64,000 nucleotides of DNA from Spirochaetaceae bacterium (GCA_051531975.1 JAOPTT010000006.1:256656-320655), one strand, 5' to 3'. Counted from the stretch's first letter, positions 1 to 64,000 are shown. The notes: a model not told the origin generated them from the letters alone. A program made the numbers and translations.

Positions 1-1
1 G

Positions 2-373
2 GCTGGAGCAAAGGGGTTTCTAGCAAAAGAGAGCGATAGAAATGATTTGTTAGAGGCTATATATACCCTTCGAGGTGGCCACGATTATTATAGTAAATCC
101 ATAACACAACTACTACTTAAAAAATATATTAATGATATAAAATCAAATGACACCCACTTTGATAATCAAGATGTTAAGTGTTTGAGTTCTAGAGAGCTTG
201 AGATCTTAAAACTTTGGGGAAATAGCTATACTAATAATGAAATATCAGAAGAGCTCTTTATTAGTGTTAGAACGGTGGAATCTCATAAAAATCATATAAT
301 GCAGAAGTTAAATATGAAAACAGCTGTTGATCTAGTTAAGTTTGCTATTAGAAATAATATAATTGAAGTTTAA
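2..373 (+). CDS. NarL/FixJ-family response regulator (REC + LuxR HTH), 5' truncated by the window edge
   Basis: Frame is open from base 2 (AGAKGFLAKESDRNDLLEAI = end of a receiver domain). C-terminal LSSRELEIL...ISEELFISVRTVESHKNHIMQKL is a LuxR HTH. Confidence 0.9.
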   Translation, partial: AGAKGFLAKESDRNDLLEAIYTLRGGHDYYSKSITQLLLKKYINDIKSNDTHFDNQDVKCLSSRELEILKLWGNSYTNNEISEELFISVRTVESHKNHIMQKLNMKTAVDLVKFAIRNNIIEV

Positions 374-555
374 TTTATTCTTGTTTAATGCTAAGAGAAT
401 TACGTAATTCCTTAAGTGTTTCACTTAAAATCATATTGTCTGCCTATTCATATAGAATATATGAGCTATTATCATTTATTGGGTATTTATGAATCTAAAA
501 GTTTCTAATTTTAGTTTCAATATCTGAAAATATAATTACAAATGGAGAAGAATAA

Positions 556-1908
<1,353 letters not shown>

Positions 1909-1937
1909 TCTATTGTAAAAAATAACTAGATAATATT

Positions 1938-1986
1938 TAAGCCTCGTCAAAGTGTCTTACAAGACAATAGGCGAGGTTTATTTTAT
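1938..1986 (+). terminator. Probable intrinsic terminator after gdhA
   Basis: aagcctcg...tgtctt-ac-aagaca...cgaggttt interrupted hairpin followed by a T-rich tract. Confidence 0.6.
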
Positions 1987-2030
1987 AAAAAAAAGGGGAT
2001 TTATTTTTAAAATTTTAGTAATATAAAGTT

Positions 2031-2741
2031 ATGATTAAAAAGATAATTATACTTTGTATATTTGTAATATTCATCTCATGTAGCACAATACCAGATTATC
2101 CTGAGAAGTTTACTGGGACTTCAATCCACAAAAAAAGTGAAACTATTAACCTTGAATACTCTTATGTCATGTATTTACCTAATAAAGATAAAAAAATAAA
2201 ATCCTATCCAACAATTATATATCTTCATGGAGCTGGTCAAAGAAGTGTTTATGTTGAAAATCTATTAAACGATGTGATATTTACAAATATCGAAAATATG
2301 GATAGTTTTCCTTTTATTGTTATAGCACCACAAGCCACTTATGGTGACTGGTGGGATCCACAGAGACTAGATCTGTTTTTAGATGATATGATTAAAGAGT
2401 TCCCTATAAATCCTAAACAAATATATTTAACGGGATATAGTATGGGAGGTGTTGGAACATGGTTATGGACCGCAGAATCACCTAAAAGATTTGCCGCTAT
2501 AGCCCCTACTGCAGGAAGTGGTTTTACCAAAGATGCTATAAAAATGAAAAACTTACCTATTTGGGTTTTTCATGGGGAAGAAGATAGTGCTGTACCAATT
2601 AAAGAATCTGAAGTTATGTATAATGAAATTAATAAAATAAATGAAGAAATTGAATTTACTAGATTAAAAGATAAAAACCATGATATTAGAGAAGAAGTTT
2701 ATACAAACAGGGAACTATATTCATGGTTCTTAAGGTATTAA
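2031..2741 (+). CDS. Exported alpha/beta hydrolase lipoprotein (predicted peptidase/esterase)
   Basis: Lipobox-like FISC; YLHGAG, nucleophile elbow GYSMGG, FHGEED and a distal His. Confidence 0.85.
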   Translation: MIKKIIILCIFVIFISCSTIPDYPEKFTGTSIHKKSETINLEYSYVMYLPNKDKKIKSYPTIIYLHGAGQRSVYVENLLNDVIFTNIENMDSFPFIVIAPQATYGDWWDPQRLDLFLDDMIKEFPINPKQIYLTGYSMGGVGTWLWTAESPKRFAAIAPTAGSGFTKDAIKMKNLPIWVFHGEEDSAVPIKESEVMYNEINKINEEIEFTRLKDKNHDIREEVYTNRELYSWFLRY

Positions 2742-2866
2742 GTTTATATTTGTTAACATTTATTTATCCATACACTTTTTTAGCATTGCCCTAATTGCCC
2801 TAATTAACCTAAGTTTAATTAGTTTTATTATTGATATAATGTTGAACATACAGTTATTATAAACAG

Positions 2867-4558
2867 ATGTTATTTGAATTTGAAAATTTTGATCTACTCA
2901 GAAATCTAATAAGTCAGGGAGGAATGATAGCTTTTTTTAGCTTCATTTTTTCAAGAGTCAAATTATTTAGGAAAATATTTACAAAACCTAAAACGACAAA
3001 AAAAGATAAAATAATTTTAATAATCTTTTTTTCAGGCATAGGTATTCTTGGAACTTATACTGGAATCCCGGTAAAAGGAGCACTTGCAAATACTCGAGTT
3101 GTTGGAGTTTTTGTAGGTGGATTATTAGGTGGTCCAGTTGTAGGTTTAGGGGCTGGAATAATAGCAGGTGTTCATAGGTTACTTATAGACATAGACGGAT
3201 TTACAGCTACTGCATGTATGATATCAACAATAACTGAGGGTTTAATTGCATCTTTGCTTTGGAAGTTATTTCAAAAAAGTAGTAACAAATGGCTTTTTGC
3301 ATCAATTTTTGGCTTGGTAGCAGAAATAGCTCAAATGTTAATAATTCTAATAGTAGCAAAACCATTTTCTGACTCAGTTGAACTTGTTAAAATAATTGGT
3401 TTACCTATGATAATTGGAAATGCAGTAGCTATTGGAATGTTTATAGCAATAGCTGACTCTATTTTTAGAGAACGAGAAAAAATAGCAGCAATTTATTCCC
3501 AAAAAATATTAAAAATAGCACACGAAAGTTTGCCTTTTTTTAGACAGGGATTTAACTATAATACAGCTTCTAAAACAGCAAAAATAATATATAAAGAACT
3601 CAATCTAGCTGCAGTATCTTTTACGACAACAGATATATGTTTAACCCATATAGGTTCATGCAATGATCATCACTTACATGGAAGTCTTATTAAAACAGCA
3701 TCAACTCGTAAAGTTATTACAGATGGAAGGACATATATTGCCAATAGTAAAAGTGAAGTAGACTGTTCATGTGAAGATTGTTGTCTTAACTCAGCTGTAA
3801 TTGTCCCTCTTCAATCTGGTAATAAAATTATTGGTACTTTAAAACTATATCGTGATGTGGAATACGGAATTAGCCCTTCTGATGTAGAAACTGCTGTTGG
3901 ACTAGCTTCTCTTTTCTCATTACAAATTGAGAATAGTAGAATAGAGGAACAGGCAAGGTTATTACAAAACTCTGAATTAAAAGCGTTACAATCACAGATA
4001 AATCCACATTTTCTTTTTAATGCTATTAATACAGTTTCATCTTTTATTAGAACAAAACCTGAGAAAGCTAGAGATTTACTATTGGATCTAAGTGACTATT
4101 ATAGATTTAGACTACATGAACCCGACGAATTTATACCTATAGAAAGCGAATTAGATCATGTAAAAGCCTACCTCGATATAGAAAAAGCTCGTTTTGGAGA
4201 TAAATTAGAAGTAAACCTTTGTGGGAAGACAGATAAAATTATATTAGTACCTCCACTGATATTACAACCACTAGTTGAAAATGCAGTTAAACATGGAATA
4301 CAAAATAGCGTTACTGGGGGAGTTGTCACAATATCAGTAGAAGAAAAAAAAGATTTTGTAAAAATTAAAGTTGAAGATAATGGAATAGGAATAGAAGCAA
4401 AAAAACTAAAAACACTCTTAATTGAAAATAGAGGTTGTGTTGGATTAACAAATGTTCATAAAAGATTATTAAATGTTTATGGCGTCAATAATGGTTTAAA
4501 AATTGATAGCAAATTAGGAAAAGGAACAAAAGTATGTCTAATGATACCATTAGTGTAA
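2867..4558 (+). CDS. LytS/YehU(BtsS)-family sensor histidine kinase (5TM-LYT, GAF, His_kinase, HATPase)
   Basis: ANTRVVG...GGP 5TM-LYT motif; LQSQINPHFLFNAIN; LQPLVENAVKHG. Confidence 0.93.
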   Translation: MLFEFENFDLLRNLISQGGMIAFFSFIFSRVKLFRKIFTKPKTTKKDKIILIIFFSGIGILGTYTGIPVKGALANTRVVGVFVGGLLGGPVVGLGAGIIAGVHRLLIDIDGFTATACMISTITEGLIASLLWKLFQKSSNKWLFASIFGLVAEIAQMLIILIVAKPFSDSVELVKIIGLPMIIGNAVAIGMFIAIADSIFREREKIAAIYSQKILKIAHESLPFFRQGFNYNTASKTAKIIYKELNLAAVSFTTTDICLTHIGSCNDHHLHGSLIKTASTRKVITDGRTYIANSKSEVDCSCEDCCLNSAVIVPLQSGNKIIGTLKLYRDVEYGISPSDVETAVGLASLFSLQIENSRIEEQARLLQNSELKALQSQINPHFLFNAINTVSSFIRTKPEKARDLLLDLSDYYRFRLHEPDEFIPIESELDHVKAYLDIEKARFGDKLEVNLCGKTDKIILVPPLILQPLVENAVKHGIQNSVTGGVVTISVEEKKDFVKIKVEDNGIGIEAKKLKTLLIENRGCVGLTNVHKRLLNVYGVNNGLKIDSKLGKGTKVCLMIPLV

Positions 4559-5322
4559 TAGTTGTCGATGACGAACTGCCTGCTAGAGAGGAATTATTAC
4601 ATTTATTAGAAGGTTTTAAGTTTCTTAAAATATTTGGATCTGCAAAAAATGGTCTTGAGGCAAAAAATATTTTACTTAATAATAAAGTCGATATTGCATT
4701 TTTAGATATTCAAATGCCTGGATTAAATGGTATAGAGTTAGCAAAGAGTTTAATTGATAAAAATATTGAAACTCTATTTATTTTTACAACAGCTTATAAT
4801 ACTTTTGCTGTAGATGCTTTTGATGTACATGCTGTGGATTATTTATTAAAACCTTTACGGTTAGAGAAACTTGAAAGATCTATCAATAGAGCAAAAAAAG
4901 AGTTAAATAAAAAAGATAATAAGAAATTAAATCATGACAATATTGAAAATTTATTTGAGAAGTATATAGATAAAATTACTACAAAAACTAACAGACAGTT
5001 TTTACCTGTTTATAGAGGTGAACAGATAATTCCAATAAAAATTGATACTATAATTTTTGCTGAAGCTAAAGGTAGATTTGTATGGATAACTACTAGTTCA
5101 GGAGAATATAAAACAAACTTGTGTTTTTCTGAAACTAAAGAAATTCTAATTTCACCAAAGTTTTTTACCTGTCATAGATCATTTATAATTAATACAGAAT
5201 TTATTGAGGCAGTAGAATTGTGGATAAATAATAGTTATAGATTGAATATGAAATGCTCAGAAACACTAATTCCAGTTAGTAGAAGCCGTAAAGATGAATT
5301 ACAAAAACTATTAAGTATCTAA
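4534..5322 (+). CDS. LytTR-family response regulator
   Basis: VVDDE, FLDIQMP and DYLLKP receiver motifs; FFTCHRSFIIN and IPVSRS LytTR domain; overlaps the kinase stop. Confidence 0.93.
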   Translation: MSNDTISVIVVDDELPAREELLHLLEGFKFLKIFGSAKNGLEAKNILLNNKVDIAFLDIQMPGLNGIELAKSLIDKNIETLFIFTTAYNTFAVDAFDVHAVDYLLKPLRLEKLERSINRAKKELNKKDNKKLNHDNIENLFEKYIDKITTKTNRQFLPVYRGEQIIPIKIDTIIFAEAKGRFVWITTSSGEYKTNLCFSETKEILISPKFFTCHRSFIINTEFIEAVELWINNSYRLNMKCSETLIPVSRSRKDELQKLLSI

Positions 5323-5326
5323 TTTA

Positions 5327-5361
5327 TTACAATTCATGTATTAAAACTTACCATCTGTGTA
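5327..5361 (+). promoter_or_regulatory. Putative LytTR binding site (imperfect direct repeat, 21-bp period)
   Basis: TTACAATTCATGTA (5327-5340) and TTACCATCTGTGTA (5348-5361) upstream of cstA. Confidence 0.6.
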
Positions 5362-5424
5362 TAACTACAACATTTTTTTCAAAAACCACTCCATATTTAA
5401 AATATTAAAAATTCGGAGGAAAGT

Positions 5425-6855
5425 GTGATTAGTTTTATTATTTCATTAGTCGTTTTAGTTCTTGGTTATTTTACTTATGGTAAAGTTGTAGATAAAGTAT
5501 TTGGTAGTGACCCAAATAGAGAAACACCTGCTCATAGGTTAAACGATGGAGTAGATTATGTTCCTTTAAAATGGTACAAAATTTATCTTATTCAATTCTT
5601 AAATATTGCTGGACTTGGGCCAATTTTTGGTGCTGTTATGGGAGCGTTATATGGACCTGCAGCATTTTTATGGATAGTTTTTGGAACAATATTTGCTGGT
5701 GGAGTTCACGACTATTTTTCTGGAATGTTATCAGTAAGACATGATGGTAAAAGTATACCAGAAATTGTTGGGATCTACCTTGGTGATAAAATGAAAATGG
5801 TAATGAGGGTATTCTCTGTATTATTATTAATTCTAGTTGGTACAGTATTTATTGCTGGGCCTGCAGGACTTTTAGCAAACCTTGGAATGACTGGTATATT
5901 CGCAAATAAATGGTTCTGGTTAGCCCTGATAATAGTTTACTATTTTATAGCAACAATACTTCCTGTAGATAAACTAATTGGTAAAATATATCCTATTTTT
6001 GGTGCAGTATTATTGATTATGGCAGTTGGTATTTGTGGGGCATTGATTTTTGGTAAAATGCCAATTCCAGAAATATCACTTACGAATCTGCATCCTAAAG
6101 AGTTACCAATGTGGCCAATGTTATTTATTACAATAGCATGTGGTGCCATTTCTGGTTTTCATTCAACTCAATCCCCTCTAATGGCTCGATGTTTACCTAA
6201 CGAAAAATATGGTAGAACTGTTTTTTACGGTGCAATGATCGGAGAAGGTATCGTAGCATTAATTTGGGCAGCAGCAGCTATGACATTTTTTGATGGCGGA
6301 ATTTCTGGGCTTGCTGAAACAATATCAGCAGGTGGTGCAGGATTAGTTGTAAATAAAATTTCCTTAGGACTTCTTGGTTCAGTTGGTGGTGTTTTAGCAA
6401 TTCTTGGGGTTATTGCATGCCCTATAACTTCTGGTGATACAGCTTTTAGATCAGTGAGACTAACAATTGCTGACGCTCTTGGTTTAAAACAGGAAGGTAT
6501 AAAAAATAGACTTTTACTTGCCTTACCAGTATTTGCAATAGGTTTAGCATTGAACTTCATTGATTTTTCAATAATTTGGAGATATTTTGCATGGTCAAAT
6601 CAGACTTTGGCAACAATTGTATTATGGACAACAGCATCATATCTATCTATTAAAAATAGAAATCATTGGATAGCTACAATTCCTGCAACTTTTATGACGG
6701 CGGTTGTAACAACTTATATAATAATAGCCAAAGAAGGGCTAGGTTTATCAACAGCGATTGCTTATCCAGTTGGTCTAGTAACTGCAATTGTTCTTTTTAC
6801 ACTTTTTATTATTAAAGATAAAAAAAACAAGGTTGAACTTTTAAAAGCAGCATAA
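5425..6855 (+). CDS. cstA: Carbon starvation protein A family transporter (CstA/BtsT-like, peptide or pyruvate)
   Basis: TPAHRLNDGVDYVP, IAGLGPIFG, ACGAISGFH and TSGDTAFR motifs; GTG start with GGAGG RBS. Confidence 0.92.
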   Translation: MISFIISLVVLVLGYFTYGKVVDKVFGSDPNRETPAHRLNDGVDYVPLKWYKIYLIQFLNIAGLGPIFGAVMGALYGPAAFLWIVFGTIFAGGVHDYFSGMLSVRHDGKSIPEIVGIYLGDKMKMVMRVFSVLLLILVGTVFIAGPAGLLANLGMTGIFANKWFWLALIIVYYFIATILPVDKLIGKIYPIFGAVLLIMAVGICGALIFGKMPIPEISLTNLHPKELPMWPMLFITIACGAISGFHSTQSPLMARCLPNEKYGRTVFYGAMIGEGIVALIWAAAAMTFFDGGISGLAETISAGGAGLVVNKISLGLLGSVGGVLAILGVIACPITSGDTAFRSVRLTIADALGLKQEGIKNRLLLALPVFAIGLALNFIDFSIIWRYFAWSNQTLATIVLWTTASYLSIKNRNHWIATIPATFMTAVVTTYIIIAKEGLGLSTAIAYPVGLVTAIVLFTLFIIKDKKNKVELLKAA

Positions 6856-6875
6856 AACTGTAAATAGTGATCATG

Positions 6876-6908
6876 AAATAGCGACTTTCTTAAGTCGTTA
6901 TTTTTTTT
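6876..6908 (+). terminator. Intrinsic terminator after cstA
   Basis: aatagcgactt...aagtcgttatt stem followed by a T8 tract. Confidence 0.8.
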
Positions 6909-6977
6909 ATTTAATAAATCCTAAATGTAAAAAATAATACAACTAATTAAGTCATATTTAAATATAATAATCATCAC

Positions 6978-7028
6978 TTGACAGCATGTAACTATGCGGT
7001 TACATTTAATGTAATTAAGGGGTTACAT
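6978..7028 (+). promoter_or_regulatory. Sigma70-type promoter overlapped by two palindromic operators (probably TetR)
   Basis: TTGACA(6978)-N17-TACATT(7001); ATGTAAC-N6-GTTACAT (6986-7005) and ATGTAAT-N6-GTTACAT (7009-7028). Confidence 0.75.
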
Positions 7029-7029
7029 T

Positions 7030-8130
7030 ATGTGGAGAAATTTAATAATCATTTTATTGATATTATCTGTTTATGGTTGTTTAGGTCATAACGTGGAAGA
7101 AGTTGATGTTAAAAAGAACAAAAATTTTTGGTATAATATAATAGATGATGCAAGATGGGCACAAAATGCCCACAATATGCAGAGTTGGACTATTGATATC
7201 ATATCCGATACTAAAGTTATTGGTTATTTAGATAGTTCAAGACTTCTACCTGAAACTGATCCATATTCAAGACAACTAATATTATCATTAGGTGCATTTA
7301 GTGAAGTAGCTAGATTGTCTGCGCTACAAAAAGGTTATGAATTAAATGTTAAATGGATAGGACCACTAAAGTGGGATTCTAGTATTAATAAAGACATTCC
7401 ATTATTTGAATGGAATATAGGTAACATCATAGCTCAAAAAACATTATTGATTGATACACTAACATCTGCAACAGTAAAATATGCAGTAGAGGAGATAGAT
7501 TTCTCAAAAGATGAAGCGAGTAAACTAGAAAAAAAATATTCAAATGAAAAAGTTAAATATACTTTTATTTTTGATACAGATTTAGTTGAACCTATAAAGC
7601 AACTTGCCAAAGATTCATTTAGAGTTGAGATGATTACAGAAAATACCGCAAATGAAAGTTTAATAAATACCCATTATGGGAAAAAAGCTAGAAATGAAAC
7701 TCCCTATGGAATTACTTTACTTCCTAACTTTTCAAAAAACAAACTTGGTTTTATTGAGTTTTTTGCAGGATTTCCCATTTCTACAAAAGCATATGGTAAA
7801 CAGGCAATTAGTATATTTGAAAAAGGTATAGAACCTGCAAATGTCTTATTACTTATGAATACAGTCGGAAATACTCTTAAAGATCAGTTTTTGGGTGGAA
7901 TGTCTATGCAAGGTATTTGGATGGAAATAATAGGTATTGGTGGGACTTTATTACCTTTAAGTCAGGGATTACAAGAATATCATGAAATGAGTGTTTTAAG
8001 AGAAAATTTTCATAATTTATTAGCAGATGAAAATGAGACTATTCAAATGTTATGGTCATTAACTAAACCAAAAGACTTAAATTTCTTAAGATCTCCTAGG
8101 TTGGAAGTTGAAGACATTTTATCTGATTGA
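7030..8130 (+). CDS. Acg-family FMN-binding nitroreductase-like protein with a lipoprotein-type signal
   Basis: ARWAQNAHNMQSW, RLLPETDP..RQ...SLGAF, PLSQGLQEY and SPR motifs; N-terminal hydrophobic stretch ending VYGC. Confidence 0.75.
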   Translation: MWRNLIIILLILSVYGCLGHNVEEVDVKKNKNFWYNIIDDARWAQNAHNMQSWTIDIISDTKVIGYLDSSRLLPETDPYSRQLILSLGAFSEVARLSALQKGYELNVKWIGPLKWDSSINKDIPLFEWNIGNIIAQKTLLIDTLTSATVKYAVEEIDFSKDEASKLEKKYSNEKVKYTFIFDTDLVEPIKQLAKDSFRVEMITENTANESLINTHYGKKARNETPYGITLLPNFSKNKLGFIEFFAGFPISTKAYGKQAISIFEKGIEPANVLLLMNTVGNTLKDQFLGGMSMQGIWMEIIGIGGTLLPLSQGLQEYHEMSVLRENFHNLLADENETIQMLWSLTKPKDLNFLRSPRLEVEDILSD

Positions 8131-8145
8131 TGGTAGATTTATTTT

Positions 8146-8724
8146 ATGAGTCGTAAAGAGAGTGAAGACATTTTTTTAGCCGCAGTTGAAAAATTGTTAT
8201 TAAATGGTTCAGATTTTGGAATTAATGCTGTTGCTAAAGAAGCTAGATTAAATAAAGTTCTAATTTATAGATATTTTGGTGACATGGATGGTCTATTAGA
8301 AATATATGCAAAAAGCATTAATCTTTGGAAACCAATAAGATTGCAGATGGAAGAAGGAATTAAAATTAACAGATGGCCAAATGGTAAAGAGGCTATTAAG
8401 TGGTTTTTTAAAAGATATAGGGAAACGATTCTCTCCTCTCCTATATTTCTCAGAGTCTTAAAAGAGGAACTATATAAACCTAATAAATTAACTAGAAAAT
8501 TAGAAATAGAAAGAGAAGATGAAGGATTATTATTAACCAAACTCGCATTAGAAACATACCCAGAACTTAATGAAGTAAATATTGTCGCATTAGGAGCATT
8601 TGTGGCCAGTGGAATTACATATCTAGCCTTAAAATCTACCCAAGTTAATATTTTTAATGGTATAGATCTTTCATTAGAGAAGTCATGGGAGCAGTTTGAT
8701 GACTTATTTCTTCAATTATTGTAA
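8146..8724 (+). CDS. TetR/AcrR-family transcriptional regulator
   Basis: GINAVAKEARLNKVLIYRYFGD N-terminal HTH. Confidence 0.9.
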   Translation: MSRKESEDIFLAAVEKLLLNGSDFGINAVAKEARLNKVLIYRYFGDMDGLLEIYAKSINLWKPIRLQMEEGIKINRWPNGKEAIKWFFKRYRETILSSPIFLRVLKEELYKPNKLTRKLEIEREDEGLLLTKLALETYPELNEVNIVALGAFVASGITYLALKSTQVNIFNGIDLSLEKSWEQFDDLFLQLL

Positions 8725-8870
8725 TGAATCTTAATATTATTTATGAAAAAACTATGTATATAATTTAATTAAATAAATCATCTAGATATAAATGAAGTAT
8801 TGCTTTTCTAAATTAATTTATTGATTTGTCAAACCTACTTTACCTATAATTATAGTAAGGTGGTTTTATT

Positions 8871-10403
8871 ATGAAAAAGTTATCTATTATCTATTCCCTT
8901 CTTATCATTGTGTTATTAATACTTTTTTTGGCTGGATGTAAAAATGATAAGATAACACCATACACAACTTCAATACTCTACAACGATGTAGAAAGTGCAC
9001 CCTTTAATGCAGATTGGAAAATCTTAGAGAAATATAAGACCGATTATAACATCACTTTTGATGTGAAACTAGGCTCAAATAAAGATTATGGTAAAGCATT
9101 AGATCTTTATCTAAGTTCAGATATAATTCCTGATATTATTTTAAAAGTTTTTCCCTCTACAATAGAAAAATATGCCATTGAAGGAAAATTATTACCTATA
9201 AGCGATTATGAAAATTTAATGCCAAACTATAAAACCTATATAGAAAAACATAACTTAAGTTCTGAGGTTGAAAAATTAAAATTAGATAATAATAAATACT
9301 ATCTAATGCCTGGATTTCAAAGAGAGACACAGGTTCAGCAGTGGATATATAGGTATGATCTTTTTGAGAAACATAATCTTGCTACACCAAAAACTTATTT
9401 AGAATTATTTGATAGTTTAGTTATATTAAAAGAATTATATCCAGAATCTACCCCTATTACTGCATCTTGGGGAGGGGCTCATTTATTTTCAATGATGGGA
9501 GCAGGTTACGGTATATCAGGTGGATGGTCTGGGACAAGATTCTACGACTTTGAAACAAAGAACTGGACATATGCCCCTGGGACAGAAAATTATAGACAGA
9601 TGTATACTTTTTTAAATAAATGTTATGAAGCAGGTGTCTTAGATCAAGGTACATTTAATCAAAGTAATGAAGATTTTATGGAGAAAATACAGACTGGTAA
9701 GGCACTTGTAACTGTTACTTGGATTACATCAGGTTTTGATAAATGGAATAAACAATTGAAGGTTAATGGTTTTGAAAATGCAGAGCTTAGAGCACTACCT
9801 GTAATGGAAAGTACCGTTGGACTTAAGTCTTTACCTGCAGTGAACAAATTCAGAAAAGGTTTAGCATTATCAGCTACTGTAGTAGATAAACCATACTTTG
9901 AAGACTTAATAAAATTTCTAGATTGGGTAATCTATTCAGAAGATGGTATGGAACTAACTACATGGGGAGAAGAAGGAATTACTTATGAAAAGAACAATAA
10001 TATAAAAACATTTCTATCAAATATTAAAACTCCAAAAAACCAAAACGGAACAGTGGATATTAGTGCTGAATATGGATTTAATCTAATTTTTAACCTTAAT
10101 GAAAACGAGGAGTATGAAGACTTTAAGAAACCCAAGGAAATAGTTACATTCCTTTCAAATTCTGAGAAAGAGGGTGAAACTATGAAAATGAATCCAGTCA
10201 TTAAATTAGGTACAAGCGAGATTGATGTTATAGCTTTAGTAGATGAAACTCTTGTACCCTACGTTAATGATGTAAGTTTAAAATTTATAACTGGAGAATT
10301 AGACATTGATAATGACTGGGATTCTTATATAACTGAGATTGAAAATATTGGATATAAAATCTTAGAAGAAACATGGAATAAAGCTTGGGATAGACAGAAG
10401 TAA
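8871..10403 (+). CDS. Extracellular solute-binding lipoprotein (LplA-like, carbohydrate ABC family 1)
   Basis: Lipobox LAGC; PDII, GKLLPISDY...MPN, WGEEGITY and KFITGELDID..WD.Y motifs. Confidence 0.88.
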   Translation: MKKLSIIYSLLIIVLLILFLAGCKNDKITPYTTSILYNDVESAPFNADWKILEKYKTDYNITFDVKLGSNKDYGKALDLYLSSDIIPDIILKVFPSTIEKYAIEGKLLPISDYENLMPNYKTYIEKHNLSSEVEKLKLDNNKYYLMPGFQRETQVQQWIYRYDLFEKHNLATPKTYLELFDSLVILKELYPESTPITASWGGAHLFSMMGAGYGISGGWSGTRFYDFETKNWTYAPGTENYRQMYTFLNKCYEAGVLDQGTFNQSNEDFMEKIQTGKALVTVTWITSGFDKWNKQLKVNGFENAELRALPVMESTVGLKSLPAVNKFRKGLALSATVVDKPYFEDLIKFLDWVIYSEDGMELTTWGEEGITYEKNNNIKTFLSNIKTPKNQNGTVDISAEYGFNLIFNLNENEEYEDFKKPKEIVTFLSNSEKEGETMKMNPVIKLGTSEIDVIALVDETLVPYVNDVSLKFITGELDIDNDWDSYITEIENIGYKILEETWNKAWDRQK

Positions 10404-10470
10404 TTAGTTTGATAAACAAGAATTTATTTAGGTGTTTTTAATAAAATGGAGAAAGGAAGGTTTAAATTAA

Positions 10471-13400
10471 ATGGATGATAATAAAAGTCAAAAAATTGTT
10501 CATAACCTTGGAAAAAAGGTAACTTTTTTTTCTTCATCACCATATCTAGGATTTATTTTTGGAATATTAGCAATAATAATGACTATATTTTTATGGAGAA
10601 CAATAATAAATAATAGTTTAGCTCAGCTTTCACAAAATACTGTTTCCATTACCGAAAATATTGTGAATGAACTTAAATCTAGATATGAATACATAGAAAT
10701 ATCTCTAATTGAATTAGGTAGTTCTGGTGAACCACATCTAAATAAGCAAGATTTAGATTGGGAGCAGGAAGCTAATTTTTACGTAAGTAACATTGGTGGT
10801 GTGGAAAATATAGTGTGGATTGATAACTCACTGGTTATACGTAAAGTTCTTCCTGAAGAAAATAATAAATTCAAAGTTAATGAAGAGACTAATAATTACA
10901 TCTCAGATATAGATCATCAATACCTTAGAATTCCAGTGCGCGAAGAAAGAGTCCTTAAAGGTTTCATCATGGGGGATATTGATATCTCTAAACTTTTTTA
11001 TTCTGTCACCAATATATTTGAAAACGATTATATGATCCAAGTTGAAAGTGGTAATAAACTTATTTATTCATCTGACAACTGGGTAAATACAAAAAATAAT
11101 CGAGAAAAAACCATAAATATATCTTTAGGAGATATAAACGTATACAAGTTATCGTTGGTACCAACTAGGAAATATTTGGCCTCTAAAGTTAATTCATCTT
11201 ATCAGATTCTAATATATGGTCTTTTATTATCTATAATAATGATTGTTTTAATAAGAGTCGCTCAGAAATTAAATGTGACAAGAAAGATCTCAGAAAATGC
11301 CCTAGAGCGTACAAATAAACTATATGAATCATCTCTTGCATTAAGAAGTACCATGGGATTGGACGAAGTTCTAAGTACGGTATTAAATAACTTAAAGGAT
11401 GTAGTTTTTTATGATTGTGCGGTTATTACTAAGGTTCGAGAAAAGAAATTATATGTAATTCACAGTGTAGGTTATTCTTCTGCAGAAATGAATGTCGGGC
11501 AGGAGTTTACGTTTCAACACAAAACTTTTGGTGAAAAGATAATAACCTATCAGAAAAAAGTTATATTGCCTGATGTTAGGGAAATCAGTGCTTATATTGA
11601 TAAAACAGATGGGAAAAAAGTTCGTTCTTTTTTAGGTGTGCCACTAATAATAAACGAAAAAATTATTGGTTCTTTATCACTTAATTCTTTTCGGATAGAT
11701 TTTTATGATGAAGAAATGTTAAATACTGTAAATGCCTTTGCTTCTCAAGTTGCGTTAGCATTAAATAATGCAAAAATATATCAAGAATTAATTGATGCAA
11801 AAGAAGAAGCTGAAGATGCGACTAGGGCTAAAGGGGATTTCCTAGCAAATATGTCCCATGAAATAAGAACTCCCATGAATGCTATTATAGGTTTAGATAG
11901 TCTTTTGTCCAAAACAGATTTAGTGCCTAAACAACAAGATTATGTAGATAAAATTGGGTTTTCAGCTACAAACCTACTAGGAATAATCAATGATATATTG
12001 GATTTTTCAAAAATAGAAGCAGGTAAACTTGAGATTGAGAATACATCATTTTCTCTAAATGAGGTATTGGCAAACTTGTCAGTTTTAATTGGTGAAAAAG
12101 TGCGAGATAGAGGTCTGGAACTAATATTTAGTATGGATAGGAATATACCCCAGAGCCTCAATGGTGATCCTTTAAGAATAGGACAGATTTTACTAAATCT
12201 TACAAATAATGCTATTAAATTCACAGAAAAGGGTAATATTGTTGTTAAATCCACAATAACAAAAAGAGATGAAAAAAATATACTAGTACGTTTTGAGGTT
12301 TCAGATACTGGAATAGGATTAACAGAAGAACAGTGTGGGAGATTATTTAAGTCTTTTTCCCAAGCTGATACATCTACCACTAGAAAATACGGTGGTACTG
12401 GTCTTGGTCTATCAATTAGTAAAAAACTTTCAGAGATGATGGGAGGAGAGATCGGAGTAAAAAGTGTATATGGAGAGGGTTCAATTTTCTATTTCACTGT
12501 TAATCTTGGAATCATTGAAGGAATTATCGAGGATATGTTATCACCTCCCAAAGAAATGTGTGGTCTTAAGGTATTAATAGTTGATGACAATGAGACAGCT
12601 AGGATTGTTTTAAAAACTTATTGTGAAGATTTTTCCTTTAATGTCACAACTGTTTCGTCTGGTGAGGATGCAATTCGAGAATTGATGTTGTTTAAAGAAG
12701 GTACTGATAAAAACTATGATCTAGTATTAATGGATTATCAAATGCCTGGGATAGATGGAATTGAAACAACTAGACAAATATATGAAAAATTAAAAAATGT
12801 AGATACACCAAAAATTATATTGGTAACAGCTTATGGCAGAGAAGAGATAATGCATCAGGCAAAAAATACTAGTTTAAATGGAATTCTTATAACTCCTGTG
12901 AATCCTTCAGTTCTGCTAGATACTATCATGGAAGCATTTGGAAAAAGCTCCGGGGTTAAAAAACAAACCCAGAATAAAGAAGATCTAAAACCAGAGGGAT
13001 TTGATAAAATAATCGGTGCGCGAATACTACTAGTTGAGGACAATGAGATTAACCAATTAGTCGCCAAAGAGACATTAGAGCAGGCAGGTTTTGTAGTCGA
13101 TATTGCTGATAATGGACAAATAGGTGTTGAAAAAGTGTGGGGAGATCTGATCTATGATCTTGTACTTATGGACCTTCAGATGCCTGTTATGGATGGTTAT
13201 GAAGCTTCTAGAAAAATACGGAATGGTAATAAATGTAATGATATTTCCATTGTAGCTATGACTGCGGATGCTATGACTGGAGTTCGTGAACAAGTTAAAG
13301 AAGCTGGGATGGACGACTACGTTACTAAACCCATAAATCCTACAGATTTATGGAGAGCTTTAACACAGTGGATAGAGCCTGGAGAGAGAGAAGTTCCTAT

Positions 13401-14037
13401 TGATCTTTTATCTAAGGTATCTTTAGAACAAACAGTCAAAATACCTAAAATAGATGGGATAGATACTGTTACGGGTCTAAGTAGGGCTGGAAATAACCAG
13501 GAACTTTATATCAGGTTATTAAAACAATTTTTTGAGAACTTTAATGATCTTCCAGATAAAATAAAAGGTTATATAAAATCAAATCAGATGGATGATGCAA
13601 AAAGGCATGCACATACTGCAAAAGGAGTCTCGTCTAACCTTGGAATAGATAAATACTGGGAAAGTATGATTGAGCTTGAAAAATCAATAAATAATGAAAA
13701 CAATATTGATGATTTATTAAATACTATAGACTCTTTATTTAAAACTTTATTATTGGAAGTTGAAAAGTCAGGATTATTAAATGATCAGAAAAAAGATAAC
13801 TATTCCCAAAATAAACTTGATGTTCAATCTACAATTAACAAACTAGAGGATGTAAAATCTTCATTATTAAAAAGAAAACCAAAGCCAGCACTAGAACTTT
13901 TATTAGAATTAAAAAAATATGACCTTTCAGATAATATTAAATTAGTAATTAACGATTCTAAAACTCTTCTCGATCGATACAAGATGAAAGAAGCTATCAT
14001 CTTAATTGATAGCTTAATAGAGCTTTTTAAGTACTGA
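10471..14037 (+). CDS. Hybrid sensor histidine kinase (2 TM + periplasmic domain, GAF, HisKA, HATPase, REC, REC, HPt)
   Basis: [27 protein letters not shown]; two MDxQMP receivers; [12 protein letters not shown]t. Confidence 0.95.
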
Positions 14038-14126
14038 TTGCCATATTCTTGCAAAGAAACTTATATAATTGTAAATTAAAAATAATATTATATACTATAC
14101 ATATGAAATCTGTTAAATTAGTTATT

Positions 14127-14372
14127 ATGAATATACGTATAACAGATCTTTCTAGAAAAACAACAGAAGAAGAGCTAACTAAACTTTTTGCAGCTTATGG
14201 AACAGTTTCATCCACAACTATTGTAATGGATAAAAAAACAGGGAAATCAAAAGGTTTTGGTTTTATAGAAATGGCAGATGACAAAGAAGCACTTACAGCC
14301 GTAAAAAAAATACATAAAGTTAAATTAGATGGTGAAAAAATCACTGTTAAGCAAATTGTAGAATCTAAATAA
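14127..14372 (+). CDS. RRM-domain RNA-binding protein
   Basis: RNP1 KGFGFIEM; start moved to ATG 14127 (MNIRITDLS), typical of bacterial RRM proteins. Confidence 0.9.
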   Translation: MNIRITDLSRKTTEEELTKLFAAYGTVSSTTIVMDKKTGKSKGFGFIEMADDKEALTAVKKIHKVKLDGEKITVKQIVESK

Positions 14373-14378
14373 ATATTA

Positions 14379-14410
14379 TTTGGGTGTAGAATTATTTCTA
14401 TACCCAAAAA
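14379..14410. terminator. Probable bidirectional terminator
   Basis: tttgggtgtagaa-tta-tttctatacccaaa hairpin between convergent genes. Confidence 0.7.
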
Positions 14411-14451
14411 ACCTTAAATGACCAATTATTATATAGGATACTAGTGCTCTA

Positions 14452-15198
14452 CTAATTGATCATTATTTTTGCTTTAGTTTCTGATATTATACTGTTTTTA
14501 ACATTCATTCTTTCAAAAACTTGATTATGTAAGTCATCAATAGCTTTGATATGGAATGGTGGATAGAATAATTTATCCTGTATAAAATTGTTGCTTTTAA
14601 AATATGATTTGTGCTCAATTAAACAAACATCATTTCCATTTTCATCAAGCAGAGAAATAAATTTAATTGATTGATATCCATTTACAAAATTCTTCTCTAA
14701 ATATCTAAATTCAATTATTTTCTCTTCTCTTTCTATTTTTGTAATTTTAAAGGCTACACATATATTAAATATATTAACAAATTCTAGGTCTAGAAAAAAT
14801 ATTTGTCCTACAGCATAAGGTAGATCAACTTTTTCGTTAAGTGTAAAAACTGAATCATGCTCTTGTGAATATAATAAGCCATAATCGATTATCTCACCGG
14901 TCCATGAAGTTCTAGCATCCTGGGTTGTATATTCATTCCAAAGTTTATCTCTATTTATATCTATTAAATAATAGCGGCTATGATTGTTATAATTAATATC
15001 CTTATCATTGCTGATGGACTTATACTGATCCATATCCCATCCGTTATCATCAAGGAAACTTACAACTGCATCAGGCATATCATCTCTAACATCTATTGAT
15101 AGAGGTGGCGTTTCAACTTTATTGATAGTAGTACAGGAAATTACTGTTATAAATATTATTGTTTTTGTAATTTTTTTGCCTATATTCTTAATTGACAT
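14452..15198 (-). CDS. Hypothetical lipoprotein
   Basis: 248-aa ORF, VISC lipobox-like motif, GGAG RBS; no family confidently recognised. Confidence 0.7.
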   Translation of the reverse strand: MSIKNIGKKITKTIIFITVISCTTINKVETPPLSIDVRDDMPDAVVSFLDDNGWDMDQYKSISNDKDINYNNHSRYYLIDINRDKLWNEYTTQDARTSWTGEIIDYGLLYSQEHDSVFTLNEKVDLPYAVGQIFFLDLEFVNIFNICVAFKITKIEREEKIIEFRYLEKNFVNGYQSIKFISLLDENGNDVCLIEHKSYFKSNNFIQDKLFYPPFHIKAIDDLHNQVFERMNVKNSIISETKAKIMIN

Positions 15199-15496
15199 AT
15201 TTTTACTCTCCGATGTTATTAATTACTATTATTAGTAATATCTCTAATTATTATAAACACTAGAAAGATTGAAGTCGTTACTAAATTGAAATAATTTAAA
15301 GATAGGGTAGTTCTAATTTAGTTATTTTGGAAGTCAATTAACTGATATAAAAGTTAAATATAGAAATTATTTCACAGTACTTCAATTTACAACCTTTGAT
15401 TATTATCAGCACACTTTTCTTCATATTTCTTTAGTCGTAAATTTATTGACAATTAAGTTGATATTTCTTATCTTTTACAAGAAAGGAAACGAAAAA

Positions 15497-16936
15497 ATGA
15501 TAAATATATTAGAAAATTTAGATATAACTCAATTCGAGGGAATTATTATTCCACTGTTCGAAGATAAGTGTTTATTAGAGAAATATGATATTCCATTAGA
15601 ATCTATAATAGAAAAGAAGTTATTTATAGGAAAGTCTGGAAGTTTATATAACTTTTCAATATTAGAAGGTAATAAAGTTAAAAATCTTCTGTTAGTTGGA
15701 TTAGGTAAATCAAGTGAATCAACTTATAGAAATTTACTTAAATCGTTTACGGTTGCAGTAAGGGAAATGAATAAGAAGCAGTGTAAGGATGTATTTATTG
15801 ATTTAACTCATCTAAAAATAAATGATAATATAGTAAAAGCAGCATCAGAATCTACTATTTTAGGTGTTTATAATTTTGATAATTATTTAAAAAAAGAAGA
15901 TGATAACATTGAAACTAAAATCTCTATACTAATAAAAGACTCATCTAAATATTATCAGATAGTATCTGAAGCTGAAATTTTAGCAAAAAGTAATATTATT
16001 GCAAGAGGTTTAGTTAATGAACCATCGAATATAATGACACCTGGAAAATTAGCAAAAGAAGTTATTAAAATAGGTGCTGAATCAGGTTTTGAAGTTGAAG
16101 TATTAAACAAAAAGGAAATTGAAGATCTTAACATGCACTCATTTTTAGCTGTAGCAAATGGATCGGATACACAGCCTAAGTTTATCATCATGAAATATAT
16201 GGGTGAACCAAAAAATAGCGAAATTCTAGGTTTAGTAGGTAAAGGATTAACCTACGATTCAGGAGGACTGTCCATTAAACCAACTGCAAGTATGGTTGAT
16301 ATGAAAAGTGATATGGCTGGATCAGCAGCTGTAATTGGGGCCATGTCTGCAATTAGTGAATCTAAATTAAAGAAGAATGTAATTGCAGTTGTTGCCGCAT
16401 GTGAGAATATGATTTCTGGAAGTTCCTATAGACCTGGAGATATACTTAATTCTATGGGTGGAAAAACAATATTTATTGGAAATACCGATGCTGAAGGTCG
16501 ATTAACTTTAATTGATGCTATGCATTATATAATTACAAAGGAACTTGTAACTAAAGTTGTAGATATTGCGACACTAACAGGTGCAGCAATACATTGTACA
16601 GGAGATGCCGCAGCTCCAGTTATCTCTAATAATGATGATTTTTTTAACTTACTGAATGATAGTTATACAAAAAGTGGAGAGCAGTTATGGAGAATGCCAA
16701 TATTCGATGAATATAAAGAGTTAATAAAACATGAAGATGCTGATTTAACAAATACAGCTGGTAGTCCTGGAACTATTACAGCTGGGCTATTTATTGGTGA
16801 GTTTACAAATAATATACCCTGGATTCATATTGATATTGCTGGTCCGAGTATGGCAAAAAAAGACAATGGATTTTTATCAAAAGGTGGAACAGGTTGTGGT
16901 GTTAAACCATTATATTATTTAGCAAAAAACATTTAA
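15497..16936 (+). CDS. pepA: Leucyl aminopeptidase (M17)
   Basis: VGKGLTYDSGG, MKSDMAG, NTDAEGRL, DIATLTGA, HIDIAG; start moved to ATG 15497 behind an AAGGA RBS. Confidence 0.95.
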   Translation: MINILENLDITQFEGIIIPLFEDKCLLEKYDIPLESIIEKKLFIGKSGSLYNFSILEGNKVKNLLLVGLGKSSESTYRNLLKSFTVAVREMNKKQCKDVFIDLTHLKINDNIVKAASESTILGVYNFDNYLKKEDDNIETKISILIKDSSKYYQIVSEAEILAKSNIIARGLVNEPSNIMTPGKLAKEVIKIGAESGFEVEVLNKKEIEDLNMHSFLAVANGSDTQPKFIIMKYMGEPKNSEILGLVGKGLTYDSGGLSIKPTASMVDMKSDMAGSAAVIGAMSAISESKLKKNVIAVVAACENMISGSSYRPGDILNSMGGKTIFIGNTDAEGRLTLIDAMHYIITKELVTKVVDIATLTGAAIHCTGDAAAPVISNNDDFFNLLNDSYTKSGEQLWRMPIFDEYKELIKHEDADLTNTAGSPGTITAGLFIGEFTNNIPWIHIDIAGPSMAKKDNGFLSKGGTGCGVKPLYYLAKNI

Positions 16937-16992
16937 TTATTAATCGTCAATTAGTCAATTAGTCAATTTCTAACCAATAAGGAATAAAAATA

Positions 16993-17035
16993 TAACTAAA
17001 AGGACATAATCTTTTAATAATTATGCCCTTTAGTT
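16993..17035. terminator. Hairpin between convergent genes, probable terminator
   Basis: taactaaaaggacataat...attatgccctttagtta imperfect inverted repeat. Confidence 0.6.
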
Positions 17036-19061
17036 ATTGTACTATTCTAATGTAATCAATATAGAATCCATTTTTAAGTCCTTTGTGTAAATTAATAAAC
17101 TCAAAACCTACTTTGATAATTTTGGTAATATCTCCACTTCCTCTTGTTTCTGATGTAAAATTATATGTTTGAATATTCCAGGCATTCTTTTTTATTACTC
17201 TATTTGGTGCTACTTCACTCCCATTCCACCTACCTGAAGAATCATATGTATAATATTGTATTTCCATTTCACTATTCCACTCATTTGGAACCCAGAATCT
17301 GATTTCTAGCTTTTTCCCTATGAAATTAGATGTTTTAAATGCAGGAGAATAAAGTAATATAGCTCTACTAGAAGAAGTATTTAATTTAAGTATACTTGTT
17401 AAATCTATTTTTTCAGATGAAGTAATATTTCCTGAACTAGTCCATTTCTCAGTTGAATTATTAAAATCCCATAACATAAAAGAATTGTTAAGTTTTTTAA
17501 TATCATTGTTATTAAGAGTTAATATTTTTATTAAAGGTAAATTCAATTTAAAATCATACTTATCTATATTTTTGGTTGAATTTTCACTAGTGTTATAATC
17601 AATTAGTATTTCCATATCAATGAATTTTTTATAATCTGTATGTTCAATTAAATCTTTTAATGGAATAGATAATTCAAGTATTTCCCCAAAATCAAATTTA
17701 GCAGCTTTTATATATGGTTTCATGTTAATACCGGAATCTTGATTCTTTATTAATAATTCAGTCTTAATATTTTTAGGATAAATGTTATACATCATTTTTT
17801 TATTACCTAAGAAATGAAATTTATAAATATAGTCTTTATTAAATTTTCCATCCTCTGTTTCTAAATACAGATATAAATTCTTGTTATCAATAGCGCTTTT
17901 TATATTTTTAATATCTCCACCCACAAATTCTAATCCAGGTATTTTAACAGCATCATTTACATTATCAATTAGTGTTTCAGGTATATTTACCCAGTCATTT
18001 GGATTTCCATTAACAGTTATTTTATTAAAATTTGGTATAATATATTTATCATTTAAATTACTCTTAAAATTAATAAGTTTAGATACTTCTCCTAGGTAGT
18101 TTGGTATATCAATATCTAATTTTGAGTTTAAGGGGAATAAAAGATTATTATAACTTGTTGATTTATATATTTTTTTAGCTTTATAATATTCGAAAATACT
18201 TTTCCATTGTTTATATTTATCTATAAGTTCTGGTCTATAAGAATTAAAAAAATCTTGGGATAAAAAGTTATTTGTTGCTAAAAATGATTCATCAATATTG
18301 GGTAAGTTATCCTTAATACTCCAGTTTGTAGTAATAATTGTATCATTTAAGTCTAAAATATCCCTTTCTTTATCCATTAAGTATGGAAATACAAAATTAT
18401 ATTCTTTTTGTTTTTCTGCTTTAATGTTAATTTTTTCTTCTACTATTTTTTCTGAGGATGATAATCTTTCTTGAAAAATAGTTACAATATGTTCTCCAGA
18501 AGGTATCAGGTTTATTTCTTTTACCTGATTACCAAATGAGACATCATCTAAAAAAAATAAATACTTTTCTCGATTATTATCAGGTTTAATAGATAGATTA
18601 CCATAAGTGATATGCAATCCACTAAATCCCTCGATCATAGTAATTGTAAATTCATCTACAACATCAAATGACTCAAATATATTTTCAATAATTCTTTTAT
18701 CTGAAAAAATTACTTCTTCTTTTAATAGGTCATAAGCAGTAAGTGATATCTCATAACCATTTTCTCCAATTTTACAACTTCCAGTAATAATACTGTCATA
18801 TTTATTATCAATAGAAAAAACCTTCCAGTCTTCAGTGGTTAGACTATTTAGATCTGTTTCACCATGAACTATTTCATATTTATTTAAAAGTGATAGTTTT
18901 GTATAAACATTACTAGATATAGATAGACATAAACTATCTAACCATGTTTGATTAGAATGGTTAATAACTTTTTCAAGATAGACTACAGGTTTAGTTTCAG
19001 AAAATATAAAAAGATTTAAACTAAAGAATATTGAAATTAAAATATATTTTGGAGTTTTCAT
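17034..19061 (-). CDS. Exported multidomain protein (TolB_N/CsgG-like N-terminus, PEGA-like, DOMON/CBM9-like and galactose-binding-like modules)
   Basis: Signal peptide; ITVNGNPNDW...DIKNIKSAIDNKNLYLYL (CBM9/DOMON-like); LWDFNNSTEKW...FYIDYIRI (CBM-like). Domain calls are tentative. Confidence 0.55.
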   Translation of the reverse strand: MKTPKYILISIFFSLNLFIFSETKPVVYLEKVINHSNQTWLDSLCLSISSNVYTKLSLLNKYEIVHGETDLNSLTTEDWKVFSIDNKYDSIITGSCKIGENGYEISLTAYDLLKEEVIFSDKRIIENIFESFDVVDEFTITMIEGFSGLHITYGNLSIKPDNNREKYLFFLDDVSFGNQVKEINLIPSGEHIVTIFQERLSSSEKIVEEKINIKAEKQKEYNFVFPYLMDKERDILDLNDTIITTNWSIKDNLPNIDESFLATNNFLSQDFFNSYRPELIDKYKQWKSIFEYYKAKKIYKSTSYNNLLFPLNSKLDIDIPNYLGEVSKLINFKSNLNDKYIIPNFNKITVNGNPNDWVNIPETLIDNVNDAVKIPGLEFVGGDIKNIKSAIDNKNLYLYLETEDGKFNKDYIYKFHFLGNKKMMYNIYPKNIKTELLIKNQDSGINMKPYIKAAKFDFGEILELSIPLKDLIEHTDYKKFIDMEILIDYNTSENSTKNIDKYDFKLNLPLIKILTLNNNDIKKLNNSFMLWDFNNSTEKWTSSGNITSSEKIDLTSILKLNTSSSRAILLYSPAFKTSNFIGKKLEIRFWVPNEWNSEMEIQYYTYDSSGRWNGSEVAPNRVIKKNAWNIQTYNFTSETRGSGDITKIIKVGFEFINLHKGLKNGFYIDYIRIVQ

Positions 19062-20032
19062 TAATCAGCACCTTTATTTAGAAATAAATTGTAATTTAAA
19101 AGGTTCTTAAACTCTGGATGTTCTAATAAGCCCTCTAAAGAAATTGTTTTTGAATTAGAAGATATATATATACAATAATTTTTAGCTAATAATTGAAAAG
19201 TTAAATATAATTTTATATATCCATTGCTGTCTTTCGAACCAATTATATCAACTAATAATTTTCTGTTATTAAGGTAGATATATCTGCTTTCAATGCTAAT
19301 GTTAAAATTATTATTTTCATAAGAAAATATTTCATCTTTTGTTTGATAGCTCCATATTCCTACAATTAGATCGTCATCAGATATATTTATTTCACCAGTA
19401 TTAACAATAAAGAAACCATCATTAAAATCTGAGACCCATTGCCATTTCCCATTATATGAGATGAAGTTAAAATCCCCATAGTTCTCTCTAATAGATATTG
19501 AAGGATTTTGTTCAAAAAATGTTTTTGATATATTAGAAATTAGACTTAACTCATTTGGAACTTTTTCTGGAAAAATATAATTAAAAAAGTATATTGAAGT
19601 TTTATAAAACCAAATCATTGTGTGATGATTTTTTGAATTTTCATTACCACTAATTATATATTGCTCTCCAATTTTAACCTCATCAAATTTAGTTATTTTT
19701 GTTTCTTTTGGGGAAAATATATATTCACCATAAAAACTTACCATTTTTTGAATATCATAGATAAAATTTGGTGTTATTTTCTCTACTGATAAAGATGAAT
19801 CATCATCTGAGGTACTAGAAAATAATATTCCTGATTCATTAATATGTTTGTCTATAGTCCAAAAATTTGGTAAGGATATATGTATACCAGATGTTGATAA
19901 ATTATTATTTAAAATTATAGGAGTATAATCATTTAATTGCTCTTCATTTTTTATATTATTATTTGTAGAACATGAAGCTAATAGCATTAGGACAATAAAT
20001 AGGTATACTATATAATTATTTTTTTTTACCAA
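19061..20032 (-). CDS. Hypothetical lipoprotein
   Basis: LLASC lipobox; GGAG RBS; stop overlaps the next start. Confidence 0.7.
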   Translation of the reverse strand: MVKKNNYIVYLFIVLMLLASCSTNNNIKNEEQLNDYTPIILNNNLSTSGIHISLPNFWTIDKHINESGILFSSTSDDDSSLSVEKITPNFIYDIQKMVSFYGEYIFSPKETKITKFDEVKIGEQYIISGNENSKNHHTMIWFYKTSIYFFNYIFPEKVPNELSLISNISKTFFEQNPSISIRENYGDFNFISYNGKWQWVSDFNDGFFIVNTGEINISDDDLIVGIWSYQTKDEIFSYENNNFNISIESRYIYLNNRKLLVDIIGSKDSNGYIKLYLTFQLLAKNYCIYISSNSKTISLEGLLEHPEFKNLLNYNLFLNKGAD

Positions 20033-20140
20033 ACTATAATCTCCCTTTAATTAGTATATATATATTTTTTTTTCTAGTAAATTATTGTTTAAACAAGATA
20101 TACTAATTAAAAAGTAAAATAGAAAAAAATAGGAGATAAA

Positions 20141-20989
20141 ATGAATAAAAAAATTGTAATTGCTATATTAGTAATAATTTTAATCATAGGAACATATTTA
20201 ATTTTGGATACAGTTGTAAATAATAAGGTTTCAGATCAAGTTGATTTAGCCATTGATGGTATTGATATAAGTGGAATGAAAGTATCTTATGGAGAAATAG
20301 ATCTAAATTTAGCTGGGTTAGATATGATTATATCTGATGTTAGATTAACATCAGAAGATGATGAGTCAATATTAATTGAAAAGGTTACTATAGAGAAAAT
20401 TGATCTTACCAATGATATCCCACAATATTTAGTATTAAAAGCAAAAAATATTAGATTTGATAAAATTCTTAACTTAAAAAATATCGGATTAGAAGAAAAT
20501 GTTTCATTTGATGTTGAATTAGACTATAAAGCAGATAAATCAGGTGATTTTAATTTAAATAAATTAAATATATATTCAGAACCATTAGGAGAGTTAGATT
20601 TATCATTAAAATTAGGAAATGTAGAGCTAACAGAAACTTTTCTTAATGATATCGATAATGAAATAGAAGATATTTCTCTATACAAATGCTCCATTAGTTA
20701 TGATGATTTTGGTTTTATTAATAAGATTACAACGTTATTTGGTAGTTTATATGGTGCAACTTCAGAAGAGTTTTCAGAAATGATATCTGGATTATTAGAA
20801 TATCAATCTACCACTGTTAAAAGTCCAGATGTAAAGGAATATCTTAATTTTGCAGCTAATTATATAGTTGATCCAACAAAAGTCACAATAACTGTCGCAC
20901 CTAACGATGCAATTAGTATAAAAGACTTAGATAAGAGTGAAAATCCCTTTGATATTTTAGAATTATTAAACCTAAAAATTAAAAATTGA
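20141..20989 (+). CDS. Hypothetical membrane-anchored protein
   Basis: AGGAG RBS, N-terminal TM anchor, 282 aa. Confidence 0.7.
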   Translation: MNKKIVIAILVIILIIGTYLILDTVVNNKVSDQVDLAIDGIDISGMKVSYGEIDLNLAGLDMIISDVRLTSEDDESILIEKVTIEKIDLTNDIPQYLVLKAKNIRFDKILNLKNIGLEENVSFDVELDYKADKSGDFNLNKLNIYSEPLGELDLSLKLGNVELTETFLNDIDNEIEDISLYKCSISYDDFGFINKITTLFGSLYGATSEEFSEMISGLLEYQSTTVKSPDVKEYLNFAANYIVDPTKVTITVAPNDAISIKDLDKSENPFDILELLNLKIKN

Positions 20990-21063
20990 ATAGAGTTAGT
21001 ATTGTTTTCGGTCAAGATAATTTGCTAATTGATTTAAGTTATGAATTATTTTATTATTTGAAG

Positions 21064-21495
21064 ATGAAAAAATTATTATTTATTTTGATATTAGTAACTA
21101 GTTTCTCTATTTATTCAGAAACTAATTATAATAGTAAAGTAAACATCCTATTAACTAAAAAGTTATATATAAAAAAAACTGGTCTAGAAGAAAACGTTAT
21201 CATAGGTTACCTTTTTTTGAGAACAAGTGCTAAAAGTAGAGAAGAATCAATGTCCTCTATAAATAAATTAATAAAAATTGTTGATGAAGGTTATACCACT
21301 TGTGACAAAATATTAGTTAGTAACTTTAGTTTTATACCATATGATTCTCTAAGATATGTTGATGAATATACTGAAGTCAATATGGATGAAATTACTACAA
21401 AATCTAATACTGCAACTAACACTGAGATATTTTTATATACTGCTATGGGTGATAGTTGGGAGAATCAGGGAAACCAGTTAGATTCTGGCCTTTAA
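21064..21495 (+). CDS. Hypothetical exported protein
   Basis: MKKLLFILILVTSFSIYS signal peptide starting at ATG 21064. Confidence 0.55.
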   Translation: MKKLLFILILVTSFSIYSETNYNSKVNILLTKKLYIKKTGLEENVIIGYLFLRTSAKSREESMSSINKLIKIVDEGYTTCDKILVSNFSFIPYDSLRYVDEYTEVNMDEITTKSNTATNTEIFLYTAMGDSWENQGNQLDSGL

Positions 21496-23038
21496 TTTTT
21501 TTACTAAAACGTAATAATGTTATGTAATATCTATTTATATTTGACTCATTTAAGTTATTCAGAGGTTCTTTTTCTGGATAATGTTCAAAAAAATATCCCA
21601 CTTTATTAACTATATGTATTATATCTTTTAGTTGAGTTTCTCCAATAATTACTTTCTTCAAAGCCTTTAGAGAGTTATTTAAATCGATTTCTATCTCATT
21701 ATATAATGTCAAACCAGTTGTCGTATACTGATACTTATTAGTTTTCGGGGATATATATTCAGTATCAATAATTTTAATAAATTCATCATTATTGATTAAA
21801 GGAACCCCTAAATCCATTCCATTTTGTGTAAGATCAAATATATTATTAGTCCCACATAGAAGTTCCTTAGCATATAAAGAGTATTCATATAAAATGGTAT
21901 CTGTATTTTCTATATCCCCAACTTTGTTTTTAACATCTTGTAATGGCCTTTTTAAGCAGTTTATATAGCTATCACCTGGATTTAACTTATTCCATCCTAT
22001 AAGTGATGATATGTGGTATGGAGATCCTTTACTATGTGTTTTTCCTCGTCTATATGCGAAGTCTAAACCAGCTAAAAATATAGAGTTCTTCGCAATTTTT
22101 AAGCCAATATAAATTGCAGTTATTCCAACAGAACCTAGAGGTGGTAACATCTCATCGGATATACCCATATTTTTTATTTTTGTTAGTAAATTAGAATCAG
22201 AAAACTTTGTAATAGAATGATACTTATTTCCAGTTAAGTTTCTTAATACCCCAGGATAACTAGAGAGGTCATATATTATATCGATGTTTTTATCTTTAGC
22301 TCCATAAAAATCTGGCAGATTATAAAATTGTGCTTCTAATGCTAGAACTACATCCGGGGTAATATCGTATTCTAATAAAATTTGTAGTGCAGTATCTACA
22401 CATAAAATAAATACCTTTTCTCTATAAGTTATAAGTAGATCAAGAATCTTTTCTGTAGATTCTCCAGCCCCAATAATGACTATAGGCTTATTGGTTTTAA
22501 TTTCAGTATATGGTTTTGATTTATCAAGGTAGGGTAGGTTCTTAATGCTATTTTTGATCCATAAATGGCCCATTTGTGTCAATGTATATCTATTTTTCCA
22601 ATAGGTATGAAGTTGTTTTAAAAGAATTTGTAAAATATTATCATATTCACTTTTATGAAGTTCATAACCACCGTTTAAATTAATTAATTCACATCTTTTA
22701 AATGTAGAAAAATTTAATTTATTTAATATACTAATGAAATCAAAACCATTTCTAATAATTATAATATCATTTTTATTATTTGATATTGAGTATAGCAAAC
22801 TATCTAATTCTAACTGAAGTAACATAGAAGAATTAGGTATTCTATTTTGTAACTCTTTTAATCCGTAACCTAATAGAGGAGAAGTAAATATATATATAGT
22901 ATCTTCTTGAAATTTTAAATTATCGATAAGCTTTAAAACAGATTTTAATGGATCATATTTAGAATATAATAGTCTATTTTTATATTTAATAGACATTCCC
23001 TTACTAGTTTCTACAAGTAAGGGTTTGTCTACTGTCAT
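21443..23038 (-). CDS. DUF115 / Maf (motility-associated factor, MptE-like) family protein
   Basis: LYSKYDP, IIGAGES, CVDTA, GSVG and LAGLDFAY..GKTH motifs. Confidence 0.8.
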   Translation of the reverse strand: MTVDKPLLVETSKGMSIKYKNRLLYSKYDPLKSVLKLIDNLKFQEDTIYIFTSPLLGYGLKELQNRIPNSSMLLQLELDSLLYSISNNKNDIIIIRNGFDFISILNKLNFSTFKRCELINLNGGYELHKSEYDNILQILLKQLHTYWKNRYTLTQMGHLWIKNSIKNLPYLDKSKPYTEIKTNKPIVIIGAGESTEKILDLLITYREKVFILCVDTALQILLEYDITPDVVLALEAQFYNLPDFYGAKDKNIDIIYDLSSYPGVLRNLTGNKYHSITKFSDSNLLTKIKNMGISDEMLPPLGSVGITAIYIGLKIAKNSIFLAGLDFAYRRGKTHSKGSPYHISSLIGWNKLNPGDSYINCLKRPLQDVKNKVGDIENTDTILYEYSLYAKELLCGTNNIFDLTQNGMDLGVPLINNDEFIKIIDTEYISPKTNKYQYTTTGLTLYNEIEIDLNNSLKALKKVIIGETQLKDIIHIVNKVGYFFEHYPEKEPLNNLNESNINRYYITLLRFSKKIKGQNLTGFPDSPNYHP

Positions 23039-23040
23039 TT

Positions 23041-24507
23041 TTATATACCTTGATTAATAGTTAAGATCTCAAGATAACCTGCAAAAAAGTTATCTGTAAA
23101 TTTATCAGATCTCATTATTAGGTCTTCACTAACTAAACTTTTAAAGCTTAATAATGCTCTATCAAGTGAATATAATACATAATCATCAGTTAAAGCTTCA
23201 TCAGATACAGCTTCTTTTAACTTAAATACAGAAATTGTATCACCTAAAACAATAGGTTCAGATACATTAGAATCATTTAAATCAAACAGTGTAGTAAAAA
23301 AGTTTTCATTATTAACTGCTCTACTAAAAATAGGATCCTGACTTACTCTATTAACTGATGTTGATAACATCTGTTCTGCTCCATAGTTAATTGAAAACAG
23401 GCCAGTCTCTTTAATCTCTTTACCTAATGTAATTAAGTCATTATCCTCAATTCCGTTAATAACATTATAGAAATGATCTTCAATCATTCCTCTTTCATAG
23501 GATAACAGATATTTATGTATTTCAGTTAGGTTAGAGAAATCTGGTGCTGCAATATCTTCTGTAAGTGTTAATAATATGATCTCTCCATCTTTCTCAACAA
23601 CATAAGGTGCTGAAGTCGTAGTTAAAGAAAGAATATCTGCACTATCTGTAATACCAAAAATACTTTCTAATTCATATTCATAAGTAGGATTCATAACTCC
23701 TTCCTTATTCTTAAAATTATCAGTTGAATAAGTTGCAGCTAAATCTTTAAATGAAGCTTCTTTATTGTTTACTTTTTCAAGTATCTCATCAGCTTTACTC
23801 ATATCATTAACAGTAATTCTAGAAAATAATAATTTAGTAAAGACTTTAGAGTTATTATTTGCATATTCTCTAGCTAATTCATCTGGATAATCAGAATAAA
23901 AAAGTGTTACATAATTAAAGTTTCTTTTTTCATTACTCATAGAAGAGATAAACTCTAAATATTTTTTACTTCTTTTTTGTTGTAGAAGAGTATGATACTG
24001 CCAACTTGATACTTTTAATTCACGCTCAACATTATTTCTTAACTCTTGCTTTTGTGATTCTGTAGTATTACTAAAAACTTTTGAACTAAAACTTCCGTTT
24101 ACATTATAGTATCCTGAGTTTAAAACAGCATCATCTAATTGCTCTTTAGATACAAAATATCCATTTGAAGTAAAATCTTCAATTGCAGCAGCTTTCACTA
24201 CAGCTCTTTTGTATGCAGCTTGAGCTAATCTAGGGTCCATAGAATCAGTAGTATTTGAACTTAGTGAAGCTAATTCTCTTTTAAATGGAGTTTCCTTAAG
24301 GAAACTAAATGTAATTTTTTCATCACCATAAGAACCTAATTCTATATCTGCCATTTTAGTTTGGGTTAAATCTGTTAATGCTGGTGCAACTACGAAACTT
24401 ACTACTACTACTAGTAGAATAAGTACTGAACCTATTAAAGTTCCAAGACTTTTGTTGCTTACAGTCTTTTTAGTTTTTTTGTTAAAATTGGTTGTTTTAG
24501 AAGCCAT
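23041..24507 (-). CDS. SurA/PpiD-like peptidylprolyl isomerase / periplasmic chaperone
   Basis: N-terminal TM; SurA_N-like region (GYFVSKEQLD...NGSFS); rotamase-like SFKDLAATYSTD. Confidence 0.7.
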   Translation of the reverse strand: MASKTTNFNKKTKKTVSNKSLGTLIGSVLILLVVVVSFVVAPALTDLTQTKMADIELGSYGDEKITFSFLKETPFKRELASLSSNTTDSMDPRLAQAAYKRAVVKAAAIEDFTSNGYFVSKEQLDDAVLNSGYYNVNGSFSSKVFSNTTESQKQELRNNVERELKVSSWQYHTLLQQKRSKKYLEFISSMSNEKRNFNYVTLFYSDYPDELAREYANNNSKVFTKLLFSRITVNDMSKADEILEKVNNKEASFKDLAATYSTDNFKNKEGVMNPTYEYELESIFGITDSADILSLTTTSAPYVVEKDGEIILLTLTEDIAAPDFSNLTEIHKYLLSYERGMIEDHFYNVINGIEDNDLITLGKEIKETGLFSINYGAEQMLSTSVNRVSQDPIFSRAVNNENFFTTLFDLNDSNVSEPIVLGDTISVFKLKEAVSDEALTDDYVLYSLDRALLSFKSLVSEDLIMRSDKFTDNFFAGYLEILTINQGI

Positions 24508-24691
24508 TAATTATTGTCCTTATATTATTGTTTCAGTACAAAAAATTACCATGAAAGCATATGGTTGTCAATCTATACTGATAATAGGTTAAAAATTCTT
24601 TTAATTAACGGTTATCAGGATAGAAAGAGATTATATTTTTTGTTATTATACATTAATAATTTATAAGTAATTGTTCGTTTAGGAGTTAACA

Positions 24692-26332
24692 TTGATAAGT
24701 TGTAGTAATATATCCCTTGCATTTGGTAAGAGATCACTTTTTAAAGATGTAAATATTAAATTTACACCTGGAAATTGTTATGGATTAATAGGTGCAAATG
24801 GTGCTGGGAAATCAACATTTATAAAAGTTCTATCTGGTGAGTTAGAACACGATGCAGGAGATATTCATATTACTCCTGGTGAAAGAATGGCTGTATTAGC
24901 CCAAGATCACTTTGCTTACGATGAGCATACAGTTATGAATACTGTTATAATGGGTCATGAAAAATTATATAAAATAATGGCAGAAAAAGATGCTATATAT
25001 GCAAAAGAAGACTTTACTGACGAAGATGGTATGAAGGCAAGTGAGCTAGAAGGTGAGTTTGCTGAGTTAAATGGTTGGGAAGCAGAGAGTGAAGCAGGTA
25101 TCCTATTATCAGGTTTAGGTGTTACTAGTGAGTTTTACGATACACTAATGAAAGAATTAGATGATACTGTAAAGGTTCGAGTTTTATTAGCACAAGCCCT
25201 GTTTGGTAATCCAGATATTCTATTATTAGATGAGCCAACAAACCACTTGGATATAGAATCTATTAAATGGTTAGAAGACTTTTTATATAAGTTTACTAAT
25301 ACTGTTGTTGTAGTTTCTCATGATAGACATTTTTTAAATCAGGTATGTACACATATTGCTGATATTGATTATGGAAAATTAACAACATATGTTGGTAACT
25401 ATGACTTTTGGTATCAAACAAGTCAGATGATTGCTAAGCAGATGAAAGATCAAAAGAAAAAAGCTGAAGATAAAGCTGCAGATTTAAAAAGTTTTATTGC
25501 ACGTTTTAGTAGTAATGCTTCTAAAGCAAAGCAGGCTACAAGTAGAAAGAAACAGTTAGAAAAGCTAAATATAGAAGATATCAAAGCATCTTCAAGAAAA
25601 TTTCCATATGTTGCATTTAAACCAGAAAGAGATGCTGGGAAAGTTATTTTAGAAGTTGAAGGTTTATCTAAAACTATGGATGGAGAAGTTTTGTTTAAAG
25701 ACTTAACTTTTCAAATCAACTCAGAAGATAAAGTTGCATTTGTTGGACCTCAAAATCAGGCTAAGACAGTTCTTTTCCAAATATTAGCTGGAGAGGTTGA
25801 GGCAGATTCTGGAAGTATCAATTGGGGTATTACAACATCAAAATCTCTTTTCCCAAAAGATAACTCTGAGTATTTTAACGAAAGTATAAATATGACTGAT
25901 TGGTTAAGACAGTTTTCTAAAGAGCCAGACGATGCATTTATTCGAGGTTTCCTAGGTAGAATGTTATTCTCTGGGGATGAATCGTTAAAAGATGTAACTG
26001 TTTTATCTGGTGGAGAGAAAGTTAGATGTATGTTGTCGAAAATGATGTTAGAAGAGTCTAATGTTCTTTTAATGGATGAGCCAACTGCCCATTTAGACTT
26101 AGAATCAATCACCTCTTTAAATAATGGTCTAATAGACTTTAAAGGTGTTTTACTATTCAACTCCCACGATCATCAGTTTGTAGAGTCTATATGTAACAGA
26201 ATTATTGAATTTACACCCACTGGTATAATTGATAGAAAATGTACATTTGAAGAATACCTATCTAATGATATCGTTGCAAAACTACGTGATGAAGCTTATC
26301 ATGACGGTTCACATAAACAATTAACAATATAA
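24692..26332 (+). CDS. ABC-F family ATPase (YbiT/YkpA-like)
   Basis: Two ABC domains (GANGAGKS, LLLDEPTNHLD; LSGGE, MDEPTAHLD) with an interdomain linker and no TM segments. Confidence 0.93.
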   Translation: MISCSNISLAFGKRSLFKDVNIKFTPGNCYGLIGANGAGKSTFIKVLSGELEHDAGDIHITPGERMAVLAQDHFAYDEHTVMNTVIMGHEKLYKIMAEKDAIYAKEDFTDEDGMKASELEGEFAELNGWEAESEAGILLSGLGVTSEFYDTLMKELDDTVKVRVLLAQALFGNPDILLLDEPTNHLDIESIKWLEDFLYKFTNTVVVVSHDRHFLNQVCTHIADIDYGKLTTYVGNYDFWYQTSQMIAKQMKDQKKKAEDKAADLKSFIARFSSNASKAKQATSRKKQLEKLNIEDIKASSRKFPYVAFKPERDAGKVILEVEGLSKTMDGEVLFKDLTFQINSEDKVAFVGPQNQAKTVLFQILAGEVEADSGSINWGITTSKSLFPKDNSEYFNESINMTDWLRQFSKEPDDAFIRGFLGRMLFSGDESLKDVTVLSGGEKVRCMLSKMMLEESNVLLMDEPTAHLDLESITSLNNGLIDFKGVLLFNSHDHQFVESICNRIIEFTPTGIIDRKCTFEEYLSNDIVAKLRDEAYHDGSHKQLTI

Positions 26333-26339
26333 TTATATA

Positions 26340-26364
26340 ATGCCCCTGGATAAGGGGCTTTTTA
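26340..26364. terminator. Terminator between the ABC-F gene and thiP
   Basis: gcccct-ggata-aggggc followed by a T run. Confidence 0.7.
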
Positions 26365-27969
26365 TTTCTCGAAATTATCTATAAATCTAAATGAAATCAG
26401 ACATAAAAATAGTAAAATAGATCCTAGAGCACAAGCTCCATAAAAGTTATATGAACCTATTAACTGATAAATTGCTAATGGTATAGTTACAAATTCTTGG
26501 GGAGCCAACATTATTGATGCGTTCATCTCTCCTATAGAGAGGGCGAAAGAAAAAATAGCTGCAGTAGTTATGCCACTCTTTAATAATGGAAGTTCAATAT
26601 GAATAAAAGTTTTAATCCTACTATATCCAAGAGACATTGATGACTCTATCAAGGAGTAATTTATTGTTTTATATATGTTATTTATAGATCTTACACTTAA
26701 AGGCATAGCGATTATTGTATGAGCTAAAACAATTAGTATATACGACCTTGGTAAATTAAGGGTTAAATAACTTAGACCAATTATAATTGATGAGATTCCC
26801 ATTGGTAGAAAAAACAGCAGTGTATATAAGGATTTAAACTTAAATTTTAAATTTAAATTATAAGTAATCAATAAAGAAAATGGCACAGTTAATAATACTG
26901 TTGAAAATCCTAAAATTAATGAATTCTTTATGGCATATAGTGCAGTTCTATTAAATTTATTATTCAAACCACCAAATATTGATTTATACCAATGTAACGA
27001 TAGTTCGCTACCACTTGTAAAACCATCTTTTTTTAAGAATGAGCTAACTACTATTGTAATTAAAGGTGATAATAATATTACAAAAAGTGGTATTAGATAT
27101 AAAATAAACATAGTTAGACTTTTTTTGCTTAATTTTTTTTCCAGACTGTGACCACTAGAAAAATTTGAACTTCTTTTTTCACTTTTTAAATATATAAATA
27201 GAACTATAACTGTAATCAAACTTTCAACTATAGATAGAGAAGCTGCTTTCGGTAAATTTAGTGATATTCTTGCGAAACGATATACTTCGACTTCAATTGT
27301 AGAAAGACTTGGTCCACCACCTAAAACAAGAATAATACCAAAACTCATAAAACAATATAGAAATATTAAAGTAAAACTTGTAATAATACCTGGTGTTAAA
27401 AAAGGGAATGTTATCCTAAAAAAAGTCTTAATTTTTCCTGCACCTAAAGAGTTAGAAGCTTCTGTTAATTCATGGGGAATCTTTTTCCATCTAGATGATA
27501 TAATTCTGATAGCTAAGGGAAAATTATAAAATATGTGGGCTAATAATACCGCTTTTAAAGAGTATAATATTCTTAAAGGTGGCTTTTCTAAATTAAAGAT
27601 GTCTACTAAGAGGTTATTAATTACACCTTTATTACCAAATAGTAATACAAAACCTAAAACTGTTAAAATGGAAGGTAATACAAAGGGTAAACTAGCTAAA
27701 GCTAAAAATATTTTTTTTCCAAAGAAATTATATCTTGTAACTAAGTAAGCACCAGGTAGGGCAATTATAATTGATAAAAGGCTACTCAAAAAAGCTTGGT
27801 ATATCGTAAAACTTATAATTTTTCTGTAATAAAAACTGTTAAAAATTTCAGAAAAAAAAGATCTATTTAACCCCTTAGAAAGTACGTTAATAAGGGGTAG
27901 ATAAAAGAAAATTAATATTAAAATTAGAGGAAAAAGGATTAACCCCTTTTTCCCTATTTGAATATTCAC
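26362..27969 (-). CDS. thiP: Thiamine ABC transporter permease
   Basis: Duplicated permease domains with EAA-type loops (EASNSLGA, ESSMSLG); lies downstream of thiB and a TPP riboswitch. Confidence 0.85.
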   Translation of the reverse strand: MNIQIGKKGLILFPLILILIFFYLPLINVLSKGLNRSFFSEIFNSFYYRKIISFTIYQAFLSSLLSIIIALPGAYLVTRYNFFGKKIFLALASLPFVLPSILTVLGFVLLFGNKGVINNLLVDIFNLEKPPLRILYSLKAVLLAHIFYNFPLAIRIISSRWKKIPHELTEASNSLGAGKIKTFFRITFPFLTPGIITSFTLIFLYCFMSFGIILVLGGGPSLSTIEVEVYRFARISLNLPKAASLSIVESLITVIVLFIYLKSEKRSSNFSSGHSLEKKLSKKSLTMFILYLIPLFVILLSPLITIVVSSFLKKDGFTSGSELSLHWYKSIFGGLNNKFNRTALYAIKNSLILGFSTVLLTVPFSLLITYNLNLKFKFKSLYTLLFFLPMGISSIIIGLSYLTLNLPRSYILIVLAHTIIAMPLSVRSINNIYKTINYSLIESSMSLGYSRIKTFIHIELPLLKSGITTAAIFSFALSIGEMNASIMLAPQEFVTIPLAIYQLIGSYNFYGACALGSILLFLCLISFRFIDNFEK

Positions 27970-28988
27970 TATTTAACTGAATTCTCAGCCCATTCGTTAA
28001 GCCATATATCATAATTTTTTTCAATTAGATCATAATCTAGTTGTAATGTTTTTTTAGGATATAGAGCATAATCAAAAGATTCTGGTAATTCAACTTTACT
28101 GTTTACAGGGAACATCCAATTTGTCATTGGCAGAATATTTTGCGCTTCTTCAGATAACATGAAATCTAAAAACTTCTGTGCATTTAATATATTTTTAGAT
28201 CCCTTAATAATACCAAGACCTTCAAGTTGCATGTAGTTACCTTCCTCAAATATAAGTGCTTGATATCTAGTTGTCTCTTCGTACGCGACATGATATGCAG
28301 GGCTTGTTGTATAACTAAGAACCATTGGGGCTTCACCTTGAGTAAATAGGCCATATCCAGAAGACCATCCATCAGTAATTGTTAAAATTGAAGGTTTAAG
28401 TCTATTCCAATATTCTAAATAGTCATCTCCATAAACTGCTTTTGTCCATAAAAGAAATCCTAAACCAGGACTAGAAGTTCTTGGATCCATAAGAATTAAA
28501 GATTTAGCATATTCAGGTTTAGTTAAATCTTCTAATGACATAGGTGGATTATCTAAAGCTTCAGTATCATAGATAATTGAGAAATAACCATAATCGAAGG
28601 GTACTAAGCTATTTTTTTTATCGAATTGTAAATCTTTATCTAGTGCTTTAACACTATCACTTGAATATGGGGTTAAAATATCAGCTTTTAATGCTTTTGA
28701 AAGCATATTGTTATCAACACCAATAATAATATCTGCTATTGGACTATCTTTTTCACTGATAGCTTTAGTTAATACTGAACCGGCATCTCCAAAATCAACC
28801 ATGTTAACTTTAATACCATATTTTTCTTCAAACAGAGGAATAATCTGTGGTCCTGGACCCCAGTCGGATGTGAATGAATCGTATGCATAAATTGTTAATT
28901 CATCTGTTTCTACTGCAACTTCTTTGTTAGATGATGCAAATAGAACTGTACTACATAAAACGAGTAGTATTAAAAGTAATTTTTTCAT
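27969..28988 (-). CDS. thiB: Thiamine ABC transporter substrate-binding protein
   Basis: YAYDSFTSDWGPGP, DPRTSSPGLG, VLSYTTSPAYH and NWMFP motifs. Confidence 0.93.
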   Translation of the reverse strand: MKKLLLILLVLCSTVLFASSNKEVAVETDELTIYAYDSFTSDWGPGPQIIPLFEEKYGIKVNMVDFGDAGSVLTKAISEKDSPIADIIIGVDNNMLSKALKADILTPYSSDSVKALDKDLQFDKKNSLVPFDYGYFSIIYDTEALDNPPMSLEDLTKPEYAKSLILMDPRTSSPGLGFLLWTKAVYGDDYLEYWNRLKPSILTITDGWSSGYGLFTQGEAPMVLSYTTSPAYHVAYEETTRYQALIFEEGNYMQLEGLGIIKGSKNILNAQKFLDFMLSEEAQNILPMTNWMFPVNSKVELPESFDYALYPKKTLQLDYDLIEKNYDIWLNEWAENSVK

Positions 28989-29017
28989 TAAAATCTCCCA
29001 ATTTTTGGGGGGCTAGA

Positions 29018-29106
29018 AGTGTACTCCCTACGCTGGAATTACCCAGATCAGGTTAACGGGTCTAGTCTCAGATCACTTATTTAGTGAACACCCCGGATTG
29101 AGCTAA
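29018..29106 (-). ncRNA. TPP (thi-box) riboswitch
   Basis: Minus strand reads GGGGTG...CTGAGA...ACCCG-TTAACCTGATCTGGGTAATTCCAGCGTAGGGA, directly upstream of thiB. Confidence 0.95.
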
Positions 29107-29143
29107 CAATACATTTTATTTGTAATTATGTAAATTACTATAG

Positions 29144-31357
29144 TTAAATTCTTAATCCAAAGAAAAAAGAGTGTTCATACTCATCAAATTTAAATTCATC
29201 AGTTTTAAAATTAACATCTTCATCAATTATAATAGGGAAATCAAAATTTATACCGACAAATATTGCAACATCACCCCAAAGAGGAAGTGCAATTTTACCA
29301 CTAATATTTGGATAACTACCTGTATAAGTAAATAGGTCAGAACTATCATATAAAAGTTTATTGTTTAGAGATGCATCCATCTCGATATAAAGGTTCCCAA
29401 TAGGTATATGAAGACCTAATCCAGTTCCGACAGATAATCTATCAATATTATCTAAATCATTAGGTAATCCAACATAAATCAGATGATATAACATACTAGA
29501 TCCAAACTGATAATCGATTATATGATCCTCACTTGATGTATTATATTTATAGTTAAAATTTTGGATGCCATCTGTAGATATATTAATAAGACCAATTGAA
29601 AGTCCTTTTATATCTTTATTAATATTAACAAGACCAATTTGAGTACCATATACATAATCAGCAATATTAACTAAAGATACTTGGGCACCGTAAACATTAA
29701 ATGCTGAATTAAAGATATACGAAATTTGTATTCCTTTTAGGGTCTCACTTATATTAACACCTGAAATTTGTGCTCCATTAACATCATTTGAACTGTTAAA
29801 TAATCCAGCTATTTGAAATCCTGAAATATTTTTTGATGTATTATATAAACCTGAAGTTTGCATTGTAATAGAGTGGGAATTTCCACCTATATTATTAAAT
29901 AATCCACTAATTTGAATTGTTGGAGCTTCAGTATCAGAACCTATCCAATTAAATAAACCACTTATTTGTAAACCAAATGAATCAGAACCATGACTGACCC
30001 AATTATATAAACCTGTAACTTGAATACCATAATTTTCAATGTTGCCACCAACAGTATTAGCTAAACCTGAAACTTGAACACCAGTAAAGTCTCCTCCATC
30101 TAAATTAAATAGAGCTGATATTTGTGCACCTCTTGCATCATTAATTACCATATTTGCAAGGGATATTTGTGTTCCTTCTAACGATCCAGCCTTAGAGAAT
30201 AAATTTAAATCTAAACTTGCCTCTCTGACTTCATCAAAAGTAGACCAACCAAATATTGCAGTTATTTCAGGTACATCTAAATCATATTCGATTTCATTAG
30301 TGTTTCCACCTCGGACAACATTTTTTTCTGGAGTAAACTCTTCATATTTATACAAGGAAACTACTTTTGAATCATTTGGATTTAAAAGCAACTTTTGTTT
30401 TGAATAAATACCATCTACTTCTTTTATTATTGTATATAATGATGAAGGAACAGATATTTGTAATGTTACACCATGCTTTTTATTAACTTCACTAATTAAA
30501 TTATCTTCATTATCTCGGATAAAAAAACGTCCATAATCATCTTCTTGAAATTCTATTTTTGATTCTGCATTTCTTAGGTCCGTTAATACGATATCACCAG
30601 AGCCTGTTAACCTAAAATCATATGAAGCATGTTGAGCCCCTGCTTGAGTAGCTTCTGTTCTTGCCAACGTTTCATTTGATGCATAACTAAAAGCTTCATG
30701 AAGTGTAACCTTTCCATCAGAAGATGTATCTGCTGCACCTCTTAATGCTGAAACTAAAAAATGAGTAAAAAATGAAGCTTGTAATCTGTTGGATTCCTGA
30801 GCAGCCTCATTTTCAGATGAGGATGTAATAAAAGCATGTCCTGTAGTTTTTACAGACTCATCAACTAGAAATGATGCATTATGTTTCCCACCTTTTAATA
30901 AGGTAAAAGCTCCAGATGAACAAGAATCTAATATTCCAATTTTAACATCTGCATTTGTACTCTCTAAGGATTCTTTTAACTCTTTATACGTTAGTAATGC
31001 GTCTCTTACTAATAATCCTTCTTCTGTAGAATGACCAGAATAATAGAATATTAATTCAGTTCTTGTATTAACCCCATCTGTTAAAATATTATTAGTCATT
31101 TTATCAAAGCTTCGTTTAATAGATGATTTTGTTGGGTTAAGAAGTAATATACTATCACTATTTTCTATACCACCAATATCAGCAAATACATTGGCGATCA
31201 TTTTTGCATCAGATTCTGCATATCTTAAAATAGCTCTTTCATCTCCACCATTATTTGCGCCTACTAAAATAGCATATCTCTTTACTAGTCTAGTTTCAGA
31301 TGAAAATAGTGTCGCACTTGATATTAACAATAATATCAATAATATTTTTTTTATCAT
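29144..31357 (-). CDS. Exported caspase-family (C14) protease fused to GxQ(I/V)xxxxN repeats and a probable C-terminal beta-barrel
   Basis: Signal peptide; YYSGH109 and ILDSC146 catalytic dyad; FFTHFLVSALRGAAD; about 13 GxQxSGLxN-type repeats; amphipathic strands ending HSFFFGLRI. Confidence 0.85.
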   Translation of the reverse strand: MIKKILLILLLISSATLFSSETRLVKRYAILVGANNGGDERAILRYAESDAKMIANVFADIGGIENSDSILLLNPTKSSIKRSFDKMTNNILTDGVNTRTELIFYYSGHSTEEGLLVRDALLTYKELKESLESTNADVKIGILDSCSSGAFTLLKGGKHNASFLVDESVKTTGHAFITSSSENEAAQESNRLQASFFTHFLVSALRGAADTSSDGKVTLHEAFSYASNETLARTEATQAGAQHASYDFRLTGSGDIVLTDLRNAESKIEFQEDDYGRFFIRDNEDNLISEVNKKHGVTLQISVPSSLYTIIKEVDGIYSKQKLLLNPNDSKVVSLYKYEEFTPEKNVVRGGNTNEIEYDLDVPEITAIFGWSTFDEVREASLDLNLFSKAGSLEGTQISLANMVINDARGAQISALFNLDGGDFTGVQVSGLANTVGGNIENYGIQVTGLYNWVSHGSDSFGLQISGLFNWIGSDTEAPTIQISGLFNNIGGNSHSITMQTSGLYNTSKNISGFQIAGLFNSSNDVNGAQISGVNISETLKGIQISYIFNSAFNVYGAQVSLVNIADYVYGTQIGLVNINKDIKGLSIGLINISTDGIQNFNYKYNTSSEDHIIDYQFGSSMLYHLIYVGLPNDLDNIDRLSVGTGLGLHIPIGNLYIEMDASLNNKLLYDSSDLFTYTGSYPNISGKIALPLWGDVAIFVGINFDFPIIIDEDVNFKTDEFKFDEYEHSFFFGLRI
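29575..30180 (-). repeat. Coding tandem repeat region (13-17 aa GxQ(I/V)SGL(F/Y)N units)
   Basis: GTQISLAN, GAQISALFN, GVQVSGLAN, GIQVTGLYN, GLQISGLFN, TIQISGLFN, TMQTSGLYN, GFQIAGLFN, GAQISGVN, GIQISYIFN, GAQVSLVN, GTQIGLVN, GLSIGLIN. Confidence 0.85.
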
Positions 31358-31361
31358 TTTT

Positions 31362-32096
31362 TTAATCCTTTAAAAGCGTAATATTCGCAATATTATATTC
31401 ATTAGGTAATTTTAAATCTTTAATTATTTTTCCATCAGATATTCTTATCTTAGAAATAGATTCTTTTATTAAGCTCATGTTTAAAGATGAATCAGTTGTT
31501 ATCATATAAAACTTTTCAAAATAAGGTGCATTATCTAACGTATATGAAGTAGGTAGGGTAATCTCTTTTCCAATATCTAAATATGTTGTTTCATATATAT
31601 CCTCAGGAAAATGGTATGTAATGTTATTTAATCCATCAATAGAAAATATAACTCCATACTTATCTTTAGAAAGATAGGTAATCTGCAGTAAACTATTTTC
31701 ATTTACTTTATCAAGGTTTTTAAGTTTACTAATTAGATCACTATCTTTTTTGTATATATTTAAAGTATTAACTCCCTTTAAATATATTATTTCTGGATCC
31801 CCATTTATTTCATGTGGAAGAATATTGAATACTATAATTAAACATGCAGCAGCAGCTAAAGTTGTTATGGTTTTTAAAGGAAAATTTATAATCTTTTTCT
31901 TTTTGGTTTCTACTTGGGTCTGGGCGGCTAATTTTTTAATATCAAATTTTTCGAAAAAGTCTTTATTATCCTGCTCAATATAGTCTAAGTATTCAGTATC
32001 CTCTGCACCCAAAATTATATTCGCATTCTGTACTTGAGATAATTCATCTAATTTATATTGTTCTAATTTTATATTATATCTTCTATCTTCTTTCAT
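31362..32096 (-). CDS. Putative single-pass membrane anti-sigma factor with a DUF4384-like extracytoplasmic domain
   Basis: Short helical N-terminus (LEQYKLDEL), TM at aa ~77-93, C-terminal LQITY...GVIFSIDG...HFP...SYTLDNAP domain; ATG abuts the sigma stop. Confidence 0.7.
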   Translation of the reverse strand: MKEDRRYNIKLEQYKLDELSQVQNANIILGAEDTEYLDYIEQDNKDFFEKFDIKKLAAQTQVETKKKKIINFPLKTITTLAAAACLIIVFNILPHEINGDPEIIYLKGVNTLNIYKKDSDLISKLKNLDKVNENSLLQITYLSKDKYGVIFSIDGLNNITYHFPEDIYETTYLDIGKEITLPTSYTLDNAPYFEKFYMITTDSSLNMSLIKESISKIRISDGKIIKDLKLPNEYNIANITLLKD

Positions 32097-32570
32097 TTAT
32101 TTCTCCTCAAGTAATAATGATTTTTTCCGTAGATTCCTTAGTCTTTTTCTAACACCAGAAACAGATAAACCAACTTGTTTTGCAGTTTCCTCTAAAGTAA
32201 AACCATCAACATAATGTAAGACTGCAATAGTTTTTGTTGTTGGTTTTTCTTTCTTAAACAGTTCATCTAAAAACATGTGAGTAATAATTTGTTTTTCAGT
32301 ATTATCACTGCTTGCTATGATAGACAAAATTTCATCAGACTCACATTCAGGTGTTTTTTTGCTTTTTCTAATTATATTTAGACAGATATTTGTAGCAATT
32401 GTATAAAGTAAACTTGATGGTGCATCCATCGTTAATACATCTTTTTTATTAATAAGTTGCACAAATACATCCTGCATTGCTTCTGAAGCTGAATCTTCAT
32501 TTTTAAGCATTGTTCTACACCGCCTGTAAACCATTGGTCCATATTTTTTGTATAAAAGTTCAATATCCAT
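32097..32570 (-). CDS. ECF (sigma-70 group 4) RNA polymerase sigma factor
   Basis: LYKKYGPMVYRRC...AMQDVF...LYTIATNICLN (sigma2); HYVDGFTLEETAKQVGLSVSGVRKRL (sigma4). Confidence 0.93.
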   Translation of the reverse strand: MDIELLYKKYGPMVYRRCRTMLKNEDSASEAMQDVFVQLINKKDVLTMDAPSSLLYTIATNICLNIIRKSKKTPECESDEILSIIASSDNTEKQIITHMFLDELFKKEKPTTKTIAVLHYVDGFTLEETAKQVGLSVSGVRKRLRNLRKKSLLLEEK

Positions 32571-32704
32571 TCTTAATCCTATCTATTTAAAACATTTTTT
32601 TTATTAAGTGTTACCATAAAATATATAATTTTAGCTTTTTTTTCATTAGTAAAAGCATACATTTTTATCTATTTATTGTAATATTCGAATATTAGGAGAT
32701 ATAA

Positions 32705-33145
32705 ATGGCATTAGACATGAGTTTTAAAGGAAAAGAATTTCCTTCTTACAGTTTTAAAGTTGAACATTGTAAAATAAAAGAAATTTGCGGTGCAATTGGT
32801 GATCAAAACCCAATTTATTTTGATACTAATGAAGCTAAAGAACAGGGATATAAAGATAGCCCAGCACCATTAACATTTGCTTCGTTAATGAGTTTTTGGG
32901 GTTATCCTGAAATATGGGATAGAATGACTGAAATTGGTATCGATATTAAACGTTTACTTCATGCAAAAGAGGAATATGAATATCTAGAACTAATATATCC
33001 AGGTGATGATCTAGTTGGTACAGTTTCTGTAGACTCTTTAAGAGATGGAAAAATGCAGATGGCTTGTTTTAAAACAACATTTAAACGTAATGGTCAAGAT
33101 GTATTAATCGCGAAGATGACCATTATGGTTCCACCAAGTAATTAG
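32705..33145 (+). CDS. MaoC-like dehydratase N-terminal / FAS1-like hotdog protein
   Basis: AIGDQNPIYFD..EA...GY...PAPLTF and LLHAKEEYEY...IYPGD motifs. Confidence 0.85.
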   Translation: MALDMSFKGKEFPSYSFKVEHCKIKEICGAIGDQNPIYFDTNEAKEQGYKDSPAPLTFASLMSFWGYPEIWDRMTEIGIDIKRLLHAKEEYEYLELIYPGDDLVGTVSVDSLRDGKMQMACFKTTFKRNGQDVLIAKMTIMVPPSN

Positions 33146-33155
33146 GGAGATTTTC

Positions 33156-33569
33156 ATGAAATTAGATATTAGTAAATTAAACGTTGGGGATATAATCCCA
33201 GAATATACATTCGATGAAGTTACTCAGGTGCAGCTAATTAAATATGCTGGTGCTGCAGGTGATTTTAATCCTATACATACAATTCCTGCTTTTGCAAAGG
33301 AAGCGGGTTTAGATGGCACTATTGCTCATGGAATGCTTATTATGGGTATGTTAGGAAAGCTTATTTCAGATTGGTCTGGAATTAAACATGTAACAAAATA
33401 TGGTGTTAGTTTTAAGAGTAAAACTGTACCAGGTGATATATTAACAGCCAGAGGTGAGATTAAAAAAATTACACCAAACGATGGTTTTACATTAGTTGAT
33501 TGCAAAGTTAATATTATCGACTCAAAAGGTGATCTAAAAGTTGATGGAAAATTAACAATAAAATTATAG
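33156..33569 (+). CDS. MaoC-family (R)-specific hydratase/dehydratase
   Basis: Hydratase motif YAGAAGDFNPIH...IAHGML. Confidence 0.9.
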   Translation: MKLDISKLNVGDIIPEYTFDEVTQVQLIKYAGAAGDFNPIHTIPAFAKEAGLDGTIAHGMLIMGMLGKLISDWSGIKHVTKYGVSFKSKTVPGDILTARGEIKKITPNDGFTLVDCKVNIIDSKGDLKVDGKLTIKL

Positions 33570-34406
33570 TTATACATCCCCAAGTAAAATTGAGGGATTA
33601 ACAGGTTCTCCATCTAAATGAATTTCAAAATGTAGATGGGGACCAGTTGATTTCCCAGAATTCCCAGTTTGAGCAACATAATCACCCTTATTAACTTTTA
33701 TCTTTTCTGCAATTAATATTTTTTCTAAATGATAATAATGAGATGAGTATCCATTTGGATGTAGTATAATTAAATAATTACCATAAAAATCAGAATACCC
33801 AATATTAGATATTATTCCATCATAAGGAGTAAATATTTTACTACCATAAGTAGCTTTTAAATCAAGTCCTGAATGAAACTCATTTTTCTTCGTAAATGGA
33901 TTTTCACGTAGTCCAAAACCTGAAGTAACTATCATATCCGAAAGTGGACTTCTAAATGGAGTTATTAAGAAATTTAACCTTTTATCTCCTGTAAATCTTT
34001 GACCAGGTGTAAAATAATATTTTATTTCATCTATTTTTATAATTTCAGCTTTATCATTAGTTCTTGAGTCTGTAAATAAACCTGAACAACTAGGTATCAT
34101 AATTGTTTTGAAAGCTTTAAAAAACAGCTGATTATCAATCTTATTTAAACTTGCTATAGAGTCATATGGTAAATTGAACCTCGATGCTACAGAAAAAAGG
34201 GTGTCTATTTTTTTTATTTTATATGTAAAAAATTGTAATGGTAAGTGTGATTTGTTTTGGTTTAATCTTCTACTGTTTTCAGTTATTTCAGCTTGTACTT
34301 GTTTAAATAATACATCACTATTTTTAGTAGTTACTTCTGGGTGTATACCGTATAAATATGAGTTTAATAGAAGTAAAATAATGATTAACTTACTTTTTAA
34401 ATGCAA
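33570..34406 (-). CDS. LysM + M23 family peptidoglycan metallopeptidase
   Basis: LysM (YKIKKIDTLFSVASRF); HSGLD and STGPHLHFE; start probably TTG 34406 rather than 34457. Confidence 0.88.
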   Translation of the reverse strand: MHLKSKLIIILLLLNSYLYGIHPEVTTKNSDVLFKQVQAEITENSRRLNQNKSHLPLQFFTYKIKKIDTLFSVASRFNLPYDSIASLNKIDNQLFFKAFKTIMIPSCSGLFTDSRTNDKAEIIKIDEIKYYFTPGQRFTGDKRLNFLITPFRSPLSDMIVTSGFGLRENPFTKKNEFHSGLDLKATYGSKIFTPYDGIISNIGYSDFYGNYLIILHPNGYSSHYYHLEKILIAEKIKVNKGDYVAQTGNSGKSTGPHLHFEIHLDGEPVNPSILLGDV

Positions 34407-34818
34407 ACCTAAAATATCCAAAAACAAAAAACAGTATCCCAGTGAAAATAAGTCCAAAGATTACATTTGTCGAATATAAATAAATTGAAGATAATAATAT
34501 TAGTAATGTTAAGCTGATTTGTAATATTTTTTTTACAAAAGGCCAAACTATTGTTTTTACTGTATACTTGAAACCATTTTTATAGGTATAGACAGATAAT
34601 TTAAATATAAAAAAGCCAATAATTAATATACCAAAAGTAGATAAAACAACAAAGGTATACTTAGAAGGGGAAGTATTTGCTAAAGACCATAGTGGGTAAA
34701 CAATTAAAATTGATGTTGCAAATACAAATAAAAGAAAAGTAAAAAATTTAATAATCGAAATCAATTTTTTTAAACTTTCCACTAGGATTTTTGAATAACC
34801 CTTTAATATTTTTACCAT
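34390..34818 (-). CDS. Hypothetical membrane protein
   Basis: About four hydrophobic segments; AGGAG RBS; operonic with its neighbours. Confidence 0.7.
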   Translation of the reverse strand: MVKILKGYSKILVESLKKLISIIKFFTFLLFVFATSILIVYPLWSLANTSPSKYTFVVLSTFGILIIGFFIFKLSVYTYKNGFKYTVKTIVWPFVKKILQISLTLLILLSSIYLYSTNVIFGLIFTGILFFVFGYFRFAFKK

Positions 34819-34828
34819 ATGTTACTCC

Positions 34829-35656
34829 TTAAAGAAAATTTGACAACAAAATTTCCGGTACAGATCTCTCTCCAGCACCAATTCCAAGTATTCTATCATT
34901 GATATTTTTACCATGATAATCTGAACCACCAGAAACAATCAATCTTAACTTTGATGCAATCTTTTCAAATTTATCACATTCTTTCTTTTTATTACTTCCA
35001 TGCCACGCTTCAATTCCATCTAGGCCTATTTTTTTATATTCATTAAAAATACTTTCAGTTTTACTCCAAGCAATATGTAAAGATTTTGGATGTGCAATAA
35101 TAGCTTTACCACCAGCACCATGAATTAACCTTATTGCTTCTTTTAAAGTTAAAGACTCTTTTTCAACAAAATATGGTGATCCTGGGTTTAAAAAATTACT
35201 AAAAGCATCATTTTGGTCTTTAGCATAACCCTTATCAACTAAACATCTACTAAAATGTGGTCTCGCTATAATATCACCACCAGCTAAAGATTTAACATCT
35301 GAATAAGAAATATCTATATTATCTCTATTTAATAGTTTAATTATCTCTATATTTCTAACATTTCTATAATTTTTTACAATTTCTAGTTTTTGATTTAATT
35401 CTCCATCAAGTTCTTTTAAACCTAATCCTAATAGATGAAACTCTCCACTATATGGATGATATATCTCAATTTCGACACCAGGAACAAAGATTATGGAATT
35501 TTTTTTTGCTGCACTATTTCCTTCACTTAGCCCTGCTAAAGTATCATGGTCAGTTATAGCAATTGCTTTTAAACCTATCTTTTTAGCCTCATTTATTAAT
35601 TCTGTAGGAGTTAATGAACCATCAGAACAAGTTGTGTGTGTATGTAAATCAATCAT
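34829..35656 (-). CDS. PHP-domain phosphoesterase (YciV/TrpH-like)
   Basis: [25 protein letters not shown] and GGSDYHG; start ATG 35656. Confidence 0.92.
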
Positions 35657-35771
35657 TAATATAAATCTACTTTTTATTTTATTATTTTGAAATAGGTATA
35701 TGTAATTTAATAAAGTTATTGACATCTATACGCGGGGTCTTTTATTATTAAACTATAAAATAGGAGAATTA

Positions 35772-36731
35772 ATGGGCATTAAAACAATAAGGTATAAAGC
35801 AAACTCAATTGTTTATTTCAAAGGAGATGCCCCTAAACGAGTATATATTTTAAAAAAAGGATCATTAGTAACAAAAGCTACTGATTTAAAAACCAATGAT
35901 GACATTCTTACAATGATAAAAGTTGGTGAATTTATTGGTGTAAAAAACGTAATAAGTAATCAACCATATTCTGAAACTGTTACAACATTATCTGATTCTG
36001 AATTAGTAGCATTTAATAAAGAAGATTTTGAAGGATTTATTCTTGGTAATAATCGAATAATGATGCAAACATTAGTCGTTTTTTCAAATCAGTTACGAAA
36101 AATACATAATGATATTAAAGAATTAAATGATCAAAAAATTGAATCTTATACAACTCCAGAAACTGAAGATAACTTATTTGATCTTGGTAAATATTTTATT
36201 AAGCAAAGTAAATCTGAATATAGTAATTATTGTTTTAAGAGATATAAAGAAGTTTATCCATCTGGTAAATACACTGATTCAATAGATAGTGGTAATTTTT
36301 CTTCGCCAAGTTCTTCTGAAAGTTCTTATAGTGATGACTTTGAACAAGAAGCTGTAGATGATGATGAAATAGCTTTATATTTTCAAGAGGGTCAAAATTA
36401 TCTTTCTGAACAAAATTTTGTAAAGGCTATAGAATGTTTTACTAAAGTAATTGAAATTGGTGATAGTACTTATATGGGGAATGCTCTATTCTTTAATGGT
36501 GCATGTTTGTATAAACAAATGGAATATAAAGCTTGTATTCAAAATTATGCAACATTTTTAACTGACCATAAAAAACATGAAAAATTAAATGAGGTTCTAT
36601 TTTATGTCGGTAGTTCATATAAAGAGCTTGGTGATGAAACTCAAGCTACACAATTTTTAAAGCAAGTTATGAAAAGAGCAGAAGGTACACCTTTAGCACA
36701 ATTAGCCTTAAAAGAATTTAAAGGATTATAA
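35772..36731 (+). CDS. Cyclic-nucleotide-binding domain protein with TPR repeats
   Basis: VYFKGD...VYILKKG...GEFIG cNMP domain; Ser/acidic linker; TPR/YfiO-like C-terminus. Confidence 0.8.
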   Translation: MGIKTIRYKANSIVYFKGDAPKRVYILKKGSLVTKATDLKTNDDILTMIKVGEFIGVKNVISNQPYSETVTTLSDSELVAFNKEDFEGFILGNNRIMMQTLVVFSNQLRKIHNDIKELNDQKIESYTTPETEDNLFDLGKYFIKQSKSEYSNYCFKRYKEVYPSGKYTDSIDSGNFSSPSSSESSYSDDFEQEAVDDDEIALYFQEGQNYLSEQNFVKAIECFTKVIEIGDSTYMGNALFFNGACLYKQMEYKACIQNYATFLTDHKKHEKLNEVLFYVGSSYKELGDETQATQFLKQVMKRAEGTPLAQLALKEFKGL

Positions 36732-36734
36732 ATT

Positions 36735-37370
36735 ATGGATATGTCTATATTTAAGAAATTTGAGGTTCGTTACTCCACAGGTGATATGATCTTTTGCGAA
36801 TTTGAACCTGGAAACGAATTCTTTCTAATTCAGACAGGATCTGTTAGAGTTGTTAAGGTTATTAACGGAGTTGAAAAAACTTTAGACGTTTTAAAGGCAG
36901 GGGAATTCTTTGGTGAAATGGCAATTTTAGAAAACGCTCCTAGAAGCGCATCTATTATTGCCCATGAAGACTCAGTATTATTAGAATTTAATAGAGATAA
37001 CTTTGAAATGTTAATGAAGGGTCAACCACAACTAGCTTATAATCTTTTAAAAATTCTATCTAAGCGTATTTTTGATCAGAGAAGACGATTTATGACTCTT
37101 ACAATTGATGATTTAGAAATTAAAGTTTATGACGTATTTATTATGTTAATTGAGAAACAAACAAATTTTGGATTATTAAAACCAAATACTGTAATTGATG
37201 CTTCAGCGGATGATATAGCACATTGGGCAGGAATACCCATTCATGAGTGTAATGGAATACTAGATAAATTAATTTCAAACAATAAAATAGAAATGTCCAA
37301 GAACCAAATTATTATAAAAAAACCTGATTCATTAAAAAGGTCTGTATCCCAGCATAGAAAAAGTTCTTAA
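36735..37370 (+). CDS. Crp/Fnr-family transcriptional regulator
   Basis: GEFFGEMAIL..APRSAS cNMP pocket; C-terminal HTH. Confidence 0.88.
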   Translation: MDMSIFKKFEVRYSTGDMIFCEFEPGNEFFLIQTGSVRVVKVINGVEKTLDVLKAGEFFGEMAILENAPRSASIIAHEDSVLLEFNRDNFEMLMKGQPQLAYNLLKILSKRIFDQRRRFMTLTIDDLEIKVYDVFIMLIEKQTNFGLLKPNTVIDASADDIAHWAGIPIHECNGILDKLISNNKIEMSKNQIIIKKPDSLKRSVSQHRKSS

Positions 37371-37852
37371 AAAAGATACAAGACACCAATGTTCACAAAT
37401 AAACGGTTTGTTTCTTCATCTTGAAAATTATAATTGTATGATACATAAAGGCAATATTTCCAAAACTGATCAATGTTCCATTCTAGCCCAGTTTGAGCAT
37501 GTAAAAATGTATTAAATGATTCATCTGTTAAGTTATTAAAATCAAAGTTATTTAGACCTAAACCTGCTCCAATAGATATTGGTAATGACAACCTTGTATT
37601 TAAATTAATGTTATAACCTATATTTCCCAATAGAGATGTATAATTTTCATGCATAATTCTTATAGAACCACCCCAAAAAAACTCTTCTGTAATGAACCTT
37701 GAAAGAGATAATGTTGTACCTCTAATAATATTGCTTTCAGACAAAATCGGGTTAAGAGTAAAATTTAAATTAAAAAAAGTTTTTATATCTTCTTGAGAAA
37801 AAGTAGTGGTAGATAAAGATATTAAAAATATAAATATAAATATTTTCTTCAA
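37367..37852 (-). CDS. Small outer-membrane beta-barrel-like protein
   Basis: Signal peptide; alternating amphipathic strands; terminal GVLYLF. Confidence 0.55.
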   Translation of the reverse strand: MKKIFIFIFLISLSTTTFSQEDIKTFFNLNFTLNPILSESNIIRGTTLSLSRFITEEFFWGGSIRIMHENYTSLLGNIGYNINLNTRLSLPISIGAGLGLNNFDFNNLTDESFNTFLHAQTGLEWNIDQFWKYCLYVSYNYNFQDEETNRLFVNIGVLYLF

Positions 37853-37992
37853 GTGAATTCCTTATGTTTAATATATAAAATTTATATTTTTTATTTATAG
37901 GTGTCAACATAGTAGTTTTTATAGCTAAAAATAGCATTAAATATGTACATTTACTTATTAATTATGATAAAAATAATATAAGAGGAATATGA

Positions 37993-38871
37993 ATGGGAAA
38001 TATAATAGATGGTAAGAAGATTGCCAAAGAGATTAGAGAAGAATTAAGGCTTGAAGCTTTAGAGCTTAAAAAGAAAAATATAGTACCTGGTTTAGCTGTT
38101 ATATTAGTTGGAGAAGATCCTGCAAGTATGTCTTATGTTACTGGAAAAAAAAGAGCATGTGAAGAAGTTGGTATTTTATCAAAAAGTTACGAACTAAGTG
38201 CTGAAACTAAAGAGACTGATCTTTTAAATCTTGTAGAAAAACTAAATAAAGATAACGAAATTAATGGAATATTAGTTCAACTTCCATTACCCAAACATAT
38301 AGATGAATTAAAAGTTATTAACGCAATTGCTCCACAAAAAGATGTGGACGGATTTCATCCTGTTAGTATAGGGAATATGATGATAGGTGTTGATACATTT
38401 TTACCATGTACTCCTTTTGGAATATTAAAATTATTAGAAAGAGAAAATGTTAAAACTGAAGGTGCTGAAGTTGTTGTTGTTGGCCGTAGTAATACAGTTG
38501 GTGCACCAGTTGCAAATATGTTATTTAAAAAAGCAACTCCTGGAAATGCAACAGTTACAATATGCCATACTAGAACAAAAAATTTAAAAGAGCATTGTCT
38601 AAAAGCTGACATATTAATTGCTGCAGCTGGAATGCCACATATGATAACCAAAGATATGATCAAAGAAAATGCTGTCGTAATAGATGTAGGTGTTAATAGA
38701 GTTGAAGATAGCAGTAAAAAGAGTGGTTATCGTCTTATTGGTGATGTTGAATTCGATGGTGCTAAAGAGGTTGCATCAAAAATAACTCCAGTACCAGGTG
38801 GTGTTGGGCCAATGACTATAACTATGCTTATGTATAACACTGTACAATCAGCAATTAGAGCAAATAAATAA
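37993..38871 (+). CDS. folD: Bifunctional methylene-THF dehydrogenase / methenyl-THF cyclohydrolase
   Basis: GILVQLPLP, KDVDGFHP, PCTP and ITPVPGGVGPMT motifs. Confidence 0.97.
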   Translation: MGNIIDGKKIAKEIREELRLEALELKKKNIVPGLAVILVGEDPASMSYVTGKKRACEEVGILSKSYELSAETKETDLLNLVEKLNKDNEINGILVQLPLPKHIDELKVINAIAPQKDVDGFHPVSIGNMMIGVDTFLPCTPFGILKLLERENVKTEGAEVVVVGRSNTVGAPVANMLFKKATPGNATVTICHTRTKNLKEHCLKADILIAAAGMPHMITKDMIKENAVVIDVGVNRVEDSSKKSGYRLIGDVEFDGAKEVASKITPVPGGVGPMTITMLMYNTVQSAIRANK

Positions 38872-38897
38872 TAAATTAATATAAGGAGAAAAGGTTT

Positions 38898-39584
38898 ATG
38901 GCTCTTAATAGAGTAAGTAAAATTGACCAAAACATCATTGTTAAAAATGTATTAATTAGTGTTTCTGATAAAAGTAATATAGAGTTACTAGTAGAAGGGT
39001 TAATTAGTACAAATTCAGAAGTTAATATTTTTTCTACTGGTGGTACTTTTACTAAAATAAAAGAATACCTTGGAGAAAATTGGGCCAAGAACCTTCGTGC
39101 TGTATCTGATTTTACTGGACAACCTGAAATGCAGGGTGGACTAGTAAAAACATTGGATTTTAAAATATATTTAGGAATTCTTAGTGAAACATACAATGAG
39201 TTTCATAGGTCAGATCTACTAAGGACTGAAGGGGTAGCATTAGATATGGTTATTGTTAACTTATACCCTTTTAAGGAGACGATTAGTCTATCTGGAGTAA
39301 CTGTAGAAGATGCTAGAGCTAATATTGATATTGGTGGACCATGTATGTTAAGAGCAAGTGCAAAGAACTACTTAAGAGTGGCTTCTGTATCTGATCCTAA
39401 GTTCTATTCTGATATAGTTAAGGAACTTAAAACTAATAATGGTATGTTATCACTTAGTACTAGATTTAAATGTGCTCAGAACTCATTTTCCCATACTGCA
39501 AGTTATGACAGTGCAATTAGTGAGTTTTTATTAAAACAAGAGATGGATATTGTTTCATCTCAATATGATTTCCAGGATAAATAG
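38898..39584 (+). CDS. purH: PurH N-terminal half (IMP cyclohydrolase, MGS-like domain) as a separate gene
   Basis: LISVSDK, STGGT, GGLVKTL, VNLYPF and NIDIGGP..LRASAKN motifs. Confidence 0.85.
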   Translation: MALNRVSKIDQNIIVKNVLISVSDKSNIELLVEGLISTNSEVNIFSTGGTFTKIKEYLGENWAKNLRAVSDFTGQPEMQGGLVKTLDFKIYLGILSETYNEFHRSDLLRTEGVALDMVIVNLYPFKETISLSGVTVEDARANIDIGGPCMLRASAKNYLRVASVSDPKFYSDIVKELKTNNGMLSLSTRFKCAQNSFSHTASYDSAISEFLLKQEMDIVSSQYDFQDK

Positions 39585-40838
39585 ATGAAAAAAGACTTAA
39601 AGCAAGCATATAAAACTATTAATACAGATTCTTTTCCAAATAATATGGAAGTATCATTTTATAATGATGATACTGATAAACAGACAATGACATATGAAAA
39701 GGTTACTTGGAATATAGATGGTGAAGAGAAAGGTTTAAGATATGGAGAAAATCCATGCCAGCCAGCAGCATTATATAAATTAATTAATGGTAACTTACAC
39801 TTCGGTGAAGTTGAAACTATTCAGCCTGGTAACTATTTAGGTTCAGATGTTGAACTCCTACAATCTGGAAAACATCCTGGAAAGATAAATATTGCTGATA
39901 TTGATAGTGCATTAAATATATTAAGATATATGATCGATGAACCAACTACAATTATAGTAAAACATAATAATCCTTGTGGTGTTGCAAAAGGTAATTCACC
40001 TTTAGATTCATATTATAAAGCATTAATGGCTGATAGAATAGCAGCGTTTGGTGGTGCTATAGCAGTAAATAGAGAAATTGATTTAGAGACAGCAAATAAG
40101 ATGGTTGAATATTATCATGAAGTAATTATAGCTCCTTCATTTGCTGATGGTGTTTTAGAAGTATTTGCAACTAAAAAGAATCTAAGAGTTGTTAGAGTTA
40201 AAAATATGAAGAGACTACAGTCATTTGCAAAAGAGAGAGTTTTAGAAGTCAAAGCAATGATTGATGGTGGTATGATGGTTCAGTACTCATACTCTCCAGA
40301 AGCTCAAAGTTCATCTGATTTTTTACCTGCGGAGACAACATATAGAGGTACTGACTATAAAGTTGATCGACAACCTACTGCTAAGGAATTAGATGATATG
40401 ATTTTTGGATGGTTAGTTGAAGCTGGTGTTACAAGTAACTCTGTTATTTATGTGAAAGATGGTGCTACAGTTGGAATAGGTACTGGTGAACAAGATAGAG
40501 TAGGGGTTGCTGAAATTGCAATTGATAAAGCATATAGAAAACTAGCAGATAGAAAAGCATGGGAGAAATATAAAACACCATTTAATCTATTAACAGAAGA
40601 GAATGTCAAAAAAGAAATTCTTGACGAAGTTGAAAATGAAAAAGGTGGTTTAATTGGAAGTATCATGATTTCTGATGCATTTTTTCCATTTAGAGATGGT
40701 GCAGATATTGGATTAAAGCAAGGTGTTACTGCTATAGTTCAGCCTGGTGGATCAATAAGAGATTTCGAAACTATAGAAGCATGTAATGAAAATGGTGCAA
40801 CTATGGTCTACACAGGACAGAGAAGTTTTAGACATTAA
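39585..40838 (+). CDS. purH: PurH C-terminal half (AICAR transformylase)
   Basis: LRYGENPCQ, KHNNPCG, AFGG, SNSV, SDAFFPFRD, QPGGSIRD and terminal FRH. Confidence 0.9.
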   Translation: MKKDLKQAYKTINTDSFPNNMEVSFYNDDTDKQTMTYEKVTWNIDGEEKGLRYGENPCQPAALYKLINGNLHFGEVETIQPGNYLGSDVELLQSGKHPGKINIADIDSALNILRYMIDEPTTIIVKHNNPCGVAKGNSPLDSYYKALMADRIAAFGGAIAVNREIDLETANKMVEYYHEVIIAPSFADGVLEVFATKKNLRVVRVKNMKRLQSFAKERVLEVKAMIDGGMMVQYSYSPEAQSSSDFLPAETTYRGTDYKVDRQPTAKELDDMIFGWLVEAGVTSNSVIYVKDGATVGIGTGEQDRVGVAEIAIDKAYRKLADRKAWEKYKTPFNLLTEENVKKEILDEVENEKGGLIGSIMISDAFFPFRDGADIGLKQGVTAIVQPGGSIRDFETIEACNENGATMVYTGQRSFRH

Positions 40839-40854
40839 TAGTTAGGAAGGTATT

Positions 40855-41100
40855 ATGATTAGAAAGTTATTCATTCAGTTATTTTTTGTTACATTAATAA
40901 TTTGTTTCTTCGGACTAAATTTTGAAACAAAAATTGACATAAGATTTTGGTTTAATGACCTATTAACACTGAAAGATATCTCTCTTTTTGTAGCCCTTGC
41001 CTTTGCATATTTAATAGGGGTAGTTACAACTATCCCTTTTATTATTATTAAAAGTATAAAAAAGAAAAAAAACGATAAAGTTACAACAATTGAAGAATAA
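40855..41100 (+). CDS. Small membrane protein (LapA/DUF1049-like)
   Basis: Two TM segments and a basic tail. Confidence 0.55.
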   Translation: MIRKLFIQLFFVTLIICFFGLNFETKIDIRFWFNDLLTLKDISLFVALAFAYLIGVVTTIPFIIIKSIKKKKNDKVTTIEE

Positions 41101-42046
41101 ATATCTATTTATATTATTCTTTTTGATACCAATAAATACTTTTTCAGATTCTTATGATGAAGCATTAAAATATGAAGCTAAAGGTGATTATAGTAATTTT
41201 CATAATTTAATTTTTCAATATTTTGATAAAAATATAAATGACATTAACCAAGATGAAATAATATATAAATTAAACTATAGTGCAACACTTTTTCCAACAA
41301 TAGATGAATCTTTAAACCTATTATTAAAGTATGTAAAATATAATAAATACCGGAATACAAGATCTGTTTTGTATAAAAAAATAGCTGAAATTTATGAATT
41401 ATCAGGTCAAATATATAACGCAGGAACTTATTATGAAAAAGCTGCTTATACTATAAAAGATGAGATCGATTATAATTCATTATTAAACTCAATCGATATG
41501 CTTTTAGAATTGGGATACTTTGATGTTGCTATAAAAAAACTAAATGAAATTAAATATAGTAAAATAGATAAAGATTTAAAAGATAAATACTTTTCATTGT
41601 TATCTAGATGTTATTTTTATAAAGGTAATTTGAAACAGGCTGAAGTATATTTATTAAAAATTCAAAATAAAGACAGTTATTATTTTTATTTATTAAATAT
41701 TTTTGAAATTAATGAAAATGATACTCTAAATAAAAGTTCATTGGAATCTTATATATTAAAAAATCCATATTCAAGACTAAAAAATCCTAATGAGTATATA
41801 GGTGTTAATTCACAAATAAACAGAGATTCAAAAGCAAGTAGTAATATAATTATAGAAGAAGAACTAACTATCGGTGTGTTTCAACAAAAAAAAGATGCAA
41901 GTGGAATTATTAATATACTTGAACAGATGAATTTAACTTGGTATTTTGATTTAATAGAAACTAAATATAAACTTTTAGTTTTTACTACAAATAAAATAAA
42001 GACGAGTAATGAATTAAAGAAACTAGGTTTAATTATAAAGGATTAG
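41090..42046 (+). CDS. Exported TPR-containing protein with a SPOR-like C-terminus
   Basis: Signal peptide; TPR-like AEIYELSG...A..YYEKA; IGVFQQKKDA. Confidence 0.6.
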   Translation: MKNKYLFILFFLIPINTFSDSYDEALKYEAKGDYSNFHNLIFQYFDKNINDINQDEIIYKLNYSATLFPTIDESLNLLLKYVKYNKYRNTRSVLYKKIAEIYELSGQIYNAGTYYEKAAYTIKDEIDYNSLLNSIDMLLELGYFDVAIKKLNEIKYSKIDKDLKDKYFSLLSRCYFYKGNLKQAEVYLLKIQNKDSYYFYLLNIFEINENDTLNKSSLESYILKNPYSRLKNPNEYIGVNSQINRDSKASSNIIIEEELTIGVFQQKKDASGIINILEQMNLTWYFDLIETKYKLLVFTTNKIKTSNELKKLGLIIKD

Positions 42047-42052
42047 GGTCAT

Positions 42053-43720
42053 ATGCTATTAAGTAAAGAAAGAGAAGTTCTAGAGACTATAAGTATTGTA
42101 AAAGATTTATTGAAAAACTGTGGTTTTAATCTAAATTTAGAAAATGTTATTAACCCAATAAAAAATATATGGTCAGTACATCTAAAGGATACAGAATCCC
42201 AATTTTATACAAATGGAAAAGGTTCAACAAAAGAAAATGCAATTGCTAGTGCTTATTGTGAATTTTTAGAAAGACTAGGGACAGGATATTTTTTTAGCGA
42301 TTATGCCATTGATGGTCTATTTGATAATAATAAATGGATATATTCTCCAGATGAAGTTAAAGTTAAAAAATCCAAAGAATTTAAAGAAAATATATTAAAT
42401 AAAAAATTATGGAGTTTTTATGATCCTGAAAATCTATTGGATTATGAACAACTTATAGATTCAGGTTGTTGTAATCCTGAAGTTTTAATAACTCTACCTT
42501 TTAATAATAGTTTTGATAATTCAGATACTTTATTCCCAATTGAATTGTTAAGAAACTTATATGCAAGTAATGGTCTATCTGCAGGAAATAGTGAAACTGA
42601 AACTTTAACTCAGGGTTTGTCTGAATGTATAGAACGTGGAGTTAAAAATTATATTATTCAAGAGTGTTTATCATTACCAAATATTTCTGATTCTTATATA
42701 GAATCACTTGGCTTTTTAGAAATAAAAGAAGAAATTGAATCTTATGGGTATCCATTGTTAATAAAAGATGCATCCCTAGATGGTAGATTTCCAGTTATAT
42801 GTGCTCTACTGATTAATCAAAATGAGGGTACAGTTCTAAGTTCTTTTGGTTGTCATCCAAATATAAAAGTTGCAATTGAACGAACTTTAACAGAGTTACT
42901 TCAGGGAAGAAAAATAAATTCCATTTCAGACTTTAGCCCATTAGTAGATAACATCAATCAAGTTGCAGATGAAGCAAATATTGAATCGCATTTTATAAAT
43001 TCAACAGGTGTATTTCATTTTAATATAATTAAACAGATTGGTGAAAAGTCTACATTATGGAGTTATGATAACCAATTATCTGACTTAGATTATCTTAAAT
43101 TAATATTAAAAAAAGAAGGGTACAGTTATTATTACAGAGCTTATAATATTGGTGAAATGTGGGTTTCTCAATCAATCATTCCTAAACTTTCCGAAATATA
43201 TCCAATAGAAGATCTAGAGTATGATAACAAAAACAGATCTGGAGTTGTGCGATCATTTTTGAAAAATAACAGTCTTAGTAAAACAGAATTAAAGAGTTGT
43301 ATTAAATGGTTTAATGAGTGTTATATTCCTGGATCAGCGGTCATATTAGATTATTTAGGTATATCTTGTAGTTCTAATAATAGCTTATCAAATCTACAAA
43401 TGGATGAATTAGAGTTATGTGTCTATATTCAGTCTAATAACAAAAAAGAGTTACATAATTTATTATCACAAATGGATTTAACATATATTGATAAAACTAG
43501 AATTGGATACTGGCGATGTTTATTAGCAAAGTTAAATAAATTCGATGAAGTAACTTTAGAGAACTTATACGGAAAAGAAAACTTATTAAATGTGGATAAA
43601 ACACTAAAGGGATCTATCCCCAAAGATATCCTACCAGACTTTGGATTAACATTTAATAATATCCAACAACACAAAGAGTTTTCAAATGTATATCATAAAT
43701 ATATAAAACTTAGAGATTAG
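42053..43720 (+). CDS. ycaO: YcaO-family protein (E. coli YcaO-like)
   Basis: NPIKNIWSVH, TNGKG...AIASAYCEFLERL, NLYASNGLSAGN, LSECIER, SFGCHP and ERTLTELLQGR motifs. Confidence 0.88.
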   Translation: MLLSKEREVLETISIVKDLLKNCGFNLNLENVINPIKNIWSVHLKDTESQFYTNGKGSTKENAIASAYCEFLERLGTGYFFSDYAIDGLFDNNKWIYSPDEVKVKKSKEFKENILNKKLWSFYDPENLLDYEQLIDSGCCNPEVLITLPFNNSFDNSDTLFPIELLRNLYASNGLSAGNSETETLTQGLSECIERGVKNYIIQECLSLPNISDSYIESLGFLEIKEEIESYGYPLLIKDASLDGRFPVICALLINQNEGTVLSSFGCHPNIKVAIERTLTELLQGRKINSISDFSPLVDNINQVADEANIESHFINSTGVFHFNIIKQIGEKSTLWSYDNQLSDLDYLKLILKKEGYSYYYRAYNIGEMWVSQSIIPKLSEIYPIEDLEYDNKNRSGVVRSFLKNNSLSKTELKSCIKWFNECYIPGSAVILDYLGISCSSNNSLSNLQMDELELCVYIQSNNKKELHNLLSQMDLTYIDKTRIGYWRCLLAKLNKFDEVTLENLYGKENLLNVDKTLKGSIPKDILPDFGLTFNNIQQHKEFSNVYHKYIKLRD

Positions 43721-44495
43721 TTTTCTTTGCCTCATCCCAAAGATTATCCATGATTTTGAAATTCTCATGTGATAATATTAAATTTTTAAGTTTCATATGT
43801 TTTTCTACATATTTAAATCTTTGAACAAATTTATTATTAGTACGACTCAATGCTATACTTGGGTCTACTTTTAGATATCTTGATAAATTAATGACAGAAA
43901 AAAGTAAATCACCAATTTCTAATTCTAAATTATCATAGTGATTATTGGTTATTTCTTCCTTAACTTCATTTGTTTCTTCTACAATTTTATCAAATATATC
44001 ATTTATATTAGGCCAATCAAATCCAACTTTTTCTACTTTTTTTTGTATCTCATTTGATTTTTCTAAAGGTGGTAAACTTTTGGGAATGTTATCAAGAATA
44101 CCTTTTTTAATTCTTCCTTCTTTTTTTTCTTTTATATCTTCCCACTGAATTAAGACTTCTTCACTTGTTGATACATTGTTTCTGTTGTTAGAAAAAACAT
44201 GGGGATGTCTAGATATCATTTTATTATTAACATCACCTAATATTTCTGCTACTGTAGTTACACCATCTTGCTCGAGGATATAACCCATAACAGTAGCTGT
44301 AAAAATTATATCACCAATCTCTTCTTTTATATTTTTATTATCATTGTTAGAAATACCATCAAGGCATTCACAACACTCTTCAAGTAATGAAGGTCCTAAT
44401 GTTTTAAGATTCTGTTTTAAATCCCAAGGACATCCTCCATCAGGATTCCTTAGTGCTTTTACCGTTGCTAATAACTTCTCGTAACTATTGTTCAT
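43710..44495 (-). CDS. mazG: Nucleoside triphosphate pyrophosphohydrolase
   Basis: LR..GGCPWD, EEIGD, RHPHVF, VGFDW and EIGDLLF tandem domains. Confidence 0.95.
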   Translation of the reverse strand: MNNSYEKLLATVKALRNPDGGCPWDLKQNLKTLGPSLLEECCECLDGISNNDNKNIKEEIGDIIFTATVMGYILEQDGVTTVAEILGDVNNKMISRHPHVFSNNRNNVSTSEEVLIQWEDIKEKKEGRIKKGILDNIPKSLPPLEKSNEIQKKVEKVGFDWPNINDIFDKIVEETNEVKEEITNNHYDNLELEIGDLLFSVINLSRYLKVDPSIALSRTNNKFVQRFKYVEKHMKLKNLILSHENFKIMDNLWDEAKKTNL

Positions 44496-45981
44496 TATTC
44501 ATAACCTCAGTCTGTTCAAATCGTAGTGGATCTTTGTCAGATTTGATCTCTATACCATGAGTTGTTAATACTCCCTCATGTAATTTAATTGTTCGTATTG
44601 CTTGTGCATCTAATTGCTGTTCAGAATAGGTTAATTGATAATTTGTTATCTTAAATTCTGATCTTATATCACTGTTTGCCTTAAATTGTACGATCATTTC
44701 TCCATTTGAAAGTTCAAGTAAAGAAAAAATTCCTTCTTCAATAGTTCCGTTTTCAGAATGTATCTTTTTATATTCTGGAAATGAGAAATTGAGAGAATAT
44801 AACACATTTTTATAAATACCGGTGAAAGGTACATCTTTGTTTATATCTGTATTTGTATTGGACAATAGAGAGTGCTTAACATCACTGTTTAACCGGGTAT
44901 AATCACCATTCCAAAAAATATCATCAGCAATTTTAACATTAATCTCATCAGTACTATTAAGTGTAATAACCAGTTGTCTTGGTAGAGTCGATACTTCACT
45001 GTTTTTAAGAAAAATCTTTAATTGCTGATAAACTCTTCTAGTCCTAGTTATATCATATTGTTCTATTCCATCTTTATATTGAAGTATTACTACATCACGT
45101 TTACCATCTATAATTACAATATTTTGGATCTCTTCTTTATCATCTTTCAGATACCATTCACCACTGATAAAATCCTTGAAATCAGATTTATTACCTCTTA
45201 AAATGGCTGTTAATTTTTCTTTAACATTAATTTTTTGTTCTGTTGTTTCACTACTTTCTTGAATATATAAATTATTTCGTCTATCCCAAACCCATTTTTC
45301 TTTTATTATAGCTATCGTATTTTCATCAATATAATTAGTCTTTTCAACTAATACATCATAAGCTTTATCGCTATCTTTTCTACTTTCAATATAATCTAAA
45401 CTTCTACTTTTAGTAATTAATTCTACAGTACCTGTAGTTTCATAGGAAAAAATTGTTTTGTAATAAATATGTATACCTTTTGGAGGAGCAGTCTTTTTAA
45501 ATATATACAGTGCATTATTATTTGTAATTGTAGTCCCAGACATAATTAATTCATAATTGTGTTTAAATCCTAAAACATCTTGTTCAGCCATTAAAAAATC
45601 TGAATTATATATTAAAGGAAGCCTTATTTCCCATGCAACAAAATACTGCCTAGTGATTTTATTAAAATCTGCAACAACAACTGTGATTAAATTTAATTCA
45701 TCAATCAATATAATAAATTGTTCATCTGCGGCATCTAAATCAAGGTTTGAATCCTTTTTTTCAACCGCAATTTTTCCTGGAAATAGACTCTCAATGTCTA
45801 AAAATGTCTCAATAGAGTTTTTTGATTGATCATCTTCCTCTAGTACTAACTCATCTAAAATTTCTTCAGACATATTATTAATTTCAATTTCTTTTTTTTC
45901 TAAATTATCATTTCTGTTTTGTTCCTGACATGAAAGAAAAAAAACTAAAACAAATATAAAAAATAAGTATAATCTTTTCAT
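44485..45981 (-). CDS. Spirochaetal lipoprotein, probably of the pallilysin-related adhesin family
   Basis: FLSC lipobox; NLDLDAADEQ..., FISGEWY; adjacency to mazG recalled from other spirochetes (not searched). Confidence 0.55.
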   Translation of the reverse strand: MKRLYLFFIFVLVFFLSCQEQNRNDNLEKKEIEINNMSEEILDELVLEEDDQSKNSIETFLDIESLFPGKIAVEKKDSNLDLDAADEQFIILIDELNLITVVVADFNKITRQYFVAWEIRLPLIYNSDFLMAEQDVLGFKHNYELIMSGTTITNNNALYIFKKTAPPKGIHIYYKTIFSYETTGTVELITKSRSLDYIESRKDSDKAYDVLVEKTNYIDENTIAIIKEKWVWDRRNNLYIQESSETTEQKINVKEKLTAILRGNKSDFKDFISGEWYLKDDKEEIQNIVIIDGKRDVVILQYKDGIEQYDITRTRRVYQQLKIFLKNSEVSTLPRQLVITLNSTDEINVKIADDIFWNGDYTRLNSDVKHSLLSNTNTDINKDVPFTGIYKNVLYSLNFSFPEYKKIHSENGTIEEGIFSLLELSNGEMIVQFKANSDIRSEFKITNYQLTYSEQQLDAQAIRTIKLHEGVLTTHGIEIKSDKDPLRFEQTEVMNNEQ

Positions 45982-46194
45982 GATTTAAGATTATAGAATG
46001 TTATAAAAAAATACTACTGATACTTTACAAAATTATTACTTTCTGGCATATTTTGTTATGGAAACATATCTTATTAAAATAAAAACTACAAATTATTATC
46101 TCAGAAATTATATTAAATTTATTTCTATTAAAAATTCATTAATGGACAATACAAAATATATATAGTTATAAAACCAACAAAAGGAGTTGTTTAG

Positions 46195-47634
46195 ATGTTA
46201 GAAATTCAAGAGAAACTTAGTTATGATGATGTATTATTGGTACCTGATTATGCAGACTTTTTTTATGCAAATGCATGTGTTAAAACAAGAATTGCAAAGG
46301 ACATATACCTTAATTCACCTATTATGTCAGCCGCTATGGATACAGTTACAGAAGAAAAAATGGCTATAGCATTAGCTCTACAGGGTGGAGTTGGTGTAAT
46401 TCATCGAAATCTTTCATACGAAGAGCAAGCAAAACAAGTTTCTAAAGTAAAAAGATATCTGAACTGGGTTATAGATTCACCTATTACTGTTGGTAAAGAT
46501 CAAACAATCGCAGATGTTAGAATGATTATGGATAAATATCAAGTATCGGGATTACCAGTTGTTGAAAATGGAAAACTTGCAGGTATTATCACAGGACGAG
46601 ATCTTCGGTTTTGCACAGATTTTACTCAAAAAGTTGAATCTGTTATGACAAAAGATCCAGTTGTTGAAAAAGGTGTGCCAACTGTTGAAACTGCAAAAGA
46701 GAAGTTTAATACTCATAGAATTGAGAAAGTTCCAATTATTAACGATGATGGTGAATTAACAGGATTAATAACAGTTAAAGACTTAGAAAAACATGAGCAG
46801 TATCCAAATGCTGCAATGGATAAAAGAGGTCGACTATTATGTGGAGCTGCAATTAGTCCACAAGATTATCATAAAAGAATCCCTTTATTAAAAGAATCTG
46901 GTGTAGATTTTATAGTATTAGATGTCGCATCGGGAGATACTAAATCAGTTATTGATTGTATTAAAGATATAAAAGCAACCTATGATATTGTAGTAATTGG
47001 TGGAAATGCTGCTACAAAAGAAGCTGCACAAAGATTAATCGATGCTGGATCAGATGCAATAAAAGTAGGCATTGGTCCTGGTTCAATCTGTACAACAAGA
47101 ATAGTTGCAGGAATTGGGGTTCCACAATTGTCTGCAGTTGCTGATGTATGTGAAGTTGCAGAAAAGTATGATATCCCAGTAATAGCAGATGGTGGAATTA
47201 AGTTTTCAGGAGATATCTCTAAGGCTATTGGTGCAGGGGCAAATGCAGTTATGGTTGGTAATCTATTTGCAGGTTTAAAAGAAGCTCCTGGAAGAGAAAT
47301 AATATTTGAAGGTAGAATTTTTAAGACATATAGAGGTATGGGATCTGTTGGTGCGATAGTTGATGGTTCTGGAGATAGATACCAAATGAAAGAGGGAGAT
47401 TCGCCTGTTCCTGAAGGAATTGAAGGAAGAGTTCCATATAAAGGTGAATTGAAGGCTTATTTAGAACAATTAGTTACCGGATTAAAAAAAGGTATGGGAT
47501 ATACCGGTTGTAAGACCATAGATGAATTGCGGAAATATAAGAAATTTGTTAAGATATCATCCGCTGGTCTTCGAGAAAGTCATGCTCACGATATAAGTAT
47601 TACTCAAGAAGCACCAAATTATTCACGTAGTTAA
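46195..47634 (+). CDS. guaB: IMP dehydrogenase
   Basis: SAAMDTVT, CBS pair, KVGIGPGSICTTR, IADGG, YRGMGS and VPEGIEG motifs. Confidence 0.97.
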   Translation: MLEIQEKLSYDDVLLVPDYADFFYANACVKTRIAKDIYLNSPIMSAAMDTVTEEKMAIALALQGGVGVIHRNLSYEEQAKQVSKVKRYLNWVIDSPITVGKDQTIADVRMIMDKYQVSGLPVVENGKLAGIITGRDLRFCTDFTQKVESVMTKDPVVEKGVPTVETAKEKFNTHRIEKVPIINDDGELTGLITVKDLEKHEQYPNAAMDKRGRLLCGAAISPQDYHKRIPLLKESGVDFIVLDVASGDTKSVIDCIKDIKATYDIVVIGGNAATKEAAQRLIDAGSDAIKVGIGPGSICTTRIVAGIGVPQLSAVADVCEVAEKYDIPVIADGGIKFSGDISKAIGAGANAVMVGNLFAGLKEAPGREIIFEGRIFKTYRGMGSVGAIVDGSGDRYQMKEGDSPVPEGIEGRVPYKGELKAYLEQLVTGLKKGMGYTGCKTIDELRKYKKFVKISSAGLRESHAHDISITQEAPNYSRS

Positions 47635-47645
47635 GGAAGATATAA

Positions 47646-48875
47646 ATGAAACTTGTTGTCATCGGTGCCCAATGGGGAGATGAAGGAAAAGGTAAGATTG
47701 TAGATTACTTAGCAGAAGATGCTAAAGTTGTAGTTCGTTATTCAGGTGGGGCTAATGCTGGTCACACTATTGTTAATGGAGACAAGGTATACAAACTTCA
47801 TTTAGTACCTTCAGGTATTGTATATCCCAATAGTGATGTTTTATTAGGACATGGTGTAGTAATTGATCCAGAACAACTTTTTAAAGAGTTAGATGGGATT
47901 AAAGCACAAGGTCTTGAGTGGGAAGGTCGAGTAAAAATTTCAGATAGAGCTCATTTAGTACTTCCAAAACACAAGGCTTTAGACCTAGAGATGGAAAAAA
48001 ATAGAATTAGACCTATTGGAACTACAGGACGTGGTATTGGTATTGCATATTCTCAGAAGGCCAACAGAGATAATATTAGAATTGCTGATTTATATGATAG
48101 TGAGTTTTATAATACATTAGATAAAGAGAGTAGAGATTTCTTAGAACCATATAAAAATAAAATGGAATCTATGGTTGTTAATGGTGCTTATTATTTAAAT
48201 GCTATTAAAGATGAGAGGATTCTATTTGAAGGTGCCCAAGGTACTTTATTAGATTTAGATAGTGGAACTTACCCATTTGTTTCATCTGGTTATTCATGTG
48301 CAGGTGGAGCTGGTGTCGGTACTGGTATGGGTCCAAGAGCTATGGATAATGTAATTGGTGTTTTTAAAGCTTATTCTACAAGAGTTGGAAATGGCCCTTT
48401 CCCATCAGATATTAAAGAATCTGGAGATGGAGACTTAGAAAACCTAATCAGAGAAATTGGTGGAGAGTATGGTGTTACAACAGGACGAGCTAGAAAATGT
48501 GGTTTCTTAGATATGGTTGCATTAAAATATGCATGTATCTCCAATTCCTTAGATTCATTAGTTTTAACTCACTTAGATGTTTATGATCAGATGGATGAAG
48601 TAAAGGTTTGTGAAGCTTATGATATAGAAGGAGAAACTATTACAGAATTTCCAACAAGAATAGATAAATTAAACAAAGCAAAACCAATCTCTAGATCTTT
48701 TAAAGGTTGGAAAACAGATATCTCTGAGATTAAATCATACGATGATCTACCTAAAGAGGCTAGAGAATATATTGATTATATTGAAGAATATACAGGGACA
48801 CCTATTAGTATCGTCTCTGTAGGTGCAGATAGAAATTGTACTTTTAATAGAAGGGATCCATGGACAAAATATTAA
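47646..48875 (+). CDS. purA: Adenylosuccinate synthetase
   Basis: GAQWGDEGKGK, GGANAGHT, EGAQG and EYGVTTGR motifs. Confidence 0.97.
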   Translation: MKLVVIGAQWGDEGKGKIVDYLAEDAKVVVRYSGGANAGHTIVNGDKVYKLHLVPSGIVYPNSDVLLGHGVVIDPEQLFKELDGIKAQGLEWEGRVKISDRAHLVLPKHKALDLEMEKNRIRPIGTTGRGIGIAYSQKANRDNIRIADLYDSEFYNTLDKESRDFLEPYKNKMESMVVNGAYYLNAIKDERILFEGAQGTLLDLDSGTYPFVSSGYSCAGGAGVGTGMGPRAMDNVIGVFKAYSTRVGNGPFPSDIKESGDGDLENLIREIGGEYGVTTGRARKCGFLDMVALKYACISNSLDSLVLTHLDVYDQMDEVKVCEAYDIEGETITEFPTRIDKLNKAKPISRSFKGWKTDISEIKSYDDLPKEAREYIDYIEEYTGTPISIVSVGADRNCTFNRRDPWTKY

Positions 48876-50410
48876 TATTAGACTTTGGTGGTCAAACTTG
48901 TCAGTTAATTGCAAGAAGAATTAGAGAATTAGGTATTTATACAGATATTGTTCCAGGAGATATAGAACTAGAAGATCATTTAACTTCTGATGTTAAAGGT
49001 GTTATTTTATCTGGTTCTCCATATTCTGTTTATGAAGATAGAGCCCCAGTCCCTGATAAAAAGATCTATAATTTAGATGTTCCATTATTAGGCATTTGTT
49101 ACGGATTACAGCGAATAACTTACGACTTAGGTGGAAAAGTTGCTGCTCTTGCGACAAAAGAGTATGGACGAAGTCAAATATCTTTCAAAAAGAAAAATGA
49201 TCTATTTAAAGATATTCCTGAGGGTTTTGTTTCTTGGATGTCCCATGGGGATAGTTTAGATGTATTAGCTGAAAATTTTAATCTAACAGCTCTTTCTGAA
49301 CATGAATTACCAGCATCAGTATGCTGTGAAGATCGAAATATATACGGGTTACAGTTCCATCCAGAAGTTACTCACTGTGAATACGGTACTAAAATATTAG
49401 AAAACTTTGTTTCTGGAATCTGTAAAGCTGAAAAAAGCTGGAGTATGGAGGCTTATATTGAGGCTGAAGGACAAAAGCTTAGAGATAGAGTTGGGGATAA
49501 AAAAGTCCTATTATTAATTTCTGGTGGTGTAGATTCTACAGTTGCTGGTGGGCTTCTATTAAAAACTCTTAATCCAGAAAACGTTCACTTTATGTATATT
49601 GATACAGGTATGATGAGAAAAGGTGAATCTGAAGAAGTATCAGAGAATCTTAAAAAACTTGGAGCTAAACACCTACATTTAATAGATGCTAGGGATCGGT
49701 TTTTAGGCCCTTTAGCAGGTGAGTCAGATCCTGAGAAAAAGAGAAAAATTATAGGTAATATGTTTATTGAAGTTCAAGAAGATGAAATTCGAAATACATT
49801 AAAAGGTGATTATTTCTTAGCTCAAGGAACATTATACACTGACCTTATTGAATCTGGTAAAGGTGTTGGTAAAAATGCACAGGTTATTAAATCTCATCAT
49901 AACGTTGGTTGTAAGGCAATTGAAGAAAAAAGGGAAGCTGGTTTAATAATTGAACCTTTAGAACGTTTGTATAAAGACGAAGTTAGGGCGCTAGGAAGAA
50001 TTCTTGGAATATCTAACAAAATCGTAGACAGACATCCATTCCCAGGACCAGGTCTTGGTATAAGAATCTTAGGTGAAGTTACAAAAGAGAAGTGTGATAT
50101 TTTAAGAGACGCAGACTTTATCTATATAAATGAGCTAAGGAAAAGAGGGTTGTATGCTGAAATATGGCAAGCATTTAGTGTTTTATTACCAGTTAGAAGT
50201 GTAGGTGTTGCTGGTGATGCAAGGGATTATAGCTTTGTTTTAGCACTAAGAGCAGTTGTTTCATCAGATGGAATGACAGCGGATGTATATCACTTCCCAA
50301 TGAAAGACTTATTAGAAATATCCGCAATGATAACTAACTCAGTAAAAGATATTGGGCGAGTAACATACGATATTTCTTCAAAACCACCTGCAACAATTGA
50401 GTGGGAATAA
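48860..50410 (+). CDS. guaA: GMP synthase (glutamine-hydrolysing)
   Basis: LGICYG, QFHPEV, SGGVDS, IKSHHN, HPFPGPGL and KPPATIEWE motifs. Confidence 0.97.
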   Translation: MDKILILDFGGQTCQLIARRIRELGIYTDIVPGDIELEDHLTSDVKGVILSGSPYSVYEDRAPVPDKKIYNLDVPLLGICYGLQRITYDLGGKVAALATKEYGRSQISFKKKNDLFKDIPEGFVSWMSHGDSLDVLAENFNLTALSEHELPASVCCEDRNIYGLQFHPEVTHCEYGTKILENFVSGICKAEKSWSMEAYIEAEGQKLRDRVGDKKVLLLISGGVDSTVAGGLLLKTLNPENVHFMYIDTGMMRKGESEEVSENLKKLGAKHLHLIDARDRFLGPLAGESDPEKKRKIIGNMFIEVQEDEIRNTLKGDYFLAQGTLYTDLIESGKGVGKNAQVIKSHHNVGCKAIEEKREAGLIIEPLERLYKDEVRALGRILGISNKIVDRHPFPGPGLGIRILGEVTKEKCDILRDADFIYINELRKRGLYAEIWQAFSVLLPVRSVGVAGDARDYSFVLALRAVVSSDGMTADVYHFPMKDLLEISAMITNSVKDIGRVTYDISSKPPATIEWE

Positions 50411-50415
50411 ATTAA

Positions 50416-51591
50416 ATGTTAAAAAAAATTATCGTAATAATATTATATATTATTACGGTTAATATATATTCAACTGAATATGTCATATCAGAAATTAATA
50501 TCGATGGTTTAAAACGTACACAAAATAAGACTGTACTTAATATAATTGAGTTTTATCCTGGAGATATAATTTCTGATGATCAATTAGATTTATTAGAACA
50601 ACGTATAAGAAAATCTAGATTATTTACTAATGAATTTAGTGTAACTTTAGATCCAATTAATGACCTCGAAACAATACTTAATATTTCTTTAAATGATAAA
50701 TGGACACTAATACCATTACCGTTAATTGTCGTCTCTAGTGATAGTATGTTATTAGGAGCATTCTTTATAGAATCTAATTTATTAGGTCTTAATCAATCCC
50801 TTGTAAGTGGAGTTATGTATTCCGATGAGGGGTTTAGTCTATTTGCAGCATATTCTTTTCCACCGTTATCTTTTGGAAATTTAAGCTATTATATTTCATA
50901 TAGTGATGGGGATTATACTAAAGATGATTTCTGGGGTGATGAGATCGAAACTGGTACGATACAAGACATATCAACAGGTCTTACCTTTAAGAAAGAACTT
51001 TCTCAAATTATAGAATCCTCTATTTCATTAAGATATTTATTTGAAGATGAATTCAATTATATTGGTCTTGCACCAAGTTTAACTTTATCAAACTTAGAGT
51101 TACTTGATAGTTTCCAGAAAGGCTATAATATATCACTTAAATTAAACTCAAGATTAACTTTTGATGATTATACTTTAGAAAATAAAATTTCTGCAAATTT
51201 TGATAATTCATTAATTTTGTTTAATAACTTATTTTATGCAAGTATTCATTCTGGGTATTCATTTGATCCTATTGATTATCCTTTAGAAGTTGGTGGAACA
51301 ATAGGAAGTAGAGTATTTAAAAGTCAAATAGAATCAAGTTTTTATGTTAATAATATAATTAAATATGAGATAAAAATTGTTGATTTTAATTGGGGATATA
51401 TTACACTACCTATTTATTATGAATCTGGAATTATTGAATATAACGATTCTCTTGAATTTTATCATGGTCCAGGTATTAGTATATTAAGTTATCTAAATAA
51501 GGTTGCATTACCTGCAATAGGAATTAATTTTGTATATGATTTTGAAAATAGCAGATATAATTGGGGAGCTTCAATAGGGCTTTCAATGTAA
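50416..51591 (+). CDS. POTRA-domain Omp85-like outer membrane protein
   Basis: Signal peptide; single POTRA (IDGLKRTQ); DKWTLIPLP, ESNLLG and amphipathic C-terminal strands. Confidence 0.65.
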   Translation: MLKKIIVIILYIITVNIYSTEYVISEINIDGLKRTQNKTVLNIIEFYPGDIISDDQLDLLEQRIRKSRLFTNEFSVTLDPINDLETILNISLNDKWTLIPLPLIVVSSDSMLLGAFFIESNLLGLNQSLVSGVMYSDEGFSLFAAYSFPPLSFGNLSYYISYSDGDYTKDDFWGDEIETGTIQDISTGLTFKKELSQIIESSISLRYLFEDEFNYIGLAPSLTLSNLELLDSFQKGYNISLKLNSRLTFDDYTLENKISANFDNSLILFNNLFYASIHSGYSFDPIDYPLEVGGTIGSRVFKSQIESSFYVNNIIKYEIKIVDFNWGYITLPIYYESGIIEYNDSLEFYHGPGISILSYLNKVALPAIGINFVYDFENSRYNWGASIGLSM

Positions 51592-51599
51592 AACAGTAA

Positions 51600-51646
51600 T
51601 AGTAATGATTATCGAGCTAGACAGTTTATTCCCAGTATGTTAAAAT
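51600..51646 (+). promoter_or_regulatory. PerR/Fur-type box plus sigma70 promoter of the rubrerythrin-perR operon
   Basis: TAGTAATGATTATCG (51600-51614); TAGACA(51618)-N17-TAAAAT(51641). Confidence 0.7.
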
Positions 51647-51681
51647 AAATTAAAATAATATTATTTAAAGGGGATTAATTT

Positions 51682-52224
51682 ATGAAAAAATGGGTTTGTA
51701 GTGTTTGTGGTTATGTACATGAAGGAGAATTTGCTCCAGATGAGTGTCCAACTTGTAAAGCTAAAGCTGATAAATTTACTGAGCAATCAGATACATCAAC
51801 TTATGCCGATGAGCATGTTATTGGTGTTGCACAAGGTGTTGATAAAGAGATTCTAGAGGGATTAAAAGCTAACTTTACAGGTGAGTGTACTGAAGTTGGA
51901 ATGTATTTAGCAATGAGCCGACAAGCAGATAGAGAAGGATATCCTGAAATTGCAGAAGCTTTTAAAAGATATGCTTTCGAAGAAGCTGATCACGCATCAA
52001 GATTTGCTGAATTATTAGGTGATGTTTTAACAAATAGCACTAAGAAGAATTTAGCCATGAGAGCAGAAGCTGAACATGGAGCTTGTCAAGGTAAAAAAGA
52101 CCTTGCTACAAAAGCAAAAGCTCTTGGTTTAGATGCCATTCATGATACAGTTCATGAAATGTGTAAAGATGAGGCAAGACATGGTAAAGGTTTTGCTGGT
52201 TTATTAAAACGTTATTTTAACTAA
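51682..52224 (+). CDS. rbr: Reverse rubrerythrin (NADH peroxidase)
   Basis: N-terminal rubredoxin-like CSVCG...CPTC; ferritin-like EEADH and DEARH. Confidence 0.92.
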
Positions 52225-52226
52225 AA

Positions 52227-52248
52227 TTAGGGAGGCTTAGCCTCCTTA
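52227..52248 (+). terminator. GC-rich hairpin between rbr and perR (attenuating or stabilising)
   Basis: agggaggc-tta-gcctcctt with only a weak U tract. Confidence 0.5.
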
Positions 52249-52264
52249 TATAAAGGAGTTTTAT

Positions 52265-52639
52265 ATGATAAGAATGACAAATCAACGAAAAGTTATATTA
52301 GAAGAACTTCAAAGACATGTAGATCATCCTACAGCAGATGAAATTTATGCTGAAATAAGAAAAGTGCTTCCAAAAGTTAGTTTAGGTACAGTTTATAGAA
52401 ACTTAGAGCAGATGAGCTCACAAGGTACTATTTTAAAACTAGAAGGATCTGGTCAGAAAAGATTTGATCCTAAACCTAATCCACATCCACACTTTAGATG
52501 CACTAAATGTGGTGCTGTAGAAGATATACATGAAGAGATTCAACCTCCAATTGTCAAAGAAAATTCTACATGGTTTAAAGAACATACTATAAATGGAATT
52601 ATTTTAGAATACTATGGTTTTTGTAATAATTGTAGGTAA
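52265..52639 (+). CDS. perR: Fur-family regulator, PerR type
   Basis: HPTADEIY, TVYRNL, RFD....PHPHFRCTKC...ED and C-terminal CNNC; located in an oxidative-stress cluster. Confidence 0.8.
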   Translation: MIRMTNQRKVILEELQRHVDHPTADEIYAEIRKVLPKVSLGTVYRNLEQMSSQGTILKLEGSGQKRFDPKPNPHPHFRCTKCGAVEDIHEEIQPPIVKENSTWFKEHTINGIILEYYGFCNNCR

Positions 52640-52654
52640 CAAGAAGGTAGGTAT

Positions 52655-53125
52655 ATGAAATTTAATTTAAATGAAGTTTTAGATATAGCGATTAGCATTG
52701 AAACATCTGGATATAACTTTTATACAAAAGCAGCCAAGTCTTTTCCAGAATATGCTGATTTTTTTACTTTTTTGGCAGCAGAAGAAATTGGTCATGATTT
52801 AGTTTTTAAAAATATAAAGAAGACTGAAGCAGATGTATTGGATAATACTTGGGATCCTAATGGAGTAATTTCAGTTTATTTTGATTCATTAATGGGCTCC
52901 ACCATTTTTAATAATAGTAATGATATTAACAAACAATTTGATAATGTTCAAAAATTATCTGATGTAATTGATTGGGCAATTAAAAGAGAGCATGAAACTA
53001 TACTATATTTTTCTGGTATTAAAGATTCATTTAATTCTTTAGAAGATAGAAATGTGATTGATAAAATAATTTCAGAAGAGATAACACATGTTCATATTTT
53101 GATGAATAAAAAAAATGAACTATAA
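52655..53125 (+). CDS. Ferritin-like (rubrerythrin/erythrin family) diiron protein
   Basis: AISIE..G..FY, EEIGH, AIKRE and EEITH motifs. Confidence 0.85.
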   Translation: MKFNLNEVLDIAISIETSGYNFYTKAAKSFPEYADFFTFLAAEEIGHDLVFKNIKKTEADVLDNTWDPNGVISVYFDSLMGSTIFNNSNDINKQFDNVQKLSDVIDWAIKREHETILYFSGIKDSFNSLEDRNVIDKIISEEITHVHILMNKKNEL

Positions 53126-53130
53126 ATATT

Positions 53131-53156
53131 AACCCCTCAATTTTGAGGGGTTTTTT
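53131..53156. terminator. Terminator between convergent genes
   Basis: aacccctcaa-tt-ttgaggggtt followed by a T run. Confidence 0.85.
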
Positions 53157-53157
53157 A

Positions 53158-54492
53158 TTATTTTGCAAATAAAGCAACAGATGTTAAATATGATACAGGT
53201 TTATTAAAATGAGGTAAAAAGAAGAAATCTGTTAATGCAAAATCATCTACGGTCATTTGTTTCTGAATTGCTAAAGAAATAGTATGTATACATTGAGTAT
53301 AATCACCTTTAGATATTATCTGAGCACCTAATAGTCTTCTAGTTTCCTCATCGTATACAACTTTTATTTGTACATCATCAAATGTTGGCATAAACTCTGG
53401 CCTACTTGAATCAGTAACTAAGTTAGTTTTAACTTTTAATCCTCTAGCTTTAGCTGATGTTTCTGATAGACCTGTTGAAGCCATCTTATATTCAAAAATA
53501 CTAATTGCATTAGAACCTTGAGTTCCTGGATGTTTGAAATTTTTATTAATAATATTTCGGCCTGCTAATATACCCATTCTTACAGCATTTGTTGCAAGAG
53601 CAATATATGTTGTATCATTAATAGCATTTGAATATATTGATGCACAATCACCGATTGCCAATACATTTGGATCAGATGAATACATATAATCATCAACTTT
53701 AATAGCACCATTTGGTAACATATCTAAATGACCTTTTGCAAATTCAGTAACTGGTTTAAAACCAACTGACATAATAACCATATCGGCAGGGTATTCAGCT
53801 TTATCTGTAATTACTTTAGTAACATGTCCATTTTCACCAATAAACTCTTTAACCATTTCTGAAGTTTTAACAGCAATACCTTTCTCTTCAAGGGATTTTG
53901 TTGGGTCCAATGTAAACTCTTTGTCAAAATAATTACATAAAATTCGATCTTGAGCTTCAACTAATGTTACATTTTTGCCGTGTTTATGAAATGCTTCTAC
54001 TAACTCAATTCCTATATATCCAGCACCAACGACAGTAATATTGTGGACTTTATCAGACTTTATTGTCTCTATAATATTCTCAGCATGCTGAAATAGTTTA
54101 GAAAATTTGATGCCATCATTGTCAATTCCTGGAATTGGAGGTTTAATAGGCCATGATCCACTAGCCATAATCAATTTATCATAATTATCTGTAAATATAT
54201 CATTTGTATCTAGGTTTTTAACTCTTAACTCTCTGTTTTTAAAATCAATATCTAAAACTTCATGCTTCATATGAACTTTTGCCCCTAGTTTTGTTAATTT
54301 TTCAGGGGATGAATAAAAAAGTCCATCTGGTTTTTTTATAGTATTACTAACCCATAGAGCAATACCACAAGCAAGAAATGAAATATTATCATTTCGGTCA
54401 TATGAAACTACTTCTGTTCCTGGATGTTCCTTTAAAATGTGTGTAATTGCAGCTGTTCCTGCGTGATTATTTCCTAAAACAATAACTTTCAT
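53158..54492 (-). CDS. nox: H2O-forming NADH oxidase
   Basis: NHAGT, ISFLACG (redox Cys), GAGYIG, YIALATNAVR and DFFFLPHFN motifs. Confidence 0.92.
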   Translation of the reverse strand: MKVIVLGNNHAGTAAITHILKEHPGTEVVSYDRNDNISFLACGIALWVSNTIKKPDGLFYSSPEKLTKLGAKVHMKHEVLDIDFKNRELRVKNLDTNDIFTDNYDKLIMASGSWPIKPPIPGIDNDGIKFSKLFQHAENIIETIKSDKVHNITVVGAGYIGIELVEAFHKHGKNVTLVEAQDRILCNYFDKEFTLDPTKSLEEKGIAVKTSEMVKEFIGENGHVTKVITDKAEYPADMVIMSVGFKPVTEFAKGHLDMLPNGAIKVDDYMYSSDPNVLAIGDCASIYSNAINDTTYIALATNAVRMGILAGRNIINKNFKHPGTQGSNAISIFEYKMASTGLSETSAKARGLKVKTNLVTDSSRPEFMPTFDDVQIKVVYDEETRRLLGAQIISKGDYTQCIHTISLAIQKQMTVDDFALTDFFFLPHFNKPVSYLTSVALFAK

Positions 54493-54515
54493 AAAAAACT
54501 CCTCTAATAAATAAA

Positions 54516-54562
54516 ATTATATAGTATTTAATTAGATAATGCAATATTAGTAATGATTATTA
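54516..54562 (-). promoter_or_regulatory. PerR/Fur-type box plus sigma70 promoter of nox
   Basis: Box TAGTAATGATTATTA (54548-54562); minus strand TTGCAT-N17-TATAAT (54544 to 54516). Confidence 0.7.
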
Positions 54563-55603
54563 TTAAAGCTTATCCCAACCATTAATTGCACTTGATTGAT
54601 TATAACTAGTTACTGTACTTTCAAAGAAATTTGCTTTAACATCTCCTGCACCTTCAGTGTCTGCTATTCTTTCCAAATGTGCATATGGGTTGTGATCATA
54701 CCCGTGATATAAAGGTTCAAATCCTATCGCTATCAATCTCTGATTTGCAATATACTTTGTATAAGTCTCTGTACTTTCATTGGTTATACCTAATATTTCA
54801 TTACCTAAAATATGATCTGTCCACTCAATCTCTTGTTCAACAGCTTTTTCAAACATTGGATAGACTAATTCATCTGATATAATACCTGGATTCTCTTCTT
54901 TAATAGCTAATATCATCTCTTTAAAAAGTACAACATGAGTTAATTCATCTCTATTAATAAAACGTATAATATCAGCAGAACCTGGCATTAAATTTCTACT
55001 AGCTAAAAGATAAAAAAAGTTAAATCCATTATAAAAATAAACAGCTTCTAATAAATAATTAGCAATTATAGACCGTGCAAAATTTTCATTACTTTCATGA
55101 TCATGAAAATCTTGATATATCTGAGCAATAAAACTAATTCTATTAAACAAAACTTTATCATCTCTCCAAAATTCATAAATATCTTCTCTTTTATCACTTG
55201 GAATAAGAGTCTCTATAAGGTATGCATAACTTTGACTATGAACGGCTTCTTGGTATGTTTGTATAGCTAATATTAAATTCACTTCTGGTGCAGTAATAAA
55301 GTCAGATATTTTTGGAATATTATTTGTTTGAATTGAATCCAAAAATACTAAGAAGGATAAAATACCGTCATATCCTTTTCTCTCTGGTTCTGTTAATTTT
55401 TGATAATCCTGAAAATCTGATGTTAAATCAACTTTTTCTGGAATCCAAAAGTTTTCCATCATGGATCGATATAGCTTGTTGGACCATGTATATTTTGTAT
55501 TATTTAGATTAAAAAGATTAGTACTATTTCCACCAATTATTTTTCTATCTTTTAACTCATCACTTCCTGTGGGATTGAAAAGTTTTTTTTCTTTTATTAA
55601 CAA
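54563..55603 (-). CDS. nrdB: Class I ribonucleotide reductase beta subunit
   Basis: FWIPE; metal ligands LDSIQ, QEAVHSQSY (with the radical Tyr), LEAVYFY and RDELTH; NFFE tail. Confidence 0.93.
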   Translation of the reverse strand: MLIKEKKLFNPTGSDELKDRKIIGGNSTNLFNLNNTKYTWSNKLYRSMMENFWIPEKVDLTSDFQDYQKLTEPERKGYDGILSFLVFLDSIQTNNIPKISDFITAPEVNLILAIQTYQEAVHSQSYAYLIETLIPSDKREDIYEFWRDDKVLFNRISFIAQIYQDFHDHESNENFARSIIANYLLEAVYFYNGFNFFYLLASRNLMPGSADIIRFINRDELTHVVLFKEMILAIKEENPGIISDELVYPMFEKAVEQEIEWTDHILGNEILGITNESTETYTKYIANQRLIAIGFEPLYHGYDHNPYAHLERIADTEGAGDVKANFFESTVTSYNQSSAINGWDKL

Positions 55604-55615
55604 AATAAAATCTCC

Positions 55616-57874
55616 TTAATTTGCACATGAGACACAAGACTCATCTTTCTCTGATATATTACCATTCTTTTGAATTGTTCTAGTATAATATATGGTTTTA
55701 CACCCTGTTTCCCATGCTTTAAAAATAGTATCATAAATATCTTTTGCACTTATATTGTTATTTAAATTATATAATATTTCCATACTAATACCTTGATCAA
55801 TCCATTTTTGAATTGATGAAACAACAGATACGATATTTTTTTGATCTATATTTTTACTCTCTTTATAAAACCAAAATGATTTCTTTATAAAAGGTGGGCA
55901 TATAGGAATGGCTCCATTTGCATTTTTATCAATATGAAACTTGCTATACACAGGTAATACACCAGGGGAACAACCCTGTAATAAAGAACTAGAAGTATTT
56001 GGTGCTATAGCAAGTAGTTGTCCATTTCTTATACCAGTTTTAACTACCTTATCTATTACTTTTAACCACCGAGTAGAATAGTTTGAGTTTTCATTATACC
56101 AATCTTTATTCCTATTAAAAAATATTCCCTTTGACCATGAACTATCTTCAAAAGCTTTATATGGACCTCTAGATACTGCAATATCTGCACTTTCCTCAAT
56201 AGCAAAAAGAGCTATTTGTTCAAACAAGTCTGATACAACAGTTTCAGATTCATCATATTTTATAGATTCCTTAGCAAGGTAATCCGCTAAGCCCATAGCT
56301 CCTAAACCTACAGTTCTATAACGATCATTATGTAATAGACTTTCAGATATTGGTGAATTTGTTAATTCTAATGCGTTATCTAGTATTCTAATACCAAGCT
56401 TAGTATTTTGTTCTAAATCTTCAGCATCCTCAATATTAGCTAAGTTTAAACTTAATAAGTTACATGTATGTACTAAACCATCTCTAGAGCTTGAATTAAT
56501 AACAGAACCGTCAATGACATCATTATCAATTATAGATGGTCTAAAATTTGAAAATGATTCTTGGCATAAATTTCCACTTCCTATATAACCATCATGTTTG
56601 TTAGGATTAGATCTATTTACAGTATCCTTAAAAAACATATACGGCATACCGGTCTCAACTTGAGATTTCATAATTTGCTTAAATATATCAATGGCATTAA
56701 CTTTTTTTGTTTTTAATTTTAATTCAGATTTTTCAAGAAGTTTATATGTTTTTTCAAAATCAGAGCCCCATAACTCCGCTAGGTTTTTTCCAAATTCCTT
56801 TTTTATTTCGTAGGGGTCAAAAAGAGTCCATTCTTCTCTGTTTTTAACTCGTTCCATAAACAGATCAGGAACAACCAGTTGTGGAAAAATATCATAGGCT
56901 TTTTTTCTTTGGTCTCCAGTTTCAGTTTGCAACTCTAAAAAGTCAAGCAGATCTAAATGCCATAAATCAAGGGCTACAGTAACAGCACCAGCTCTTTTAC
57001 CAAGTTGGTTTACAGCAACAGCAGTATCATTTATAATTCGTACCCACGGAATAACACCTCCAGAAGCATTTGGAACACCTTTTATTGCTGATCCTGTAGC
57101 TCTAACTCTAGAAATATTTAAACCAACACCACCACCATTTTTTGATATTTGTGCTACAGTATTTATATTATAAAATATTGAATCTAAAGAGTCATCAATT
57201 GCTGAAATAAAACAACTTGATAAATTTCCATTGTCCCGTCTTAAGTTAATTAATATTGGTGTAGCTAAAGAAATTTTTCTTCCAGCGACAGCATTGTATA
57301 TATTTTCTGCAATATCTATCCTATCTCCAGTTTCTGAAGATGCTAAATAAAGGGAAATAGACATAAACATTTCTTGTGGCAACTCAAAAGGTTTATCACC
57401 ATCAGTTATTAAATATCTATTTGCTAATAAGTTTGCTCCTGCATAATCAAAATCATAATCATATAAAGGTTTTATTCTTTTTCCAGCTTCGATTAATTCT
57501 TTTTTATTATATAGATCTAATATTTTTTTTGAATATAGTCCCTTTTGAACTGCTTCAACAATAAACTCGTAATAATTTTCATAATGAGTTCCAGTTGATC
57601 GTCTTTTTAAAGCTTCCTTTGTATAGTCCATAATTAACAATCTTGCAGCTACTATTCGGTATTCGGGTCTCTCTACAGAAGTTAACTTGGAAGTTATATC
57701 AATTAATGATTTTTGTATCTCAGAAGTTGTTATTCTATCCTTATATATAGTGTCTATATGACTTTCGATTTCTAAATAATCTATATCAATACCATCACAA
57801 GCCTGTTTTAAAGCTTTTCGTATCTCTTTGATATCAATATTAGATTCCCTTAAGTCTCTTTTTATAACTTTCAT
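55616..57874 (-). CDS. nrdA: Class I ribonucleotide reductase alpha subunit with ATP cone
   Basis: VIKRD ATP cone, ATP..N, LSSCF, GGGVG, NLCQE, CNL, AIAPNTSS, KTIYY and C-terminal CVSC. Confidence 0.95.
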   Translation of the reverse strand: MKVIKRDLRESNIDIKEIRKALKQACDGIDIDYLEIESHIDTIYKDRITTSEIQKSLIDITSKLTSVERPEYRIVAARLLIMDYTKEALKRRSTGTHYENYYEFIVEAVQKGLYSKKILDLYNKKELIEAGKRIKPLYDYDFDYAGANLLANRYLITDGDKPFELPQEMFMSISLYLASSETGDRIDIAENIYNAVAGRKISLATPILINLRRDNGNLSSCFISAIDDSLDSIFYNINTVAQISKNGGGVGLNISRVRATGSAIKGVPNASGGVIPWVRIINDTAVAVNQLGKRAGAVTVALDLWHLDLLDFLELQTETGDQRKKAYDIFPQLVVPDLFMERVKNREEWTLFDPYEIKKEFGKNLAELWGSDFEKTYKLLEKSELKLKTKKVNAIDIFKQIMKSQVETGMPYMFFKDTVNRSNPNKHDGYIGSGNLCQESFSNFRPSIIDNDVIDGSVINSSSRDGLVHTCNLLSLNLANIEDAEDLEQNTKLGIRILDNALELTNSPISESLLHNDRYRTVGLGAMGLADYLAKESIKYDESETVVSDLFEQIALFAIEESADIAVSRGPYKAFEDSSWSKGIFFNRNKDWYNENSNYSTRWLKVIDKVVKTGIRNGQLLAIAPNTSSSLLQGCSPGVLPVYSKFHIDKNANGAIPICPPFIKKSFWFYKESKNIDQKNIVSVVSSIQKWIDQGISMEILYNLNNNISAKDIYDTIFKAWETGCKTIYYTRTIQKNGNISEKDESCVSCAN

Positions 57875-57903
57875 TATTAACCCCTATATAATTAACTAAC
57901 AAA

Positions 57904-58009
57904 ATAATATTCTTACAATTAAAAAATGTCAACTAATAATAATAATTCCTAATAAGCTTGACAAAAAAATAAAATAGGATTAAATTAAACTTAATAGTAA
58001 TTATTACTA
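57904..58009. promoter_or_regulatory. Divergent nrdA/ahpC promoters with two PerR/Fur-type boxes
   Basis: nrdA (minus) TTGACA-N17-TATTAT (57932 to 57904); ahpC TTGACA(57958)-N17-TAAATT; boxes TAATAATAATTCCTA (57937-57951) and perfect TAGTAATTATTACTA (57995-58009). Confidence 0.75.
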
Positions 58010-58023
58010 CTAAGGAGAACAGA

Positions 58024-58608
58024 ATGTCAGTATTAGTAACAAAAGAAGCACCAAACTTTAAGGCAACTGCCGTATTAGCAGATAATACATTTGCAGAAAT
58101 AGAACTAAATAGTTATAGAGGGAAATATGTTTTATTATTTTTCTATCCATTGGATTTTACATTTGTATGTCCTACTGAAATTATAGAGTTTAATAGAAAA
58201 TTAGATGAATTTAAAAAGAGAGATGTAGAGGTTCTAGGTGTATCAATTGACTCAGAGTTTAGCCATTTAGCATGGAAAAACACACCTGTAAATCAGGGAG
58301 GAATTGGTAACGTTCAATATCCACTTGTTGCAGATATTAAAAAGAGTATCGCAACAGATTATGATGTTTTATTTGATGAATCAATTGCATTAAGAGGTCT
58401 ATTTTTAATTGATAAAGATGGAATTGTTAGACATCAGGTAGTAAATGATCTACCATTAGGTAGAAATGTAGATGAAGCTATAAGAATTGTAGATGCACTA
58501 CAACATGTCGAAAAATATGGAGAAGTTTGTCCAGCTGGATGGAAACCAGGTGATGAGGCTATGGATCCAACAAAAGACGGAGTTGCAGATTATTTATCAA
58601 AACATTAA
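58024..58608 (+). CDS. ahpC: 2-Cys peroxiredoxin
   Basis: FYPLDFTFVCPTE and GEVCPAGW motifs. Confidence 0.96.
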   Translation: MSVLVTKEAPNFKATAVLADNTFAEIELNSYRGKYVLLFFYPLDFTFVCPTEIIEFNRKLDEFKKRDVEVLGVSIDSEFSHLAWKNTPVNQGGIGNVQYPLVADIKKSIATDYDVLFDESIALRGLFLIDKDGIVRHQVVNDLPLGRNVDEAIRIVDALQHVEKYGEVCPAGWKPGDEAMDPTKDGVADYLSKH

Positions 58609-58614
58609 TAAAAC

Positions 58615-58635
58615 TGGCTGAATTTATTTCAGCCA
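58615..58635 (+). terminator. Hairpin after ahpC
   Basis: tggctgaa-tttat-ttcagcca with only a weak U tract. Confidence 0.5.
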
Positions 58636-58677
58636 TGTTGTAATATTATTCCAATATAAGTTATTAAGGGGATATTT

Positions 58678-59892
58678 TTGTTAAAAAGCAATAAAATTGC
58701 TGATGGTATTTATCAGTTAGGTTCAAATATAAATAATGGAGATCTTTTTGAAGGCATGTGGCCTATTCCAGAAGGTGTTTCATTAAATTCCTATGTTGTA
58801 AAAGGTGAGAAAATTGCAATTATTGATCTTGTTGATGATTGGGATAATGCACCTGAGAATCTATTAAAGCAATTAAAGTCTATTGATGTAAATCCTGAAG
58901 ATATAGATTACATAGTCTTAAATCATTTAGAACCAGATCATACTGGATGGCTTAATGGTTTTTTAAAAGAGTCTAAAGATATTGAAATTATCACAACACC
59001 TAAAGGTGAAAAAATGTTGAGATCTTTTTTCAAGTATCAAGGCTTAGTTAAAGTTGTTAAAGATGGTGATACATTAGACCTTGGTGGAAAAGAGTTAACA
59101 TTTTATCATGCGCCCTTTGTGCATTGGCCTGAAACAATGGTTACTTTTCATAAAGAGAGTGGAGTATTGTTCTCTTGTGATGCTTTTGGTTCATATGGTG
59201 AATTAGGACATGAGGTCTTTGATGATCAAATAAGTGAAGAGAAACATAAGTTTTATGACGATGAATCTTTACGTTATTATGCTAATATTGTTGCTGGATA
59301 TTCGGTACCAGTTCTAAGGGCCATCGATAAATTAACACCTTTAGAAATTAAAATAATAGCTCCATCACATGGAATAATTTGGAGAGAGAATCCCGCAGTT
59401 ATTATTGAAAGATATAAAAAGTTTGCAGATTATATGTCTGGAAAAGCAGAAAAAGAGATTACTATGGTAGTTGGAAGTATGTATGGTAATACAAGAAATA
59501 TTGTATCATCTGTTATTAAGGGTATAAGATCAGAAGGGATTCCAGTTCACATATTTAATATCCCAGAAGATCACATTTCTTATATATTAGCTTCAGCATG
59601 GAAATCTAAAGGTTTAGTTATTGGAATGCCTACCTATGAAGGTAAAATGTATCCACCCATGTCAAATGTTTTAGAAATGTTTTCTACAAAACACGTATGG
59701 AATAAAGAAGTTTTTAGATTTGGTTCTTATGCATGGACCGGTGGTGCACAACGAGATTTTGAATCTAAAACTAGTAAATTAAAATGGAACCTTTTAGAAC
59801 CTTTAGAATGGGAAGGTTCTGCAACTGATAAGGATCATGAAATTGCTTTTAATCAAGGTAAAGCCCTAGCTATAAAAGTTAAAGAGAGTTAA
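58678..59892 (+). CDS. fprA: Flavodiiron protein (FprA / A-type flavoprotein)
   Basis: NHLEPDH, HWPE, FSCDAFG, APSHG and flavodoxin SMYGNT motifs. Confidence 0.92.
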   Translation: MLKSNKIADGIYQLGSNINNGDLFEGMWPIPEGVSLNSYVVKGEKIAIIDLVDDWDNAPENLLKQLKSIDVNPEDIDYIVLNHLEPDHTGWLNGFLKESKDIEIITTPKGEKMLRSFFKYQGLVKVVKDGDTLDLGGKELTFYHAPFVHWPETMVTFHKESGVLFSCDAFGSYGELGHEVFDDQISEEKHKFYDDESLRYYANIVAGYSVPVLRAIDKLTPLEIKIIAPSHGIIWRENPAVIIERYKKFADYMSGKAEKEITMVVGSMYGNTRNIVSSVIKGIRSEGIPVHIFNIPEDHISYILASAWKSKGLVIGMPTYEGKMYPPMSNVLEMFSTKHVWNKEVFRFGSYAWTGGAQRDFESKTSKLKWNLLEPLEWEGSATDKDHEIAFNQGKALAIKVKES

Positions 59893-59895
59893 TAA

Positions 59896-60363
59896 ATGGA
59901 AGAAAAACTAGATAATGGAGACAAATGTCCCAACTTTTCTCTATTAGATCAAAATGCAGATAAAGTAAGCAATAATGATTTTTTAGGTAAAAAAATACTA
60001 ATATATTTTTATCCAAGAGCTAATACTCCAGGATGTACTACACAATCATGTGAAGTTAGGGATAATAAAGATGAATTTTTAAAACTTGGGGTTCATGTTT
60101 TAGGTATTAGTCCAGATACTCCAAAAAAACAGAGTAATTTTGATAATAAATTTAGTTTAGGTTTTAAATTGCTCTCCGATGAAGATCATTCGGTTGCAGA
60201 GTCATTTGGAGTATGGGCAGAGAAAAAACTATATGGTAAAGTTTATATGGGTATAGTTAGATCATCATTTTTAATTGATGAAAAAGGTAATATATTAAAA
60301 GCTTGGTATAAAGTTTCACCAAAGAATACAGTACCAGAAGCTATTAAATATTTAAATAGTTAA
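59896..60363 (+). CDS. bcp: Thioredoxin-dependent thiol peroxidase Bcp
   Basis: YFYPRANTPGCTTQSC motif. Confidence 0.93.
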   Translation: MEEKLDNGDKCPNFSLLDQNADKVSNNDFLGKKILIYFYPRANTPGCTTQSCEVRDNKDEFLKLGVHVLGISPDTPKKQSNFDNKFSLGFKLLSDEDHSVAESFGVWAEKKLYGKVYMGIVRSSFLIDEKGNILKAWYKVSPKNTVPEAIKYLNS

Positions 60364-60380
60364 AAACGGAGGATATTATT

Positions 60381-60761
60381 ATGGCAAAAAAGTTAGAAGT
60401 TTACAAATGCGAAGTATGTGGAAATGTTGTTGAAGTTACTAACGGTAGTAGTGGAAAATTAACATGTTGTGGGCAAGCAATGGGTTTATTAGAAGAAAAA
60501 ACTGCTGATTCAGCTACAGAAAAGCATGTTCCTATTGCAAATGAAGGTAAGTATGGAGTTAAAATTGTAGTTGGTTCTACTAATCATCCAATGACTGAAG
60601 AGCATTATATAGAATGGATCGAAGTTATAAATGGAACTTATGTTAATAGAAAAGAGCTAAAGCCTGGAGATCGACCAGAAGCTGAATTTTATGTACCATT
60701 TAGTGAAGATTTAATTATCAGATCTTACTGTAATCTTCATGGATTATGGAAAAACAAATAA
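60381..60761 (+). CDS. dfx: Desulfoferrodoxin (2Fe superoxide reductase)
   Basis: CEVCGN...CCG, EKHVP, HPM...HYI and CNLHG motifs. Confidence 0.95.
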   Translation: MAKKLEVYKCEVCGNVVEVTNGSSGKLTCCGQAMGLLEEKTADSATEKHVPIANEGKYGVKIVVGSTNHPMTEEHYIEWIEVINGTYVNRKELKPGDRPEAEFYVPFSEDLIIRSYCNLHGLWKNK

Positions 60762-60791
60762 AAAAAAGAGGGTCTAAACCCTCTTTTTTTT
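60759..60791. terminator. Bidirectional intrinsic terminator
   Basis: A-run, gagggt-ctaa-accctc, T-run. Confidence 0.9.
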
Positions 60792-63240
60792 ATACAAATA
60801 AGTTAATACCAGCAGATGTAGCTGCTTCTAAGTAGTTAGCTACACCTCCAATTTCTACAGCATCAATTAGTTCTTCTTCTTTAACTCCCATAACATCCAT
60901 AGACATCTGGCAAGCAATAAGTTTTGTATTATGTTCAACAACTGTGTTTAACATAGTTTGAAGAGAATCTACTTTAATATCACGCATTATACCTTTCATC
61001 ATTAATGAACCTAACCCACCCATATTCATTTTTGATAAACCAAGTTTATTTAAATTTTTAGGTAGGATAAATCCAAATATTTTTCCAAGAAAATTCTTTT
61101 TTACTTTCTGTTTTTTTGTTTCTTTTATTATACTAAGACCCCAGAATGTAAAAAAGATAGTAACTTTTTTCCCTGAAGCAATTGCTCCTGTCGCTATTAC
61201 TAACGATGCTAAAGCTTTATCCATATCATCACTAAAACAGATAATTGTTACTTCATTTCCAGAGTTGTTAACTGTAAATCCATGTTGATGATTTTCAACT
61301 TTAGAAGACTTTTCAATTAAAGCTACAACTTGACCTTTGGATTGTTCTACACCTAAAATTTTATTCCCAGTCATATTGCACCAAGAAGTAACATCTTTAT
61401 AAAAACCTGGATCAGAAGCAGTTACTCTTAATTTTTCACCACTAGATATTAATTCAATCTCTTTTTTTAACTTTAAAATAGGTCCTGGACATTGTAATCC
61501 ACATGCATCTACATCAATAAATCCACCAATTAGATCATTTACTGATTCACCTACATCCCTGTGAGGTAATGTATTAGAAAACTCAATTTGATTTGTCTGG
61601 TCTTTAATTGCAGAAAAATAAATGTTTAGACCACCAGATAATATACTTACATTATTAAAACCTTCCTGTTTTAATATTCTTTCTGATAAATAAGCTCTTA
61701 AACCACCAGAACACAAAATGACAATACTTTTATTTTTTGGTATTTGATCTAAATTTTCTCTGATTAGACTTTTATCTAAGTTAATTGTTCCGGAAATAGG
61801 GTGTAATTCTCTTTCATCTACTGTTCTAATATCTAATATTGTATATTCATTAATTTTAAAATCTACAATATTTTTTAGTTCTTTCCATGTAGTATGATCA
61901 GATCTTCCTAAAAGAACATTCTCTGCTGTAAATCCTAAAATATTCACAGGATCTTTACTTGATGAATAGGGTGGTGCATAAGCGTGTTCAACTTCAGTTA
62001 AATCATTAACTGTTCCACCCATTCTTATTACTGCAGCAATCATTTCTATTCTTTTATCAACTCCATCATAACCTACACCTTGTGCTCCTAGAAGTTTTCC
62101 AGTGTTATCAAATACAAGTTTTAAGAATAACTGCATTGCACCAGGATAATAACCTGCATGGGATGAACCATTGATAATAACAGACTTAGCCCCATTTTCG
62201 ATCATTTTTTCAGGTAAGCCAGTAGTTGCAACAGTTAAATCAAATATCTTTGCTATAGAAGTTCCAATAGCCCCTTTATATTTTTTTGAAGTATTATATA
62301 CAAGATTATCAGCTAAAATTCTAGCTTGTTTACCTGCTGGTCCTGCAAGTGGAACTATACTTTTTATACCTGTTATTCCATGTTTTATTTCCGCTGCATC
62401 CCCAAGAGCATAAATATCTTTTGCTGATGTTTCCATTAAATCATTAACAACGATACCTCTATTTACTTCGATACCTGCATTTTCAGCAAGAATAGTAAGT
62501 GGTTTAACTCCGATTGATAATACAACAATATCTGTATAGAGCTTTTTTCCACTTTGTAACTCTATCTCAATTCTGTTTCCTAAATCTTTAAGTTTTTTTA
62601 CACCATCGGATAAATATAAAGCAACCTCTTTAAATTTTAAATGCTCATGTACTTGTGCTGCCATTTCAAAATCTAATGGAACCATAACTTGGTCTGCCAT
62701 CTCTACAATTGAAACATTTAAACCTCTTTCATATAAATTTTCAGCTGCTTCCATACCAATAAATCCTGCACCAACAACAACAGCACTTGTAGGTTTGTTA
62801 TCATCAATTTCAGCCTTTAATTTATCTGCATCAGGTACATTTCGTAGTGTAAATACTTTATCACTATCTATTCCCTCAATTGGGGGAACTATAGGTGTTG
62901 CTCCAGGGGATAATATTAATTTATCATAACTTTCTGATAAAATATCACTGTTATGTAAATTGTGAACTTTAACAGATCTGTTTTCTTTATCAATTGAAAG
63001 AACCTCATGTAAGTTTTTTACGTCAATATTTAAATTCTTTTTAAAAGATGCTGGGTTTTCTAAAAATAGTTTTTCTCTATCTTTTATAGTTTCTCCAACA
63101 TAATAAGGTAGACCACAATTTGCATATGAAATGTATTCCCCTTTTTCAAATATAATTATCTGAGCGTGCTCATCATTTCTTCTTAATCTTGCTGCAACTG
63201 CTGCACCACCTGCAACACCACCAACTATTACGTATTTCAT
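60790..63240 (-). CDS. CoA-disulfide reductase - rhodanese - TusA/SirA - DsrE/DrsH fusion
   Basis: GGVAGG, SYANCGLPY, YAPPYSS; rhodanese CSGGLRAY; TusA CGLQCPGP; DsrE FFTFWGL...ACQMSM. Confidence 0.9.
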   Translation of the reverse strand: MKYVIVGGVAGGAAVAARLRRNDEHAQIIIFEKGEYISYANCGLPYYVGETIKDREKLFLENPASFKKNLNIDVKNLHEVLSIDKENRSVKVHNLHNSDILSESYDKLILSPGATPIVPPIEGIDSDKVFTLRNVPDADKLKAEIDDNKPTSAVVVGAGFIGMEAAENLYERGLNVSIVEMADQVMVPLDFEMAAQVHEHLKFKEVALYLSDGVKKLKDLGNRIEIELQSGKKLYTDIVVLSIGVKPLTILAENAGIEVNRGIVVNDLMETSAKDIYALGDAAEIKHGITGIKSIVPLAGPAGKQARILADNLVYNTSKKYKGAIGTSIAKIFDLTVATTGLPEKMIENGAKSVIINGSSHAGYYPGAMQLFLKLVFDNTGKLLGAQGVGYDGVDKRIEMIAAVIRMGGTVNDLTEVEHAYAPPYSSSKDPVNILGFTAENVLLGRSDHTTWKELKNIVDFKINEYTILDIRTVDERELHPISGTINLDKSLIRENLDQIPKNKSIVILCSGGLRAYLSERILKQEGFNNVSILSGGLNIYFSAIKDQTNQIEFSNTLPHRDVGESVNDLIGGFIDVDACGLQCPGPILKLKKEIELISSGEKLRVTASDPGFYKDVTSWCNMTGNKILGVEQSKGQVVALIEKSSKVENHQHGFTVNNSGNEVTIICFSDDMDKALASLVIATGAIASGKKVTIFFTFWGLSIIKETKKQKVKKNFLGKIFGFILPKNLNKLGLSKMNMGGLGSLMMKGIMRDIKVDSLQTMLNTVVEHNTKLIACQMSMDVMGVKEEELIDAVEIGGVANYLEAATSAGINLFV

Positions 63241-63442
63241 GTTTTCTCCAATTCGGTAAAATATTATATATATGTATTTGGGCTATATAATATAAGATGT
63301 ATATGTTTAAATCAATATATAGTGTCGTAAGATTAATATTATTTTATAAAGTAGATATTTTAAGGTTTAACAAAGTCAATACTCTAGTATTTCTGAGCAA
63401 TTATGGTGTATAAATAGTTATATTTAAATTAGCAGGAAGTCG

Positions 63443-64000
63443 ATGAATAAAATCACAAATGTATTAGCAGAAAGGTACGCTTCTACGTCCATGAAAGATG
63501 TATGGTCAGGAGAAGGTCGAATAGTTATGGAGAGAGAATTATGGATCTCTGTAATGAAAGCGCAGAAAGATTTAGGGCTAGATGTTACAGATGATGTTAT
63601 AAAGAAATATGAATCTGTAAAAAATAGTGTTGATTTAGAGTCCATACAAAATAGAGAAAGAATTACAAGACATGATGTAAAGGCTAGAATTGAAGAATTT
63701 TGTGATCTAGCAGGGCATGAACATATACATAAAGGAATGACTAGTCGAGATTTAACTGAAAATGTTGAACAACTTCAGGTATATAAAGGTTTACAAATCA
63801 TCAGAAGTAAAGCTATTACAGCATTAGTAAAGTTAAGTGAGATGTCACAAAAATATAGCGATCAAGTAATTACTGCAAGAACTCACAATGTAGCAGCGCA
63901 ACCAACAACTTTAGGTAAAAGAATTTCTATGTTTGGTCAAGAATTACTTTTAGGATTAGAGCATTTAGATCGTGTTATTAATAATTATGCAGTTAGAGGC
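63443..64000 (+). CDS. purB: Adenylosuccinate lyase, 3' truncated by the window edge (absent from the ORF track)
   Basis: Own translation: MNKITNVLAERYAS...TRHDVKARIEEF...HIHKGMTSRDLTEN...RTHNVAAQPTTLGKR; AGGA RBS. Confidence 0.93.
   Translation, partial: MNKITNVLAERYASTSMKDVWSGEGRIVMERELWISVMKAQKDLGLDVTDDVIKKYESVKNSVDLESIQNRERITRHDVKARIEEFCDLAGHEHIHKGMTSRDLTENVEQLQVYKGLQIIRSKAITALVKLSEMSQKYSDQVITARTHNVAAQPTTLGKRISMFGQELLLGLEHLDRVINNYAVRG

Follow-up and report, generated by a model that had tools for sequence, protein, structure and literature searches.

A marine Spirochaetaceae bacterium carries, in the 64,000-nucleotide stretch of DNA analysed here (the window), three packed genes on the minus strand at positions 29144..32570. 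They encode an ECF sigma factor (32097..32570, 157 aa), a single-pass membrane protein that is a candidate anti-sigma factor (31362-32096, 244 aa), and an exported caspase protein (29144-31357, 737 aa). The TAA stop codon of the sigma gene directly abuts the ATG of the membrane protein gene, and the ATG of the caspase gene follows after a 4-nt gap. This layout had been described in a first-pass annotation of the sequence and matches the ORF list exactly. All features given below are on the same strand. Beyond the caspase gene, positions 29008..29105 match the TPP riboswitch (RF00059) over its full length (1-105 of 105) with 54.2 bits and an E-value of 3e-10; the gathering score is 54.3, so the element is not called at that cut-off. 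A separate thiamine-transporter unit begins at this riboswitch, and the operon of the three genes therefore ends with the caspase gene.

The 157-aa protein is a small ECF (group 4) sigma-70 factor, with regions 2 and 4 only. Its profile scores are above the cut-offs for Sigma70_r2 (39.7 bits, cut-off 24), Sigma70_r4_2 (30.4, cut-off 25.7), TIGR02937 (70.9, cut-off 42.9), and Sigma70_ECF (26.4, cut-off 21.1), in agreement with the initial assignment. Sigma orthologues with 45-60% identity head the trio in other genomes. A candidate autoregulated ECF-type promoter at 32589..32615 is composed of a GGTAACA -35 box, a spacer with an A8 run, and a TGTTTT -10 box, and its 3' end is positioned 21 nt ahead of the sigma ATG. 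The consensus promoter of the family is GGTAACA-N15-GGTGTT, located 50-60 nt upstream of the sigma start. The pattern GT[AG]AC-N18-TGT occurs in 51 of 79 sigma upstream regions, and the top box pair in 33 upstream regions, compared with at most 7 in 20 shuffles. A relative from the same genus has GTAACA...GGTTTT with a spacer longer by 1 nt. Genome-wide, there are six GTAACA-N14-TGTTTT sites, two of which are 21-25 nt ahead of start codons: those of the sigma gene and of a caspase-less beta-helix/barrel paralogue on contig C10.

All 29 non-self Spirochaetota loci preserve the order sigma, anti-sigma, caspase; the sigma gene is present in 28 of them, and the remaining locus (L022) ends at a contig edge. 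In a wider scan of genome contigs that included Myxococcota and Proteobacteria MAGs, both partner genes are next to the caspase gene in 57 of the 66 loci that have 1500 bp or more of sequence upstream of the caspase orthologue. Seven of these 66 orthologues lack both partners and two lack the sigma gene, and therefore the protease can work without the sigma/anti-sigma pair. In the reverse search from the anti-sigma candidate, both neighbors were found at 11 of 11 loci, and the anti-sigma gene never occurred there without an adjacent caspase gene. The anti-sigma family comprises 2,170 representative clusters (E<=1e-30). The two genome surveys overlap, and the locus counts include some duplicates, such as L012/L118 and L085/L089, which have identical promoter strings. 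The gene-neighborhood survey supports a strongly conserved unit of three genes. The first-pass annotation had guessed that similar trios exist in other bacteria, which is borne out from Spirochaetota to Myxococcota, and a lack of conservation, which it had named as one of the findings that would count against its proposal, is not what the survey returned.

Domain structure of the membrane protein and the exported caspase

The membrane protein consists of a cytoplasmic N-terminal helical region, a transmembrane helix, and an outer domain, as anticipated from the sequence, where a small cytoplasmic N-terminus and an outside domain of ~140 aa had been noted. The N-terminal region (aa 1-74, 31875..32096) contains helices at residues 9-66, predicted with a pLDDT of about 87-90, and carries a conserved L-E-x-Y-x-L-x-E-L motif, in which E12 is invariant and L11, L16, and E18 are nearly so. 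Residues 1-70 contain no Cys or His, which rules out a zinc-binding anti-sigma factor (ZAS, H-x3-C-x2-C). The transmembrane helix (aa ~75-97, 31806..31874) has a hydropathy maximum of 2.05 and is helical at residues 75-92 in the model. The outer domain (aa 98-244, 147 aa, 31365..31805) is predicted to form an Ig-like, DUF4384-like beta-sandwich with a pLDDT of about 95 over residues 111-243. Its invariant surface-type residues are Q138, S152, D154, H162, P164, D188, P191, and E194, and a fold search returned generic Ig-like matches only. The DUF4384 assignment, proposed earlier as an HMM check, is split: the protein of the window, with 17.7 bits and E 0.0038, is below the PF14326 cut-off of 27 bits, and E-values of at most 0.01 are obtained for 24 of 44 orthologues, the best being 1.5e-6. 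Sequence-based searches matched no anti-sigma family or solved anti-sigma factor to the 244-aa protein. Its N-terminal helices, single membrane helix, and position abutting the sigma stop codon fit a class I anti-sigma factor. From this architecture, we infer that the protein is probably an anti-sigma factor with a sigma-binding N-terminus.

The caspase protein, a Sec-exported product, begins with a signal peptide (aa 1-20, 31298..31357) without a lipobox Cys. A metacaspase-type Peptidase_C14 domain follows (aa 24-240, 30638..31288; Pfam 43.9 bits, cut-off 21.4). It has a clan CD caspase fold with an intact dyad of His109 (in YYSGH, 31031-31033) and Cys146 (in DSC, 30920-30922), both invariant in 110 of 110 orthologues. 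D144 is likewise invariant (110 of 110), and D50 nearly so (109 of 110). The fold matches of the domain are caspases, metacaspases, and legumain, including AtMC4 (VIA Z 17.6), Yca1 (15.5), and TbMCA2 (13.7). The segments S84-G-H86 and D137-S-C139 of AtMC4 align with S107-G-H109 and D144-S-C146, at a marginal similarity (profile E 0.009). In AtMC4, as described in the available text of its structural report, Asp137 and Ser84 form the pocket for Lys (PMC7206013). S107 and D144 are invariant, and the p10 pocket residues cannot be aligned to AtMC4. The protease thus appears to keep candidates for the p20 metacaspase residues that select Lys or Arg at P1. The genome contains 12 other caspase genes, which have no such sigma/anti-sigma partners, and the DSC...KGG loop occurs in only this one of the 13 paralogues.

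A small beta domain (aa 266-345, 30323..30562) follows the caspase domain and is formed by strands with a pLDDT of about 80-89. It belongs to the best-conserved part of the protein, the N-terminal ~350 aa (40-48% identity), and has no relationship to the outer domain of the anti-sigma candidate (hhalign probability 0.3%). The predicted beta-helix stalk (aa ~377-593, 29579..30229; pLDDT 93-97) is built from about 13 LA_2272-type repeats, each 14-18 aa long, between residues 395 and 597. It scores 55.3 bits with LA_2272_repeat (NCBIfam, cut-off 25), in three stretches, which places it in that family. The stalk resembles the beta-helical antifreeze protein 3p4g (VIA Z 18.2) and the adhesin passengers EtpA, HMW1, TibA, and Ag43.

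The C-terminal region (aa 594-737, 29147..29578) matches eight-stranded outer-membrane beta-barrels in the predicted model (pLDDT about 84-96). The highest matches are a designed eight-stranded barrel (VIA Z 15.7, rmsd 2.0, 111 aligned residues) and OprF-N (Z 15.7), followed by OmpA, NspA, PagL, and OmpW; Z is 13-15.7 for 6x9z, 4rlc, 3nb3, 1p4t, 2erv, and 2f1t. The Atlas lead for the tail is 'outer membrane beta-barrel domain', with a score of 0.97. Among the 50 structure matches listed, none is a 12-stranded type V autotransporter translocator, and the listed barrel matches are eight-stranded. In the predicted model, the C-terminus is an OmpA/OprF-type anchor with a beta-helix stalk and not a FecA-type receptor. 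Both ends of even-stranded outer-membrane barrels face the periplasm, and the stalk would therefore hold the protease there. The most likely location of the protease is the periplasm, with the barrel and stalk as its tether to the outer membrane. The signal peptide, the intact dyad, the beta-rich linker, the ~13 repeats, and the barrel-like tail had all been recognized in the first-pass annotation, and each has its counterpart in these assignments.

A motif common to the anti-sigma linker and the protease loop

The new element of this analysis is an R-hydrophobic-K-G motif that is common to the exposed juxtamembrane linker of the anti-sigma candidate and to the loop following the catalytic Cys of the protease. 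In the anti-sigma candidate, the local copy is Y105-L-K107-G108 (31773..31784), a candidate cleavage site in the linker before the outer domain. Residues 93-105 of the linker are disordered (pLDDT below 50). In 97 orthologues, the motif positions are occupied by R in 86, I/L/V in 71, K in 95, and G in 93; in 149 independent representatives, which differ by more than 50%, the counts are 132 for R, 148 for K, and 146 for G, and the motif is a median of 20 residues past the membrane helix. The invariant K-G could instead have a structural role, leading into the first strand of the outer domain. In the protease, the copy is T152-L-L-K155-G-G (30887..30904), a local form of T-R-hydrophobic-K-G-G and a candidate self-processing or self-inhibiting site. 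Among 110 sequences, R153 is found in 100, K155 in 110, G156 in 110, and G157 in 109, and the surrounding loop 151-172 has a pLDDT below 50. The Arg positions of the two motifs show no covariation: among the 97 paired loci, Arg is found in both motifs at 77, in the first only at 9, and in the second only at 10. The single locus with Arg in neither is that of the window, and about 1.1 are expected by chance.

Docking of caspase residues 21-365 with anti-sigma residues 98-244 gave an ipSAE of 0.41 (runs 0.41, 0.44, and 0.34), with 0.00 for the best control. Of 157 solved complexes, 116 reach the mark applied, as do 2 of 215 mismatched pairs; scores of at most 0.60 include just 18 of the 157 solved complexes, yet both mismatches that passed. 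The modeling of this pair, suggested in the first-pass annotation, thus passes the mark and falls in the weak band. The runs share at least 85% of contacts, the pLDDT of the partner is at least 82, and the output comes without a contact list. The genome encodes a candidate site-2 protease, a Peptidase_M50 protein (PF02163, 180.2 bits, G000:C6:557464-558645).

Proposed switch and alternative explanations

The shared cleavage-type motif suggests that the protease may cut its inhibitor partner to switch the system on. We consider it an even prospect that the periplasmic caspase is the site-1 protease of the anti-sigma candidate. This role, put forward in the first-pass annotation, is plausible in view of the shared motif, the P1 pocket residues, the genomic M50 protease, and the weak docking pass. 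DdvA and Csx30, compared below, provide precedents. The locus would then be a self-contained envelope signaling cassette. The barrel would be inserted in the outer membrane, with the stalk keeping the protease in the periplasm, and the anti-sigma factor would hold the sigma factor at the inner membrane. The protease would cut after the invariant Lys of the juxtamembrane motif (Y-L-K107/G108 here), and the leftover stub would become a substrate of the RseP-type site-2 protease of the genome, freeing the sigma factor. The freed sigma factor would drive its own GGTAACA...TGTTTT promoter in a positive feedback, and probably also the caspase-less paralogue on contig C10. The L-L-K155-G-G loop may be a self-processing or self-blocking site, similar to Lys225 of plant metacaspase 4. 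A possible trigger is envelope damage or a changed membrane spacing that brings the protease to the linker; nothing was found that points to FecA-type ligand gating. The complete scheme, to which we give a little less than an even chance, is a trans-periplasmic switch, in which the stalk-hung metacaspase cuts at R-hydrophobic-K/G only when the envelope state allows the partners to meet or the K-G-G loop is released, producing a self-amplifying ECF response, with a rigid stalk of lineage-specific length. If correct, it would provide the first defined physiological substrate for bacterial orthocaspases, a fourth catalytic class among the site-1 proteases that act on anti-sigma factors, and a family of switches with thousands of members over several phyla.

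Alternatively, though we regard this as unlikely, the caspase could be the product of the switch. The sigma/anti-sigma pair would respond to another envelope signal, with some other enzyme as site-1 protease, and induce the operon. More tethered protease, together with the C10 paralogue, would then be produced for processing or degrading proteins of the periplasm, as sigma-E induces DegP. Co-transcription of the caspase gene behind the sigma factor's own promoter, the second promoter-like site ahead of the paralogue, the seven caspase orthologues without the pair, the 12 unpartnered caspase genes of the genome, and the independent variation of the two Arg positions are consistent with such an output role. 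It leaves unexplained, however, the presence of the protease loop motif, with its near-invariant K-G, in the anti-sigma linker, and the constant adjacency of the anti-sigma gene to a caspase gene. The output role is also compatible with site-1 cleavage by the caspase, since under positive feedback the protease would be both input and output.

Less probable still is that the outer domain reports the state of the protease as its pseudosubstrate or docking partner. The anti-sigma factor would be protected while bound to the resting protease and exposed to another protease once the caspase is activated or engaged elsewhere, or the K-G loop would inhibit the active site. The many invariant surface-type residues of the outer domain would suit such docking, and TonB-dependent transducers reportedly, according to the title of one study (PMC11637429), shield their anti-sigma factors from proteolysis. 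DUF4384 is often fused to protease domains, according to the available text of a preprint (10.1101/2022.08.17.504292), and a Lys of AtMC4 is described as inhibiting the enzyme from within its own active site (PMC7206013). However, the docking is weak and lacks contacts, and the position of the motif in a flexible linker suits cleavage more than stable inhibition. Co-inheritance of adjacent genes without a functional link, with the shared four-residue motif as a coincidence, is very improbable: short motifs do arise repeatedly by chance, and related and duplicated genomes contribute to the synteny counts, but the tightly coupled gene order persists from Spirochaetota to Myxococcota with an anti-sigma identity of only 24-38%, and the promoter is conserved over the same range.

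Comparison with known systems

The FecA/FecR/FecI system is composed of a TonB-dependent 22-stranded transducer with Plug and STN domains, the inner-membrane FecR, and an ECF sigma factor. The locus likewise combines three parts, with one protein predicted at the outer membrane, a candidate regulator in the inner membrane, and a sigma factor of the ECF type. Cell-surface signaling of the Fec type is not supported, as neither protein matches Plug, TonB_dep_Rec, STN, or FecR and the modeled barrel aligns to eight-stranded barrels; the ligand-binding receptor and the Fec analogy of the first-pass annotation accordingly find no support. In the sigma-E/RseA/DegS/RseP pathway, a single-pass anti-sigma factor is cut near the membrane by a periplasmic site-1 protease and then by a site-2 protease. 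The single-pass anti-sigma candidate, the candidate site-1 step, and the Peptidase_M50 protein are similar. DegS, however, is an inner-membrane serine protease with a PDZ domain that the C-termini of outer-membrane proteins activate, whereas the candidate here is a cysteine protease on the outer membrane, and profile searches show the anti-sigma candidate to be unlike RseA.

The first-pass annotation knew of no mechanistic description of such trios, and this holds only in part. Operons of sigma-70 and metacaspase genes were noted by Asplund-Samuelsson et al. in 2012 in Myxococcus, Anaeromyxobacter, Haliangium, Sorangium, Ralstonia, and Fibrobacter; the available text of that study gives no anti-sigma factor, motif, topology, promoter, or mechanism, and no spirochetes for this configuration (PMC3501461). 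A periplasmic caspase-fold His-Cys site-1 step was proposed in 2024 for DdvS/DdvA of Myxococcus xanthus. As that report describes it in the text available, an ECF sigma factor is paired with a single-pass anti-sigma factor, as is probable here, and the caspase-fold module would cut a flexible juxtamembrane linker before RseP, the cleavage itself being a proposal (PMC11506125). The module of DdvA is, however, a TPR-CHAT fused to the anti-sigma factor, acting in trans within a dimer and with an incomplete active site (PMC11506125), whereas here a separate protein with a predicted outer-membrane anchor carries the protease, which is of the Peptidase_C14 metacaspase type, and a DUF4384-like beta-sandwich is found on the anti-sigma candidate. 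A DdvA-type anti-sigma factor is ruled out by the 244-aa length, the Ig-like outer domain, and the separate protease; no fused anti-sigma/caspase protein was found, and the best 150 anti-sigma relatives are all 246-327 aa long.

In the type III-E CRISPR system, the caspase-fold protease Craspase (Csx29) cuts Csx30, an anti-sigma-like protein bound to the ECF-type sigma factor RpoE, and DUF4384 makes up one group of the Csx30 C-terminal domains, as given in the available preprint text (10.1101/2022.08.17.504292). A caspase-fold protease and an ECF-type sigma factor are shared, and the outer domain here is DUF4384-like, but Craspase works in the cytoplasm under RNA guidance, with a protease of the CHAT type (10.1101/2022.08.17.504292), and the locus here has no CRISPR context. 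The closest solved fold to the protease is that of AtMC4. S107 and D144 correspond to its p20 pocket residues Ser84 and Asp137, and AtMC4 also has a Lys downstream of the catalytic Cys. According to the available text on AtMC4, the enzyme cleaves itself at this residue, Lys225 of the linker, which also blocks the active site (PMC7206013). This plant type II enzyme has a long linker, depends on Ca, and is located in the cytosol (PMC7206013), whereas the protease described here is exported.

Organization and conservation of the cassette

The locus genuinely belongs to a conserved, numerous and functionally unstudied type of cassette. Its three minus-strand genes encode a 157-residue ECF sigma factor (32097-32570), a 244-residue membrane protein that is the anti-sigma candidate (31362-32096), and a 737-residue caspase protein (29144-31357). 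The ORF listing reproduces the layout described in the first-pass annotation, in which the TAA codon of the sigma gene directly abuts the ATG of the 244-residue protein gene, and four bases separate the stop codon of the latter from the ATG of the caspase gene. The sigma factor exceeds the ECF sigma cut-offs of both Pfam and NCBIfam. Located 5' of the sigma gene is a divergent intergenic region of 134 nt that contains a candidate promoter. Just 3' of the caspase gene is a full-length TPP riboswitch (29008-29105, minus strand; Rfam 54.2 bits, E 3e-10), which is 0.1 bit under the Rfam gathering score of 54.3. It was detected with an E-value threshold and missed at default; the search of positions 28000-33500 at the gathering threshold gave no match. 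The minus-strand ORFs of a solute-binding protein (27969-28988) and a permease (26362-27969), identified in the ORF listing, follow the riboswitch and probably form a thiamine uptake operon. Since the riboswitch precedes these ORFs, the thiamine-type transporter is under riboswitch control as a unit of its own, and the caspase gene is the last of the cassette's operon.

The cassette is present in a single copy in its genome, against 13 Peptidase_C14 genes there, several of which are arranged as tandem pairs (for example, C6:240433-242816, C1:161399-164322 and C14:166753-171510, named by contig). No sigma/anti-sigma pair like that of the cassette is found at the other caspase genes of the genome.

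Relatives of the caspase protein at E<=0.001 number 1,671 among 8,000 scored candidates and include proteins from Proteobacteria and Polyangia MAGs; the top named relative, from Thiospirochaeta perfilievii, is 71% identical. The Spirochaetota sample contains a match in 40 of 301 genomes, the studied one included, and in 30 of 126 genera. Conservation within Spirochaetota is best in the N-terminal ~350 residues, and the C-termini are variable. The expectation that similar trios exist in other bacteria was borne out by the gene-neighborhood survey, both across Spirochaetota and in wider loci. An ORF and BLASTP survey of 29 non-self Spirochaetota loci places the anti-sigma gene directly upstream of the caspase gene in all 29 and the sigma gene in 28; the exception is a locus interrupted by a contig end (L022). 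Scanning a single genome for each species yielded at least 586 confirmed caspase relatives, of which 80 were kept. Upstream DNA of at least 1500 bp is available for 66 of the kept loci: 57 of them have both partner genes, two have the anti-sigma gene only, and seven have neither. The 57 include locus L056, which was counted because one 421-residue ORF (L056:2574-3839) matches both the sigma and anti-sigma profiles; this ORF is either fused, frameshifted or over-extended. The 14 kept loci with short upstream DNA comprise two with both genes, five with a cut anti-sigma gene only, and seven with nothing. The two genome surveys overlap, so that some loci are duplicated (for example, L012 and L118).

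The reverse search, starting from the anti-sigma candidate, found adjoining sigma and caspase genes in 11 of 11 loci. At L129:2114-2488, the caspase match is a short fragment beside an intact sigma/anti-sigma pair, and the caspase gene may be broken. At E<=1e-30, an exhaustive profile search retrieved 2,170 anti-sigma representative clusters, a number that rises to 3,510 at E<=1e-10. Lengths among the best 150 all fall within 246-327 residues, and a search for longer, fused relatives, graded as weak evidence, found none.

The caspase orthologue of four Myxococcus-type loci (L103, L108, L115 and L117) is located behind a 952-residue outer-membrane protein and a 306-residue ORF (at about 2-2860 and 2862-3782) instead of the sigma/anti-sigma pair. 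The former contains TonB_C, CarboxypepD_reg and Plug domains, and the latter belongs to no known family. These loci combine the same protease with a different partner set. Caspase records in L117 and in a 90%-identity cluster with Myxococcus proteins are labelled Comamonas sp. (KCTC 72670, JC664); either mislabelling or contamination of the assemblies may explain this.

Structures of the caspase protein and the anti-sigma candidate

The caspase protein begins with a signal-type segment lacking cysteine. Its Peptidase_C14 domain scores 43.9 bits against a cut-off of 21.4, and the proposed catalytic dyad is intact, with His109 in YYSGH and Cys146 in DSC. The AlphaFold2 model, computed with 50 homologues, has a mean pLDDT of 79.4. 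It is composed of a caspase domain (residues 24-240) with a disordered loop (151-172), a small β domain (266-345), a flexible linker with pLDDT below 50 (350-377), and an all-β C-terminal module with pLDDT of 93-97 (377-737). A Foldseek search with the model gave matches for the caspase domain only (caspase-7, legumain, MALT1 and yeast metacaspase), and a phmmer search of this domain against the PDB gave only a chance asparaginase match. VIA-align comparison with 48,161 chains resolved three parts. Residues 22-252 are nearest to metacaspases (Arabidopsis metacaspase 4, AtMC4, Z 17.6; Geobacter GSU0716, 15.6; Yca1, 15.5; TbMCA2, 13.7). Residues 370-626 are modelled as a β-helix resembling the Ca-dependent antifreeze protein 3p4g (Z 18.2) and adhesin passengers. 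The ~13 repeats noted from the sequence are present, each 14-18 residues long, and their region scores above the NCBIfam LA_2272_repeat cut-off. Residues 594-737 are predicted to form an eight-stranded outer-membrane barrel, matched by a designed barrel (Z 15.7, rmsd 2.0) and OprF-N (15.7), followed by OmpA, NspA, PagL and OmpW. The ESM Atlas lead, "outer membrane beta-barrel domain" at 0.97, agrees with this assignment.

Even-stranded outer-membrane barrels have both termini on the periplasmic side. The model would thus place the stalk, the small β domain and the protease in the periplasm, tethered to the outer membrane. Pfam and NCBIfam scans found no Plug, STN or FecR domain in the membrane and caspase proteins of the cassette. 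The barrel anchor is not a TonB-dependent receptor, and the proposed FecA-like ligand-gated receptor is unsupported.

The 244-residue protein is a single-pass membrane protein, as had been predicted, with a 74-residue N-terminus, one membrane helix at about residues 75-97, and a 147-residue C-terminal domain. Its model (mean pLDDT 84.2) consists of N-terminal helices (residues 9-66), the membrane helix (75-92), a disordered linker (93-105), and a confidently predicted β-sandwich (111-243). The N-terminus preserves an L-E-x-Y-x-L-x-E-L motif in which E12 is invariant. It contains no cysteine or histidine, and the protein is therefore not a zinc anti-sigma. The outer domain matches DUF4384 under the cut-off (E 0.0038); a DUF4384 match at E<=0.01 is found in 24 of 44 orthologues. 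Foldseek returned generic Ig-like matches only, none at E<=0.001, hhalign detected no relation to the caspase protein, and the family profile searched against the PDB gave only chance ribosomal matches. Because no anti-sigma family in Pfam or NCBIfam and no solved anti-sigma matches the protein, we infer its anti-sigma role from architecture and position. Eight polar residues of the outer domain (31365-31805, minus strand), Q138, S152, D154, H162, P164, D188, P191 and E194, are conserved across 145-149 of the 149 representatives. Such near-invariance suggests a putative conserved binding or catalytic site.

A conserved promoter-like element and a candidate regulon member

Regions upstream of the sigma genes share a bipartite element. 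Of 79 regions, 33 contain GTAAC...TGTT and 20 its GTGAC variant, against at most seven in 20 shuffles; GT[AG]AC-N18-TGT is present in 51 of the 79. The consensus, GGTAACA-N15-GGTGTT, is positioned 50-60 nt ahead of the start codon in organisms from spirochetes to myxobacteria. In the candidate promoter of the studied locus (32589-32615, minus strand), GGTAACA and TGTTTT flank a spacer (32595-32608, minus strand) that contains an A8 homopolymer. In a relative from the same genus (L120), the element reads GTAACA...GGTTTT and its spacer is longer by one base. Judged from sequence, the conserved element ahead of the sigma genes points to autoregulation.

GTAACA-N14-TGTTTT occurs at six sites in the genome, two of which are located 21-25 nt ahead of start codons. 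One precedes the sigma gene. The other, at C10:12624, is 25 nt ahead of the ATG of a caspase-less β-helix/barrel paralogue of 387 residues (C10:11413-12576, minus strand; 27% identity over 380 residues), and the two sites have TGTTTTA-x-ATAGAT in common. This paralogue is a candidate second regulon member. An NCBIfam scan of its first 60 residues gave only a chance row at signal-peptide level. The other GTAACA-N14-TGTTTT sites appear coding. In a genome-wide PWM scan, 34 of the top 45 matches fall inside ORFs, a promoter-like site on contig C13 is within coding sequence, and the C10 site alone is convincing. In L015, L022, L027 and L030, the caspase gene is followed directly by a similar repeat ORF.

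A shared motif and the proposed cleavage of the anti-sigma

The anti-sigma candidate and the caspase share an R-hydrophobic-K-G motif. In the anti-sigma linker just before the outer domain, 97 sequences, including that of the studied locus, have R in 86, I/L/V in 71, K in 95 and G in 93. In a caspase loop nine residues past the catalytic cysteine, 110 sequences have T in 102, R in 100, L/I/V in 74, K in 110, and G in 110 and 109. The anti-sigma motif recurs in a set of independent representatives (of 149, R in 132, K in 148 and G in 146), where the distance from the membrane helix to the lysine has a median of 20 residues (range 9-53). The copies of the studied locus are Y-L-K107-G108 in the anti-sigma candidate and L-L-K155-G-G in the caspase. 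Both are in low-confidence segments of the models and are probably exposed. Among the 13 paralogues of the genome, only the caspase of the cassette has the DSC...KGG loop; the paralogues at C9:152807 and C14:170812 have DTCHSG followed by basic-Gly loops.

The family profile alignment equates S107-G-H109 with S84-G-H86 of AtMC4, and D144-S-C146 with D137-S-C139. In AtMC4, the pocket occupied by Lys225 is formed in part by Asp137 and Ser84; this linker lysine first obstructs the active site and is subsequently self-cleaved (PMC7206013). A Lys/Arg-specific protease with a K-G-G processing loop of its own, and the same motif in the exposed juxtamembrane linker of its partner, would be the expected look of a site-1 protease and its substrate. 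Cleavage of the anti-sigma by the periplasmic caspase, the core idea of the first-pass annotation, is the best-supported mechanism, and we consider it evenly balanced between right and wrong. The arginine of the two motifs shows no co-variation (R in both, 77; R/non-R, 9; non-R/R, 10; non-R in both, 1 versus ~1.1 expected), which counts against the protease/substrate reading.

Docking of the caspase module (residues 21-365) to the outer region of the anti-sigma (98-244), with a separate alignment for each partner, gave an ipSAE of 0.41 (runs 0.41, 0.44 and 0.34); the highest of three controls scored 0.00. At least 85% of contacts are shared between runs, and partner pLDDT is at least 82. The score passes a mark that was attained in 116 of 157 cases for solved complexes and in 2 of 215 for mismatched pairs; it lies in the low band, at or below 0.60, which holds only 18 of those solved complexes and both passing mismatches. 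The proposed contact between the caspase and the outside domain thus gains weak support. The main rival explanation, which we consider rather unlikely, treats the caspase as no more than a regulated output of the switch, expressed from the putatively autoregulated operon. It is partly compatible with cleavage of the anti-sigma, through feedback.

We found no functional study of the cassette in the literature. Database names of the family are generic, and the Myxococcus orthologues are called only "caspase family protein". Sigma-70 genes in metacaspase operons were described in 2012 by Asplund-Samuelsson et al. in Myxococcus (four of five), other Deltaproteobacteria, Ralstonia and Fibrobacter, with no mechanism given in the portion covered (PMC3501461). 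CHAT proteins are close to ECF54 sigmas according to part of a review (PMC8999054). The words "caspase" and "peptidase" are absent from the main text of the ECF reclassification (PMC7826278); the covered portion of its supplement mentions DUF4384 in ECF25 anti-sigmas only, and the remainder may describe the group of the cassette. Beyond the papers cited here, a literature search found none that pairs metacaspase or orthocaspase terms with anti-sigma or ECF terms.

Bacterial caspase relatives are abundant, as in the 13 genes of this genome, yet almost without defined substrates. The cassette provides a specific candidate, one near-invariant Lys-Gly bond in the co-encoded anti-sigma. If cleavage of this bond is real, a function would be assigned to a family of 2,170 anti-sigma clusters, and an outer-membrane-anchored cysteine protease of the caspase fold would join the known site-1 proteases of ECF signaling. 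In the anti-sigma DdvA of Myxococcus xanthus, a TPR-CHAT module is fused on the periplasmic side, and the linker of this anti-sigma has been proposed to be cut in a caspase-like manner before RseP acts (PMC11506125, in part). Cleavage in the cassette would lend backing to that proposal, itself still unproven.
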